Assembly (NCBI GenBank): GCA_963575745.1 | Contig: CAUYUJ010000001.1 | Coordinates: 3,410,001-3,474,000, forward strand | Length of the DNA: 64,000 bases | Direction: 5' to 3' | DNA from: Prorocentrum cordatum | Taxonomy: Eukaryota | Part shown: piece after piece, positions 1 through 64,000 of the stretch | Layout of the letters: the number at the start of each line of letters is the position of its first letter | How positions within the stretch are numbered: the first letter of the stretch is position 1 | The notes under the pieces: model-generated | Told to the model about the DNA's origin: nothing | What the model saw: only the letters and a program-made list of their open reading frames with translations | The model's database searches: none | Made by a program: the position numbers and the translations under genes

Positions 1-597
1 GACATCGATAACGATGTTTGCAAGGAGTCCTAGGCGGTTTGCACATTTTCGGGTCGTTCGAATCGGGCCCGATTTTTTTGGGGGCACAATCCATGTGGGA
101 TTTGGCCACTTTCAGGTGGGCCGGTAAACTTTTCGGGTCGTCGCATGACCGAACCCGAAAGCTTTTTGCGAGGAGGTCCTATGCCGTTTGCTCATTTTCG
201 GGTCAATACACTGTTTGGGGTTCATAATTTTAATTGGGAAGGTGAGCCCGATCCCGCGACCTCGGGCGGGGGTTCGGCTCTGCCCTTGCATTGTGCTGGG
301 CCCCTCCGGCCAAGCGGGGTGCTGGGCTGCCCATCGGCGCGCCGACTCTGCCCTCGCGACATCGTCCCCATCCGCCCTCGGGCCCCGCGAGTCTTATCCT
401 GCGCGCGCCACCCCAGATGGCCGCGGCGAGCACGGTGGCGAAATTGGGGGAACTTTCGGATCGGCGCAGTATCAGTGGGGCTGAACAGGGTGAACAATCA
501 CTGGACTAAAACACAGTCACACACACGCAAACACACGTCCTGAGCATCATCGGCCTGAAGACAAGCGGCACCTGCGAGACTTCGGGGCTCTGCTCGC

Positions 598-715
598 TTT
601 AGCCACAATGGCTTCGTAGGGCGAGAATATCCTTACATACACACCGCCCCGTATGAACCAATCGTGGGGCAAGATGAGCCAAACCAGGATCGGTATGTTG
701 GCCACTTGACGTCCC
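598..715 (-). CDS. Candidate short exon (third of three) of an unidentified host gene
   Basis: tgcag|G acceptor and aaa|gcgag donor. It continues the frame of exon 1152-1201 (TG|G = Trp) and reads GRQVANIPILVWLILPHDWFIRGGVYVRIFSPYEAIVAK. No homology recognised. Confidence 0.3.
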
Positions 716-844
716 CTGCAGCAGCGCCTGCAAGACTTTGGCCGCTTAGAAAGGGACAACAGAACAAATCCACGAATCTGTCCCGGGGCGAGTTCGAGGG
801 CCCCCGGAGGCCGAAAACGGCCAAAAACCCGCCGCTCCAATTTC

Positions 845-1042
845 TAACGCCTAATCCTGATCCTGAACCTAGCCGTAACACCGAATCCTAACACCTAACC
901 GTAACACCTAATCCCAACACCTACCCCTGACCCTAGCATAACCCTAACCCCTAACCCTACCCTAACCCTGTATCCGATCCCTAACCCTAACCCCTAAACC
1001 GTAACCCCTAGTCCTAACCCTACCCCGAACTCAAACCCTGAC

Positions 1043-1075
<33 letters not shown>

Positions 1076-1300
1076 TCTACCATAACCCTAACCCTTAACC
1101 CCGAATCCTCACCCTAACCCTAGCCCTAAACCCTACACACATCCGACGCGCCACGGCGTCAGAGTGGAGTGCTTAAGAAATGCGTTTGTGGATTTCTTCA
1201 CCTGTGCTAACCCGAACCCCAGCCTCTAACCCCTACCCCTACCCCTTAATCCTGACCCCGAACCAAAACCCGAACCCCTGACCCAAACCCTAACCCCTGA
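845..1300 (+). repeat. Degenerate interstitial telomere-like array (CCCTAA/CCCTAAA)
   Basis: Many ccctaa, ccctaaa, ccctga and cccgaa units, interrupted by a unique island at ~1140-1205. Confidence 0.85.
1152..1201 (-). CDS. Candidate short exon (second of three)
   Basis: 50-nt unique island inside the telomere-like array, bounded by cacag|G and TG|gcgcg. Reads VKKSTNAFLKHSTLTP. Confidence 0.3.
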
Positions 1301-1307
1301 CCCCGGC

Positions 1308-1376
1308 CGTACAGTGTTCACTACTCTGTCCGGGGCAGCAGATACCGATCCAGAATAAGCACAGATGGTGAATCGC
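1308..1376 (-). CDS. Candidate short exon (first of three)
   Basis: 69 nt bounded by cag|G and ACG|gc. Reads AIHHLCLFWIGICCPGQSSEHCT, in frame with the next candidate exon. Confidence 0.3.
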
Positions 1377-1404
1377 CTGACTCCCGAATGAACCCGCAGA
1401 CGCG

Positions 1405-1944
1405 GATAAACCGATAGCAGGGCTGAGATTGCAAGGTTGGGGCTGCGGAGTCAGGGTTCGGGCGCGGCTACGCACCGAATAAACCGATACATCGATAAGC
1501 CAGTAAACGCAATTGCGCGGACCGAGGCGTTTGGGAGCGGTTCTCAGGGCTGGGGCATGACTTCGCACCGAATAAACCGATACACCGACAAACGCGATCA
1601 AAACTGAAAACGGGGGCGAAGGACGGGTTTGGCGGTGGTGGCAGGGGCGTGGCTACGCACCAAACAAACCGATCAACCGATCAACCGATAAACGCCATTG
1701 CGCATGCCGAGATGTCAGGGCGGTGTCCTTAGGGCTGGAGCATCGCTACGCGTCGAATGCGCCGATAAGCCGATAAATCTGTAGACGCAGTCGGAATTGA
1801 AAGCCCAAGGGACGAGTTCATTGGTTTACCGGTTCGTGCGATTATCGACCGATCAACCGATATGAAAATATCGGTTTATCGATCCACGAACAGGTAAACC
1901 GATAAACCGATAAATGATTTCGGTTTATCGGTTTATCGGTTTAG
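1405..1944. repeat. AAACCGATA-motif repeat with inverted copies at the right end (foldback-like)
   Basis: Repeated (t)aaaccgata/caaccgat motifs; inverted tatcggttt copies at ~1870 and 1920-1944. Confidence 0.7.
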
Positions 1945-2030
1945 TGGTTTTTGTTTGTACTCCTGCGCCTGCAATGCATGCGTGTGTATGTGTATATATA
2001 TATATATGTGTATATAAATAAATTCATATG

Positions 2031-2872
2031 CAAGACTGCATTGGCGCTTCGCGCCATGCACCTTGGTCCTTGAAGTTTGGTATGCAGGCAAAATGGCAGG
2101 AAAACCAAGCCGATAATTTTGCGCCAACGCCCTGTTGCCTTCTTCGGCATAATGATGTTATTCGATTCCTCCATGTTTCTTTTTCCTCATTCTCGCCCTA
2201 CCTGCCTATTCTCCCCATCCTCCTCAGCTCTTTTTGCGGAGGCGCCTCATTGGTAAGCCTCTGGGACGCCTCACAAAAATTTGTCAGGCTTTCGTAAGGC
2301 CTTCTGGAAGCCTCCTGGGCGTCTTCTGGGGGCCTCTGGGGGCTTACTTCCTCGGGCCACCCTGCCTCCAACCGCGGTCTCCCTGAACGACCGGGTCACG
2401 ATTTGGAATGCTTCGGAGGGTGTCTTGGGGCTCTCTTAGGCCATCTTGGAACCTTGTTGTGCTATCTGGGGGATCTCTTGGACTGCCTGGAAGCCCTTTC
2501 GGATGGTTGTGGGGCGATTTTCGAGCCTCCCTAATGGCTTCGGACGCCCAAAAGACCGCCGTCATGGAGCGTCGGGAAGCCGAAACGACGAGTACCCCAA
2601 AATTCACCAAAAACCCATGGAACATCATAGAATTTTCCTTTTTTGGGGCCTTCTTGGGGGTGCTCTTGGGGGCCTCTTGGGACGTTTTGGAGCGATCTTG
2701 GGGGGTATGACGGCTTCTTTGGGGTCGTCGTGGACCGTCTTGGGGCTCTCTGGGGTCGTTTCGGGAGCGCGCCGGAACGCCTGGAGTCCTCTGGGGCCGT
2801 CTTCGGGCTCTCGTGGGGTTCTCCCGGGTCGTCTGGAGGGTTGCCCGAGAGGCCTGTGGTTGGCCAAATTCG

Positions 2873-2933
<61 letters not shown>

Positions 2934-2970
2934 GTGCGCCTTTTCCGGGGTCCCCGGCCCTATCAAAATA
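2031..2970 (-). mobile_element. Non-autonomous repeat family H, copy 1 (hairpin + microsatellite terminus)
   Basis: Homologous to 3084-4262, 53738-54200 and, inverted, 54990-55912. Terminal stem-loop tgcattggcgc-ttc-gcgccatgca lies next to a TA/TG microsatellite. Confidence 0.75.
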
Positions 2971-3083
2971 TATGACTCGACATTATATATGCAACTGTAC
3001 ATATACATATACAAATACATATACATATACATAAACATATACAAATACACATGCACATACAAATGCATATACATATACATATG

Positions 3084-4262
3084 CAAGACTGCATTGTCGC
3101 TTCGCACAGTGCACCTTGGTCCTTGAAGTTTGGTATGCCGGCGGAATGGCAGGAAGATCAAACCGTTGATTTAGCAATAACTCCTTGGTGCCTTTTCCTC
3201 CATCGCTGTTATAATAATGAGATTCGTTATTTATCCTCCATGTTTCCTTTTCCTCATTCTCGCCCTACCCTGCATATTCTCCCCATCGTCCTCAGCTCTT
3301 TTTGCGGAGGCTCCTCATTCATTCTTCCTTTCCACGGAGCCCAAGTCACCAAGATGACGACCGCATGTAAATGACAATAGTTGGGCCAGCGCCTGGACAG
3401 CCTCGTCCAAGGCAATGGCTTCATCGAGGAAGGACGAGTCTGGTTCGGACATAAGTGTACCCGCCATCAGCACACGAGTGGTTGTCTTAGAGTGGCCGCG
3501 ATCGTGCACGGCTTCGATGCACCAAGCTGCCGCGGAACACTGCCCCGCGCGCGTGCCACCATCGGAGAGCCTCTGGGGGCCTCTGGGGGCCTCACGGAAG
3601 TTTTTCAAGCTTTCTTAAGGCCTTGTGGAGGCCTCCTGGGCATCTTCTGGGGGCCTCTGGGGGCTTCCTCGGACCATCCTGTCTCCAACCACGGTTTCCC
3701 TGAACGACCGGGTCACGATTTGGAATGCTTCGGAGGGTGTCTTGGGGCTATCTTGGGCCGTCATGGGGCTCTCTGATGCCATCTTGGAACCCTGTTGTGC
3801 CGTCTTGTTGCTCTCTTGGACTGCCTGGAAGCCCTTTCGGATGGTTTCTGGTGCGATTTTCGAGCCTCCCAAGCGGCTTCGGACGCCCAGAAGACCGCCC
3901 GCCGTCATGGAGCGTCGGAAGCCGAAACGAAGAGAACCCTCAGATTCATCAAAAATAAACAGAACATCAATACATTTTGCCTCTTGGGTCCTTCTTGGGA
4001 CTGCTCTTGGGGGCCTCTTGGGACGTTTTGGAATGATCTTGGGGACTATGACGGCTTCTTTGGGGTCGTCGTGGACTGTCTTGGAGCTCTCTGGGGTTGT
4101 TTCGGGAGCGCGCCAGAACGCCTGGAGCCCTTTGGGGCCATCTTCGGGCTCTCGTGGGGTTCTCCCGGGTCGTCTGGAGGGTTGCCCGAGGGGCCCGGGG
4201 TGGGCCAAATGCGTTAGGGGGGGAGTGGGGGGCGTTTTTTTCCGGGGTCCCTGGCCCTATAT
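3084..4262 (-). mobile_element. Non-autonomous repeat family H, copy 2 (tandem with copy 1, with extra internal sequence at ~3320-3570)
   Basis: Same start (caagactgcatt...gcaccttggtccttgaagtttggtatgc) and same end (ttccggggtccc.ggccctat) as copy 1. Confidence 0.75.
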
Positions 4263-4505
4263 AAATATATGAATAAGAATATGAGAGAACCATGCGAGCG
4301 CTTCGCGCGCGCTGAGGCTCTAGCGCAGTCCAAATCAACTTGCCAGGCTGGTTGAAGATGGACAACATGCCACGTGGAGGACCCAAGCTAGCATATGGGG
4401 TGACACCCGAGAACTCCTACCAGCCTGGGGAAACAATACTGGGAGTCTTTGGATGCCTTTGGGAGGTCATCACCGGAGATGGTTCCGCTGGGCCGGAGGG
4501 GGAGC

Positions 4506-5236
4506 GGAAACCGGAACCGGAAACCGGAAACCGGAAAACGGAAACCGGAAAACGGAAAACGGAAAACAGCGAAGAAGAAAGCGGAGGCCGACGGCAGACG
4601 ACAAGAATCGGAAAACGGAAAAGGGAAAACGGAAAACGGAGAAGAAAGACGCGGGGGGTGACGGGAGAGCACCGGAACCGGAAAACGGAAAACGGAAAGC
4701 GGAAACCGGAACCAGAAAACGGAAACGGGAAACCGAAAAGGGGAAAACGGAAAACAGCGAAGAGGGAAGCGGAGGCCGACGGGAGACCACCGGAATCGGA
4801 AAACGGAAAACGGAAAAAAGGAAACGGCGCAGAAAGACGCGAGGGACCACGGGAAAACACCGGAACGGGAAAACGGGAAACGGAAAACGGAGACCGGAAC
4901 CGGAAACCGGAAAACGGAAAGCAGAAACCGGAAAACAGCGAAGAAGGAGCCGGGAGCCGACGGCAAACCACCGGAATCGGAAAACGGAAAACGGACAACG
5001 GAAAATGGCGTAGAAGGACGCGGGTGCCCACGGGAGAGCACCGAACCGGAAAACGGAAAACGGAAACCGGAAACCGGAAACCGGAACCGGAAAACGGAAA
5101 CCGGAAAACGCAAAGCGGAAAATGGAAAACGGAAAACGGAAACCGGAAACCGTAAAACGGAAACCGGAAAACGGAAAGCGGAAAACGGAAAACGGAAAAC
5201 GGAAACCGGAAAACGGAAACCGGAAAACGAAAATCG
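4506..5236 (+). repeat. CGGAAAA/CGGAAAC satellite with higher-order units
   Basis: Hundreds of nt of cggaaa(a/c) units, with recurring acagcgaag...ggccgacgg and gacgcg...caccgga blocks about 180-190 nt apart. Confidence 0.9.
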
Positions 5237-5519
5237 GAGAAGGAGGAGGAGGAGGAGGAAAAGGAGGAGGAGGAGGAGGAGAAAGAGGAAGAGGAGGAGG
5301 AGCCTCTCTTCCTCCTCTCTCCCTCTTGCCCCCCCCCCGCCCCTCCTCCCTCCCCGTTCCCTTTGCCAGGCTTCCTCCCTCCCTCCCTCCTGCCTCCCCC
5401 CTCGTTGATCCTGCCCTCACCTCCCTGTCTCCCTCCTCGTTTCCTCCTCCTCCTCCTCGTCCCTCTTCCCGAGCGGAGCCGGCGCGCGGGCTGGCCAGAC
5501 CGAAGGACAACGACGATCT

Positions 5520-6230
5520 GATTTCAAGAAGCCCCTAAAACGTTCCAAGACTGCTCCAAGAGGCTTCCGAGACCTCCAAAGAGGCCCCCAAGAAGCCAAA
5601 CTCCTTCAAACACCAAAAGAAAATGCATGATTTTTGCTTTCTCGCCTTTTCGCTTTTGATGGCCATCCGAAGCCTTAAGGTGCATCCAAAATGGCCCAGG
5701 AGAGCCCCAGGAGAGGCCCAAGAGAGCCCCAGGACGGCCCCAAGAGCGCCCCAAGAGCGATCCAAGAGAGGTCCAGGAGGCGATTGTCGGTGCTCCCAAG
5801 GGGGGAGGCAAATTGAAGCTCACCTTTTTGTGATCGATGTCCTCCAAGATGGCCCCAACAGCGCCCCTAAAGCTCCCAAGAGCGGCCCAGGAGGGCCCCA
5901 AGAGGCGCTCAGGCAGCCCGAAGATGCCTCCAAGAGGCTCCCGAGAGACCCTATACGAGGCCCCAAGAGGATCTCCGAGGTACCCAACTCTCCCTCCTTC
6001 TCCTCCTTCTCGTCCTCCTCGTCCTCGCCCTACTCCGCCTCCTCCTCCTCCTCCTCCTCCTCCTCGACGACGACGACGATTCCTCCTCCATCCTCCCCCT
6101 CCTGCGGTATATGACGGCGTCCCCCGCCCTTTGTCCTTCTGCATGCTCCCCCACTTCTCGTATCATCTCAACTCTCCTGGGCATCGTTTCTGGATGGGCT
6201 GGTGGGGATATGTGAAGCGTCAACAATAGC
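5520..6230 (+). mobile_element. Non-autonomous repeat family K, partial copy
   Basis: CCAAGA-rich body homologous to ~62630-63060, then a (CCT)n tract and the terminal module caactc.cctgggcatcgtttctggatgggctggtgggg. Confidence 0.65.
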
Positions 6231-6356
6231 AGCGCGTTCATCGATTACCGATGACAAATCCCACCAGTCCTCTGGGCGGAGGTGGTCTACGGCGTTTCCT
6301 CTGGTAGCTTTCCAGAAACCCCTCTCCCTACCCTCTCCCCTGGACCTCGCCGCACC

Positions 6357-6500
6357 CCCTGCAATATTCTGCAAAAGAGGGGTGCAAATATTCCGTGCTG
6401 ACCCTGCAACACCCTGCAATACCTTGGAAAACGACCCTGCAAACCAAACCCCTGCAGTACCATGCAATACCCTGCAAACCACCCTGAAATACCCTGCAAA
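6357..6500 (+). repeat. ACCCTGCAA minisatellite
   Basis: About 8 ccctgcaa-like units. Confidence 0.75.
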
Positions 6501-6682
6501 ACGACCGCGCGCCCTCTGGGTGGAGGAGGTCAGAAGCGGTTCCTCCGCACGCTTTCTAATCCCCGAGCCCGCTGGGCGTGAGTGGTCTAGCAAATTGCCT
6601 CTTCCAACTCCCCTGCTTCGCCTTCGGGGAGGGGCCTATCATTTTTTCTCATTAGAATGATACCGGAGAAAAGACCCAATCA

Positions 6683-6880
6683 GGGCTATAGGGCTAGGGG
6701 GCTATAGGGCTATTGAGCTATAGGTCTATAGAGCTATAGGGCTATAGAATTGTAGGGCTGTTAGGCTATTGGGCTATAGTGCTTAGGGCTATAGGGCTAT
6801 AGGGCACCCCCGGGCACGCCCGGGCACCCGGGCAGCCGGGCCCCCTGGCCCCCTCGGGCACCCCCAGGCACCCGGGCGTG
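6683..6880 (+). repeat. GGGCTATA array followed by CCCGGGCA array
   Basis: Directly visible tandem units. Confidence 0.8.
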
Positions 6881-7310
6881 CAGCGAAAATCGGCGACAAA
6901 CCTAACCTAACCATATGAATCCGCTATGACCCCTACAGAAGCAAGCTCTGATTGAGGAATGAACACCCCCTCCCTGGCCCGACTGGCAGCCAATCTGGAT
7001 CCATAACGACACCCATGGCAACACGCGACAGGTTGTTTCTGTGTCCAACTGGGGGTTTCTGTGTCCCCGTTGGGTGTTTCTGTGTCCCGCGCCGCCTGGG
7101 GGTCCCCAGGATGAGTGTTTCTATGTCCGCTATGATGCCGTTCTAATGCGTTTCGTATTGTGCGACGATACCCATCATCTCGTGGAAATCAAACCGTTGT
7201 CCAATAGGGGAAACTTTTGCGTCCAGGATTTTGTGGACGCGGGACACTTTGGAGTTTCTGTGTCCGCCACCTTGTGCTCTTGTGGCATCGTGTGTATGTC
7301 ATGCTTGTGG

Positions 7311-7685
<375 letters not shown>

Positions 7686-7690
7686 GTCCA

Positions 7691-7795
7691 AGTCCAAGAG
7701 GCTCTCTCGGGAAGTCCAAGAGGCTCTCTCGGGAAGTCCAAGAGGCGCGCTCGGGAAGTCCAAGAGGAGCGCTCGGGAAGTCCAAGAGGCGCGCT
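7691..7795 (+). repeat. 22-bp tandem repeat (agtccaagaggctctctcggga), about 5 copies
   Basis: Units start at 7691, 7713, 7735, 7757 and 7779. Confidence 0.92.
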
Positions 7796-8353
7796 GGGAC
7801 ACAGAAGCTCCCAACCCAGACCCACTCCAAGACACACATACACTGGGACACAGAAACACCCTATCTGGACACAGAAACACTCATCGAGGACACCGAAACC
7901 CCCATCTGGACACAGAAACACCTTTTGCCATGGCAACACCCCCACAACATCCCTGTCAAAAGCCATACAACATAAACTTTGCCTCTGGAGCCTGGAGCAT
8001 GCGCGGGCATCCCACGACCACTTAGCATGGGGTCTTGACAAGGACGGCGGCGGTGCCGGCACATTGTTCGCCGCGCGCACACCCGCACACAACAAACCCG
8101 CCGTCACTGTGTATGGTTTTTGACAGGGACGGTGGGAGGGTCGACATATTACCCAATGTGGCGCACCTGGTCCGCGTGGCGCAGCTGACATGTGCGGCCC
8201 ATCTCGCGGGCTTCGCGCGCCTGGCTGGCGTTTGCATTGGTTCCCGATAGCTGTCGATGGTGGCCCCTGTCCATGCTGAAACTCGGGTGCTTCTTATGTG
8301 TTGGGAGGGCGGGTGGGAACAAGCGAGACGGCTTGTTGCTTGTGGGTAACTTA

Positions 8354-8609
8354 ATCACTGTTCCCTATTAATAAACACCCCCTCCCCCAGGCGACTGGGG
8401 GCCAACCCGAGTCCATGCCGACGCCCCCCCCACCATCCCTGGTAAAAAACAATACAAAACACACTCTGCCTCCAAATTCGGAACATGCGCAGCCAACCCG
8501 ATGCGGCCCCCCCCACCATCCCTGTCAAAAAACGATACAGAGTACACTTGGCGGCGGCGGCGGCTGCGGCGGCTGCGGCGGCGGCGGCGGCGGCGGCTGC
8601 GGCGGCTGC

Positions 8610-8640
<31 letters not shown>

Positions 8641-8714
8641 GCGGCGGCGGCGGCTGGCGGCGGCGGCGGTGGCGGCAGCGGCTGCGGCTGCGGCGGCGGT
8701 TTGGCGGGGCGGGG

Positions 8715-8764
<50 letters not shown>

Positions 8765-8800
8765 GGCGGCGGCGGCGGCGGCGGCGGGCAGCGGCGCGGC
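8354..8800 (+). mobile_element. Dispersed repeat with (GGC)n tail, copy 1
   Basis: atcactgttccctattaataaacaccccctcccccaggcgactgg...acacttgg then (GGC)n. Second copy at 61792-62330. Confidence 0.8.
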
Positions 8801-8849
8801 TGCTCCCGGCCGTCTTGGAGTCCAGGGGCAAGCCGGTTGACGAGCTTCA

Positions 8850-9010
8850 GGAGGGAAAAAACACAGTCACAATGAATTGTCGATCCCCCAGAAAATATGG
8901 GAAAATATGGGAAGTGTGGGGGAAGACAAAAACCTAGAACATATATGAGAATATAGGGAATCTGTTTATTTGTGTGTATTGATTTGTGTGTCCTGGGGCC
9001 CCTTCAGAGC
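8850..9010 (+). repeat. Dispersed AT-rich repeat (inverted copy at 18115-18280)
   Basis: gaaaatatgggaaaatatgggaag...gtttatttgtgtgt...ggggcccttca matches the reverse complement of 18115-18280. Confidence 0.7.
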
Positions 9011-9403
9011 TGGTCGCCTGCGTGTGTGCTCCTGCGGCCGGGATCTGCCAGAGGTCGAGTGGTCGTCTCTGTGCTTCCCACCGTTTGGCGGGAGATCCAG
9101 CGCCGTCTCGCGTTCGGCAACGCCGATGTGCTGCCTGGCGCGGCGTGAACAGCCAAGCGCGAACGCCACCGGCACGAGCACTACCACTGCTACCACCAGC
9201 GCGGCCACCACTCCCACCGCCGCGACCACTACCAGCTCCGACACGACCACCACCACGGGCCCGACGACCATTAGTACGGCCACAACCACGACACGCCGCG
9301 ATTCCCATGACGGCCTCACCACGACCAGTGCGGCCGCGGTGCCCGACGCGACCATTGCCGCTCCCGGGCCCGACGAGCAGTCGCACGACCACCGCCGCGA
9401 CCA

Positions 9404-9900
9404 TTGGAGCCTTTTGTGGAGCTTCCTACGGGGCCATGAAACGCGTGAAGAGTGTATCGCCTTGGGTGCGGGGCCGCCATGCGAACGCAGCTCCTGGGGC
9501 CTCCGGTGGAGCCCCCTTTTGGGCCGCGAAGCGTGCGAGGGTCGTGCCGACGCGGGCGCGGTGCCGCCTGGCGAAAGCAGCCACTGGAGCCTTCAGTAGA
9601 GGCCCGCCTAGGGCCACGACGCTTCTGAGGGGTGTGCCGAAATGGGCGCGGTGCCACCGTGCGATCGCAGTGGGGCCACGAAACGTGTGAGGGGTGCGCC
9701 GACATGGAGGTGGAACTGCATGCGGATCCTGTCACTGGGGCCTTCGGTGGAGCACCCAATGTGGCCACGAAGCGCGTGAGGGGTGCGCCGAAATGGAGGT
9801 GGAACTGCATGCGGACCCTGCCCTGGGGCCTTTGGTGGAGCACCCAATGTGGCCACGGAGCGTGTGAGGGGTTCGCCGACATGTAGGTGGAACTGCCTGC
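9404..9900 (+). repeat. Degenerate tandem repeat of ~87-91 bp
   Basis: Recurring tggggccttcggtggagc...ggccacgaa.cg.gtgaggggtg.gccga at ~9404, 9495, 9584, 9736 and 9823. Confidence 0.8.
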
Positions 9901-10092
9901 ACGCATATAATGATGATGAGGACATGCGGAGTGCAGAGGCAAGAGATGGGAGGAGGAGGAGGAGGAGGAGGAGGAGGAGGAGGAGGAGGAGGAGGAGGAG
10001 GAGGAGGAGGAGGAGGGAGGAGGAGGAGGACGAGGAGGAGGAGGAGAAGGAGGAGGAGGACGAGGAGGAGGAGGAGGCGGAGGCGGATTTGG

Positions 10093-10935
10093 CCCCCAGT
10101 AGCTCCCCATCCCAAGACGACTGCTGAATATGCTGAGGCTCGGGCCAGACTCGGGTGCTACGTATGTGTTGGGAGGGCGGGTGGGATTGAGCGAGACGGC
10201 CTGCGGGCGGGGAGGGGGTAACTTAACCCCTCCCCCCACCCCCTCCCCTGGACCTGGAATGGAGGTGCCGCGACCGATTTGAGCGTCCAAGAAGGCCTCG
10301 GCGAGATTCTACAAATCACTGATTCTCCTGAGGTGTTGGGGGGTGGGGGGGGGGAGAGGCTAAGAAGGACCCCCCTTCTTTGATCGAGCTCTTCCAAGAT
10401 GGCCCAAAGATGGTCTCCAAGGCTTCCAAGAGTGCCCCAGGAGGGCCCCAAGAGGCGCCCAAGCGGCCCCAAAAGGCCACAAAAAAAGGTCCCCAGGAAG
10501 CTCCCAAGAACCCCCCAAGAGGCCTGGGGTGCCAAGACGCTGCAAGAGGGTCCTGGGACCGCCAGGGCACCCCCAAGACGTCCAAGCAGGACTCCAAGAA
10601 GCTCTCGAGAGACATACGAAGAGATTCCGAGAGGCATGCAGGAGGCCTCTGGCCCTTCAGCTCACCTCCTCCTCCTCTTCCTCCTCCTCCTTCTCCTATT
10701 CCTCATCCGCCTATTCCTCATCCCTCCTCCCTCCGCCCCCCCCCCTCTCCCTCTCCCTCATCCTTCTCCTCCTCCTCCTCCTCCTCCTCCTCCTCCTCTG
10801 TCCTCCCCCTCTCGTTGTACGACGGTTTCCCCAATCACTTATTCCACTGCGTGCTCCTCCGTGTCCGGGGTCAGGGCAACTCGCCTGGACATCGTTTCTG
10901 CGTGAGCTCGTGGAGTTACGCGGAGCGCCTAGACT
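10093..10935 (+). mobile_element. Non-autonomous repeat family K, apparently full copy
   Basis: Head ccccagtagc...gactgctgaatatgctga...gtgttgggagggcgggtggga shared with 62332; CCAAGA body; (CCT)n tract; terminal module ending in the hairpin cgcggagcg. Confidence 0.7.
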
Positions 10936-13106
10936 AAGATCTTGGCATCTGCGGGCCTAGGGGGTCGGCGGTGTGGCGTAAGCTAGTGAAACATATGTCC
11001 AATAATTCTCGCCGACGCCGCAGGCAGTGGAAGGCAAGACACTGAAGCACGCGGGCATCATTACAGACCCTCCGCAAAAATCTTTCCGTCTTGCTCTGTC
11101 TGACCTGGCCAACACCATCTTCTGAAGTAGCCTCGCGGGGCGAGAACTCGGAGAGGGTCGATCCCAGCCTTGGTTAAGTTTCGGCCGAACCTCTCCATGA
11201 ATGGCCCCCGAGCTGTGACCCACGCGTGGCTGGCGAACTCCCACTCGTGGAAGTCAGGCCCTGCTTGCGAGCATTGTATGGCCTGCTCATCGTCACCGAG
11301 CGCGAGAACCAGCTAAGCCCAAAAGGGAGAGGCGGTTAGGCTCTCCTCGCTCCCGCCATCTGTGTTCGCCAGCGGCGCTAGGTGCCCATCGGCGCCTCCA
11401 GGCCACTTTCTCTGGCGCTTGCCGAGGAGAAGTGCAAATCTCCCAGGCCAGAGAACGACCTCTGGCCCCTCCTCCTGCTCGGGCGCGGCCATATCTGCGA
11501 ACGCACGGATCAATGTAATGCATCCGTGGACCTCTTGATCTTTGCCACGTGAGGAACGAAATCCAAGTGAACAGGGCACGCCGAAGTTGAATTGAACCCC
11601 AACTCCGCGGGAACAGCCCCCCTCGGTGCATCAATCTTTGACTGGGGAGGGAAGACTGTTGGTTGGCGGGGGGGCAGGCGGTAAGCAGCAAACATGGGGC
11701 GGGGGAGCTCGGCGTCGGTTCCAGACATCCCCCAATGCAATCGGACCCAGGACTGAAGAACATCCCACAAGAACACGAGGCCATCCGCCGGCCAAAACAA
11801 CCCAAACCATACGATCACTCGAGAATCTCATCCCCCAGGATGCCCCCAAAACATCTCACTGTTTTTTTTTTGCGTCGGCGGCTAGGCAGAGTAACTGCGC
11901 TGGCGGAGAGCTAACTAAACGGGGGTGCCGTTGTAGCGAAGTGCGCCACCATGCAGGAGAAGGGGACAGGGCAGAGGAAGCGGCCGAAGGAGGGGGCGGG
12001 AAGGGAGCGAGGCCTCTCAGGGGGACGGGTCACGCCCTGAGCGCGTGGAACATCCCACAAACACGAAGAACAATAGGTTACCCTCCACGAGCCGACCTCG
12101 ATCTTGTACCTCGGTCCGGCTGTCTGATTTTTTGTTCTATCCGCGACCCCCCAGCAGCTCCCGACTCCTGCCCCTGGGGGTAGTGCCTCGCCCCGCGGAT
12201 CCCATGCTGGTGGCCCCGAGGCCCGAAAGACGGGCCCCAGAGGTCGAGATCGAGGGGCGCGGCCCATATCGACCAAATCTTATCGTCGCTGGCGGCCCGC
12301 TCAAGCCGCCGCGTTAGGCCGCTATGCAATCTCGCGTAGGGCCCGCTCTTGATCGTGGAAAAAACGCAGCGTGCCGCGCTCGCGTCCCGCGCAAGCTGTG
12401 GCGTAAGGCCGCTGTGCCATCTCGCGTGAGGCCCGCTTTTGAGAGCCGCTCGTGTGGTCGCCCAGCTTCCCCGAGCTGTTTCGGGGCCCCTGCCATCGAG
12501 GCGGAGCCCAGAGATCCGGGGTTCCCAGTCCCAGCTCTCATTGGCCATGCCGCGGAGAACCCACGAGCTGGCCTGGCAGGGCCGTCCTGCCGCACCGCCC
12601 GAGCGGCAACGGCCGGGCCGCCCGGCGCAGCGAGAGAGGGTCGGGGGGACGATCAGCACCGCCATCGGCTCGCGAGGCTCTGGCCGGAGATTCCGGACCC
12701 TCTGGCGCCAACCTGATCGGACAAGAACGCAGAGCGCCGCGTTTGTCCGTTAGGCTCGAACGTAAACCAACAAAAAGAAGCGAGCGACGACAAGGCGGCC
12801 GATGACGAGGATGACGGCGTGGATGACGGGGAAAGTAGCGAAGCTCTGGCAGGAGAGTCTGGACCTTCTGGCGCCAATCCGCCGGTGCCCGTGGTGCCGT
12901 ACAGTCACCAGGCATTCGAATGCAACTGTCGACCTCTTGACTTGTGCCCTGGCAAATGTTGAGCTTGTCTGGACGAGGCGTACCGAAAGTAAACTGAAGC
13001 CCAACTCCACAAGAACGGCCCCTCGGTGTACCAGCTTTTGACGACAAGAAAGGGGGGGGGCCTGTGCTGGGTGCGGGCGGCAAACAATAAAACGCAAACT
13101 AGAGAA

Positions 13107-13676
13107 CGGACAACGGAAAACGGAAACCGGAAAACGGAAAACGGAACCCGGAAACCGGAAAACGAAAAACGGAAACTGGAAAACGGAACACGGAAAACAG
13201 AACTTCGCTTTTTTGCCCAAGCCGGGAACCGGAAAACGGAAAACGGAAAACGGAAACTGGAAAGCGGAAACCGGAAACCAAAAAACGGAAACCGGAAAAC
13301 GGAAAACGGACAACGGAATTTGGTTTTCTGCCAAACCCGGAAAACGGAAACCAAAAACCGGAAAACGGAAACCGGAAAACGGAAACCATGGAACGGAAAC
13401 CGGAAAACGGTAACCGGAAAACGGAAAACGGATTTTCGTTTTCTGCCCAAACCGGAAAACAGAAAACGGAAACCGGAAACCGGAAAACGGAAAACAGAAA
13501 TCGGAAACCGGAAAACGGAAACCCGAAGAAAAAAAACGGAAAACGCAACTTCGTTTTCTGCCCAGACCGGAAACCGGAAAACGGAAACCATGGAACGGAA
13601 ACCGGAAAACGGAAACCGGAAAACGGATTTTCGTGTTCTGCTCCAGGGTTATGTTTTCCGTTTCCGTTCCGGTCCG
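13107..13676 (+). repeat. CGGAAAA/CGGAAAC satellite, second locus, ending in inverted units
   Basis: Same unit as 4506-5236. Internal ttttctgcccaa blocks recur about every 113-118 nt; the array ends gttttccgtttccgttccgg. Confidence 0.9.
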
Positions 13677-15739
13677 GCGCGCCTGCTGACCGGAATCATC
13701 TGCGGTGGTGTTCTGGCCTTTGGGGGAAGTTATTGGAGGGCTCTTGGGATTTCTGGGGGTGGGGTCTCTTCGGTTTTTGGTGGGGGTCTCCCGGTGGACT
13801 CTTGGGACTTCTTAGACGCGCCTTGGAGGGCTCCGCTGGGCTCTTGGCGTCTGGGTTCGAAATGTCGAATGGCGTCGGCTGGAAAAAAAGGGTTCGAGGG
13901 AGGTTTTCAAGATGGGCCTCATACCTCTCAGTGGGGCAGGATGCTGGGTTAGGGCGGCGGAGGGAAGGAGTCAAGGAGATGAGGGAGGGGGGAGGCGGAA
14001 ACGCATGAGTGAGGCGGAGAGAGGAAGGCGTGAAGGAGAGTTGAAGAGGAGGGAGGAGGTAAAAATGACGAGCGGGGAGGAGGGAGGAGAGGAATGAGAA
14101 GGATGTGGAACGGGAGACGAAGGAGAACCAAGAGCAGGAAAGAGAGAGAGAGAGAGAGAACACAAAGAACGGACAACGAAGGATGGGCGAAACGGAAACG
14201 GAACACACACGCACACACGCACACACACTCTGGGGCACGCCATAGCCTTGGACAGGAGGGAACGGAGGGGGACGTGCGAACTTGACAAGATAAATGTGAT
14301 GGAATTCCCTTCCTCAAGTTGGCTCTGGAGACCCAAAAGGGCACCCAAGATCGCCCCAAGAGCCCTCCAAGAGCTCCCGAAGAGCTCCGCGGAAGCCGTC
14401 GAGAGGCTAACATCATTGCACACGATGCGCTCCGAGCGGCTCACGGGAACATCTTGGAGCTCTCCTGGGGGCCTCTTGGGAGCTCTTGAGGGCCTCTCGG
14501 GGCCCTCTTCGGCGCGGGCTGCTTCCGAGGCGGCTCCTGGGAGCTCGTTGGGGCCTGCTCGGAGCGTTTTTGTGGCCTCGGTGGTGCCTCTCCGGGCGTC
14601 ATAGAGGGTTCTCTTTTGGCCTCTTGGGGCCACTTCGCGCCGCTCGGGACACCTCCTGGGGGCATCTTGGAGCTCTCTTGGAGGGCTTGCGCAAGCTTCG
14701 GAAGCGTGTCGGAGGTGGAAGTGCAAGAAAACCGGAAACTATTCATTTACCACAATTTTTGAATGATTTTGGCATCAGAGCCCTCTGGGGGCTGGCTTGG
14801 ACAATCTTGGAGCACTCTTCGGCTGTCTCGGGGACGTCCTGGGCCTGTCCTGGGGCTCTCTTGGACGCCCCTGAGGGCGGCACCACTGATTTTCCAAACA
14901 TAATCGCCGAGTTGGCAAAGCCTAGGGGAGGGGCATGTATGTATGCATTTATGTTTGTATGTATTATGATATATAGGTGTACATATACATGCATGCATAT
15001 ATGCATGTCTACATGTTTGTATGCATGTCTGTGTGTGACCATGCATATATTTACACACACACACACGTATGGTTTATGACTATGAATGCATGTATACATA
15101 CAGAAAAGTGGGACGCGTATGTATGTATGCAAGTATGTACGTACGTACGTGCGTATGTATGTGTGCGCATGTATGTATGCTGTATGTCTGTACGTCTGTT
15201 TGTCTGCCTGTCTGTCTGTCTGCCTGCTTGTATGGATGTATACATGTACGTGTGCAATATGATGTGAAGGAGGGACAGAGAGGGACAGAAGGATTGGGGG
15301 CGACGGGGCAAGGGGGGGGCGACGGTGCCAAGGTGGCCTCCCGCCTTCTGCGAGGCGGCCCGCGCGAGAGGACGCCGGCTGGGGCCGCTGGCCGGCCTGA
15401 AGGTAGGTGGACTGCGGGGCCCCCGCCTCGCTGCTGTAGAGCTGGCGCTCGGACAGGTGCGTCTGGCCTGCCCTGCCAGCCACGGATCCTCCTCCTCCTT
15501 CTCCTCCTCCTCCTTCTCCCTTCCCCCCTCCTCCTCCTCTTCCTCCTCCTCCCTCCCTCCTCCTCCTCCTCCTCCTCCTCCTGCTCCCCCTCCTCCTCCT
15601 CCTCCTCCTCCTCCTCCTCCCCCCTCCCCCCTCCTCCTCCTCCTCCTCCTCCTCCTCCTCCTTCTCCTCCTCCTCCTCCTCCTCCTCCCCGTCTGACTAC
15701 ACGAGGCGTCGGAAGGGCGGGCTGGGCGCTTCGCCTGCG

Positions 15740-16200
15740 AGAGCCTCATTTCGCATTGCTGCGTCCAACTTTTCCAGTCAGCCTCGGTCCTGCTAGCAAG
15801 CGCACCATGGGACCAGACACCATGGAACGCATCAGTCTGCAGTCTCGGGGGCGCCACGGTCGGCCTGCCATTCGAGCTATACTCGGAAGCTCTCTTCCTG
15901 CTGCAACTTTGTCGCTGCGTCGAACGTTCATCACTTGTGTGTAACATCCTTCAGGAAAAGAAGCTCGACGAATTTCCCGGCGGTAGCTAAGGTTGAGGGA
16001 TTACCGCCAACGCCTCAAACACTTCGCAAAGCCTCCTCTGGCCTCGCAACGTGCCCCGCAAACGCTTTCCTCATTGTTTCCCAATGCTATGCCGTAAGGG
16101 TTTCCGGAAACTCCTGTCCAGAGTTCTCAGAGCTCGTCCTCAAGGCCTTCGCACAAATTCTGCTCCTCTGCAACCTGTTTTTTTCCCGGATAGCTCCTTG
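15740..16200 (-). pseudogene. Possible 3' relic of a non-LTR retrotransposon ORF2 (RTE-like C-terminus)
   Basis: Across broken frames it reads WETMRKAFAGHVAR, MAGRPWRPRD and ASRTEADWKSW, resembling the W.GHV.R / GRP..RW / A.DR..W order of RTE-type C-termini. Confidence 0.4.
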
Positions 16201-18415
16201 GACCCACTGGCAAGGGTAGGCCCGGAGGTCTCCCTGGTTGGCCCTTCGATGCTACAAGTTTTCGAAAACTAGACGGATGTATGTTTGGGGGTGGGGGTCG
16301 TTTTCAAGATGTGGCTCTCACCCAGGCGCCGCGCACTTTCGTCTTACAAGACTCATAACACGTACACGTGTGGAAAGGGGCGGAGGGGCTGGGGGGGGTC
16401 GTTTTCAAAATGTGATTCTAGTTTCGGCAGCGAACACATCGGTTGTAAAACCAATCCGGCAGTTTGCTGCATGGACGGCGGCGGTTTTCAACATGCTGAT
16501 CTTGCCTGACGTCGCGCGTATTCGTCTAAAAAGCCTCGATCAGTTCGCGGATGAGTGTGGTTCTCGCCTCAAAGCCGCGTGCATTCGTCATAGCAAACTC
16601 CGGCAGCTCCACCGACTGAGGGCGATCCATATCTAGCAAAAAATCCAACACCTACGCGTATGAGAGGATGAGGCTTTCGCCTCAGCGCCGCGGCTATTCG
16701 TCCTATGCGCTTCCAACAATTGCACGGGTGGAGGGCGCTTCCATTTCAATTTGACATTTCTTTTCGGCATGACTCCTCAGGACAAGGAACCTAAACATGT
16801 ACAACAAAATCCGCCGATCCTGTCGGCGTGTGTGAGGGGCTTCTCCGTTCGAGTCGTCGTCGCCATCATTCGTTCATCGTCGTCTCTGTCGTCCTCTTTC
16901 CCTGTGCTTTCCTTTCCCTCTGCCCGTCGCCGCTCCTCTCTCTTTTCCTGGGCTCTCCTCCTCGAGCGCGTCAGCCAAAGCGAAATTGAGCAACGTCGTC
17001 ATAGACTCGGCCCCTTCCATTTGATCCCTCCCCCGCCGGGAATGGAGGGGGGTCCTGGGTCCAGTCCCGGGTCCGGACCCGCGGGGGTCCTGGGTCAGAT
17101 AAGCTTCCCCTCGGGGGGCTCCCGGGCCAGCCGCAAAAAAGCCTCAAGATGGGCCAAGAGTGCCCCAAAAGCTCCCAACGACAGTCCACGAGGGCCCCGA
17201 ATCGCCGAACGATCTGTCCAAGAGACGCCTAGACGGCTTGGCCTCCAGACGGCCCAGGAATCCTCCAAGACGCTGAAAAAGGCCTCCAGGAGCAGTCCCA
17301 AGAGTGCCTCAACTGCACAAATCGTAGATTTCCCATTGGTTTTTGTATCATTTCGGCGTTCTCGCTTCTACCGCTTCCCGACGCGCCAAGCGGCCTCCCA
17401 GATCGCCACCAGACAGCCCCAAAGGGCTCCACGGGCGACCCAAAACGGCCCAAGAGAGCCCCAAGACGGCCCAAGACGCCGCCAAAAGAGCCCCAAAGGC
17501 TCCCAAGACGGCTCCAAGACGGTGCCGAGACGACGGACCAACACGGACATTTCGAGCCCTCCGCCCCGAGTGCCTCCAAGAGAAACCAAGAGGCCCCCAA
17601 AGGCCACCACGAAACCCCGAAGAGACCCCAAGGTGCTCCCGAGAGGCCCCCGGGAAGCCCCAACAGGCCCCCAAGAGGCTCCCAAGAAACCCTTACACTG
17701 TTCCCCGAGGCCCCCAAGAGCGTTTCGACCAGACCCCAAGACGCATCCCTGAGGACTTTGACCCGCGTCAGTGTCGTCGTCGTCGGCAGCCCGACGGCGT
17801 ACACACAGTAAAGTGGTCCTCAGAGGGGGTCCACCAACCAACATGTCGAGCCTTCCGCCCCAAGAGCCCCCCAGGAGGCCCCAGGAGGCGCCCCAGACGC
17901 CACCAAGAGCCCCCCCAGAGGCCCAAGAGAGTCCCAGGAGCACTCTCAAGAGAACCCCAAGAGAGCAAAATCACACATGTTCCTTAGCTTTGTGAGTATT
18001 TTCATCGTCACTGCCTTCGTCGTCGTCCCGCTTCAGGGTCGGCGGCACCTGCCGTGAGGCCTTCGCAATACACGGCTGGAGGGCGACTCTTTTTCGCATC
18101 GGGGCTGTCGTTTGAGTTTGAAGGGGCCCACAAACAGACATAAAGACACACAAATAAACATATTCCCAATCTTTTCACATATTTTCTGGGTTTTTGCCTT
18201 CCCCCCACGCTTCCCATATTTTCCAATATTTTCTTGGGAATCGACGATTGATTGTGTCTGTGTGTATTTTTCCTCTCCCGAATCGGGGCTGTCGCTTGAG
18301 TTTTCTCCTGGCGTGATTGCCAGGCGCCGGACGAGACACCTGGCAGGGCTTGGTGGTGGAGGGCGGCTGGCTATATCACAGCGGGGCTTTCGCTGGACAG
18401 CTCCCTGGACTTTCT

Positions 18416-18800
18416 GTAACGGGGGATGACGGTCAATAAAAAAAATGGGAGAGAACGATTACTCCAGATTTCGTAACAAAAGGGAGGGGGTCTGGACCCA
18501 CCAAGACATGCCATTTCAGACCCCCCCCCTGGGAGAACCCTCCAAAGCATCGTCCCCAGACCCCCCCAGGCCCTCCAAGATGGCCTGGAAGAGACCCCCC
18601 CCGAAATGAGACCCCCCTCCCTTTATTACGAAGTCTGGAGTACAAGAAATAGTTTCCCGCCACTTCTGCACAATTTTCGGACTGGAGGAGAACGATAAAA
18701 AAAAAAGTTTTCCAGCCCGCGGCCGGTCTTTTCCAATCGTCATCCCAGGCGCCGCCGCGTGAACGCGACCCCCGGTCATTGATTAATCGTCATCCTCCAT
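18416..18800. mobile_element. MITE family B copy interrupted by a family A MITE
   Basis: Ends ggggatgacggtcaat ... attaatcgtcatcctccat. Colinear with 21163-21365 once 18462-18642 is removed. Confidence 0.8.
18460..18642 (+). mobile_element. MITE family A copy 1 (Tc1/mariner-type, TA TSD)
   Basis: TIRs TA-ctccagatttcgtaacaaaaggg ... ccctttattacgaagtctggag-TA. Confidence 0.9.
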
Positions 18801-21162
18801 CAGTCAGAAACATGGATGGCGGCTCCTTTGCAGCATGGCGACCTCGCGTGAGTCTTTGGACCACTGGGCGCGCGTCTTTCGGGAGGGAACGCCCGTGGTG
18901 GGAAATGCGGCAGGGGCTGATGGGGAGGGGTTTTGGACCGGCGGGGGGTGTTGCAGCATTGTTTCTCAGCTTGGGTTTTACTCTTGTCTTTCTCCTCCTG
19001 CCCCTGCTCCTGCTATTGCTTTTGATCCAGCTCCTGCTCCTCCTCCTGCTTCCCCTCCCCTTCCTCCTCATCCTCCTACGATCCCCCCCTCTTCTTCCCC
19101 CCGTTCCTGCAAACCGAAAAAGATCGAGGCGCCAACGCACCCTTCCCCGCGCCCCCTGCCTACCGCCGGGAACGCGAGGGCTATGGTCGCCAGCGCGACG
19201 ACTCAGCAGGCGACAGCGAGCACCGCCCCAGCTCCGCTAGGCCGCGTCGGCGGCCTGCAGCTTGGCCGCCGGGCTTGCGCAGTCCGCTCTCGGGGCGGCG
19301 CGCAGTTGCCCCGCCTTCGCGCGCTGCGGGGCGTTGCTGAGCTCAGCGCCCCAACGTTGCGCGAGGGCCCTCGCCGCCGCCGCGACGCGCTTCCCGTCCG
19401 CCAGCTCTGCCTGGTCGCGGGGGATCCGGCGGAGGTGGCGGAAGGCCCGCTCTGCCGTGCCGGCTGCGCGTGGGGGCATCAATTCCACCCCCGTGTGGGC
19501 ACCGTTCTCGCGCGCACCAGGCGAAGGCGAACGTCCATTCCGCTTGACCACCAGTCCAATAACAAACAGCACGGGGTTTCGACTGCCGTGCAGGAGTGCT
19601 GTCTGTAAACGCGCGCGGTCCAAGGGCGCTTCCCTTGCAAAGTACAAGCGCCTGATGTTTTGATGTGCTGCCTGTTTTTCCATGACCGCGACCGTCAAAC
19701 ACAAGCACGCGATGCCCGTCCACGGCCAAAGAAATCTGCCTGAACATTAAATCCGCTTCCGCTCGTGGGGGCTATGTCCGCCCCCCTCGGTTGTAAGCTC
19801 GAGTTCGGCAGCGGCAGGGCTCTAAAGTGGCCTGCCAGGCAGGCGCCACCACAATCAGGGAGGAGGGGAGGGGGGAGAGAGGTGGAGAAGCAATCCAAAC
19901 ACCTGGAGCAGCGCTCAAGCAACTCTGCGATACACCCTGCGAAATGCTTAAGAATTCATGGGTTAAGAAACTCATAATCTCAGAACTTGAATAAAAACCC
20001 AACATTTCTATTACAATCTTAAGATTTACATTGCAACGTTAAGAATAATCGAGACTCTGGCCGAAAGCTTAAGTTTTCTTAAGCATCGCCTAAGGTGTAG
20101 GCGAGCCCATGCGCGCAACCAGGGAGTTGGGACGCGGGCAAAACGCTTGACTTGGGCTTCTTCGATCTGCCACCGTACCCTGGGGCACGAGTTGGACTGC
20201 CCTTGTGTATAAAAGGGTGAAAAGGGGTAGGCGTGCTGGTGGCCTTGCCTCTGCCGGCGCGCCAACGGCGCGCAGCCCAAATTAATTCATTAATGAACCC
20301 GAAAGTGTCGGGCTGGGTGCGGCAGGCCGCCGGCAGCCCAGCCAGCCGCCGAGGAGGGAAGGAGGGGGGGGGGGGCGCCAGGCCGCCGATGCCCCCCACA
20401 GGCCGCCGACTGCCCTTGTTTCCTTTGCCGAATCCCTTAAACCTCAGTCCTCAATCCTGAGGATACTTCTGGGGGCCAATGCCCCCAATTCTCACATCTT
20501 CTTGGGTGCCTCCTGGGGCCCGTCGCGCCTTGCCGCGTGACCTGTTCGGGCCCGCAAGAGAGACCCAAGACAAGCCAAGCGTGCCCCGAGAGTGTCCGGA
20601 GAGGGCCCCAAGATGGCCCAACAGGCCTCGGAATCGGTAAACGAGCGGTCTAATGCGTTAGAGATGGACTCCAGTCGGCCGGAAAAACGCCCGAGACGTT
20701 CCAAGGAGACCCCAAGAGCACCCCATCGAGGGCGCCAAGAGGCAAACTTCGTCCCATTCCCTGAGGGCGCGCCATCTTTTGCATACGCGACTTTTGAATT
20801 TTCACGTAATGTCCAAGACGACCCAAGGAGGCCCCCCACGCCGCCCAAAAATAGCCCAAACGACAAAACGATGGGACAATACGCAACGACCGACCAGCCA
20901 TAACTGGGGGAGCTGTGGTCCTTACCCCCCTGGGGGAACCCATCGCATCGACGATCTCTCGAGAGGGGTGTCGAAATCGATGGGTCCCCCAGGGGGGTAA
21001 GGACCACAGCTCCCCCAGTTCTGGCTCCCCTGAACGAGGCAGCCGGCGCGAGCATCGACCCACCCAGGCCAACGGGGCTCTGCCGCCTCCTGGTGCACAT
21101 GCCGTGCTCAGGGACCTCGATCATGCCGCGAAGCCAGATCAGCATCGAGCAAGCCGGATCTG

Positions 21163-21365
21163 TAATGCGGGATGACGATTAATCAAAAAATGGGAGAGAA
21201 CGACTGAAAACATAGTTTTCTGCTATTTCTGCACAATTTTCTGATTGGAGAAGAACGATTGAAGAAATAGTTTTCCAGCCCGCGGCGGGTTTTTTCTAAT
21301 CGTCATCCCGGGCGCCGCCGCGTGAACACGACCCCCGGTCATTTATTAATCGTCATCCTCCATTA
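21163..21365. mobile_element. MITE family B, uninterrupted copy
   Basis: TA-atgcgggatgacgattaat ... attaatcgtcatcctccat-TA. Confidence 0.82.
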
Positions 21366-21441
21366 TCCAGAGGGGTGTGCGTCGACAGCGCTGCGCAAAC
21401 GACCAGCGAGCCGCCCAAACCATGCCCGAGCACCTCGTAGC

Positions 21442-21625
21442 TACTTCGGATTCCATAATAAAGTGGGGGGGGTCACATTTTTTGGGGGGTCTGATTTGAG
21501 CTGTCTTGGAGGGCTCGGGGGGGTCTGGGCAAAGTGCCGCCCTTTCATGGATGGTCTGGGGGGGTCTAAAACTTGTGGTCTGGGAGGATTGTGACCCCCT
21601 CCCTTTTATTACGAAATCTGGAGTA
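21442..21625 (-). mobile_element. MITE family A copy 2 (inverted, more diverged)
   Basis: TA-cttcggattccataataaag ... cttttattacgaaatctggag-TA; the interior is the reverse complement of the other copies. Confidence 0.8.
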
Positions 21626-21843
21626 TCTTGCTTGACGAGGAACGACGAGGACCCAGCAGAATTCAACACGCCCCCGCGACCAACCACAACCTTTGCGCCC
21701 CGCGGGGAGCCGCGCCTCCAACGGCACCGCGCAGGGAAGGGCGAGGCTCCGCGCCACCAGGCTCACGAGCCAGCCCTGCCCGACCAGGCTCACGAAGGAG
21801 GGCCGCGCGACCAAATTCACGACGCAGGTCGTCACGAGAAGGC

Positions 21844-22025
21844 TACTCCAGATTTCGTAATAAAAGGGATGGGGTCTGGACCCTCCAAGACAAGCCATTT
21901 CAGACCTCCCCCGTGGGAGAACCCTCAAAAACATCGTCCCCAGACCCCCCAGGCCCTCCAAGATAGCCTGGAAGAGACCCCCCCCGAAATGAGACCCCCC
22001 CCCCTTTATTACGAAACCTGGAGTA
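21844..22025 (+). mobile_element. MITE family A copy 3
   Basis: TA-ctccagatttcgtaataaaaggg ... ccctttattacgaaacctggag-TA. Confidence 0.9.
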
Positions 22026-22530
22026 AGAAGGAAGAGCCATCTCAGCACCACCACGCAATACATCAGGATGCAGGTCCGCACCACACTCGTGACGTGAATC
22101 GGGAAGCTCGCGGACATCATGCGGCAGCTCAGCAAACCATGTCCAGAAACAAATATCCCCGACCAGGTTCATGAAGAAGAGGCGCACGACCAAACTCGCG
22201 CCGTTGATCGTCGCAACTGGGCTCAGGAGGAAGATCCAGATCGGCCCGACCACCGGGTACATTATGAAGAGGGTCCGCACCAAGGTTCCAGGATGGATCG
22301 GGAAACTCGCGAACGACATCAGGAGACACCTGACGAACAGCAACGCGAACAGCAACGTCAGCACCCAGTTCTCGCAGGAGTGCCTTAGCAGCGCCGAGTC
22401 CATCACGCTGAAAAACAGGGGGCCCTTTGTTGAAGGGCAGAGGCGGCACCTCGCGTAGTGCCAAAGGGTGCGAAGCTCGTCGATTACCCTCTTTAGGATA
22501 AGAACCACGTGGGAGTTTACGCCGACGGCC

Positions 22531-22578
<48 letters not shown>

Positions 22579-22768
22579 CTGATGATGATTACGATGATGC
22601 TTATGCTGATGCTGATGATTGTGATGATGACGCTGATGCTGATGCTGATGCTGATTATGTTGATGATTTAGCGACTAATGTTGCTGCTGATGATCTTTAT
22701 GATTAGGATAATGTCGATGATGCTGCTGCTGCTGCTAATGATGAGGATGCTGATGATGGTGATGATGG

Positions 22769-22835
<67 letters not shown>
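22531..22835 (+). repeat. (GAT)n microsatellite
   Basis: Directly visible. Confidence 0.95.
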
Positions 22836-22836
<1 letters not shown>

Positions 22837-23916
22837 CGCAACTAATCAGAGCGGTGCATGGCGTCACTGTACTTCTACACTGCAGACTCCCCCGTAGATA
22901 CAACCGCCACTGGCTGGAGCTCTGCGGGGGCCCGAAAGATGTTCTAGCGCCCCGACTTGCCGCGGGACAAACCGCAGTCCGGAAGACATGCCGTCCACCC
23001 CCCCCAGGTGCCCTGCTCGGGCTGCCCAAACTATGCGCCTGCTCCGCTCAAAACGTAAACCGATACATTCGTTTGTGCATCTCGAGTGGACCGTGTCGAC
23101 TTGGTGGCCCTCAGGGGTGCGCAACCAGCATGGGTAATCGAATCGTTAGGGCCGTGCGCAGCCCTGCTGGGAGAAACGAGCCGCCGACCGCCTGCCTCGT
23201 CTGGCTTCTCAGCATCCTGGTTCCTGCTGATGCTGCTCGTGCGCTTGTTCTGAGCCACGTCCCCTGGAAGAACCAAATTCGAGGATCGAGCAGGGATCGA
23301 CCGTCCGGGCAGTCCGATAGGCCTACCAGGACATGCTCTTAGAGCTGAAGAGTGTTCGAACAACAGAAACGATGTTCTGACAACATACGAGTGATGAGCT
23401 CAAGCAAGACCGCCTCAACCATGCATGCTCTAATCGCATTTCGTGCCAACCACAGCAGGTTCCTAGAACATTATTTGGTGGGCCTGTCGGCAAATCAGGC
23501 CGCGTCGCCACTGCCTGGGAGAGATTTGGCGGCGCGCACAAGGGGGTATGGGGAGGGGGAAAGTTCTTTAGAAGCACCCCTGCTTCTTAAAAGGCGCGGG
23601 CCCTGTCTACAAATGTAAGGCTGGCGCCTTCTAAGAAGCAGCCGCCTTCTAAGAAGCCTTCCCCCCTCCTCCTACCCCCCTCTGCGCGCCGCCAGGAGAT
23701 GGGCACTGCGTGCCGCGGGCCCACACCCGCAACAACTGGGCCTGGTTTCAGCGCCGGGCGCGCGGCGTCCGCCATCGACACGTACGTGCCATGGTTCGCG
23801 GCGCGCCTCGGGATGTGCGTCGCCTGGGGCAGAGAGAGAGAGAGAAGGGGGGAGGGAGGGAGGGAGGGAAGGAGGGAGGGAGAAAGCGGGAGGGAGGGCG
23901 ATATTGTTCGCCCTAT

Positions 23917-23931
23917 CCCAGAGGAGGGTAA
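23917..23931 (+). repeat. Target-site duplication of LINE A, left copy
   Basis: cccagaggagggtaa, identical to 29896-29910. Confidence 0.9.
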
Positions 23932-24094
23932 TGATGAGATGCGATGAGACGACTCCCAGGAAGACAGTCCAAGGAGGGAGGAGCCAGCCCAGTACAAAAT
24001 GGGGGCAGGGTGCACCAGGGGAAATTTGCAGAGGACGAGAGTGGAGGCCACATGCCACCCTCGCCCTCAGCGGCAGGTGCACCCGCTCCAAAAC

Positions 24095-27000
24095 TTAAGC
24101 CTTGCTACGAGCCTCCTCTCGAGCACGAACCCGCTCAAGGAGGCGTGGCGTTCGAGCTTCATACGGGATGACGCTGTCCGATGAATACTGCACGACAGAC
24201 GTCGGCGCTCGGACATCCCGCGCACTCGCAACACTGAGACCGACTCGAGGGGCAGGGATGGCTCGGTCGATCAACGCACGAATTTGGGGATTTGGGGCCA
24301 GCCCTGTCCGAAATCGAAACATAAACATTTTCCTGTGCTGGTGGATGGGGCGCAGGGCCTGGCTAACTTGATGGTCTTCTCCTGACTCCACCTCCACACT
24401 TCAGACATAGCAGGGGGCCCCGTCGAGACTCACTCTCGACTTCGGCACGGCACTGCACGGGACGCAGCGCAAGAAAACGAGAACCACTAACGGCGACCAA
24501 CTGACGCCCCATCGCGTCAACCGTGAGAGGCTTCAAATAAGACGGGGTCCCGAGACATCCATTCAAAGGCAGGTTGCAGCATGACGGCGCAACCTTCAAG
24601 CATACCTCACACTGCCATCCCAGCTCACCCAGGCCCCAAGAGTGCCACCCCTCCCCCACGACTACTCTTTTTCCGATGCAATGACGCTCCTCGGCCTCCA
24701 GACTCTCGAACTGCTCCTGGGGCCTATGAGCCTTGACGTGCCGAGCCGAGATGAACTGGTGGCCCTCGAGGCCGCGACCAAACTTGAGGATGCCCGCTGC
24801 CTGGTTTGACGCGCGCAGCTGGGTCGGCATGGGCTGGTGAAACCGTCGGGTGGCGGCCAGGCAATCATTTCCAGCGAGTGTCTCGCGGTCGGCGATCTGG
24901 CGAATCAAACAGAGCGCAACGCTCTCGGCAATGCTCGGAAGTCGGGGGGGTAGCCTGCCACGGGCCCGCGCGTCACACTGCGACGGGCGCATTCGAGTCA
25001 GGTGACGCAACGGCTATGGACCAGGAAGCGCGCTCAAGCTCAACAAAGTCTGGCCGCGCGCAAGATCCGTCAGGGGCTACGTCAAGACGAGGGCCCTGCA
25101 CCAGAGAAGCCACCCCTCTCCACCTCAACGTCCAACTCCTCCCCCTCAGGGCCCTCGAGGACTACTTTATCCGAGCAGGAAGGGAGGGGTTCTTCCTCAT
25201 CATAAAGAAACACTCATTGGACAAAGATGGGATCGTCAAACTCAAGGCCTGCACTCAAGGAAAGCGGGCTGACCTTAGACTCGATGCGCGCAGCCACAAC
25301 TGGACCCAACATGCATTCAAAGAGACAGTGCTTGATCGTCTGCCTCTGCCCACACGCGCAGAAATCATCGCAGAGGTAGCCGGCAGCATGGGCGCGGGCC
25401 TTGGTCCACACACCGCGGCAAGAGAAGCTCCCGACGAGAAACTTCTGCAGACTGGAAAGCCGACGAGGCCGACCGCCGATCGCCGGTCGAACGACGTCGG
25501 GCGAGGCCCTGGAACCTTGCGGAGCTCCCAGCTGCATGGCTAATAACATCTCGTGCTGCCGTTGAATTCCAGCGAACATGAGGACCGGCAGCATGCTCGG
25601 AGGCCTTCGACTAGAATCAATAGTAGCTCCCCTATGGTCCATCCAACTGATCGCAGGGGGGATGCGCCAGCCCGCACGTCGCACAGCAAGAACTGCTCGA
25701 GACAGAGGGCCCCTACTGGACTGCCAATCGGAGACCTCGCATGGCTCGGCTTCGCGCCAGAGCCTCAACAGGCGAGCACGGACAGCGAGCGGATGCTCGC
25801 AGACCTCCGCCTGCCAACGCATTCTGCGCCACTGGATGGCAGGTGCAATGGCTGACGCGCCTGCGCCGTCGCCCGGCAAAACCGTCTTGCTCGAGGGGCT
25901 CACTCCGCCGCGCACGGGAAGCTGTCCACGCGCCGCGTCACGCCTGCGCCGAAGCCTCTCCGAGTTGCTGAGTCCGACAACCTCGCTACCGTAGGTGGCC
26001 TCGGGCATGGCGCCAGCGCGGATGACGCAGCCGATGGACTGCGCCTTGATGCCAGTGGTGACCTTCCCGAAGCGCCTGATCTTCTGCATGCGCCTCACCA
26101 TATGCGCCCTGCGCTTCATGCGCTTGGTGGGGGCCCCTCTGTCGGCGAGCAGACTGCCCTCGCTAACGTCAACTCCGACATGCACAGCGCTGCGACGGGC
26201 GCCTGAGGGGGCCAGACCAAGCGCGGTGACGATGCCCTGCGCGAGGGGGGAACTGGTGCCCACGATCGCGAGCTTGTCATTGACAACTGCGCCGGGCTCC
26301 GAGACCGCGGCCTTGAACTCCCGCATGGCTTCGACCATCATGGATGTAGTCGTCGCCGCAGACGTCGACGACGCCCGAATCGAGTTGTCGCCGATCTAAT
26401 TCACAAACTGAATGCACGGCTGCCTGACGAGGAAGCTATCGCACTCCCTCGCCGACCAGATCTTGACGGAAACGTCGCAATGCACACCGCCTGCAGGAAG
26501 GCCGCACTCAGCGCAGAGAGCCCGCTCCGCGTGGTGACCGGCGAGCCGAAGGACACGAGGTGCACGCCACATGTTGGGCACCAACTTCAGAAAAAGCCGT
26601 CGGTGCCTGGAAACTGATCTACTTGTCCTGCAGTCTTGCCAGCGGGATGCGCTCGTAGTACTTGCTGAAATCGGCTACAGCCAGTGCCCCATGGTAGGAC
26701 TGCTTGTGGTCGGCCTCGCCCTCGGCCGCTTGAAGCCGCGCGCAGTCCACAGAGGGGCGCCCTCCCGCCGCGCCCCAGTGCGGCCTGTCGATCCGCTCCT
26801 GCAGCCCCCGCCGCACTCTGTAGAGGCCAGCGTGGAGCACCGCCGACCGATTCTCCGAGCCAGGCGACTTGGGCAACGTCGGTGTGACCAGCCAGCAGAG
26901 CTGCCGCGGCGGCAGGCCGAGGGCCTCCATCGCGGAGAAAATGAAGGCGACCACCTCGAGCGCCCCGTCATCTAGCAACAGGAAGTGACGGGGGTGCACA

Positions 27001-28726
27001 TTGTCAGGCGCCGCCGTGGTAGTCAAGGAGAACGTCCGAGCAACCGCGCGTTTTTCCTTGGCGGTCGCCCTCTCCGACGCAGTCCCATCAGGGGTCCAAG
27101 CCGGCGCAGGTCGGGAGCTGGACCGCAACTTCTTGCGCGGCTGAACCTCATGCCGAACAACGTCGTGGACGTGTGCCATCGGGCCCTGGGCCGTCGGGAC
27201 CACTGTGGGCTGTGCAAGGTCACGGTGCTTAGTGGTGCGGTGGAGGACACGTGAGCCACTGGAGACCGCCATCGCACACCACTCCTTCCACTTCTGGCGA
27301 TCCTCCTTGGACGCGACACTGGCCGCGAGCTTGATGCCGGGCTCGATGTCGTCATGGGACGTGCGGCAGACCTCCTCGTCGAAATCGTCCTGCGCGAGCG
27401 CTCGCGCCTGCTGGGCGGGGCGCTTCAGGCGCGTGGACAGGCCCTGCCCGTGGGAGACCGCCGTGGTGAAATTGAGGACCTCCTCGGCGCGCGTCGCGAG
27501 GTCCTGCGCGGATGGGCTGACCAGCCTCTTGAGACCCGTGATGCCGAGGAGAGAACTCTGCAACCGCTGCCAGCCCTCAGGCGCAGCCTGAAGGTCGGGG
27601 GCGTCCTTAATCGCGTAGGTGATGTCGACCCATCGAGGCCGTAGAGGGCGCGCAATAGCTCGAACATTGCAATCGTGGTGCCCGACAGCAGCATCGATCT
27701 CCTCGGCAGCTCGCGCGGCGAGATGGCCCCAGGCAGCAGAAAAGGGGGCCACAGCCAACCTCAGGAGGGACTCCTTCATCAGCACATGCCTCGACGGCGG
27801 CTTCAGCGACTCGCCGCGCGCTGTCCTGTGACGGCGGCGGGGGCTGAGGGCCAATGATAACCTGGGTGCTCATCTTTGGCGCCGCCGTGTAGACCAGCCT
27901 CTTGACGTGCTCGGCATCGCCCTTGAGGAGCGCGTGGGCTGGTCGATGGCCGCGCTTAGCCCACTTGACATCAATGGCGGCACTAGCATAATTACATCCT
28001 CATGGCCGCCGAATTGAAAAGGGATTCGTCGATGTTGGACTGACCTGGTCCTCCGCGAAACGTAACTGCAGGTGCACTCGCTTGCGTGCAACCAACATGG
28101 GGAGGAAATTGGCTCGCCTCCAGCTCACCAGGGTGCATGTTCCAGTCGCCGCCAATGATCACGGGGCCGCCCCAAGCCTCGGCAGCCAGGCCCAACTCCC
28201 GCAGTAAACTGCCGTTCCGCCCGCCAGCGCCCTCACCCGTGAACAGGTAGAGATTGAAGACGTGGAGGCTGGTGGGCAGATCAAGCACATCTATCATAAC
28301 GTGCTGAACTCGATTTGGCCAGACCTCGTGCCGCCCGGGGACTGGGGGCCGCGCGCCCAGGCAGTCGCGCACAGCGATGGCAACGCCTGCAGACGGCACC
28401 GAGCCCACCGTGGGCAGGATCGGAAGCGCCAAGAGCCTCCAGCCTCGACCGCCACGCCAGGAGCTCAGGGCTTCGACGTGCTCGCTGATGTGCACGAACT
28501 CCTGCAGAAGCACGGTGCTGTCCGCGGTGCTGCCAAGGCGCTTCTTGACGGACGCCTTGCCACCGCTCGCACTGTAGGGCTCGATGCTGAACTCAGCACC
28601 CAGGGCAGGCCGCGCCCCAAGCGGCGGCGCACGGCCGCGGCCAGGCAGCCCGCAGACGTCGGGCCAGGCGCATGGTGGGCCCTCAGCAGCGCCAGTGCAA
28701 ACTCCTGGTCGGAACGAGCCCAACAC
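24095..28726 (-). pseudogene. LINE A ORF2: AP endonuclease, reverse transcriptase, CCHC knuckle, RNase H and Cys-rich C-terminus; several frameshifts and stops
   Basis: APE motifs VLLQE, SAGVAIAV, NLYL, IIGGDWN, SNID. RT motifs APDNVHP, LPKSPG, ADFSKYYERI, GLPAG; catalytic YxDD decayed to stop-IGD at ~26390; VGVD; TYGSEV. Knuckle CACGQRQTIKHCLFEC. RNase H motifs PDGS, SIAE, NDC, RHVKAH. C-terminal WQCEVC and LCLKCG. Confidence 0.9.
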
Positions 28727-28736
28727 GGCAGCAGGG

Positions 28737-29742
28737 CTAAACCCGCCGCGCGCGCTTGAGCTCCACCTCGGACCACGTGGCGTCGAACGCCTGCATGAAA
28801 TCGTCGATGCTGCCCTCCGTCCGAGCAGTCAGTCGGGCCAACACCCATGGGTACATCACCGTCATCTGCAGCAGCACCATCAGCCCCAGCGCCACAGCCA
28901 CGGGCCGCAGCCTTGCTGGCGACCGCGGCCTTGAGCTTGGTCCAGGCCTCCGGCTTGAGGATGGCAACGAGCTCAGGCTGGTCGGCCACGTCGTCCTCGA
29001 CGGGGTCGATGTCGACAGCGCTGGCGGTGACACCCTTGGCCGTCTCGGCGAAGGCCGCGTCGAGCGCCGCAACTTCCAACCTCTCGGCTTCGACGGTCTG
29101 CTTGCGCAGCTCGATGCCTTTGGATAGCTCAGCCAACTGACTCTCCATTTCGGCCAACTCGTTCTCCAACTTCTCGAGGCCGTTCCGCGCACGCTGCAGG
29201 TCCTGCTGTGTGCGCCGATGGAGGGCCTGGGGAGACAATGGCGCCCGCTTCTTCGCACGCAATGTCTCCAACTGCTTCTCGATCGGACTCCGTAAATCTG
29301 TGTTGCGCTCGTCAGCGGGCGGGAGCTTCTTGAGGGCCTCCTTAAGCTCCGTGATCCGCTCGGCAAGCTTGGCACTCTTCGACTTCTTGTCAGGATCGGC
29401 ACTGTTGCCTGTAGCAGACTCGTGCCACGGCGCCGTGCCTCCAGGCTTGGGCCACACGGCAGCGGGCGGCGCCAGGCGCTTCTCGATGGTCTGCATCCAC
29501 CCGGCAAGCTCCTTCGGCAGACCACTGGGAGCACCCGCCTGCCTCTTGGGAGCCCCCTTCTTGCCGCCGCTGCCACTGCCGTCGCCTGTCTCCATGTGCT
29601 TCTGGCGCGCAGGGGAGACAATGGCGGCAGGCGCATCGCGACCGCAGAGGCATTGGATGCGGCACGCCCAGTTCTCCGCGCGACCGCACTGCCCGCAGCA
29701 CCAGTGGGGCTTGCGCGGGACCGCTGGCGGCTGCGGCACCAT
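28737..29742 (-). pseudogene. LINE A ORF1: N-terminal RanBP2-like Cys4 zinc finger plus coiled coil; probable frameshift near 28830
   Basis: ATG at 29742. WCCGQCGRAENWACRIQCLCG, then heptad-rich LQRARNGLEKLENELAEMESQLAELSKGIE. The likely C-terminus ELKRARRV* lies in an adjacent frame. Confidence 0.82.
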
Positions 29743-29873
29743 GCCTGGGATGAGAGAGACGCGCCAAGGCGGGGCGGGCCACCTCGACGCTCGCCCTGGG
29801 GCTGACCAGGGGAAGGACTGAAGACTGGCCGCGGACTAGCGGTATCCACGTGTTCCCCTGTGGAACAAAGCGT

Positions 29874-29895
29874 CTTGAGCCAAAATGGCTACGCC
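29874..29895 (-). other. Dinoflagellate spliced-leader relic
   Basis: Minus strand GGCGTAGCCATTTTGGCTCAAG: 21/22 match to DCCGTAGCCATTTTGGCTCAAG. Confidence 0.95.
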
Positions 29896-29910
29896 CCCAG
29901 AGGAGGGTAA
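29896..29910 (+). repeat. Target-site duplication of LINE A, right copy
   Basis: cccagaggagggtaa directly abutting the SL 5' end. Confidence 0.9.
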
Positions 29911-32900
29911 GGAGGAGGCCAGCGGGGAGTGGAAGGGGAGATGAAAGGGTAAGGCTGGAACGAGGAGGAAGGACTGGAGGCCATGGATGCAAATGGGGGA
30001 GCAGGAGGCATAGTGTATATGAGGTATGAGCAAAGACGATGTGGAGTTACCTGCACGCACTGCGCAATCGCGGCAGCAGAGGGAGCAGCAGCAGGGGGCG
30101 AGAAGGCCCTCCTCCTTGCTCTGCTTCTTCCTCCCCTTTCTCCACCTTCTCGTCGTCATCGCCATCCTCCTCCTCCTCCTCCTCGTCATCCTTCTCTTCT
30201 CTTGACCCTCCTCCTCCTCCTCCCCAACCGCCCGAAAGCCAATGGAATGTGGTCTCGAGAACGCTTTACCTTCTCAGATCGCCGCCGACAGAGCTCCTCC
30301 CTAGCGGACTGGCCCTGCCGTCGGGTTAGCGCGCGAGCTCGAAGACCGGCCGAACAACGCCATGGTGGCCATTGGCACCAACGGGCGGGTCTCCTCCTCC
30401 TCCTGCTCCTCCTCCTGCTCCTGCTCCTCCTGCTCCTCCTGCTCCTCCTGCTCCTCCTCCTCCTCCTCCTCCTCCTCTCGTCGTCATCATCATGTTCGTC
30501 CTCCTCCTCCTCCTCCTCTTCCTCCTCTCTGTCCTCTCTCTCTCTCTCTCCCATCCCTCCTCTCTGTCATCTCTCTCCTCCCTCCACCGCTTCATTCCCC
30601 TCCTCCCTTCCCACTCTCTCTCTCCTCCTCCTCCTCCTCCTCCTCCTCCTCCTCCTCCTCCTCCTCCTCCTCTCCTCCTCCTCCTCATCGAGCAGAAGGA
30701 CGAGGGGGTGGCAGATGAGGGAGGAGGAGGAGGAGGAGGAGGAGGAGGAGGAGGACCGAATGATCGGGCCCTGGCCAAGTCAGAGACCGACGAGAGAACG
30801 TTCACGCACGGTGAGCCATGCGCACCCGAAGTGGCCAAGCTCTCAACCAAGAGTGCGGCAGGGGCCGAACTCGACCGCGTGCAGCTACGTTCAGGTTTGT
30901 GCGGGTCAGCCAGTGGTCCAATATGTCACAGCCATTCTACACGGCCGATGGAGAGATGAAGCCAGTGCTCTTACCCAGAGCAGGACTTGAGCCACCGCGA
31001 CGGCGTACGAAGGAGGAGGAGGGAGGAGGAGGAGGAGGAGGAGGAGGAGGAGGAGGAGGAGGAGGAGGAGGAGGAGGAGGAGGAGGGAGGGGGCGGCGTG
31101 GCCCTCGAGGTGGGCGGGGCGGCAGCTGGCGCCCGCCTGCAGTCCCGCAGCTTTGATGGAGGACGAGCTCGCGGACCTTCGGGGGGGGTGCGGGGCGCCC
31201 GCGAGGGACGAGGTGGGCGAACGCAGCGGCGCTGTCACATGCTGGGAGCGCTCTTCGCAGCAGGCCTGCGCGGCGCGCGTGCGGCGGCACACGTCGGCGG
31301 AGGTCTGCAGGGCGCACCCACCAGAAGTCGCACGAATCAGCACCACGACGGTATGCCAACTATGGCCCACAGTGTGTGTGTGTGTGTGGGTGTGTGTGTG
31401 TGTGTGTGTGTGTGCGGTGTGTGCCTGTGTGTGTGTGTGTGTGGGCGAGAGTGTGTCTGTCTTCGTGGGGCCAATGGCTGGTTCCTTTCAGTGCGCATGC
31501 ACCTGCATTGCTCCCCCTTGCTTGCACTCCCTCGGGGCGTTCCCGACTCCTGCCGCGTGTGGTTGCTTTCTTCTGATCAACTGCTCACGCGTCGCTTTGG
31601 GGGCCGGGGCCCACACGCAACAGAGAACGTCAGCACGAGACCACATTCGGGCACACTATGTTTTTTGCGAGGCATCAGAAAGACATCCCACGCAGGCTAT
31701 CTGTAAGCGTGCCTGACGAGCGAGATCTTGCTCCAGGGACGATTGTTGCAACACACGGGAGGCATTGGGATTGGGTGGGTACATGAGTGGATCAAGACCA
31801 AATCATGTCCTCCCCTTCGCTCTCCTCCCCTCTCCTCCGCTCTCATCCCCTCCCCGCTCCGCTTCTCCACTTCCCTCGTCTGACTTCCACTAATCATGTC
31901 CCCTCTCCTTCCCACTCGTTTGCTTTCTCCTACCGCTCCGCCCTTGCCAGTCTCCTCCAACACCACCTCCTTATCCATGGACGAGGGAGGGCGTATCCTC
32001 CTCCTCCTCCTCCTCCTGCCTCGTCCTTCTCCTCATGCTCCTTCCCCTCGCATTCCATCCTCCTGCTCCTCCTCCTCCTGCTCCCCCTCCCACACCCCAA
32101 CCACTCTTAGTATCATCGTCACCATCACCCCCATAATCATCCTCCCTCTTGCTCTTGCTGATCCTTCTCACCATCCTTTTCCCGTTCCTCGTCCCGCCTA
32201 TCCGCTTCCATCTCCCCCTACTCTGTACGGCATCATCCTGTTCTTCATCCTGCCGGTCCTCGTTCGCATCCGCCACTTCCTCCTCGCCCCGTGTGCAAAT
32301 CCTTATTTCTTGATTGAATCCCATACTATTATAAGTCAGTTTTGGGATCCACCTCACCTAGGATAGCAACGACGGCTGGCGGCGAGGGTGAACTGGGTAT
32401 GATGTCCGAATCAGATATCACGCCCTCCTTTTCATCCCCCATTTCCCCTTCCCCTGCTCTCCTCCCTCCCCCTCCTCCTTTCACTTCTCCTGTTCCCGCC
32501 TGTGTCCTCCATCTCCATCTCCATGTCCTCTTCCTCCTCCTCGTCCTCGTCCTCGTCGTCGTCGTCCTCCGCCTCCTGCTCCTCCCCCTCCTCCTCCTCC
32601 TCCTCCTCCTCCTCCTCGTCTTCCTCGTCTTCCTCGTCCTCCTCGTCCTCCTCCTCCTCGTCCTCCTCGTCCTCCTCGTCCTCCACGTCCTGCTCGTCGT
32701 CCTCCTCCTCCTCCTCCCTCCTCCTCCTCCTCCTCATCCTTCCTTTCTTCCGTTTTTTCCCTTTCCTCCCTTTCCTCCCTTTCCTCCCTCTGCTCCCTCT
32801 CCCTCCTCCTCCTCCTCCTCCTCCTCCTCCTCCTCCTCCTCCTCCAGCCTCTCCCAAATCATCAACGAGCCCTCGCGAACCTTCGACGAGCGAACCGTCG

Positions 32901-33789
32901 AACGGCGGCGGCGGCCAGGGAGCCTTCCAAGCCCCGTGCCCGCGGACGTGGACGCCATCTCGCCCGCCGGCTGGGGATCCGCTCGGAACCAAAAAAAAGG
33001 GCTCGGCGGGCCAGAACCCCCTGGAAGACAAGCCGTCTCCCCTCTTTTCCCCGCTTCCCTTTCCCTTTTCCCTCCCTCGTATCTTCTCCCTGCCGTTCTC
33101 TTTACTGTGCTCTTCTCGCTCCTCTGTCCAGGATGGCCAGAGGGGAGGTAAAAGACAGCCTCCGGGCTGTCTTGACCAGTCCCGAATCCTTAGACGCGGG
33201 GTGGCCCCAGCAAGCGGTATCCGATCAGCCTCTGGACTCCTTTGTAGCCATATTGGAATTCCAACCTCCATCGTTCCCTTCGGGGGGAGGTCGTTCCCCC
33301 TACCCGTCACTCGGGTTTGGACGAGGGTCCAAGATGGCCCCAGATAGCCCGAGATGGTCTCCAAAAGAGCAGACGGTAGCCGCCCAAGATGGTCCAATGT
33401 TGCTTCCAACATGCTTCCAATGTGGCTCAATACAGCCACAAGACGACTCCGATTGGGCTCGGAGCCTCCAACTGCTACCCCTGGGAGGCTCAAAGAGGTT
33501 AAATAACAATGAGTCGTTCAACGTTTCTTGTTCGCTTCCGATGGGCCTCTGAGGCCTGAAGGTAGCTCCAGGATTGCCCACGACATCCCCCAACAGGGGA
33601 GCCACACGGGCGCCGACCCAGGCCCAGTAGCGCCACGAGAGCGTCCCCCAATAGACGACTTTCGGGCTCCGACGGGCCCTACACCCAAATCAACATTTTT
33701 TTGCACATTAATCTAACTCCTAAACAAACGATGCCCCTTGGTGTCCGCCCTGGGGGGCTACTTCCAAAACTCCCCACGACCATCAATTA

Positions 33790-34460
33790 AAAACGTGGTG
33801 CGGCGCGCTTCGCCATGCGAAACTACTTCCTAAACTCGCACGCTCCTCCATTAGAAATGTGGCGCGGGCCACATCTCGCGCGCGCGACCGAAAAAAAAAA
33901 AAACGAATTCCTTGCGAGCCTCGCGATCCTCCATCAACCATGTGGCGCGGGGCACATCCCACCCGCGCGGCTGAATACTCCCCTGGCCCCGCCTCTGGGG
34001 ACATTAATCCAAGCCTCTCACGACCATCCATTAGAAACCCCGTGCGGCGCACATCACCGCGCGGAACGAAGCCCTTAAACCCGCGCGATGCTCAGTTAGA
34101 ATTGCGGCGCGGGCTACATCCCGCACGCGCGGCCGAAGGGGGCGAACTCCTTGCCCCGTCGCGATCCTCCATCAACCATGTGGCGCGGGGCACATCCCAC
34201 CCGCGCGGCTGAGTACTCCCCTGGCCCCGCCTCTGGGGACATGAATCCCAGCCCCCTCACGATCATCCGTTAAAGACGTGGTGCGGCGCACATCACCGTG
34301 CGGAGCGAGTCCTTAAACTCGCGCGATGCTCAGTTAGAATTGCGGCGCGTGCTACATCCCGCGCGCGCGGCCGAAGGGGGCGAACTCCTTGCCCCTCGCG
34401 GTTCTCAATTGAACATGTAGCGCGGGACACATCCCACCCGCGCAGCTGAGTACTCCACAC
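33790..34460 (+). repeat. Higher-order tandem repeat (~238-245 bp x 3, three related subunits each)
   Basis: atgtggcgcggggcacatcccacccgcgcggctga at ~33940, 34179 and 34415; all subunits share tg.ggcgc...cacatc. Confidence 0.85.
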
Positions 34461-35346
34461 ATCCCGCCGCGCGTTCCTTTGCAATTCCTCCTGCCTGCTG
34501 TTCCTCCCGCGTGCTCCGCGCTGCTCCTTCCTGTTTTTCGCTGATCCACGCGGCCTTCCCCGATGGCTTGCATGCGCCAGAGTGTGTGTCTTGAAATGTA
34601 ATGGGTTTCTAGGATGGGTGGGATGTGGGCACCGCGACAGTGTGTGACACGTCCAGTATGTTGACATTTTCGCGCTCCTGTTGGCCCTAAACCCTCAGAA
34701 CTAAGAGCCTATAGTGATTCAAATCCCCAAATCCCCACCGTGCTTCTTATGCGCCCCCAATGTGCCGCCCCCCATATCGGCGCACCCCTCACGAAGATCC
34801 TTGCCCTCGGCGTGCCAGGAATGGTGTTCTAAGAGCTTTTGCAAATCCCAGGGTGCATCCCTCGCGCAGATCCTTGCCCTCGGAGTGCTCTCGCCAAACA
34901 ACGACCAATCCCGCGCGCCTCGTGGCAAACAGGGGTATGCATCGCCAAAGCGTCGGTAATTTGCTGCGGGGGACACGTGTTTGTCGCTTCGCACCGTGCC
35001 GCAGTGCTAAGGATGCGAACTGGGGATCCGTCTCCTCGGGGCAACGAGCTATCCCGCGCTCGTTGCGCAGCCTCTCCATGCAATCTCACCGCCGCTGGGC
35101 GGCGTCCCTGCGACGCACAGGGACTCGCGTAACGATACATTGTTCTTCAAATCGCGTCGTCGCGCGCGCGTGCCGCATCGCCGTTGCAGCGGCTTCCCAA
35201 CAGACTTTGCGCGACTGTCGTCGTCGTCGTCGTTCTGAGATCAATATCGTCGTCTTCGTCATCGGTATCGTCGTCGTCGTTTTGAGATCAATTGTCTTGG
35301 GTCATGGGTGGGGCATGTCCAACGGGCTTCAAGATTGGGCTCATGG

Positions 35347-35376
35347 ACCCTAAACCCTAAACCCTTAACCCTAACC
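35347..35376 (+). repeat. Short telomere-like tract (CCCTAAA)
   Basis: accctaaaccctaaacccttaaccctaacc. Confidence 0.6.
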
Positions 35377-36310
35377 GGGCTTTTCAGGGGCATCATCGGG
35401 AGGCTTTTGGGCCGAGATGGCTCGAAGATGGCCCAACATGCTTTACTATGGCCTCTGGCATCACCTACGTTGACTCAACATGGCTTTCAGCATGCCTCCA
35501 AGAAGCCCCAAGCGGTTCGGAGCCAGGATCGCACCAAACACGTAAAACTGCTCCACATGATTTTGGCATCCCCAAAAGCGCCCAAGAACGCTCCTCGGAG
35601 GCCCCAAGAGGCGATGTTTCGGGCTCCGACCAGGGTACGTAGGCAAATCGACGCCGCACCTTTATGATCGGTGGCGTCCTGGATCGGCTCAGGTGGGACC
35701 GAAAGCCCTTAGAAAGGTCCCAAGAGAGGAGCGTGAGGGCACCAAGGGAGCCCCACATGTTTTCAATATGGTCGCGGGATGACTCACATCAACTTCCAAT
35801 GTGCCCGCGTATCGAAAGGTCCGCGAAAACGTGTTGGGTTGACTCGTAGGCGCAGGCTGATCCCAAGCTTCGGATTGACGGCTACCCCCCCCTGTCTGTT
35901 CGACTGTTTACTCCTACGCTTCCCTGATCACGGCAACTCAACTCGCCTGGGCATCGTTCCTGGATGGGCTGGTGTGATTGCTCGGAGCGTACATGGTATA
36001 CCTCCTGTCGCCCGCTCAGAAAGGCCTCACCTCGTCTTCTCCCACAACAGAAAAATTGTGGAAGAGGAATCAGGTAGATGATCGGTGGTGGTGAGGAGGA
36101 CGCGGGAGGGAGACGGGGAGAAACAAACGAACGAAGCTGCCAGTCGCCCTGAGGGGGACCCCAGTAGGGCGTCAGGCGCGCCGCGCGGCGCGCGGGTCTC
36201 CAGGAATGGACGAGTGAAGTGCAAGCAAGCAGCTGGGGGTGAGGAGCAGGCTGAAAAGGAGAAACACGTGGATACAGCGAGGTTCACTCACGAGAGGTCG
36301 CAACGTACGT

Positions 36311-36496
36311 TACTCCAGATTTCGTGATAAAAGGGAGGGGGTCTGGACCCTCCAAGACAAGCCATTTCAGACCTCCCCCGTGGGAGAACCCTCCAAAACA
36401 TCGTCCCCAGACCCCCCAGGCCCTCCAAAATAGCCTGGAAGAGACCCCCCCCCCCCGAAATGAGACCCCCCTCCCTTTATTACGAAATCTGGAGTA
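36311..36496 (+). mobile_element. MITE family A copy 4
   Basis: TA-ctccagatttcgtgataaaaggg ... ccctttattacgaaatctggag-TA. Confidence 0.9.
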
Positions 36497-36947
36497 TCCG
36501 AAACGTTCCCAACCCCTTATGGACACAAGGAGGCTGTAACACATGACCGCTCAGTGCAGCAAGGCGTCAACCACACACGTTTTCTGCGTGTCCGATGGGC
36601 CACCTCTGACTCACACACGTGACCCTCGCGCAGCTGAAACGGAAATAAACGACTTCACATGAGCATGCGTCTGCGGGTGCGATGTTCCTGCGGGTCTGAT
36701 CGCCCACGAAATTGGCGACGGTGGCGCATTCGGCAACACTCCAAGGGAACCGCGATGTCTAGTACGCGCCAAGCGCCACTGCGCTGGGCTTCCCAAGAGC
36801 CCGCGGAATTGGCGACAGTTGCGCAGGTGGCAGCCGTGAGATCTAGTCTGGATGGCAGGAGACAGGAGGAAGGATGATTCGGGAGGAAAGAGACGCGCGA
36901 CCAGTGCTCTATTTAATCAATAAAATCGAGATGCAAGCAAGAAGGTT

Positions 36948-38700
36948 GGGAACCTGACCGGGCAAGAACGGAAAGTTCCGCTTTGTCCACACGGCTTGTC
37001 AGATAACGTCTGGTTGAGCACGCCAAGACTTGTTGGTTGCCTGTGGTTGCTGTGGTTACTCTGGTGCGAGCGTGCGTGTATGTACGCGTGCCTGTGTATG
37101 TGCCTGTGTGAGGGGCTGTGTGCGTGTGTGCGCGCGTGCAGGGTTGTATTATGGGAGCGACGAGAGGGGGGGAATGTACGGCGTGCGTGCGGGATGTGTT
37201 ATGGGGGCGACGGGCCGGGGGGACGTGCGGCGTGCGTGCGGGATGTGTTATGGGGGCGACGGGCGGGGGGGATGTGCGGCGCGCGCGGGATGTGCAATAG
37301 GGGCGACGGGCGGGCGGTATGTACGGCGTGCGTGCGGGATGTGTTATGTGGGCGACGGGCGGGGGGGATGTACAGCGTGCGTGCGTGATGAAGGAGGAAG
37401 AGAATAAGGAGAAGGAGGAGAAGGAGGAGGAGGAGGAGGAGGAGAGACGGGGGAGACCTCAGAGACGGAGGAGAGACGGAGGAGACCTCAGAGACGGAGG
37501 AGACCTCAGACACGGAGAAGGAGAGGAGGAGGAGGAGGAGGCGGAGGAGGAGGAGGAGGACGAGGGGGAAGAGGAGAAGGAGGATGACGGAGGAGACGGA
37601 GGAGAGACGGAGGAGACCTCAGACAGGGAGGAGACGGAGACCTCAGAGACGGAGGAGACCCCAGAGACGGAGGAGACCTCAGAGACGGAAGAGACCTCAG
37701 AGACGGAACAGACCTCAGAGACCTCAGAGACGGAGAAGAGAGGAGGAGGAGGACGAGAAGGAGGAGGACGAGGGGGAAGAGGAGAAAGAGGAGGAGGAGG
37801 ACGGAGGAGACGGAGGAGAGACAGAGGAGACCTCAGAGACGGAGACCTCAGAGACGGAGAAGACCTCAGAGACGGAGGAGACAGGACTTCGAGCTAAGAT
37901 GCTGCGAGTGCCGTTTTCCGAGGATGTCCTTAGCGATAGCCTCATTTTTAACGAAAGACGTCTTAACCACGCGGCTTCAACATTTCAGTTGTTCGAGGAT
38001 GTCTCAGGCGAAACGGGAATTTTCAACGACTCGCTGAATTTCGTGAGCGAGCTCCGAAACTCATTGTTCGAGGATGTCTCGAGCGAGAGCCTCACTTTTG
38101 ACGAAAAGCGTCTCAAACATACGATTTCAACATCTCGTTTTTTCGAGGATGTCTCGAGCGAAACTGCCATTTGAAGGGAACCTGGCCGGACAAGAACGGG
38201 AAGCGCCGCTTTGTCCACAAGGCTTGTCAGATAACGTTTGGTTGAGCACGCCAAGAGCTCACTGGTTGCCTGTGGTTGTTGTGGATACTCTGGTGCGAGC
38301 GTGCGTGTATGTACGCGTGCCTGGGTAGTGTATGTGCCTGTGTGAGGGGCTGTGTGCGTGTGTGCGCGCGTGTGTGCAGGGTTGTGTTATGGGAGCGACG
38401 GGAGGGGAATGTACGGCGTGCGTGCGGGATGTGTTATGGGGGCGACGGCCGGGGGGGATGTACGGCGTGCGTGCGGGATCTGTTATGGGGGCGACGGGCG
38501 GGGGGGATGTGCGGCGTGCGTGCGGGATGCGTTATGGGGGCGACTGGCGGGCGGGATTTAGTGCGTGCGTGCGGGATGTGTTATGGTGGCGACGGGCGGG
38601 GGGGATGTACGGCGCGCGTGCGGGATCTGTTATGGGAACGACGGGCGGGGGGAATGTGCCGCGTGCGTGCGGGATGCGTCATGGGGGCGACGGGCCGCCC
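36948..38700 (+). repeat. Direct duplication (36948-37390 and 38176-38700), each carrying a 49-bp minisatellite, around a GGAGACCTCAGAGAC array
   Basis: Both blocks start gggaacctg.ccgg.caagaacgg...ggcttgtcagataacgt.tggttgagcacgccaaga; the 49-bp unit is gatgtgttatgggggcgacgggcgggggggatgtacggcgtgcgtgcgg. Confidence 0.88.
37915..38172 (+). repeat. 75-bp periodic array of the CGAGGATGTCTCGAGCGA motif
   Basis: Motif starts at 37919, 37994, 38069 and 38144. Confidence 0.85.
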
Positions 38701-41700
38701 TGGAGAAGACGAGGAATGGCGAGGGATTGGGGGGTTCAACCTCTGACGCCCGCCCCGATCGCTCCCCTCTGATTGCCCCTGGCGGCCAGGGGAGCGACTC
38801 GGGTCGCCATGGAGGAAGGAAGAGGGATTGGAATGTTCAACCTCTGACGCCTGCCCCGGTTATTCTCCCTTGACCGCATTTCGCGGCCTGGAGGGCGACT
38901 AGGGTCACCGCGGTGCATGTTCGGGCCCGTCGGGAGTCTGGGCGCCACGGTGAACGCCCGCCGCGGCGAAGCAAAGCCGACTGAGCTGCCTCTAGGGGCC
39001 TCTTGGGAGCTGTCTGGGTGCCTCTTGGGGCCTCTTTTCGGCCTCTGGGGCGCCTCTCGGGGAACGCCCGGCGGTCTGGGGCGCCTGCGCAACCCCGCGG
39101 CAGGTCCCCAGCCCGCGCTGCCCCGTGGCGCGCGGCACATCACGCGAGGGCCGCGCCCTGCGCGGCGCGTGCCCGCAGAAGGTTGGCGCCCCTCACCGGG
39201 CATTCGTTTGCTTGCCGTCTGGCCCTCGGCCAATGCCGCCACCGCGCCTGGATTGTGGGTCAGAGGCTTCCGGGGTGCCTGCCGCGGGTCTCTTGGCGCG
39301 CCTATCGTGCGCCTCGTGGGGCCGCCCGCGGCGCCTCTTGGGGCCTCTTGGCGGCTGTGTGGGGGCCCCGCTCGGGGGCTCTCGAGATCCTCCTCACGTT
39401 CTGCGGGGAGCCTCGCCGTCCTCGCCGTCGCCGCGGCCCCCGTCGTCGCTGTCGTCGTCGGGTGGCTTTGGAAAGCGCCGGGGCCGCGGCAAAACCTACA
39501 AAAAAACAATTCGTCCTCGGGCGTCCCCGGGGTCTCTTGGGCAGTCTTGCAGCCGCGCTGCGCCGTCTGGAAAGCGCATGGGGCGTATTCGAACCCTTCG
39601 GGCCTCCTGGGGACCGCGTTGGATTTATTCGGGTTACCTCTCTGATCCTCTTGGGGGCGTCGCGCCCCCTCGGTTTTCTAAGCGGTTTCTCGGGCCGTCT
39701 TGGGCTCTCGCCTGGGCCACTTGGGAAGATGAAGGGGCGTTTTCAAGATGCGTGCCCATGCTCCATGGAATCTCCTCTGTTGTGGGTCGGAGGCTTGTTG
39801 GGCGCCTGTTGGGGTCTGATTTCATGGTCCCGGGGCGCCTCCTGCTGGAATACTTCTGGCGCCTCTCGGGGCATCTTGGGGGCTGGTTGGTTGCCTCTTG
39901 GGGCCTCTTCTGGGTCTCGTGGGGGCCTGCTGGCGGCGTGGGGCTTCCACTTGGGGCGAAGAACTGGACATGCGACTTGGGCCCCCCTTCTGGGCCCCTG
40001 TCGGGGCCATCTGAACCCGTCTTGGGCGCCTCCTGGACCGTGGCCCATTTTGGGGGTGACCTTGGGGGCCTCGTGGGCCGTCTTGGGCGCCGGCGAGACT
40101 TGCGGGGCCGATTTGGGGCCCGGGCCCGGGCCCCCCCCGGAACCAGAGCGCCCTGCGTTTCCTAGGGGCGAGGCGATCCCAACGCAGAGCAGTGGCCCCA
40201 GAAGACATCACCGCGGAAGCGACGGTCGTTACCTGCAAGACCGGCAGCGAACGGAAACAAGTGCCCCGCTCTTTCGCTCTCGCGCTTCCCTCGTCGCCGC
40301 AACTTTCATGGGACTCAATTCCTGGCCATCGCTCGGACGTCCATTCCCTGTGCTTTTTCCGGTTTCGCGCGTGGCTTTCTCGCCAGATGATCAAGGAAGC
40401 TCCTCGACGGTCCTCGCCGAAGGAAAAATGCACACGTCCGAGCGATGCCAAGATCCTGGGCGCGCCGATGCGGCTGCGACCTCGAACGCGGGGCTCAGAA
40501 AAACTCCGGGAGCCAGCAAGTGATTCCGACAGGCGCCGAAATCCCAGGGGCGCCTGCCCGCGAGGCGATGGGGGCATGCCCGCGAGCGCGCGGAAGGCGG
40601 GCCCGCGGAGCCCCGCGCCGCGCGAGGCAGCCCACCGCGCCAAGAGCGCCACAACAACGCCTCGACACACCGCGGGCGACGGGTCCACCGAGCAGGCGCG
40701 CCCGCGTCGCGAGAGCAAGCCGCGCGCGCAGACGCGCGGGGGCACAAAATGCGGACGCCGCACCTCCGCGAGGCGTCGTCGCGTCGCGCGAAGGCGCCGG
40801 CGCCCGACCGAACGCGACCCCGCGAGCGGTACACCGGCGCGGGCGAAGGTCCACCGAGGAGGTGGGGCCGCGTCGCGCGGAGCGCGCGCGACGCGCCCGG
40901 ACTTTCACCGAGACAGGCAGGGGCCACGTCTCCGCGGAGCGAGGAACTCGCGTCGCGCAGCGGAGCGGCGCCAGCTCCAAAACGACTCTGATCGCGTCCA
41001 CTCTCCTGGGCCTTGTATCTCGATGGGCTGGCGAGGAAACTGTTTTGGTCGCGGCCGCGAGACAAAGGTCAGGCGGCAAGAAGCAAAGTCCGGGGCACGA
41101 ACAAGGCTAAGCTGGCGAGGAAACGCGAGGCGTCAAACATGGCGCCGCTGTCGGCGAAGTGTGGAGCCTCTCGGGAACCTCTGGGGGGCCCTCTTGGGTC
41201 CTTTGTGGAAGCGTCTTGGAAGGCGCTCGGCAGCCTGTGCCGAGCCTCTCGGGGCCCTCTTGGGGGGCCAGGCCTGCGGCTTCTTTTCTCTGCGTCGCGG
41301 CCTCCCGCTGCCAGCAGCAACGAGGGGGCTGCCGCGTGCTGCTTCGCTGGTAGTGGCTGCCGCTGCGGCTGGCCTGCTGCCCGCGGCGGCCGCTGCGGGT
41401 GTGTGGGCCTGAAGCCATGCCCAGGCTCGGCGGCCACCGCCGAGCGAGGCCGCCCGCGCGGGCCGCTCCCCGACGGAACTGACGGCAGCCCATCCACTCC
41501 TAGAATCGCGAGCTGCACAAACACGTCCGACGCATCTCCAGGGTGCGCTGGAGACAGAGCTTCGAGGCGGAAGCTGCCGTGGCAACAGAATCGCCGGGGG
41601 CACCGAGGGAAGATGACGATGAAGATGAGGGGCGTGGGGAGACAGATGACGACGCGGATTGCGCGCCCATGCGTTCACCTCGCTCGCCCTCCGAGGCTCG

Positions 41701-42675
41701 TTCCCGCGGCGCCCAAAACGCTCGCGCGATCTCCCCGCTCGCCGTGCCAACCATGCGCCGACGTAGTGCGACAGACTCCCAGGGAGGGCCAATGCAAAAC
41801 CTCCCCGAGGTCGCTCCTGTAGGCCGCCGCTCTGTCGGCGATCCTTCGCAAACCCCCCGACGGCCACCAAAGCAGTCCGAAAGGGCTCCGGGTCAGCGAC
41901 AGATCGCACCAAGACGCCAACATGGCCGCAAGACGCCCCACGAAGGCCCGAAGACATCAGAAGAGAGCCTCCAGAGGCTTCCCAAAACAGCCCCACGAAG
42001 CAGAATGCGTCCCCATCCTTCGGGAAAACGTACCGTGAGCGCGTGCGACCCTTGGGCCCTCAGAGTGGCCACGACGAGCCTACACGAGCCCCCAAGATCG
42101 CCTCAACATCGCCTCGGAGACCCCGAAGAGGGCCACAAGACGTGCCAAGAAGGCCCCAAAACGGCCCAAGACGCGCCGAGGACGGCCCAATGACGGCCCC
42201 AAGGGGGCCCTATTGCCAGAACTCGACATTACATGTCCAGCTTTCTGCCCCGACGGGACCTCCCAGGCCGCCACCATGCATCCACGAAGCCCCCAGTAGG
42301 CCCAACTGAGGCCCCCAAAGGGCCCCCAAGCGGCGCCCAAGAACCCCCGCAAAGTCTTCACAACTGCCTCCACGAGACCACGGTACGGACCAGATGCGTC
42401 AAGCTCCCAGGGAGCGGCCGGTGATGCGCCGCCGGCGTTCTCGATGTGTGTGTGTATATATATATAAGTCGATGAGGAGATACTTTCCCAGAGCCCCTCC
42501 TACGCGCGACCCGGAATACAGGACGGTAGCCCCAGGGAGGATCGGGGAACGTAGAAACAAGAAACGAATCATAGAAGTAAACATAGATCGAGTCCTTAGC
42601 GAAACCTGTTTTTTGAATCGTGATTCCGAATCACGGCGGTTTCGCCAGAGGCACGATTCAATTATTTGGTTCTCA

Positions 42676-42887
42676 TGTATGTATGCATGTAGGTATGTGT
42701 GTATGTATGTACGTATGTATGCATGCATGCATGCATGTATGTATGTATGCATGTATGCATGCATGTATATATATATATATGCGTGTATGTATGTATACAG
42801 GTATGCATACATGCATGTATGTATGTATGTATGTATGTATGTGTATGTATGTATGTATGTATGTATGTATGTATGCATGTATGTATG

Positions 42888-42918
<31 letters not shown>

Positions 42919-43145
42919 TCATGCATGCATGTATGTATGTATGTATGTATGTGTGTGTGTATGTATGTATGTATGTATGTATGCATGTATGTATGTATGT
43001 ATGTATGTATGTATGTGTGTATGTGTGTATGTGTGTATGTATGTATGTATGTATGCATGTATGTATGTATGTATGTATGCATGCATGCATGCATGTATGT
43101 ATGTATGTATGTATGTATGTATGTATGTATGTGTATGCATATATA
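42676..43145 (+). repeat. (TATG)n microsatellite
   Basis: Directly visible. Confidence 0.97.
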
Positions 43146-43859
43146 TGGTGTCCTATTCTTATGGTATTATTACCCGGATCCCCCCACACCTAAGCCGGAC
43201 CCCCCCCAGGGATGCCCCGGACGCCCTTTCGGACGTTCGGCGGCCCCCAGGGCGCCATTGGAAAAGGTCCGCTGGCCCTTCTGGGCCGCCTTGCCATGCC
43301 TTGCGAGCAGACTCAAGGCGGTCAGAGGGGTCATCGGAAAAGGCGCAAGAGAGACCCAAGACAGCACAAGAGCGCTCCGGGAGGAACTTCAATGGTCTGG
43401 AGACGGCCCAAAAAGGCACCCAACACGCCCCAAGAGACCATTAAGGTGGCCCCGAAAAAAAAACAAAAATCGTCCTATTCTATTTGGGACGTGTATATGT
43501 TTAGCATCTCCGCTTTCTGGGTTTTCGCAGCGTCCAAGACGGCCCGATGGGCTCCCGATATCACCCCACGACGGCCCAAGAGGCCCCCCAGAGGGCTTGA
43601 AGACGGCCCAAGAGGGCCCCAACACTGCCCCACAGAGCTCCGAGACTGCCCACAAAGAACCCAACATCCCCCAAGAAGGCTCCCTAGAGAGACCCACGAA
43701 AACCATGGGAGACCCCTGAGAAGGCCATTGGGGGCCCTCGAAGAGGGCCCTAGATGGCTTCAGAAGGCCTCTGGAGGGCCCCAGCTCCTCAAGACGGCCC
43801 GGGACGGCCCAAAAGAGGCCCCAACACGCCCAGACGGCGTTCTCCTACGAAGTACATCG

Positions 43860-44030
43860 AGCTGGCCCGACGACCTTGGTTCCACGCTTGAGGCTCGAGG
43901 TCTAAATGCCTCGGCCGAAAGAGACAGGCAATGGATCTAGATTCGAAGTTCGATGATCGACGATTTCCTGAGTGCCTGGAGCCCTCCAGACATTCATGGA
44001 TCAACCAAACATCGATTTGTTCGGAGCTAC
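43860..44030 (+). repeat. Dispersed module with an inverted copy at ~54260-54418
   Basis: cccgacgaccttggttccacgcttgaggctcgag...gagacaggcaa...tgagtgc.tggagccctccag matches the reverse complement. Confidence 0.8.
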
Positions 44031-45661
44031 TGCAACTTTTTCGGCGTGTCGTGGGAACGCTCCTTACTTCCTCAAAGGACTTTCGCGTGTGAAAAAACAT
44101 CGTTCCTTCCCTGCTCCTGCGCACAAGCGTGCAATCGCATCGGGCGAACGCGGTGCCAACAGGCACCAAAGATATCCGAAAATGAACCAGTCGCCCCTCC
44201 AGGCCTCGAGATACCCCCTGCTGAAGCAAACGATGATTTACTGCTTGGCCGGGGAACAAGGCGCATGGCGCGAAGCGACATTGCAGTCTTGTTTATACAT
44301 ATATAGAGATATGTGTGTATGTGTGATTGTATGTATGTCTACATATATATAAATAAATAAATGTATTTCTTATTTCCCACAGCCCCCGTGCGTGCGAACT
44401 GGAATACAGGACGGTGGTCCCAAGGAGGCTTTGGGACATCATTTCAGAACATCAAAATGAAAACAACACATAACGAACTACGACCATTGAAAAACAAATT
44501 GAGTCGAACCCCTCGCGAAACGGGTTTTAATTTGCACCGTAAGTCCAACGACACCCTCCTGAGGTTGGTACCAGGGGGGGGCGCCACCATATCTATCTTC
44601 ACATGCATGTGTGTATGTATGTATGTATATATATATATATATATATATACATCTCCGACCCGCTTGTACTTTCTCAGGATCAGCACTGTCGCTCCTATAA
44701 CTACTATCCCACAGCTGGCCTTTCTCATGTTACTTCGTTGTTGCCATCCTTTTCCATCCCCTCTTTCACTTGTTCCCTCCGTCTCCCGCCCCCTTGCTCC
44801 CCTGCACTCCCGTTCCTTCTGTCCATCCCGCTCCCCTCCCATCCCCCCGTCCCCTTCCCCCTCTGGGGGGGCGAAATCAATGCCAATGACACGCCGCTGC
44901 ACCCAGCAGCGTCGCTGCTGAAGAAGGACCTGGCCCCTCCAAGCAACAACGGGGAAGCAGAACGCACCGACGGGCTCCCAACGGCAGCGTGTCACTGATG
45001 CTCTTTCCCCTCCCGACGTCTCCCTTCCCCTCGTCGGCGGTGGACAAACCTCCCTGGAGTAAACCTCCCTTTGGTGAAAACGGCCCCAGGACCGAAATCG
45101 ACGGACCTGGACCCGCAAGAGCGACGGCCGCGACGCCCTCTCGCGAACCGAAGACGGCCAGTTCGCCAGTCGACGCGTCAGGGTAGGAGGTCTGTCCACC
45201 CCCGACCTCGCCCCCTTCCCTCCTCTCCGGCCCCACCTCTCGCTCCCTGCGCGTCCGCGCGGCGAGCCGGGCGCTCCGGGCGCGCGGCGGCCGACGCTCG
45301 CAACCGCCGGGCGGAGGCCGGGGGCGCTCGGCTCACGGCGTCGGCTCCGAAGGCGGGGCGTCGCCGCGCGGTCGTCGCCCTCGCCCGCGGCAAGCAGCGC
45401 GCTGTCGCCTCGAGGGGGGCGGGGGCGAACACTCGCCCGGCCCAAGGCGGGGGGAGGAGGGGAGGTGGATGCGGGCTCTGGGGCGACGAAGCGCTTCAGC
45501 ACGTCCGCCTGCACAGAGACCCTCGCATGGAGCTCACCCCCGGAGCCTTGGGCAACAGTGTCACGGACAATGGGTGCTTCCAATTCCTGTTTCATGGCCC
45601 GCCTTCCAGCAGCGTCGCGCTTAGAACCAGGGTCGATTTCCAAAACATACCAGTCGCAACG

Positions 45662-45697
<36 letters not shown>

Positions 45698-46049
45698 GTA
45701 TATATATACATATATTCGTAGATTCATAATATATATATATATATATGTATATTTATATATGTATGTATATATATATATATATATAAGAGAACCCCACGCG
45801 CTTCGCGCGCGCTTAGGTTCTAGTCGACTCCGAAGACGTTGTCAGTGGGCATTGTGTGCATCCCAGGATGCAGCTGCGCCAATGCTCCCTTTCCCGCTTG
45901 GTTGATGGCCTCCGGGGGGTTCCTAGGGGCCTCTAGGGTCCCTCTCCCGAAGCCGTCTCCTGTGTTGCCTCCTCCCCGTCCTCCTGCGCCGTCCATGGAA
46001 GCTTTCTGACGGGCCCTTTCATGCTTCGTGAAGTGTCAGGGCGACAATC

Positions 46050-46430
46050 ATCAGCAGCAGCAGCATAATCATCACACTTATGGTGGCCATCATGGTGATA
46101 TTCATCGTCATGATCAGTATTACACCATCAACAACATCATCCCCTAACCTTCATAATGATAATGCTAAGAACAATAATCATACGAATGCTAACAATCATT
46201 ATCATCATTTTGAGCTTCAGCATAACCATCATCACCATGATCATCATAACAACGTGGCGAACATCATCAACATCATTTTCATCATCGTCGTCGTCATCAG
46301 CAACCTCATCATTATCATGGCCATCATCATCACCAACACCAAAATCATCATCAGCATCGGCATCATCATCATGCTCAGAATCACGACCATCGTCATCTCC
46401 ATAAGAATTAGCATCATCGTCATCATCATC
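46050..46430 (+). repeat. Degenerate (CAT)n tract
   Basis: Directly visible. Confidence 0.85.
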
Positions 46431-48817
46431 TGGACCACCCGTGCCAGAGTGGCGTTTCCGAACGAGGCCTTTCGGAAACATTGTTTCGGGGGTGGCAGAA
46501 GCCTGATCAATCATGTTCCGGGACAGCCTCCTGGGAACATGAGTGGTTTGGGGTGTCTCGGGGGGTCTTTTCAGGTTTCCCTGGGAACTTCTTGTTACCT
46601 CTTTGGGTTTCCTGAGGTCCTCTTGGGTGCCTCACAGGGCTTCTGGGGATCCTCTGGATGGCCTTCGGGGGCTTCCTGGAGGCCTCTGAAGCCGGAGACC
46701 GCGACACGTCGGTTCGCATGGCACCTGTGCTCCGTCTTGTGGGCGTTTTTGGAGCCCTCTTGGGAGATCTGGGGAGCCTCCTGGGCCGTCTCGGGGCCGT
46801 CTTCGGAGCCTCTTGGGCCGTCTTGGAGCGAAATCAAAGGTCTCCTACGCCGTCCAGGAGCGTCGGGAAGCGGAGAGGTCGAAAACCTAACAATCTGTCA
46901 GAAACAAACTTTAGATGAACGTTTTTTGCGTGGTGGGGCCATATTGGGGCTTCCTGGGGGCCTCTTGGGGACCGCTTGGGGGCATCTTGGGGCCTCTTCG
47001 GGACCTCTGGGGGCCGCCTGGGGCCTTGTTGGGGCGGAAGGCTCGAATGTTCAGTTCGTGATCCCCCTCTTGGGCTTTCTAGGGCCCTCTGGGGCGCCTC
47101 TTGGGCTGTCTTGGGGCTGTCCAGGGCCGTCTTCAAGCCGTTTGGGGGCCTCCCAGGCAATCGTGGGGCGCTCTTGAGGACCTGTTGGGCCTTGTTGGAG
47201 CGTCGGAAAAGTAAGAAGGCGATCAAACCAAAAACATCGAAACACACACACACAACGGAAAATCATCGATTTTGGCCTCTCGGGGCTCTCTTGGGACGCT
47301 TCTTTGAAGCCTCTTGGGGCGGCTTCGGGGCTTCTTGGGCTATCTTGGGGCCATCTTGGGCGTCTTCGGGGCCTCTTAAGGCTTTCTTGACCATCTGTGT
47401 GGCCCGCGTGGCCAGTCGTGGGCAATTTGGAAGCGGCCTGGGGCAGTCCCGGGGGGTTTGTGACCCCCCAAAGGTCCCGGGGGGCACCCATGGGGGAGGG
47501 TGGCATCGGCCCGCTCCCCCCCCCACCGGCCTACTCCGATATACATTTATATTTCTATATATAAAGATATAGTGGAACATGTGTTGAGACCGGTGAAACC
47601 TATTTGATGGGAAATTGTGGGCTCAATGTTTGATATGTACCCTCTGGGTTGACATCTACGGAAAGGTTGTTGGAATCATTGAGCCATTTTCGAGATAACC
47701 AGGCGTGGACCAGGTACACGAAAGCCACCAATGAATTGTACTCGCCAGCGGAGTAAATTCACCTGCAATTCGCACGCCTATATTGCACAACCAAACCGCA
47801 CCCACCATCAACACCAAATAAATTCGCCACCGTGCCGCTGGGCACGTAGTGGTCGTGTCCTCAGGTACTTTGCCTAATCCCCAGAGCCGCAGTCTTTAGT
47901 CCTGAGGAGTTCCTTAGTGGCCCGGACCCCAAATTCGCAGATCTTCTTGGGCTTGCCGCGGTTCCCCAGGGCACCGTCGCGGCTTCCCGCACGAACTTTT
48001 CGGGCCCACGAGAGCGCCGAGATGGGCCAAGAAGGCCCCGAGAGACCCCGAAGAAGGTCCACATAGGGCCTCGAATCGCCGAACGATCGCCCCAGGATGT
48101 CCTCAAGACGGCCCCCCAGAAGCCTCCAACACACCCCAAGAGGCCTCCTAAGAGGGCCCCAAGAGGTAATCATCATTGATTCGCCTGAGGATTTTGAAGG
48201 ATTTTGGCGTTGTCTTTTCGGCTTCCCGACGCTTCAAGACGGCCCACGAGGCCTCCAGGATCCCCCCAAGACGGCACAAGAGGGCCCCATGACGACCCAA
48301 GAGGCGCCCAAGACGGCCCAAGAGGGTGCGAAGACGGCCCAAGAATGGGCCCAGATGAGGAACCCGAGCGGACATTTCGAGCCCTCGGCCCCGAGGGGTC
48401 CCAAAGAGGGTCCCCAGAGGCCCCCAAACTGCTCCCAAGAGCCCCCGCGAGCGCCCCGAAGAGACCCGAAGAAACATCGCTGAGAATTCGGACCCATAGT
48501 CCAGGCACGGGGGTGCCTGGCGTGCCGAACTATAAATAAATAAATATATATATATATATATATATACATACAAGTGGCACGTGTGTGCCCAGGCTCATAC
48601 AACAAATGCAACATCGAAGTCGCACTCGAGCGCAAGTGGGGTTGCCACACCTTGCGATGTGTGTACAAGGACCCCCCAGGAAGCCTCAGGAGGCCCGACT
48701 TGGATACCAGAAGAGGCTCCAGGAGGCCCCAGGATTGTGAGTGTTGTGCGTGTGACACCGTGTGTGTGTGTGTGTGATGTATGCTTTGTGTGGTGCGTGC
48801 TTTTTGTGTGTTGTAGG

Positions 48818-48876
<59 letters not shown>

Positions 48877-48935
48877 GTTTGTCTAGCGTGTGATGTGTTG
48901 GGCGTGATTTGTGTCTCTGTGTGCATGTAGTTCTG

Positions 48936-49180
48936 AAGCCCCAGGAGGCCCCAGGAAGCCCCAGGCGGCCTCAGGAGGCCCCAGGAGACCCCAGGAGGCT
49001 TCAGGAGGCCCCAAGAGGCTCCAGGAGGCCGCATGAGGCCCCAGGAGGCCCCAGGAGGTTTCAAGAGACCCCCAGGAGGCTCCGAGGCGGGGTCTGGGGT
49101 GCCAGAAGGTTCAGAAAGCCGCATGAGGCCCCAGGAGGTTCCAGGAGGCCCCCAGGAGGCTCCGAGGCGGGGTCTGGGGC
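48936..49180 (+). repeat. CCCCAGGAGG 10-bp minisatellite
   Basis: Tandem 10-mers and a duplicated ggctccgaggcggggtctgggg block. Confidence 0.85.
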
Positions 49181-49443
49181 TCGATTTTGGAAGGATTTTT
49201 CAAGCGAAACCGCCATTCCCTGAGAATCGGGGTCACAATTATTGAAAGTACCATGTGTCTTTGAAGGTTTTATGTTAAAATGTTGAAATTCCCATGTGTT
49301 TTTGGACCCTGACGTCACGATCTGCGTGAGGGGTGCCACCGATTTTCAGAATTCGAGGATGTCCCGAGCGAAACGCCCAGAAAATCGCGGACGCGTGCGC
49401 ATTAGTCGCCTCTGAGCTCTACTCCCTCGGAGAGGTGCGTATG

Positions 49444-49479
<36 letters not shown>

Positions 49480-49492
49480 TTCTCTCCCAAAA

Positions 49493-51863
49493 GGATCGAA
49501 GACGCCTACGGCGAATCACCGCCGCCCCCTGCCTTTTTGGAAGCGCCTATGTGGCCGAACGTTGAGGCCAGACCTGCCAAGCTATCGGACCATGTGTTCC
49601 CCGGATCGGTTTGGAAAGCCTTCGGGGTACACGTGGGCATCTTGAAGGTCATCTTGGCCGCCTGGAGGCCATTTCGACCCTTTCGGGCCTTCTTGGAGGT
49701 CGTCTTGGAGGGCTCTTGGACCGTCTTGGAGGCCATCTTGAGCGTCTTGGAGACCTCTTGGGCCGTCTTGGGGGCCTCTTGGGGCCGTGTCTGGGGGGCA
49801 CTTGGGCCGTCTCGGGCCGTCGGAAGGCAGGAAAAACTCCAGATGCCACAATTCTTCAAGAACCCATGGGACATCAATGATTTTGGCCTTTTCGGGCCTT
49901 CTTGGAGGCCCTCTTGGAGGCCTCTTGGGCCGTCTTGGGCCATCTTAGGGCCATGTTCGGCCGTCTTGGTGGGCTCCTGGTCCGTCTGACGCCTTCGGAA
50001 GCCGCTTGGGGGGGCAATCTTGGAAGCCTCTTGGGCGATCTTTCGGCGATCTTTGGGGGCTCTTGGGCCGTCTCCTTTCTGGGCCGTCTGGGGGCCCTCT
50101 TGGGGCGCTTCGGGGCCGTCTTGGAGGCCATCTTGGGCGGCTTGGAGGCCATCTTGGGCTTGTTGGAGGCCTCTTGGGCTGTCTTGGGGCCCTCTTGGGG
50201 CCGTCTTGGAGGCCACTTGGGCCGTCATTAGGGGCCCTCTTGGGGGCCTCTTGGGCGATCTTGGGGGCCGCTTGGGCCGTCTTGAGCCGTTGGAATGCCG
50301 AGAAGAGGCAAATGCCAAAATCCTTCAAAAACCTAAGGAAAATCAATGATGTTGGCCTCTTCGGGCCCTCCTCGAGGACCTCTTGGAGGCCTCTGGCCGT
50401 CTTGGATGCCCCTGGGGCGCCTCTTGGGCCGTCTTGGGCCGTCGTGGACTCTCTTGGGCCATCTTGGAGGCCGTCTTGGACCATCTTGGGCGGACTTGGA
50501 GGCCATCTTGGGCCATCTTCGCGATTTGTTGAAGATGTCCCGAGAGAAACGGCGTTTTTTTTTGGGGGGGGGGGGCAACCACCTCTTCCGGGTGGCCGGC
50601 GGGACGAGCCGAAGCCCCAGGGGGAGTTCTTTTGGAACAAAAAGCCAAAACCCAAACCCATATAGTTCGGCGCGCCAGGCACCCGTGTGATGAATCAACA
50701 GGGGGCGGCGGACTCCCCCTGGGGCTTCGGCCCGTCCCGCCGGCCACCCAGAAGAGGTTGTTGCCATCCCCAAAAACGGCCGTTTCGCTCGGGACATCCT
50801 GAACAACATCGCGAAGATGGCCCAAGATGGCTTGCAATATGCCTCCAAGACAGCCAAGATGGCCTTCAAGACGGCTAAGATGGCCCCAAGATGCATCCAA
50901 CACGGCCCAAGATGGCCCCAATATGGTCTAAGACGGCCCACAAGGCCCGCAAGAGGCCTCCAAGACGGCCCAAGAGGCCTTCAAGAGTTCCTCCAGGAAG
51001 GCCCGACGAGGCCAACATCCTTTATTTTCCGTTGGCTTTGAAGGATTTTGGTATTTGCGCCTTTTCGGCTTTCCGACGGCCCGTGACGGCCCCAGAGGCC
51101 GCCAAGGTCGCCCCAAGATCGCCCAAGAGGCCTCCAAGATGGCCCCATGACGGCCCAAGTGGCCCCCAAGACGGCCCCAAGAGGGCGCCAAGACGGCACA
51201 AGAGGCCTCGAAGACGCCCACGATGGCCTCTAAGACGGCCCTGGAGCACCCCAAGAGGGCCCCAAGTCGGCCCAGGAAGGCCCCCGAAACGGCTTCCGAC
51301 GGCGTCAGACGGGCCAGGAGCCCACCAAGATGGCCGAAGGTGGCTCGCAGCTGGCCCAAGACGGCCCAAGAGGCCTCCAAGAGGGCCTCCAGGAAGGTCA
51401 GAAAAGGCCCAGAAGAGTGATTTTCCTAAGGTTTTTGCAAGATTTTGACATTTGCTTCGTTTCGGCCTTCCGACGGCCCGATACGGCCCAAAAGCTCCCA
51501 AAGATCGCCCAAGGATCGCCCAAGAGGCCTCCAAGATGGCCCCAGAACGGCCCAAGAGGCGCCCTAGACGGCCCCAAGAGGCCCCCAAGACGGCCCAAGA
51601 GGTCTCCAAGACGCTCAAGATGGCCTCCAAGACGGCCCACGAGCCCTCCAAGACGTCCTCCAAGAAGGCCCGAAAGAGTCAAAATGGCCTCCAGGCGGCC
51701 AAGATGACCTTCAAGATGCCCACGTGTTCCCCGAAGGCTTTCCAAACCGATTCGGGGAACACATGGTCCGATATCTTGGCAGGTCTGGCCTCAGCGTTCG
51801 GCCACATAGGCGCTTCCACAAAGGCAGGGGGCGGCGGTGATTTGCCGTAGGCGCCTTCGATCC
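49493..51863. repeat. Large inverted repeat: arms 49493-50627 and 50712-51863, 84-nt spacer
   Basis: Outer ends ggatcgaagacgcctacggc / gccgtaggcgccttcgatcc; inner ends ccgaagccccagggggagt / actccccctggggcttcgg; interiors colinear. Confidence 0.9.
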
Positions 51864-53420
51864 CTCACCCTCTGTTGGCTTCCCACATGGGTGCCCAGGA
51901 GGTTTTTGCTTCTCTCGGAACTCCCCCTAGGGCTGCGGTCCAAGGAGGAGGAGGAGGAGGAGGAGGAGGAGGAGGAGGAGGAGGAGGAGGAGGAGGAGGA
52001 GGAGGAGGGGCGCTTCCCACCCAGAACCACCCCCCCATTTGCCCAGACGGCTGCTGTCCTCGCTCCTGGATGGCCAAACATCGACCCCAAGATGCCTCCA
52101 GTACCGCCAAGCTGGCCAAAAAATTGCCTCCAAGACTGCTTCCAAAACGGCCCGAGCGCCAAGACGGCCAACATGGCTTTCCAGACGGCCAAGATTAAAA
52201 CGACGCGAAGATCGGGACAAAATCGGATCGGGATAACTGGAAATCTCTGAGAATCGGCGGGTTTGGAGGATGTATTGGGCGCCGCGGCCGCTCCAGAGCG
52301 TTCTGGAACGCTCTGAGAGCGCTCCGGAACGCTCTGGAGCGATTTATCCCGATCCTAGCCCTGTTTTAAAGATGACTCAAGATGGGCCCCAGAGGCATCC
52401 GCAAGGTCTCAGAGACTTCTATGAGGTCCTCGTGGAAGGCCCGAGGGAGCCAGAATCATTGATTGTCTGAAGGTTTTGGAAGGATGTTGGCATTTGCTTC
52501 TTTTCGGCCTTCCGACGGCCCAAGCCGGCCCAAGAGATCCCCATAGTCGGCCAGTAGGCCTCCAAGATGGCTTCAGACGGGCCCAAGAGGCCCTCAAGAC
52601 GGCCACAAGAGGGCCGGCCCAAGATGCCTCCAAGACGCCTCCAGTACGGCCCTGGAGCTCCCCAAGAAGGCCCCAAGTCGGTTCAGAGAGGCCCCCAATA
52701 CGGTTGACGATGGCGGCAGACGGGCCAGGAACGTTCTAAGACGGCCAAACCAGCCCCGAAGAAGCCCCCAAAGGCCCCCACGAGGCACAAGGAGGCCCCC
52801 AAGAGGCCTCCAAGAGGTCCAAAGGAAACTCCTAGGAGACCCCAAGAGTGCCCCAAGAGGCTTCCAAGAGGCGTCCACCTCCTTCTCCTCCTCTTCGCTT
52901 CCAAAATGGCAGGGGGCGGCGGAGCGGGCGCCGAAATGATATCGTGAGGCAAGGCCGCCCGAGGGTGAGAGGGAATGGCACGACTTGGAATCTCAGATTC
53001 CCGGCCTGGCTGCCAATGCGTCGGGCCCATCCTCACAGGAGGAGGAGGAGGAGGAGGAGGAGGAGGAGGAGAGCCCTCACAACATCCTCTATGGCCATGG
53101 CGAGGGGAGGTTGAGCCGTTGGCCTCGTATTCGGCCAGGTCCTCGTCGACTCGCCCCAGCGCGCGGTGGGGGCCTCGGCGGCGTCTGTCTGCATGCGCTC
53201 GTCGATGCTCGAGCCGACTACCGTGCCGGCCTTACAGCGCAGCTGAAGTTACAAGGACGGCGGGATTGAGCTGCCTCCCTCCCGCCCCTCATCATCCACA
53301 ACCACTCATCCCTCCCCGGACAATGTGCAGCCGCGGCGCCGCCTCTCGTGCGTGTTGTGTTGTGTAGTGTTTTGTTGTATCGTAATATATTGTATTGTGT
53401 GGTGATGTGTGCGTGTGTCT

Positions 53421-53451
<31 letters not shown>

Positions 53452-53737
53452 CAACCAAAAGAGTACGCTGCCCGCGCGGCCGCGACGCCCAACACATGTG
53501 TATACATGACTGTCCAAATACATACATACAAACATACAAACATACAAACATACAAACATACAAACATACAAACGTACACATGTACATACATACATACATA
53601 CATACATACATACATACATACATACATACATACATACATACGTACGTACGTACGTACGTACGTACGTACGTACGTACATACATACATACATACATACATA
53701 CATACATACATACACACATGAATGCATACATATATAC

Positions 53738-54843
53738 ACAAGGCTGCACTGGCGCTTCGCGCCATAAACCTTGGTCCTTGAAGTTCGACATGCAGGCGGA
53801 ATTGCATGATGGCCAAACCGACAATCTAGCGATAACTCCTTGTTGTCTTTTCTGGCATCGCCGTGTAATATTATTCGTTCTCCTTCTTCCATGTTCCTGT
53901 TTCCTCATTCTCGCCATACCCTGCGTATTTTCCCCATCCTCCTCAGCTCTCTTTGCGGAGGCTCCTTCTTGGAGAGCCGCTGGGGGCCTCACACACATTT
54001 TTCAAGATTTCTTAAGGCCTTCGGGAAGATTCCTGGGCGTCTTCTGGGGGCCTCTTGGGGTTTCCTCGGGCCACCCTGCCTCAAACCGCGGTCCCCCTGA
54101 ACGGCCGGGTCGCGAGTTGGAATGCGTCGGAGGGTGTTTTGGGGCCATATTGGGCCGTCACTGGGGCTCTCTTAGGCCATCTTGTGTTCTGCCGTCTTGG
54201 GGCTCTCTTGGGTGAGCGTTCCCATGACACGCCGAAGAAGTCGCAGAAGCTCCGAACAAATCGAATTTTGGTCGCTGTCTGAATGCCTGGAGGGCTCCAA
54301 GCACTCAGGAAGTCTTCGATCGTCGAACTTCGAATCTTGATCCGTTGCCTGTCTCTCTCGATCGAGGAATTTAAAACTCGAGCCTCAAGCGTGGAACCAA
54401 GATCGTCGGGTCAGCTCGAATGGGGGAAAACCGTCTGGGCGTTTCTGGGGCTCTTTTGGGCCGTCCTGGGGCCTTCTTGGGCCGTCTTGGGGAGCTGGGG
54501 CCCTCCAGCGGTCTTCTGAAGCTATCTGGGGCCCTCATGGGGGCCTCCAGTGGCCTTTCTGGGGGTTCCAAATGGCTCTCGTGGATGTCTCTTGGGAGCC
54601 TTGTGGGGGCTTCGGGCTTCTTGTGAACCCCAGCAGCTGAGTGACGCGTTGGTAATTCGTTTCTATCTCCACGAAGCTATCGAAGATTGCCTGCCATGTT
54701 CTGTCTCGGCGTCTGGGGGCGCAGTCAGCATTCGCGCTCTGCCGCTGCGAGAGTACTGGGGTGCGCGGGCTGAGAGGCAAAGATCGATGCGCGCACGCAT
54801 ATATATATATATATATACACATTTATTTATTGTTATACATATG

Positions 54844-54876
<33 letters not shown>

Positions 54877-55912
54877 ATATATATATATATATATGTATAT
54901 TTGTATGTGTGTATACACTTACATGTATATATATATGTGTGTATATATATATACATACAGACATACATACATATTCATCTTCCTATATTTTTACAAGCCT
55001 GGGCGGGGGGACCCCCCCTCAACAAAAACAACGAACTCCCGGGATCTGGGGCTTTGGAGCCCTCCGGACGGGCCTCGAAGCGGCCCCCCAGGCCTCCGGG
55101 CAACTCTTCAGACGACCCGGGGGAACCTCGCGAGAGTCCAAAGACGGCTTCCAGGCGTTCTGGCACACTCACGAAACCACCCCAGAGAGCCCCAATACGG
55201 TCCACGACGACCCCCGAGAAGCCGTCATAGCTCCAAAATCGTTCCGAAACGTCCCAAGAGGCCTCCAAGAGCACTCCCAAGAAGGCCTCACATCATTGAT
55301 TTTCTGTTGGTTTTTGGTGAATGGTGGGGCTCTCCTCTTTTTGGTCTCCCGACGCTCCAAGACGGCGGTCTTCTGGGCGCCCGAAGCCGCCTGGGGGGCT
55401 CCAAAATCGCCCCACAATCATCCGAGGAGGCTTCCAGGTAATCCAAGAGAGCCCCAAAACGGCACAACAGAGGTCCAAGATGGCCCTCAGAGAGCCCCAT
55501 GGCGGCCCAAGATGGCCCCGAGATACCCTCCGAAGAATTCCAAATCGTGACGCGGTCGTTTAGGGGGGCCGCGGTTGGAGGCAGGGCGGCCCGAAGAAGC
55601 CCCCAGAGGCCCCCAGAACGCGCCCGGGGCGCCTCCAGAAGGCCTTAAGAAAGCCTGAAACAATCTGCGAGGCTCTCGAATGAGGACCTCCCGCAACAAA
55701 AAGCTGAGGGGGGCGGGGGAATGCGCGGGGTATGGCGAAAATGAAGAAGAAACATTGAATAATGATAACGAATCACATTATTATAGCAACGATGCCGGAT
55801 CAGGCAACAAGGAATTATCGCTAAATTGTCGGCTCGACCTTCCTGCCATCCCGCCTGCGCACCAAACTTCGAGGACCATGGTGCACGGCGCGAAGCGCCG
55901 CCGCAGTTTTGT
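53738..55912. mobile_element. Two family H copies in inverted orientation (53738-~54200 and ~54990-55912)
   Basis: caaggctgcactggcgcttcgcgcc...gtccttgaagttcg at the left and ccaaacttcgaggaccatggtgcacggcgcgaagcgcc at the right, each next to a microsatellite. Confidence 0.72.
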
Positions 55913-55934
55913 ATGTGTATATACATACACATAG

Positions 55935-57781
55935 AAAATGAATTTAACTGCCCAAGAAGATGTCCGCGACCATGATGGGAGCCATCGCGGCTGTGCGCAT
56001 GCCGCGAGAAATCCGCTCCGTAATGGCGCCCATGGTCGGTGCATTCAGGCGCAAGCTGCGCGCGTTATAAATGACCGCGCTCGGCGCCAGTCGCTGAGTG
56101 CGTCCTGGCAGGAGGATCTCGCGAAAGTCGCGAACCGATTCCGCGCGCGCCAGTTGTCCAGCGAGTGAGATCGCACAGCCGCCCGCGCCCCGCTTGGCGA
56201 CGAACGCAAAGAAAATCCGCATCGGCACGCGGGCGCGGAAAAAGGGGGCTTGTTCCAATTTCACTTCTGTCGCATGCATTTCCTGCACCGCCGCAGCTGT
56301 TCCCGGTCTTGAGAAATTTGGCGGGGTAGTCGATGTTCCTCTGTGGTGTGCTTCCTGTCATCGTATCGCAATGTCGCGGCGTCCTCGCGTTCGACGCGCC
56401 GAAAACGACTGGTCTACGATGTTCCGCAGGCGCGCGCCATGGAACTATTCCCGCGTTGAATGTGCCGCGCCGCCGCGTCGACGGGTCGGAACCGTGATTC
56501 GACCTGCTCTTTCAGCGAAAGGTTGTCCAGATCACATTCAGACACAGCGCGATCATTCCCCACTCCAGGACCGCCCACAGAAATTTGGATGACTGGGGTA
56601 TCTCCATTGGATATGACTCCCATGTGTCTGTTCGCCCTCCACCGTCCAGCTGTCGTCGTCACCTTGACCACTTCCAAGAGTCGGTTGGTTTGCACGTCCT
56701 TTCGAATCTGCTGTATGCTTTTGTCCAGCCCGAAATAGACCGGGGTCTTCGAGCTGGTCGGCGCATCAGCTTCGAAGCGGCGCCAAGTGCCAGGAGAGTC
56801 CTTGAGCCCACGCAACGCCTTGGCCACGCGATAGGCAGCCAGTCATTCAGCGCCGCACACACACACACGTACAGCAGCACGCCTACCAGGAGACGGTCCT
56901 TCCACATCACATTTGTCACCGTCCAGTTCCATAGACTGAAGTCATCCCTGCACGCTGTGAAGGATGGCCGTCTTCGTGACAGTCTTTTGGCATTTGCCAT
57001 TAATTTTGCTTTGCCAGGCTCACGAGCCAGTCTGGTGTAATCTGCCAACTCATGCTTGGGCGGTGCAGGCGCACAAATTTGAACCACCCATGCCATCGCG
57101 TCCAGTCGTTCTACCATTCCATTCGTTCCTCCTCCAGCTTGCGGGCACGTCTGCCTAAACCATTGAGGTGGCCATCGATATGATCATTTTTGGCCTCGTG
57201 CCACGTAGCTATAGCGCGGATGGCCGTGTAGACTCTTTGATATCTGAAGCCATTTTATCAGTAGACGCTGTGACCGAGGCTGCGATTTCAGTCCGCATCG
57301 TTTCCAGAATTTGTCCACCTCTGAGCGCAGCGCTGGACCATCAAGGCGAAGAGGGTCACCGGCAACATTGGGAGGATCTGCGTGCATATCACCTTTTCCC
57401 ACGAGCTTTGCCCAAAAGGGTCATTGCCTTGGATGGGGGTCCGAAGAGGCACATGCATAATCTTGTCCGATTTCGCCTTCGGCATCTGGATGGTCCTCTC
57501 GAGGCAGTTTCTTAGCACGGTCCCCAGAGCCATCCATCAGCGAGACGCCTGGCAGTAACAGAAAGGCCACGGGCCCGAGAGGATCCATCTGGCATGCGCC
57601 CCGCGGGCACGATTCGAGAAGTCCACGTGAGTTGAGAGAGAATGGGCCGCCACTCGCCCGAGAAGCGCTGGCAGAAACTGAACCGACTGTCGGACGCAAA
57701 CGTCCTCGCACTGCCGCGGGATAGCGGTGTCCATTTCCTGGTCTCGGACACAGCAAGACCTTGAGTCAAAATGGCAACGGA
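55935..57781 (-). mobile_element. LINE B: SL-headed, 3'-truncated, degenerate non-LTR retrotransposon (ORF1 plus N-terminal APE)
   Basis: SL relic, then a broken ORF (...KALRGLKDSPGTWRRFEADAPTSSKTPVYFGLDKSIQQIRKDVQTNRLL...), then APE-like motifs SNAR, AVQEMH, AGGCAI, LLPGR, IYN and a frameshifted LG(D)LNF at ~55945. Confidence 0.7.
57760..57781 (-). other. Dinoflagellate spliced-leader relic (diverged)
   Basis: Minus strand TCCGTTGCCATTTTGACTCAAG: 20/22 match to the DinoSL. Confidence 0.88.
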
Positions 57782-58036
57782 TGTGTGTATGTGTATGTGT
57801 ATCTGTATGTGTATGTGTATGTGTTTATGTGTGTGCGGCCTCCACCGCACCGTAGCCTCGTCCTCCCACTGCCCCCCCCCGTCATCCACGCCCGGCTTGC
57901 TTATGGCGGCGGCTGCTGCAGAACCCTGAGTGGTCTCTGAGGGCTTGGGCGCTTCGAGGAGGCGCGTGCGCCATTGCTGTTCCACGACCTTCTCCGCCCT
58001 GTCACTGCGCGCAGGCCCGCGACGCCAACAAACAGT

Positions 58037-58076
<40 letters not shown>

Positions 58077-58669
58077 GTGCCTGCGTATGTGTAAAAATGA
58101 GTGCTCTCGATGCGCCTCAGCACGCCCTCTGCCGACTCACCCTCTCCTCTCGCTGCGCCTTCCCCCAGCCACACCTCCCGTCGGCCCCCCTTCGCCACCA
58201 CCTCGCGGCTGCCTCCCCGCGGGTCATGCTGCGCGGTCTCCTGTGGGTGGACCCGGCATACCCCTGCTGCTTCTGAGCTGGCGTGCGCCCGTTTCCCTTC
58301 TCCGGCTTCAGCCCGACTGCGTTACGTTGCTGCGCGCGTGGCCGCAACGTCAAACAAGCGTGGGCGTATGTTTGCACAAGCGCTCGGTCCGAGCGTGGCT
58401 TTATCCCCGCTGGGCCGCTCTCGGGGCCCCCCAATCCACGCCCCGCGCGCCCCTCCCCCCCCGCCTCCCGTGCCTCGATTCGCCATCGGGCGTGCCCCAC
58501 CATAGCCCGACCGCCACTGGGTGCCCCGGTGGCCGCCGACAGACAAGTCTGGACGCGCACGCACGCGCACACGACGTCCCTCGCCAAACAGCGATTGCCC
58601 TTTGATTAGATGCTCATTTTGGGGACCTTCCTGGAGCCACTCGCTCCACTCGTGCGTCGAAGCTGCGTC

Positions 58670-58771
58670 GAACTTGAGTAGAACCTGAGTCGAACCTGAG
58701 TCGAACCTGAGTCGAATCTGAGTCGAACCTGTGTCGAACCTGAGTCGACCCTGAGTCGAACCTGAGTCGAA
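58670..58771 (+). repeat. 11-bp tandem repeat (CCTGAGTCGAA)
   Basis: About 9 units. Confidence 0.92.
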
Positions 58772-59197
58772 CAGATCCATTCGGTGGGCCCCAGGAAGGT
58801 CCCCCAAAACGAGCGTCGAACTTTGAGGCTCCTGCCCCTCGAGGCAAATAACCCCAGACATGCGACGTCCTGATTTTTTCAGGACGGCGCCCCTGGAAAT
58901 CTAGACCCTTTCCCTGGGGCCGGTTTTTCGTCCTGAGTCGTTTTTGACGGTCCCGAGGCCCGGCGAGGGCCCCCAGGGGTCGAAAATAGCGAAAACCCCC
59001 CCGTCCGGATTTTTTTACGACGCCATCATGTCTGGGACTGCATGGGCCCCCGCCCGGCTTCCGCCCGGTGGGCGGCCGCGCCCCGTGGGCGCCTCCCCCC
59101 CTCGCGCCGGCGCCAGGGTCCGCCGAGGCTTCGCCAGGCGGGCGCGCGTGGCCGCGCCTCGTGGGCGCCCCGGGGGCGCCCACGACGGTTTCGCCGG

Positions 59198-59495
59198 GGG
59201 AGGAGGAGGGAGGAGGAGGAGGAGGAGGAGGAGGAGGAGGAGGAGGGAGGAGGAGGGGAGGAGGAGGAGGAGAGGAGGAGGAGAGGAGGAGGAGGAGAGG
59301 AGGAGGAGGAGGAGGAGGGGGAGGAGGAGGAGGAGGAGGAGGAGGAGGAGGAGGAGGGGGAGGAGGAGGAGGAGGGAGGAGGAGGAGGAGGAGGAGGAGG
59401 AGGAGGAGGAGGAGGAGGAGGAGGAGGAGGAGGAGGAGGAGGAGGAGGAAGGAGGAGGAGGAGGAGGAGGAGGAGGGGGAGGAGGAGGAGGGGGA

Positions 59496-59526
<31 letters not shown>

Positions 59527-59600
59527 GAGGAGGAGGAGGAGGAGGAGGAGGAGGAGGAGGAGAGGAGGAGGAGGAGGAGGAGGAGGAGGAGGAGGAGGCG
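59198..59600 (+). repeat. (GGA)n microsatellite
   Basis: Directly visible; one of many GGA/CCT tracts in the window. Confidence 0.97.
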
Positions 59601-61791
59601 GAGTGGGCGCCCGGGCGGGGTTCGCCGTGGCCTGCAGCACGTGGCCTGCACCGCATGGGTTCTGCACCGCGCAGCGTGCACGTGCACCCGAGGGGCTGCA
59701 CCACAGTTCGCTCCGCGCAGATTGCGCGCCACTGGGCTGCACCACGCAGCTTGCACCACGTGGGTTGCACCACATATGCCGTGCATCCACGGTAGAGTAA
59801 CTGACTGTATTGGGGCCCGCGCCGACAAACATCCCTTTGTTCCAAGATAATGTCTCCAATCGGAAAATGCTCGTCCCTTCAACATGGCGCTCCCGCTGAT
59901 TCGTCGGCATCATGTTTGGCTCGGTGTTTTGCGCCCATCGGTCGAAATGGCACTTCCGCCCCAACGCAAGCCGCACTTCTGGATACGATGTCTTCCTAGT
60001 CGTTGTCCTTTCATCTCCTTTGTCGCCGCTGCTGCTGCTGCGACTTCTCCTGCTCCATCTCCAATGTGCAAAAGGCACCCCCTCCACACTGGATGCACAG
60101 CCAACTATGGGTAAAGTCCTGCGACTGCCATTTGTGACCAAGACCTTGTAGGACACCACGCTCGGCAGACAGAAGCATATTCGATGAAATGAGAAGGGAT
60201 AGGAGGGAAGGGTAGGACGTCAGATGTGCGGCGAGCGCGCATGCATCGTCATCCTTCGTTGCAGACCTCCAGCGCGCCTGGCCACTCCATCAGCAATCGG
60301 CACCCGACGACTGTCGGGCACATGGACTACTACTCTGGGCATCAGCAAGAACAAAGAACAAGAGGTTCCCCTCCGCTCCTCCCACTCCCGCTCGACCCCC
60401 CTCCCCTCCCCTTCCGTTCTCTCTGCTCTCCATCCCGTCCGATCCACCTCCCTTTCCCTCTTCCCTCCCCTTCCGTCCCCTCCCCTTCTGTTTCCCTCCC
60501 CTTCCCCTCCCCTTCCGTTTCCCGCCCCGTCCCTTCGCCATCCCGTCCTTCCCCCTCTCCTGCTCCTCTGGCTCTGCACCCCTCCTCGAGACCCTCGATT
60601 TGGGCGCCCACGGACCGCCGAAGACACGGGGGCGCCCACGCCCTCAGGTGCGACGCGGAGCAGAGCAAAGGCTGCTAGGGAGAGTCGAAGACGGCCCCCC
60701 GCTCAGTTGGCGGGTTCCGGAAAGCTTGAATCCAAACATGCTGTCACTCTTGGGGGCGCATCTTTTACTTCCGGCACCTTCCGCCGGCCTTCCGCCAGCC
60801 TTCCGCCAGCCTCCGCCACCCTTCCGCCAAGGAAAAGATGACAACTCCTTCGATCCTCGAAGGCCAGGCCCTTTCTGGAACGCCTCAATTATTTTCCAGA
60901 CAGAGCGGGCCCATCGCAGCTCGCTGCGAGCGGAGCGAAACGCGCGACTGCTCGATGACTGGCAGGCGGACGGCTGGCACCGCCGCAGCGAGGACCTCAC
61001 AGATGAAACGTTACCACCCCCAGGCGAATGACCTCAGAACGCATCTCCAGACCTGTCCTGGCCATCATCTTGACTGGCTTTTCGAGCCGAGACGGGTCAC
61101 TGCACCAAGGGGGACCACCAGCTCTACTGGAACGGCACGCGCCAGGGCACACCTGCCGAAACGATGGACAGAAGGTACGCTGGCCGCATCGAGCAGCCTA
61201 CACTCCCGACGGTCCTGCTGGCCCGGCGTACTGCTCCCCCAGGCCCCCTGCTGCTGCCTCTGCCGCCAGTGATGCGCTCTCCTTCCGCCTCTCGCGCACC
61301 TGCTGCTCCGCTCCTGGCCGGGGCCGAAGCCCGTCGCGTTCCCCGCCCGCCCCCGGCGGAGGCCGGCGGGAGGCGGTGGAGCAGGAGGGTGGTGACAACC
61401 AGGAGTAGGAGGAGGAGGAGGAGGAGGAGGAGGAGGAGGATGAGGAGGCGGATGCGGCAACGACAGCAGCAACAGCAGCAGGCGGTGACGCCGGCCTGGT
61501 GGAGTCCAGGCCCTCGGCCTTCGGGTGGTGCAGCCTGCCGTTCTCGGCCACCACTGGGCACTCGTTCTCGCGGGCGCGCGCACTTGTAGACCGGAGGATC
61601 GGACTGCATCGATACTGGACAACGCTCGGGTATCTCTTCACGTCTAGTGTGAGGGCATGGTGTTGATCGAGAGTGTCGTCTTATTCCACCGCCTCCTCTT
61701 CGTCTTCTAGGAGTCCCACCAGCCCTCGGGGCGTAGGTGGTCTAGAGAGTTTTCTCTTCCAATCCTCTTCTTCCGGTTCGGGGAAGGGCTT

Positions 61792-62166
61792 ATCACTGTT
61801 CCCTATTAATAAACACCCCCTCCCCCAGGCGACTGGTAGCCAACCAAAAACCATACAAAACACACTCTGCCTCCAAATTCGGAGCATGCGCAGCCAACCC
61901 GATGCGGCCTCCCCCCCGTCCCTGCCAACAAAACAACACAAATTACACTTGGCGGCGGCGGCGGCGGCGCGGCTGCTGCGGCGGCGGCGGCGGCCGCGGC
62001 GGCTGCAGCGGCTGCGGGCGGCGGTGGCGGCGGTGGAGGCGGTGGCGGCGGCGGCGGCGGCGGCGGCGGCTGCGGCGGCGGCGGCGGTGGCGGTGGCGGC
62101 AGCGGCTGCGGCGGCAGCGCGGCGCGGCTGCGCCGGCGGCGATTTGGCAGCGGGGGCGGCGGCGGC

Positions 62167-62207
<41 letters not shown>

Positions 62208-62330
62208 GGCGGCGACGGCGGCGGCGGCGGTGGCGGCGGCGGGCGGCGGCGGCGGGCGGAGGCGGCGGCGGTGGCGGTGGCGGCGGCGGGCGGCGGCGGC
62301 GGCGGCGGCGGAGGCGGCGGCGGCGGGCGG
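61792..62330 (+). mobile_element. Dispersed repeat with (GGC)n tail, copy 2
   Basis: Homologous to 8354-8800. Confidence 0.8.
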
Positions 62331-62331
62331 C

Positions 62332-63244
62332 CCCCAGTAGCAAAAACGACTGCTGAATATGCTGACGCTCCGGCCAGACCCGGGTGCTACGTAGGTGTTG
62401 GGAGGGCGGGTGGGAGTGAACGAGACGGCTTGCGATCGGGGAGGGAGTTTTGACCCCTCCCCCTACCCCTTCCCCTGGATTTGGACGGGGGAATCGCGAC
62501 GCGTTGGAACGTCCGAAATGGCCCAAAACGGCCCCAACAGCGTCTCGGAGAGCCCAAGATGACCTCCAATATAGCTCAAGATAACCCAATATGCTCCAAG
62601 ACGGCTTCCCGGATGCTCCAAGAGGCCCCAAGAACGCTCCAAGAGGGCCCCAGGTGGCCACAGAGCCCCCCCAGGAGGCCTCCCAAATGCCAGCATCCTT
62701 CCAATGCCCAAAGAATATCACGTTGTTTTTGCATTCTCGCCTTTTCGCTTCCGATGGCCATCCGAAGTCTCAAGTTGGCTCCAAGATGGTTCCTAGAAAA
62801 ACCCAAGAGGCCTCCATGACGGCCCCAACAGCGCCCACGAGCGCCCCAAGAAACGACTTTAGGCACTCTAGAAGGGTAGCCCTGATTGAAGCTCCACTCA
62901 TTTCTGATCGACGTCTTCCAATATGGTTCCAAGGGCGCCCCTAAAGCTCCCAAGAACGCCGCCAGAGGGCCCCAGGAGGCGCCGAGACGGCCCCAAGAGG
63001 CGCCCAATGGGCATCCAAAGGGCTCCCACGACCCCCCCAAAATGCTTCCAGAGGATCCCCGAGGCACCCAAGGCGCTCAAAGACAGCCTCGGGCTCGCCA
63101 AGATGCCCGTCCAGGCGCCCCAATAGGCCTCCGAAAAATTTCCACAGGACATCCTCGGCGAGACGCATTCAAAAAACTTATGAGTCTTCTGTTCGCCCGT
63201 TTCCATTTCCTCCTCCTCCTCCTCCTCCTCTTCCTCACCATCGA

Positions 63245-63301
<57 letters not shown>

Positions 63302-63570
63302 AACCATCATCCGCTTACTCCTCCTCCTCCTCCCTCCTGCCTCCTCTCCCTCGCCTGCCTCCTCTTCCTCCTCCTCCTCGTTATGTTCCATGCTCTCCTC
63401 CTCCTCTTCCTCCTCGTCCTCGTTGTCCTCCTCCGATTGATCCTCCATCCTCTCCCTCTCGTGGTATAGCGTCTCACCCATCCAAGCGTTTCACTGGATT
63501 TTACTTCGCATCCCTGACCAGGGCAGCTCGTCTGGGCATCTTTTTTTCTGGATGGGCTGGCGGGGTTAGT
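62332..63570 (+). mobile_element. Non-autonomous repeat family K copy
   Basis: Head shared with 10093, body shared with 5520-5950, terminal module at 63524-63570. Confidence 0.7.
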
Positions 63571-64000
63571 TTGGCTCGAAAACCGGGCAAAGCGAGGGCT
63601 GGCCGCGCCGAAGCAAAGGAACAAACATAACGGAGTAACGCCCCGCTCAGAAGCGGGGGCAGTGTCCAATAGGTCGTAAGGGCAGACCGACACGGTGACC
63701 ACGAACACAGTCTCCCGGTAGGGCGCGGGTGCGAAGCCGAACAGGACGACCCGCTGGTGGGGTTACTTTTAATCCGCGAGCGACGCGGCACAACCGCGCG
63801 CCGTCAAGAGCGAAGCAACAGCGCTACGATCTAAATTTGGCACCAAACGCGCAGGAGCGAACTACGCTGCGACCCAGCAGGCGAAAGGGACGCTGAGGAT
63901 CAGGCCCGCGTGGGACGCAAATGCCATCACAGAAGGCCAGGAGGTGCACCTGGTCCGCGTGCAGCGCCAAAATGGCGAGGTAGGTCGAGCCCTGGTTCCC

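Follow-up and report, generated by a model that had tools for sequence, protein, structure and literature searches.

A coding-dead LINE headed by a DNA-encoded spliced leader inside a 15-bp target-site duplication in Prorocentrum cordatum

LINEs and spliced leaders in described systems

The LINEs SLACS, CZAR, CRE and NeSL-1 insert into spliced leader (SL) RNA genes via a restriction-like endonuclease located C-terminal to the reverse transcriptase (RT), and have SL-gene sequence on both sides. Trypanosomatids combine SL trans-splicing with polycistronic transcription, and their ingi/L1Tc elements are APE-type LINEs in a genome where host mRNA 5' ends come by SL addition. L1Tc is described with the internal promoter Pr77, an HDV-like ribozyme and unspliced transcripts (sections of PMC1874656, PMC3383444 and PMC3185411). 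In Hydra, transcripts of transposable elements (TE) get the host SL by trans-splicing, and the leader is present on about 30% of the Iso-Seq reads from TEs; the sections of the report considered here give RNA-level evidence, with no report of an SL fixed in DNA at inserted 5' ends (PMC12220107). In dinoflagellates, recycled processed cDNAs are known as SL-relic retrogenes (Slamovits & Keeling 2008, as cited in passages of PMC7245778, PMC12014239 and PMC6050394), and the enzyme behind this retroposition is stated as unknown, with LTR elements favoured, in a passage of PMC6050394.

We analysed a 64-kb stretch of the P. cordatum genome (the window) that contains a LINE related to each of these systems in part. 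Like the SL-relic retrogenes, it has a dinoflagellate SL (DinoSL) encoded in DNA at the 5' end of what appears to be a copy of a trans-spliced mRNA, but the cargo is a retrotransposon itself, with endonuclease and RT, and a clean 15-bp target-site duplication (TSD) directly brackets the SL and the 3' end. It shares with the SLACS group the physical junction of a LINE to SL sequence; here, however, the SL lies inside the TSD, on the 5' side only, the surrounding DNA is CT-rich and not SL sequence, and ORF2 has an APE-type endonuclease. As with ingi/L1Tc, the host adds an SL to its mRNAs, but unlike L1Tc the copy in the window carries the SL, and Rfam found no ribozyme in it. In contrast to the Hydra transcripts, the association is known here from DNA. 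The LINE and the SL-relic retrocopy are already known separately; a LINE headed by an SL is a new combination, and no description of one was found in a literature search.

Anatomy and coding state of the element

The element lies on the minus strand, spans 5,964 bp and is bracketed by an exact duplication of TTACCCTCCTCTGGG (Table 1). This sequence has exactly two copies in the window, both on the minus strand and both at the element's ends; with up to one mismatch allowed there were again two matches, against 0.01 expected, and two were reached in 0 of 100 shuffles. The perfect TSD proposed in the initial annotation was therefore upheld, and its length is exactly 15 bp, the adjacent bases being unlike on either side. 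A repeat search of positions 22500-31500 detected no terminal repeats of the element, long or inverted, other than the duplication itself (repeat family D15), and no second copy of the element was found in the window by blastn or by tblastn with 154 proteins. The absence of terminal repeats and the TSD of a kind that varies in length are both shared with APE-type LINEs (L1, I-like).

Table 1. Features of the element and its upstream flank (positions in the window).
Feature	Positions	Strand	Basis
Upstream host flank, 60 nt, 82% pyrimidine, no AG ahead of SL	29911..29970	-	sequence composition and AG positions
TSD, 5' copy	29896..29910	-	exact-match count against expectation; sequence reading
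DNA-encoded dinoflagellate SL GGCGTAGCCATTTTGGCTCAAG, 21/22 letters of DCCGTAGCCATTTTGGCTCAAG, position 2 = G	29874..29895	-	sequence comparison
5' UTR, 131 nt, no upstream ATG	29743..29873	-	sequence reading
ORF1	28737..29742	-	ORF translations; relatives by tblastn; P0155 start
ORF2, N-terminal apurinic/apyrimidinic-type (EEP) endonuclease, GGDWN present	27995..28618	-	Pfam PF03372; tblastn; family profile
ORF2, RT region and thumb/zinc-knuckle part, read in 3 frames	25100..27764	-	protein searches; tblastn
ORF2, C-terminal part: RNase H-like remnant and Cys-rich tail	24095..25013	-	hhalign; tblastn; sequence reading
3' UTR, 163 nt, ends ...CTCATCA, no poly(A)/simple-repeat tail	23932..24094	-	sequence reading
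TSD, 3' copy	23917..23931	-	exact-match count; repeat family D15; sequence reading

On the minus strand the duplication is followed by the DinoSL, the 5' UTR, ORF1, ORF2, the 3' UTR and the second duplication. The initial annotation had given the same succession from the TSD to ORF2, and sequence reading together with the order and frames of the ORFs in relatives (the P. cordatum models P0002, P0155 and P0001, at 49–72% identity) confirmed it. Its "short tail" does precede the 3' TSD, but is really a 3' UTR that lacks poly(A): A makes up 15% of the element's final 40 nt, and ...CTCATCA abuts the duplication. A 3' poly(A) or simple-repeat tail is a feature of many LINE clades, though not of all, and its absence sets the element apart from the L1 and I-like elements.

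ORF1 starts with the ATG at 29742, and its P. cordatum homologue P0155 opens with the same MVPQPPAV (64% identity). A Cys motif (HWCCGQCG...C..C.C) lies near its N-terminus, the middle resembles a coiled coil, and the C-terminal domain finishes with ...ELKRARRV*; ORF1 gave a weak Pfam match to the ATG16 coiled coil (E 0.0066, below cut-off). The frame is shifted near 28830 (approximately 28830-28940), where P0002 matches switch frame between 28942 and 28832 in tblastn. Other copies are about 22 bases longer near 28830, with insertions at 28827-28829 in one contig of the public run described below.

ORF2 begins with an EEP/APE endonuclease, N-terminal to the RT according to the domain order from tblastn. 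On the piece from the window, PF03372 reached E 8.7e-4 and 19.6 bits, under its cut-off of 24.5, while relatives matched by tblastn score above that cut-off, and a profile of the relatives matches the L1 endonuclease variant 2v0s (E 1.1e-4). The RT piece retrieved 363 proteins at E<=0.001 among 1.84 billion library proteins. We did not detect Pfam RVT_1 on the window's own, broken pieces, and the LINE-type RT is recognised through relatives: 4 of 11 long or near RT matches scanned (P0015, P0017, P0038 and P0030, with E from 2e-21 to 9e-14 to the RT piece) have Exo_endo_phos and RVT_1 above cut-offs, one of the four also RNase_H, and a fifth has Exo_endo_phos alone above cut-off. All three domains are present in the cluster-mate P0154. 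The family profile matched no solved RT at E<=0.001, so the RT is strongly diverged, unlike that of the known APE-type LINEs.

The C-terminus of ORF2 aligned with the relatives with a probability of 86% (hhalign, E 4.7e-6), although their GN..AD..AK segment is absent from it. ORF2 probably ends with the TAA at 24095-24097, and by eye its last ~30 residues resemble the tail of P0001. An EEP domain at the N-terminus and a C-terminus that aligns to an RNase H-like/Cys-rich tail speak against a restriction-enzyme-like endonuclease C-terminal to the RT. By its domains the element is an APE-type non-LTR retrotransposon, sharing with L1 and I-like elements an ORF1 and an ORF2 with N-terminal EEP, RT and zinc knuckle, and RNase H in relatives. 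Its nearest relatives are P. cordatum gene models; the intact ones are more distant and carry Exo_endo_phos, RVT_1 and sometimes RNase_H.

Compared with relatives, ORF2 changes frame at about 27994, 27740, 26600, 25100 and 25005, in addition to in-frame stops. Those in the RT region are at 26619-26621 and 26396-26398, the latter within ...FVN*IGD..., where relatives have YxDD. The description "full-length LINE" in the initial annotation thus holds for the layout, which is complete, but not for the reading frames, which are interrupted by several stops and by six or more frame changes. Judged from the sequence, the copy is structurally complete but coding-dead, although some of the frame breaks may be assembly errors.

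Origin of the leader and of the copy

The SL adjoins the inner side of the upstream TSD copy. Over the last 21 letters, the one departure from CCGTAGCCATTTTGGCTCAAG is at SL position 2, which is G rather than C (canonical DinoSL as printed in the relevant part of PMC7245778), and the SL 19-mer has a single exact occurrence, directly inside the upstream TSD copy. The 3' end of the SL is the exact exon boundary; the next letters are AC, not the GT of the SL-gene intron. We found no SL-gene sequence in the flanks on either side of the element, which consist of CT-rich non-SL DNA. Since the SL lies inside the TSD, ends exactly with the exon and lacks an SL-gene flank, it is, by this reading of the junctions, part of a trans-spliced LINE mRNA that was reverse-transcribed, in agreement with the initial annotation. 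The same three features ruled out a SLACS/CRE/NeSL-type insertion into an SL gene, a possibility that the annotation had itself raised.

That the SL came by a route other than trans-splicing, either by an RT template switch to free SL RNA or by insertion into an SL-RNA gene, is very improbable. There are precedents, as L1 switches template to small nuclear RNAs and SL-gene-specific LINEs occur in trypanosomes and nematodes. However, a switch to SL RNA would bring part of the intron, whereas here the SL goes no further than the exon, and AC and the UTR come next; against insertion into an SL gene stand a 3' flank without the remainder of such a gene, a duplication of ordinary CT-rich DNA and the APE-type endonuclease.

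Anatomy, duplication, the position of the SL inside it and homology are direct observations, and from them we consider it probable (about 0.8) that the locus is one insertion of a Prorocentrum-type LINE copied from a trans-spliced mRNA, SL included. The template would have been a LINE mRNA to which trans-splicing had joined the 22-nt DinoSL, precisely where the 5' UTR begins. The element's machinery would have nicked a pyrimidine/purine-rich target, primed reverse transcription at an element-specific 3' end, not on a poly(A) tail, and copied the RNA up to its capped 5' end; the insertion would then have been sealed with the 15-bp duplication. The SL opens with GG where DC would be expected; these two letters may have been added next to the cap or without a template, much as L1, which also copies as far as the cap, can gain unusual additional letters at its 5' end. 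Unlike in APE-type LINEs with an internal promoter, the 5' end would thus be set by the trans-spliced leader and not by the promoter's start site.

With so many frame breaks, the copy is no proof that it was made by its own proteins. It could instead be a trans-mobilised pseudogene: the trans-spliced mRNA of a defective copy would have been retroposed by another active element, and the SL would be the ordinary mark of an SL-relic retrocopy. In favour of this, six or more frame changes and several stops stand next to a 15/15 perfect duplication. Passages of PMC5585692 also speak for it: dinoflagellates have very many SL-relic retrocopies of host genes, and these are enriched for the GO class 'RNA-dependent DNA replication'. 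We nevertheless regard it as unlikely. The lack of poly(A) at the 3' junction is more easily explained if the element's own 3' end was recognised than if an mRNA was captured generically, and some breaks are missing from other copies in the public run (indels at 27740, 24944 and 28827-28829). Moreover, the 30-bp duplicate pair is expected to be intact at a few percent divergence, so the frame breaks can be post-insertional.

Family copies and renewal of the 5' end

Other copies were seen in one public run (X1), as contigs only and in summary tables; its type is uncertain ('DNA?'), it may derive from the assembly's own sample, and it is not independent. The full-length 5' junction was read directly in one copy, that of the window; the other copies are known through these tables. 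In X1, 954 contigs aligned at >=85% likeness, with identity classes of 23/222/414/295, which makes this a multi-copy family. At least 8 contigs continue past 29893, through the SL, into unlike flanks, though their alignment could span little more than the SL. Their consensus starts with the complement of TC, completing canonical TCCGTAGCC, and beyond it agreement is only 0.52. The depth was 1138 at 29872, and the mean was 479 in the bin 29786-30046 versus 4–56 in the ORF bins. The junction of SL and UTR thus seems to be high-copy, and the SL with the first ~88 nt of the 5' UTR (an extent taken from bin means) seems far more abundant than the element body; this leader could originally have been something other than LINE sequence. 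Finally, two contigs join the SL to the internal position 25708, one of them, a 5'-truncated derivative, through a 15-nt relic SL (SL, CCATCCTGGCTCAAG, TG). The relic points to re-splicing at the SL-internal AG, and is typical of the second round in dinoflagellate SL-relic retrogenes.

Like dinoflagellate genes in general, the family would need no more for its expression than a sense copy that is transcribed through and SL trans-splicing of the product, so an internal promoter or a 5' ribozyme would be dispensable. New full-length copies with the same junction could have two kinds of source: a small number of loci whose acceptor is native, or SL-bearing copies in which splicing uses the terminal AG. 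Re-splicing of integrated SLs at the internal AG would also take place and leave the 15-nt relic.

The initial annotation had suggested splicing at the terminal AG: the LINE would have no promoter, sense copies would be read through, and the terminal AG of the integrated SL would be the acceptor, restoring the SL followed by ACGCTTTG... in each cycle. We extended this model with a preference for pyrimidine-rich targets, which would supply the polypyrimidine tract, each insertion rebuilding a complete 3' splice site. We hold the model as tentative, with the balance against it. The SL is the only inherited sequence upstream of the UTR in a retro-copy, so if many active copies, each inserted independently, had one and the same junction, the terminal AG would be required. 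The depth at the X1 junction and the 8 contigs leaving the SL into dissimilar flanks are consistent with such copies, and no inserted 15-nt relic appears at the full-length junction among the 12 indel rows listed, of 14. The pyrimidine richness of the 60-nt upstream flank is equalled in only 2.7% of 60-nt host-DNA windows on the same strand, and the consensus flank of other X1 copies is pyrimidine-rich too, on the element's strand. Rfam cmscan gave no ribozyme match at E<=1 in 29500-30100, where the one match was a sub-threshold snoRNA, and none of its families reached the gathering score in the whole 64-kb window; a self-cleaving ribozyme of the R2/L1Tc kind was thus not seen among Rfam families, which a novel ribozyme would escape.

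Against the model, a scan downstream from the pyrimidine tract meets the AG within the SL (29890-29889) first and the terminal AG 15 nt later, and one X1 contig of the family bears exactly the internal-AG relic. Published SL relics have this internal-AG form, CCATTTTGGCTCAAG, in the part of PMC12014239 that describes them. A few master loci would yield the same constant junction, and the flanks were assembled at low coverage, which favours repeats and makes their pyrimidine-rich consensus weak evidence.

New copies might instead be driven from their own 5' end, without read-through, if the integrated SL served as a core promoter through its TTT(T/G) motif. Song et al. 2017 propose this motif of the DinoSL relict as a retrogene promoter (passage of PMC5585692), and it is intact in the SL of the window. 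A start in or after the SL could not alone restore the full SL, however, and splicing at a downstream AG would shorten the UTR in each cycle, which makes this route distinctly unlikely.

The SL-headed LINE hints that elements of this kind may do without a promoter of their own. Conceivably, though at present doubtfully, it represents an autonomous LINE lineage without internal promoter or ribozyme that has delegated its 5' end to the host SL machinery, in which read-through would provide the transcript, the DNA-fixed SL the AG and pyrimidine-rich targets the tract. If this is true, the same LINE enzyme would be the long-sought engine of the massive formation of SL-relic retrogenes in dinoflagellates.

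Insertion from a spliced-leader-bearing RNA

We examined the duplication that brackets the minus-strand LINE and the spliced leader (SL) at its 5' end. Allowing up to one mismatch, the 15-mer TTACCCTCCTCTGGG has two sites in the whole 64 kb, both of them exact matches, against 0.01 expected, and none of the shuffles (0 of 100) reached two sites. The duplication is exactly 15 bp, no extension being possible on either side, and the element between the duplicates measures 5,964 bp. Both the perfect duplication and the minus-strand order proposed by the initial annotation (duplication, SL, 131-nt UTR, ORF1, ORF2, tail, duplication) were thus recovered, the latter exactly by coordinates.

Features of the LINE copy, listed 5' to 3' on the element strand
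Feature	Position	Strand	Sequence, content or basis
Target-site duplication, 5' copy	29910-29896	minus	TTACCCTCCTCTGGG
SL copy	29895-29874	minus	GGCGTAGCCATTTTGGCTCAAG
5' UTR, 131 nt	up to ATG at 29742	minus	starts ACGCTTTG... after the SL
ORF1	29742 (ATG) to stop at 28737	minus	N-terminal Cys motif, coiled-coil-like middle, conserved C-terminal stretch
ORF2 start	about 120 nt after ORF1	minus	
ORF2, EEP endonuclease	28618-27995	minus	tblastn to relatives
ORF2, RT region	27764-25100	minus	tblastn to relatives
ORF2, RNase H-like remnant and Cys-rich tail	down to about 24095	minus	comparison with relatives
3' UTR, 163 nt	directly before 3' duplicate	minus	ends ...CTCATCA
Target-site duplication, 3' copy	23931-23917	minus	TTACCCTCCTCTGGG, after non-coding tail

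The dinoflagellate SL (DinoSL) is given as DCCGTAGCCATTTTGGCTCAAG in PMC7245778, and the copy in the element differs from it solely at position 2, with G for C; its 19-nt core has one exact occurrence in the window. The SL sits within the duplication and has a complete 3' end; next come AC and the UTR, where an SL gene would have the GT of its intron. SL-RNA gene sequence in the flanks had been named by the initial annotation as evidence against its reading; both flanks are CT-rich low-complexity DNA and neither is like an SL gene. We therefore excluded an insertion of the SLACS/CRE/NeSL type, given the lack of SL-gene flanks, the lack of an intron GT after the SL and the position of the SL inside the duplication. 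A template switch onto free SL RNA is unlikely, because intron letters would come along and these are absent here. The SL was accordingly part of the reverse-transcribed RNA, as first proposed, and the insertion derived from an SL-bearing RNA.

In the simplest reading, a LINE mRNA that had been trans-spliced and capped underwent target-primed reverse transcription as far as its 5' end. The deviant first two letters of the SL may be cap-proximal or non-templated additions, for which the extra 5' G known in L1 copies is an analogue. The element carries no A-rich tail, and this lack of poly(A) suggests that the RT initiates on the 3' end of the element itself. Apart from the duplication, the repeat search revealed no terminal repeats. 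No Rfam family was present in the window at gathering score, and no ribozyme, HDV-like ones included, was found near the 5' end.

Two degenerate look-alikes of the SL occur elsewhere in the window, and all three SL marks lie on the minus strand. The one at 597-615 is a degenerate relic, CGAAGCCATTGTGGCTAAAG, with 3 mismatches in the 19-mer. The other, at 57760-57778, extends to a near-complete second SL, TCCGTTGCCATTTTGACTCAAG (57760-57781, 2 mismatches), with an (ACACAT)n microsatellite before it, GT after it and an ATG 27 nt later; it could be the 5' end of a retrogene or an SL-RNA pseudogene.

Coding state, relatives and surroundings of the element

The copy is complete in layout and coding-dead. 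Its ORF1 has a homologue in the P. cordatum gene model P0155 (64% identity) with the identical start MVPQPPAV, and a weak sub-threshold ATG16 match is the sole basis of the coiled-coil call. By tblastn against the closest relative, the P. cordatum gene model P0002 (49–59% identity), and longer relatives, the reading frame changes at 28942-28832 (ORF1) and at about 27994, 27740, 26600, 25100 and 25005; in-frame stops are also present, one of them inside the stretch that holds YxDD in relatives. In the public sequencing run X1, contigs of other copies differ from the window copy by about 22 extra bases at 28827-28829 and by indels at 27740 and 24944, so at least some of the breaks are private to the window copy; they may be real mutations or assembly indel errors.

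Searching Pfam with pieces of the window gave a sub-threshold Exo_endo_phos match alone (E 8.7e-4) and no match to RVT_1. An exhaustive search of the protein library with the 416-aa RT piece returned 363 proteins at E<=0.001, 69 of which were at E<=1e-10. In a Pfam scan of 11 matches, four relatives (P0015, P0017, P0038 and P0030) contained Exo_endo_phos and RVT_1 above curated cut-offs, P0029 contained Exo_endo_phos alone, and 6 out of the 11 had no domain match; RNase_H was additionally found in P0030 and its cluster-mate P0154. The sole solved structure matched by a profile of nine relatives was the engineered L1 endonuclease 2v0s (E 1.1e-4), and the named close relatives are all P. cordatum gene models, which makes an origin of the window in this or a neighbouring species very likely. 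By sequence comparison, the element is classified as an APE-type LINE, highly diverged and equipped with an ORF1. No relative was found in metagenome contigs queried with the ORF1 protein and the alignment of ORF2 relatives, nor in viral contigs queried with the relatives' alignment and a 20-nt pattern of the SL/UTR junction.

We also found that the P. cordatum gene model P0001 (1190 aa), annotated as 'protein kinase domain-containing protein', is chimeric. Ahead of a kinase domain, residues 1 to ~590 consist of patchy ORF2 pieces of the LINE that are 49–72% identical to the window copy. Gene models of the published annotation incorporate LINE fragments.

Outside the element, the 104 window ORFs of at least 200 codons gave only two low-complexity sub-threshold Pfam matches, both in one ORF, and a putative upstream exon (30052-30273, minus strand) had no protein match. 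A candidate GT...AG intron of ~245 nt round the insertion, with its donor near 30049 and its acceptor near 23826, was picked by eye and is not claimed: the open frame across it spans about 56 codons, which we estimate to arise by chance with a probability of about 0.24, and is not significant. Long low-complexity tracts with 9–12-nt periodic repeats flank the insertion (22501-22892 and 30100-31100), (CTC)n/(GAG)n runs in the flanks form inverted repeats of 60–76 nt, and the neighbourhood of the LINE is rich in polypurine and polypyrimidine. Just 3' of the insertion lies a ~150-bp palindromic MITE-like repeat (23546-23694; ...GGAAGGCTTCTTAGAAGGCGGCTGCTTCTTAGAAGG... facing ...CTTCTAAAGAACTTTCC...), where summed X1 depth peaks for the whole stretch, by a wide margin, at about 10,000.

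Other copies and the proposed renewal of the 5' end

X1, which consists of contigs only, is of a type guessed as DNA and may be the assembly's own sample, contains 0.26 of the window's sampled words; it is the sole public run with part of the stretch, and no RNA run is listed. Two runs of the same study (X2 and X3) had no contig matching the stretch. At a likeness of at least 85%, 954 X1 contigs fitted: 23 at >=99% identity, 222 at 95–99%, 414 at 90–95% and 295 at <90%. The LINE family is multi-copy and diverged. The unique flanks at 23000-23260 and 30047-30800 had no X1 cover, and the joints listed include none that bypasses the element.

Eight X1 contigs extend beyond 29893 into letters unlike the window (median 34 nt). 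Read on the element strand, their consensus opens with two letters that complete the canonical TCCGTAGCC; the remainder is pyrimidine-rich with an agreement of only 0.52, as expected of differing insertion sites. X1 is known through summary tables, however, the eight contigs might overlap little beyond the SL, and low coverage lets only repeated flanks assemble. Internal position 25708 is joined to the SL in two contigs, through TG alone in one and through CCATCCTGGCTCAAG plus TG in the other (element strand). These joints imply that family RNAs are also trans-spliced internally, near ...CAGTAG/GGGCCC. CCATCCTGGCTCAAG is the classic 15-nt relic, described as CCATTTTGGCTCAAG in PMC12014239, with two changes, and its presence implies at least one re-splicing of an integrated SL at the internal AG.

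Expression of the LINE would need only transcription through a sense copy and addition of the SL, as in normal dinoflagellate genes, so that a promoter of its own would be dispensable. According to the initial annotation, an identical 5' end could be restored every cycle by the terminal AG of the integrated SL, a proposal that we consider rather unlikely. In its favour, the SL is the sole inherited sequence upstream of the UTR, and the 60 nt upstream of the window copy are 82% pyrimidine, a value that 2.7% of host windows reach; a polypyrimidine tract is supplied by the target itself. The first AG past this tract, however, is the internal one (29890-29889), with the terminal AG 15 nt further, and it was the internal AG that gave rise to the only relic observed among the family's copies. 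A constant SL/ACGC junction in many active copies would require the terminal AG, and the junction looks high-copy, but a few master loci would explain such constancy equally well.

Summed X1 depth is 1138 at 29872 and averages 479 over the bin 29786-30046, compared with 4–56 in the ORF bins and 3.9 in the 3' UTR bin. The mean of 479 equals 1138 spread over about 110 nt, which would make the SL and about 88 nt of leader the abundant part. This segment (29786-29895) seems to be 20–50 times commoner in X1 than the ORFs or the 3' end, the reverse of the usual 5'-truncation profile of LINEs. About a tenth of the depth (116 out of 1138, 2 contigs) has a 2-nt gap at 29872, beside the SL/UTR junction. 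The abundant leader could be conserved across subfamilies, could form a short non-autonomous element or could have been taken from a high-copy host gene.

Spliced leaders in other systems and dinoflagellate retroposition

The SL pattern was found at 119 loci of viral contigs in IMG/VR (L001-L119; e.g. L009 at 10486-10506, L021 at 7001-7121, and L046). These are AT-rich giant-virus MAG contigs with the complete DinoSL many times in DNA, and tblastn of the LINE over their 1.3 Mb gave 0 matches at E<=1. AC precedes the SL in 114 of the 119 sites, giving ACCGTAGCC..., the 60 nt upstream have 12% GC and a common AT-rich motif, and at 98 sites an ORF of at least 100 codons starts from the first ATG, which lies a median of 49 nt downstream. 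It looks as if viral genes encode the host SL behind their own promoter; among the literature matches listed there was no paper on giant-virus genes with a host SL.

Searches of article full texts returned no LINE headed by an SL within its target-site duplication, and passages of PMC3942190, PMC3229502, PMC10666404, PMC5890265 and PMC7789003 had nothing on point. Relic SLs are described in PMC7245778 and PMC12014239. Retrogenes account for roughly one gene in five in some dinoflagellate genomes; PMC6050394 and PMC5585692 give the source of their RT as unknown and lean to LTR elements (Ty1/copia). The latter source proposes the TTT(T/G) of the SL as a promoter and reports 'RNA-dependent DNA replication' as enriched among SL-relict genes (PMC5585692), which implies that RT-bearing SL-relict 'retrogenes' were implicitly counted before. 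In Hydra, about 30% of TE Iso-Seq reads carry an SL (PMC12220107).

The element is at once an APE-type LINE and a retrocopy with an SL relic, both of them known kinds; the reading of the SL as the LINE's own 5' end within the duplication seems new to print, within the literature searched. LINEs must remake their 5' end in each cycle, for which internal promoters and 5' ribozymes are the known solutions, and a LINE with a trans-spliced leader as its 5' end would possibly be a third. Trypanosome LINEs live under a host gene-expression logic like that of dinoflagellates, yet they retain promoter and ribozyme, L1Tc having both an internal promoter and a ribozyme, with unspliced transcripts (PMC1874656, PMC3383444, PMC3185411).

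Being supported by one dead copy and the summary tables of one run, the finding is a lead and no demonstration. An APE-type LINE copy with its SL intact to the cap in a clean duplication indicates that target-primed reverse transcription makes SL-bearing copies in dinoflagellate genomes. Such a LINE is a concrete candidate for what drives retroposition in dinoflagellates, and the LINE hypothesis for retrogenes becomes directly testable by whether such duplications surround them.
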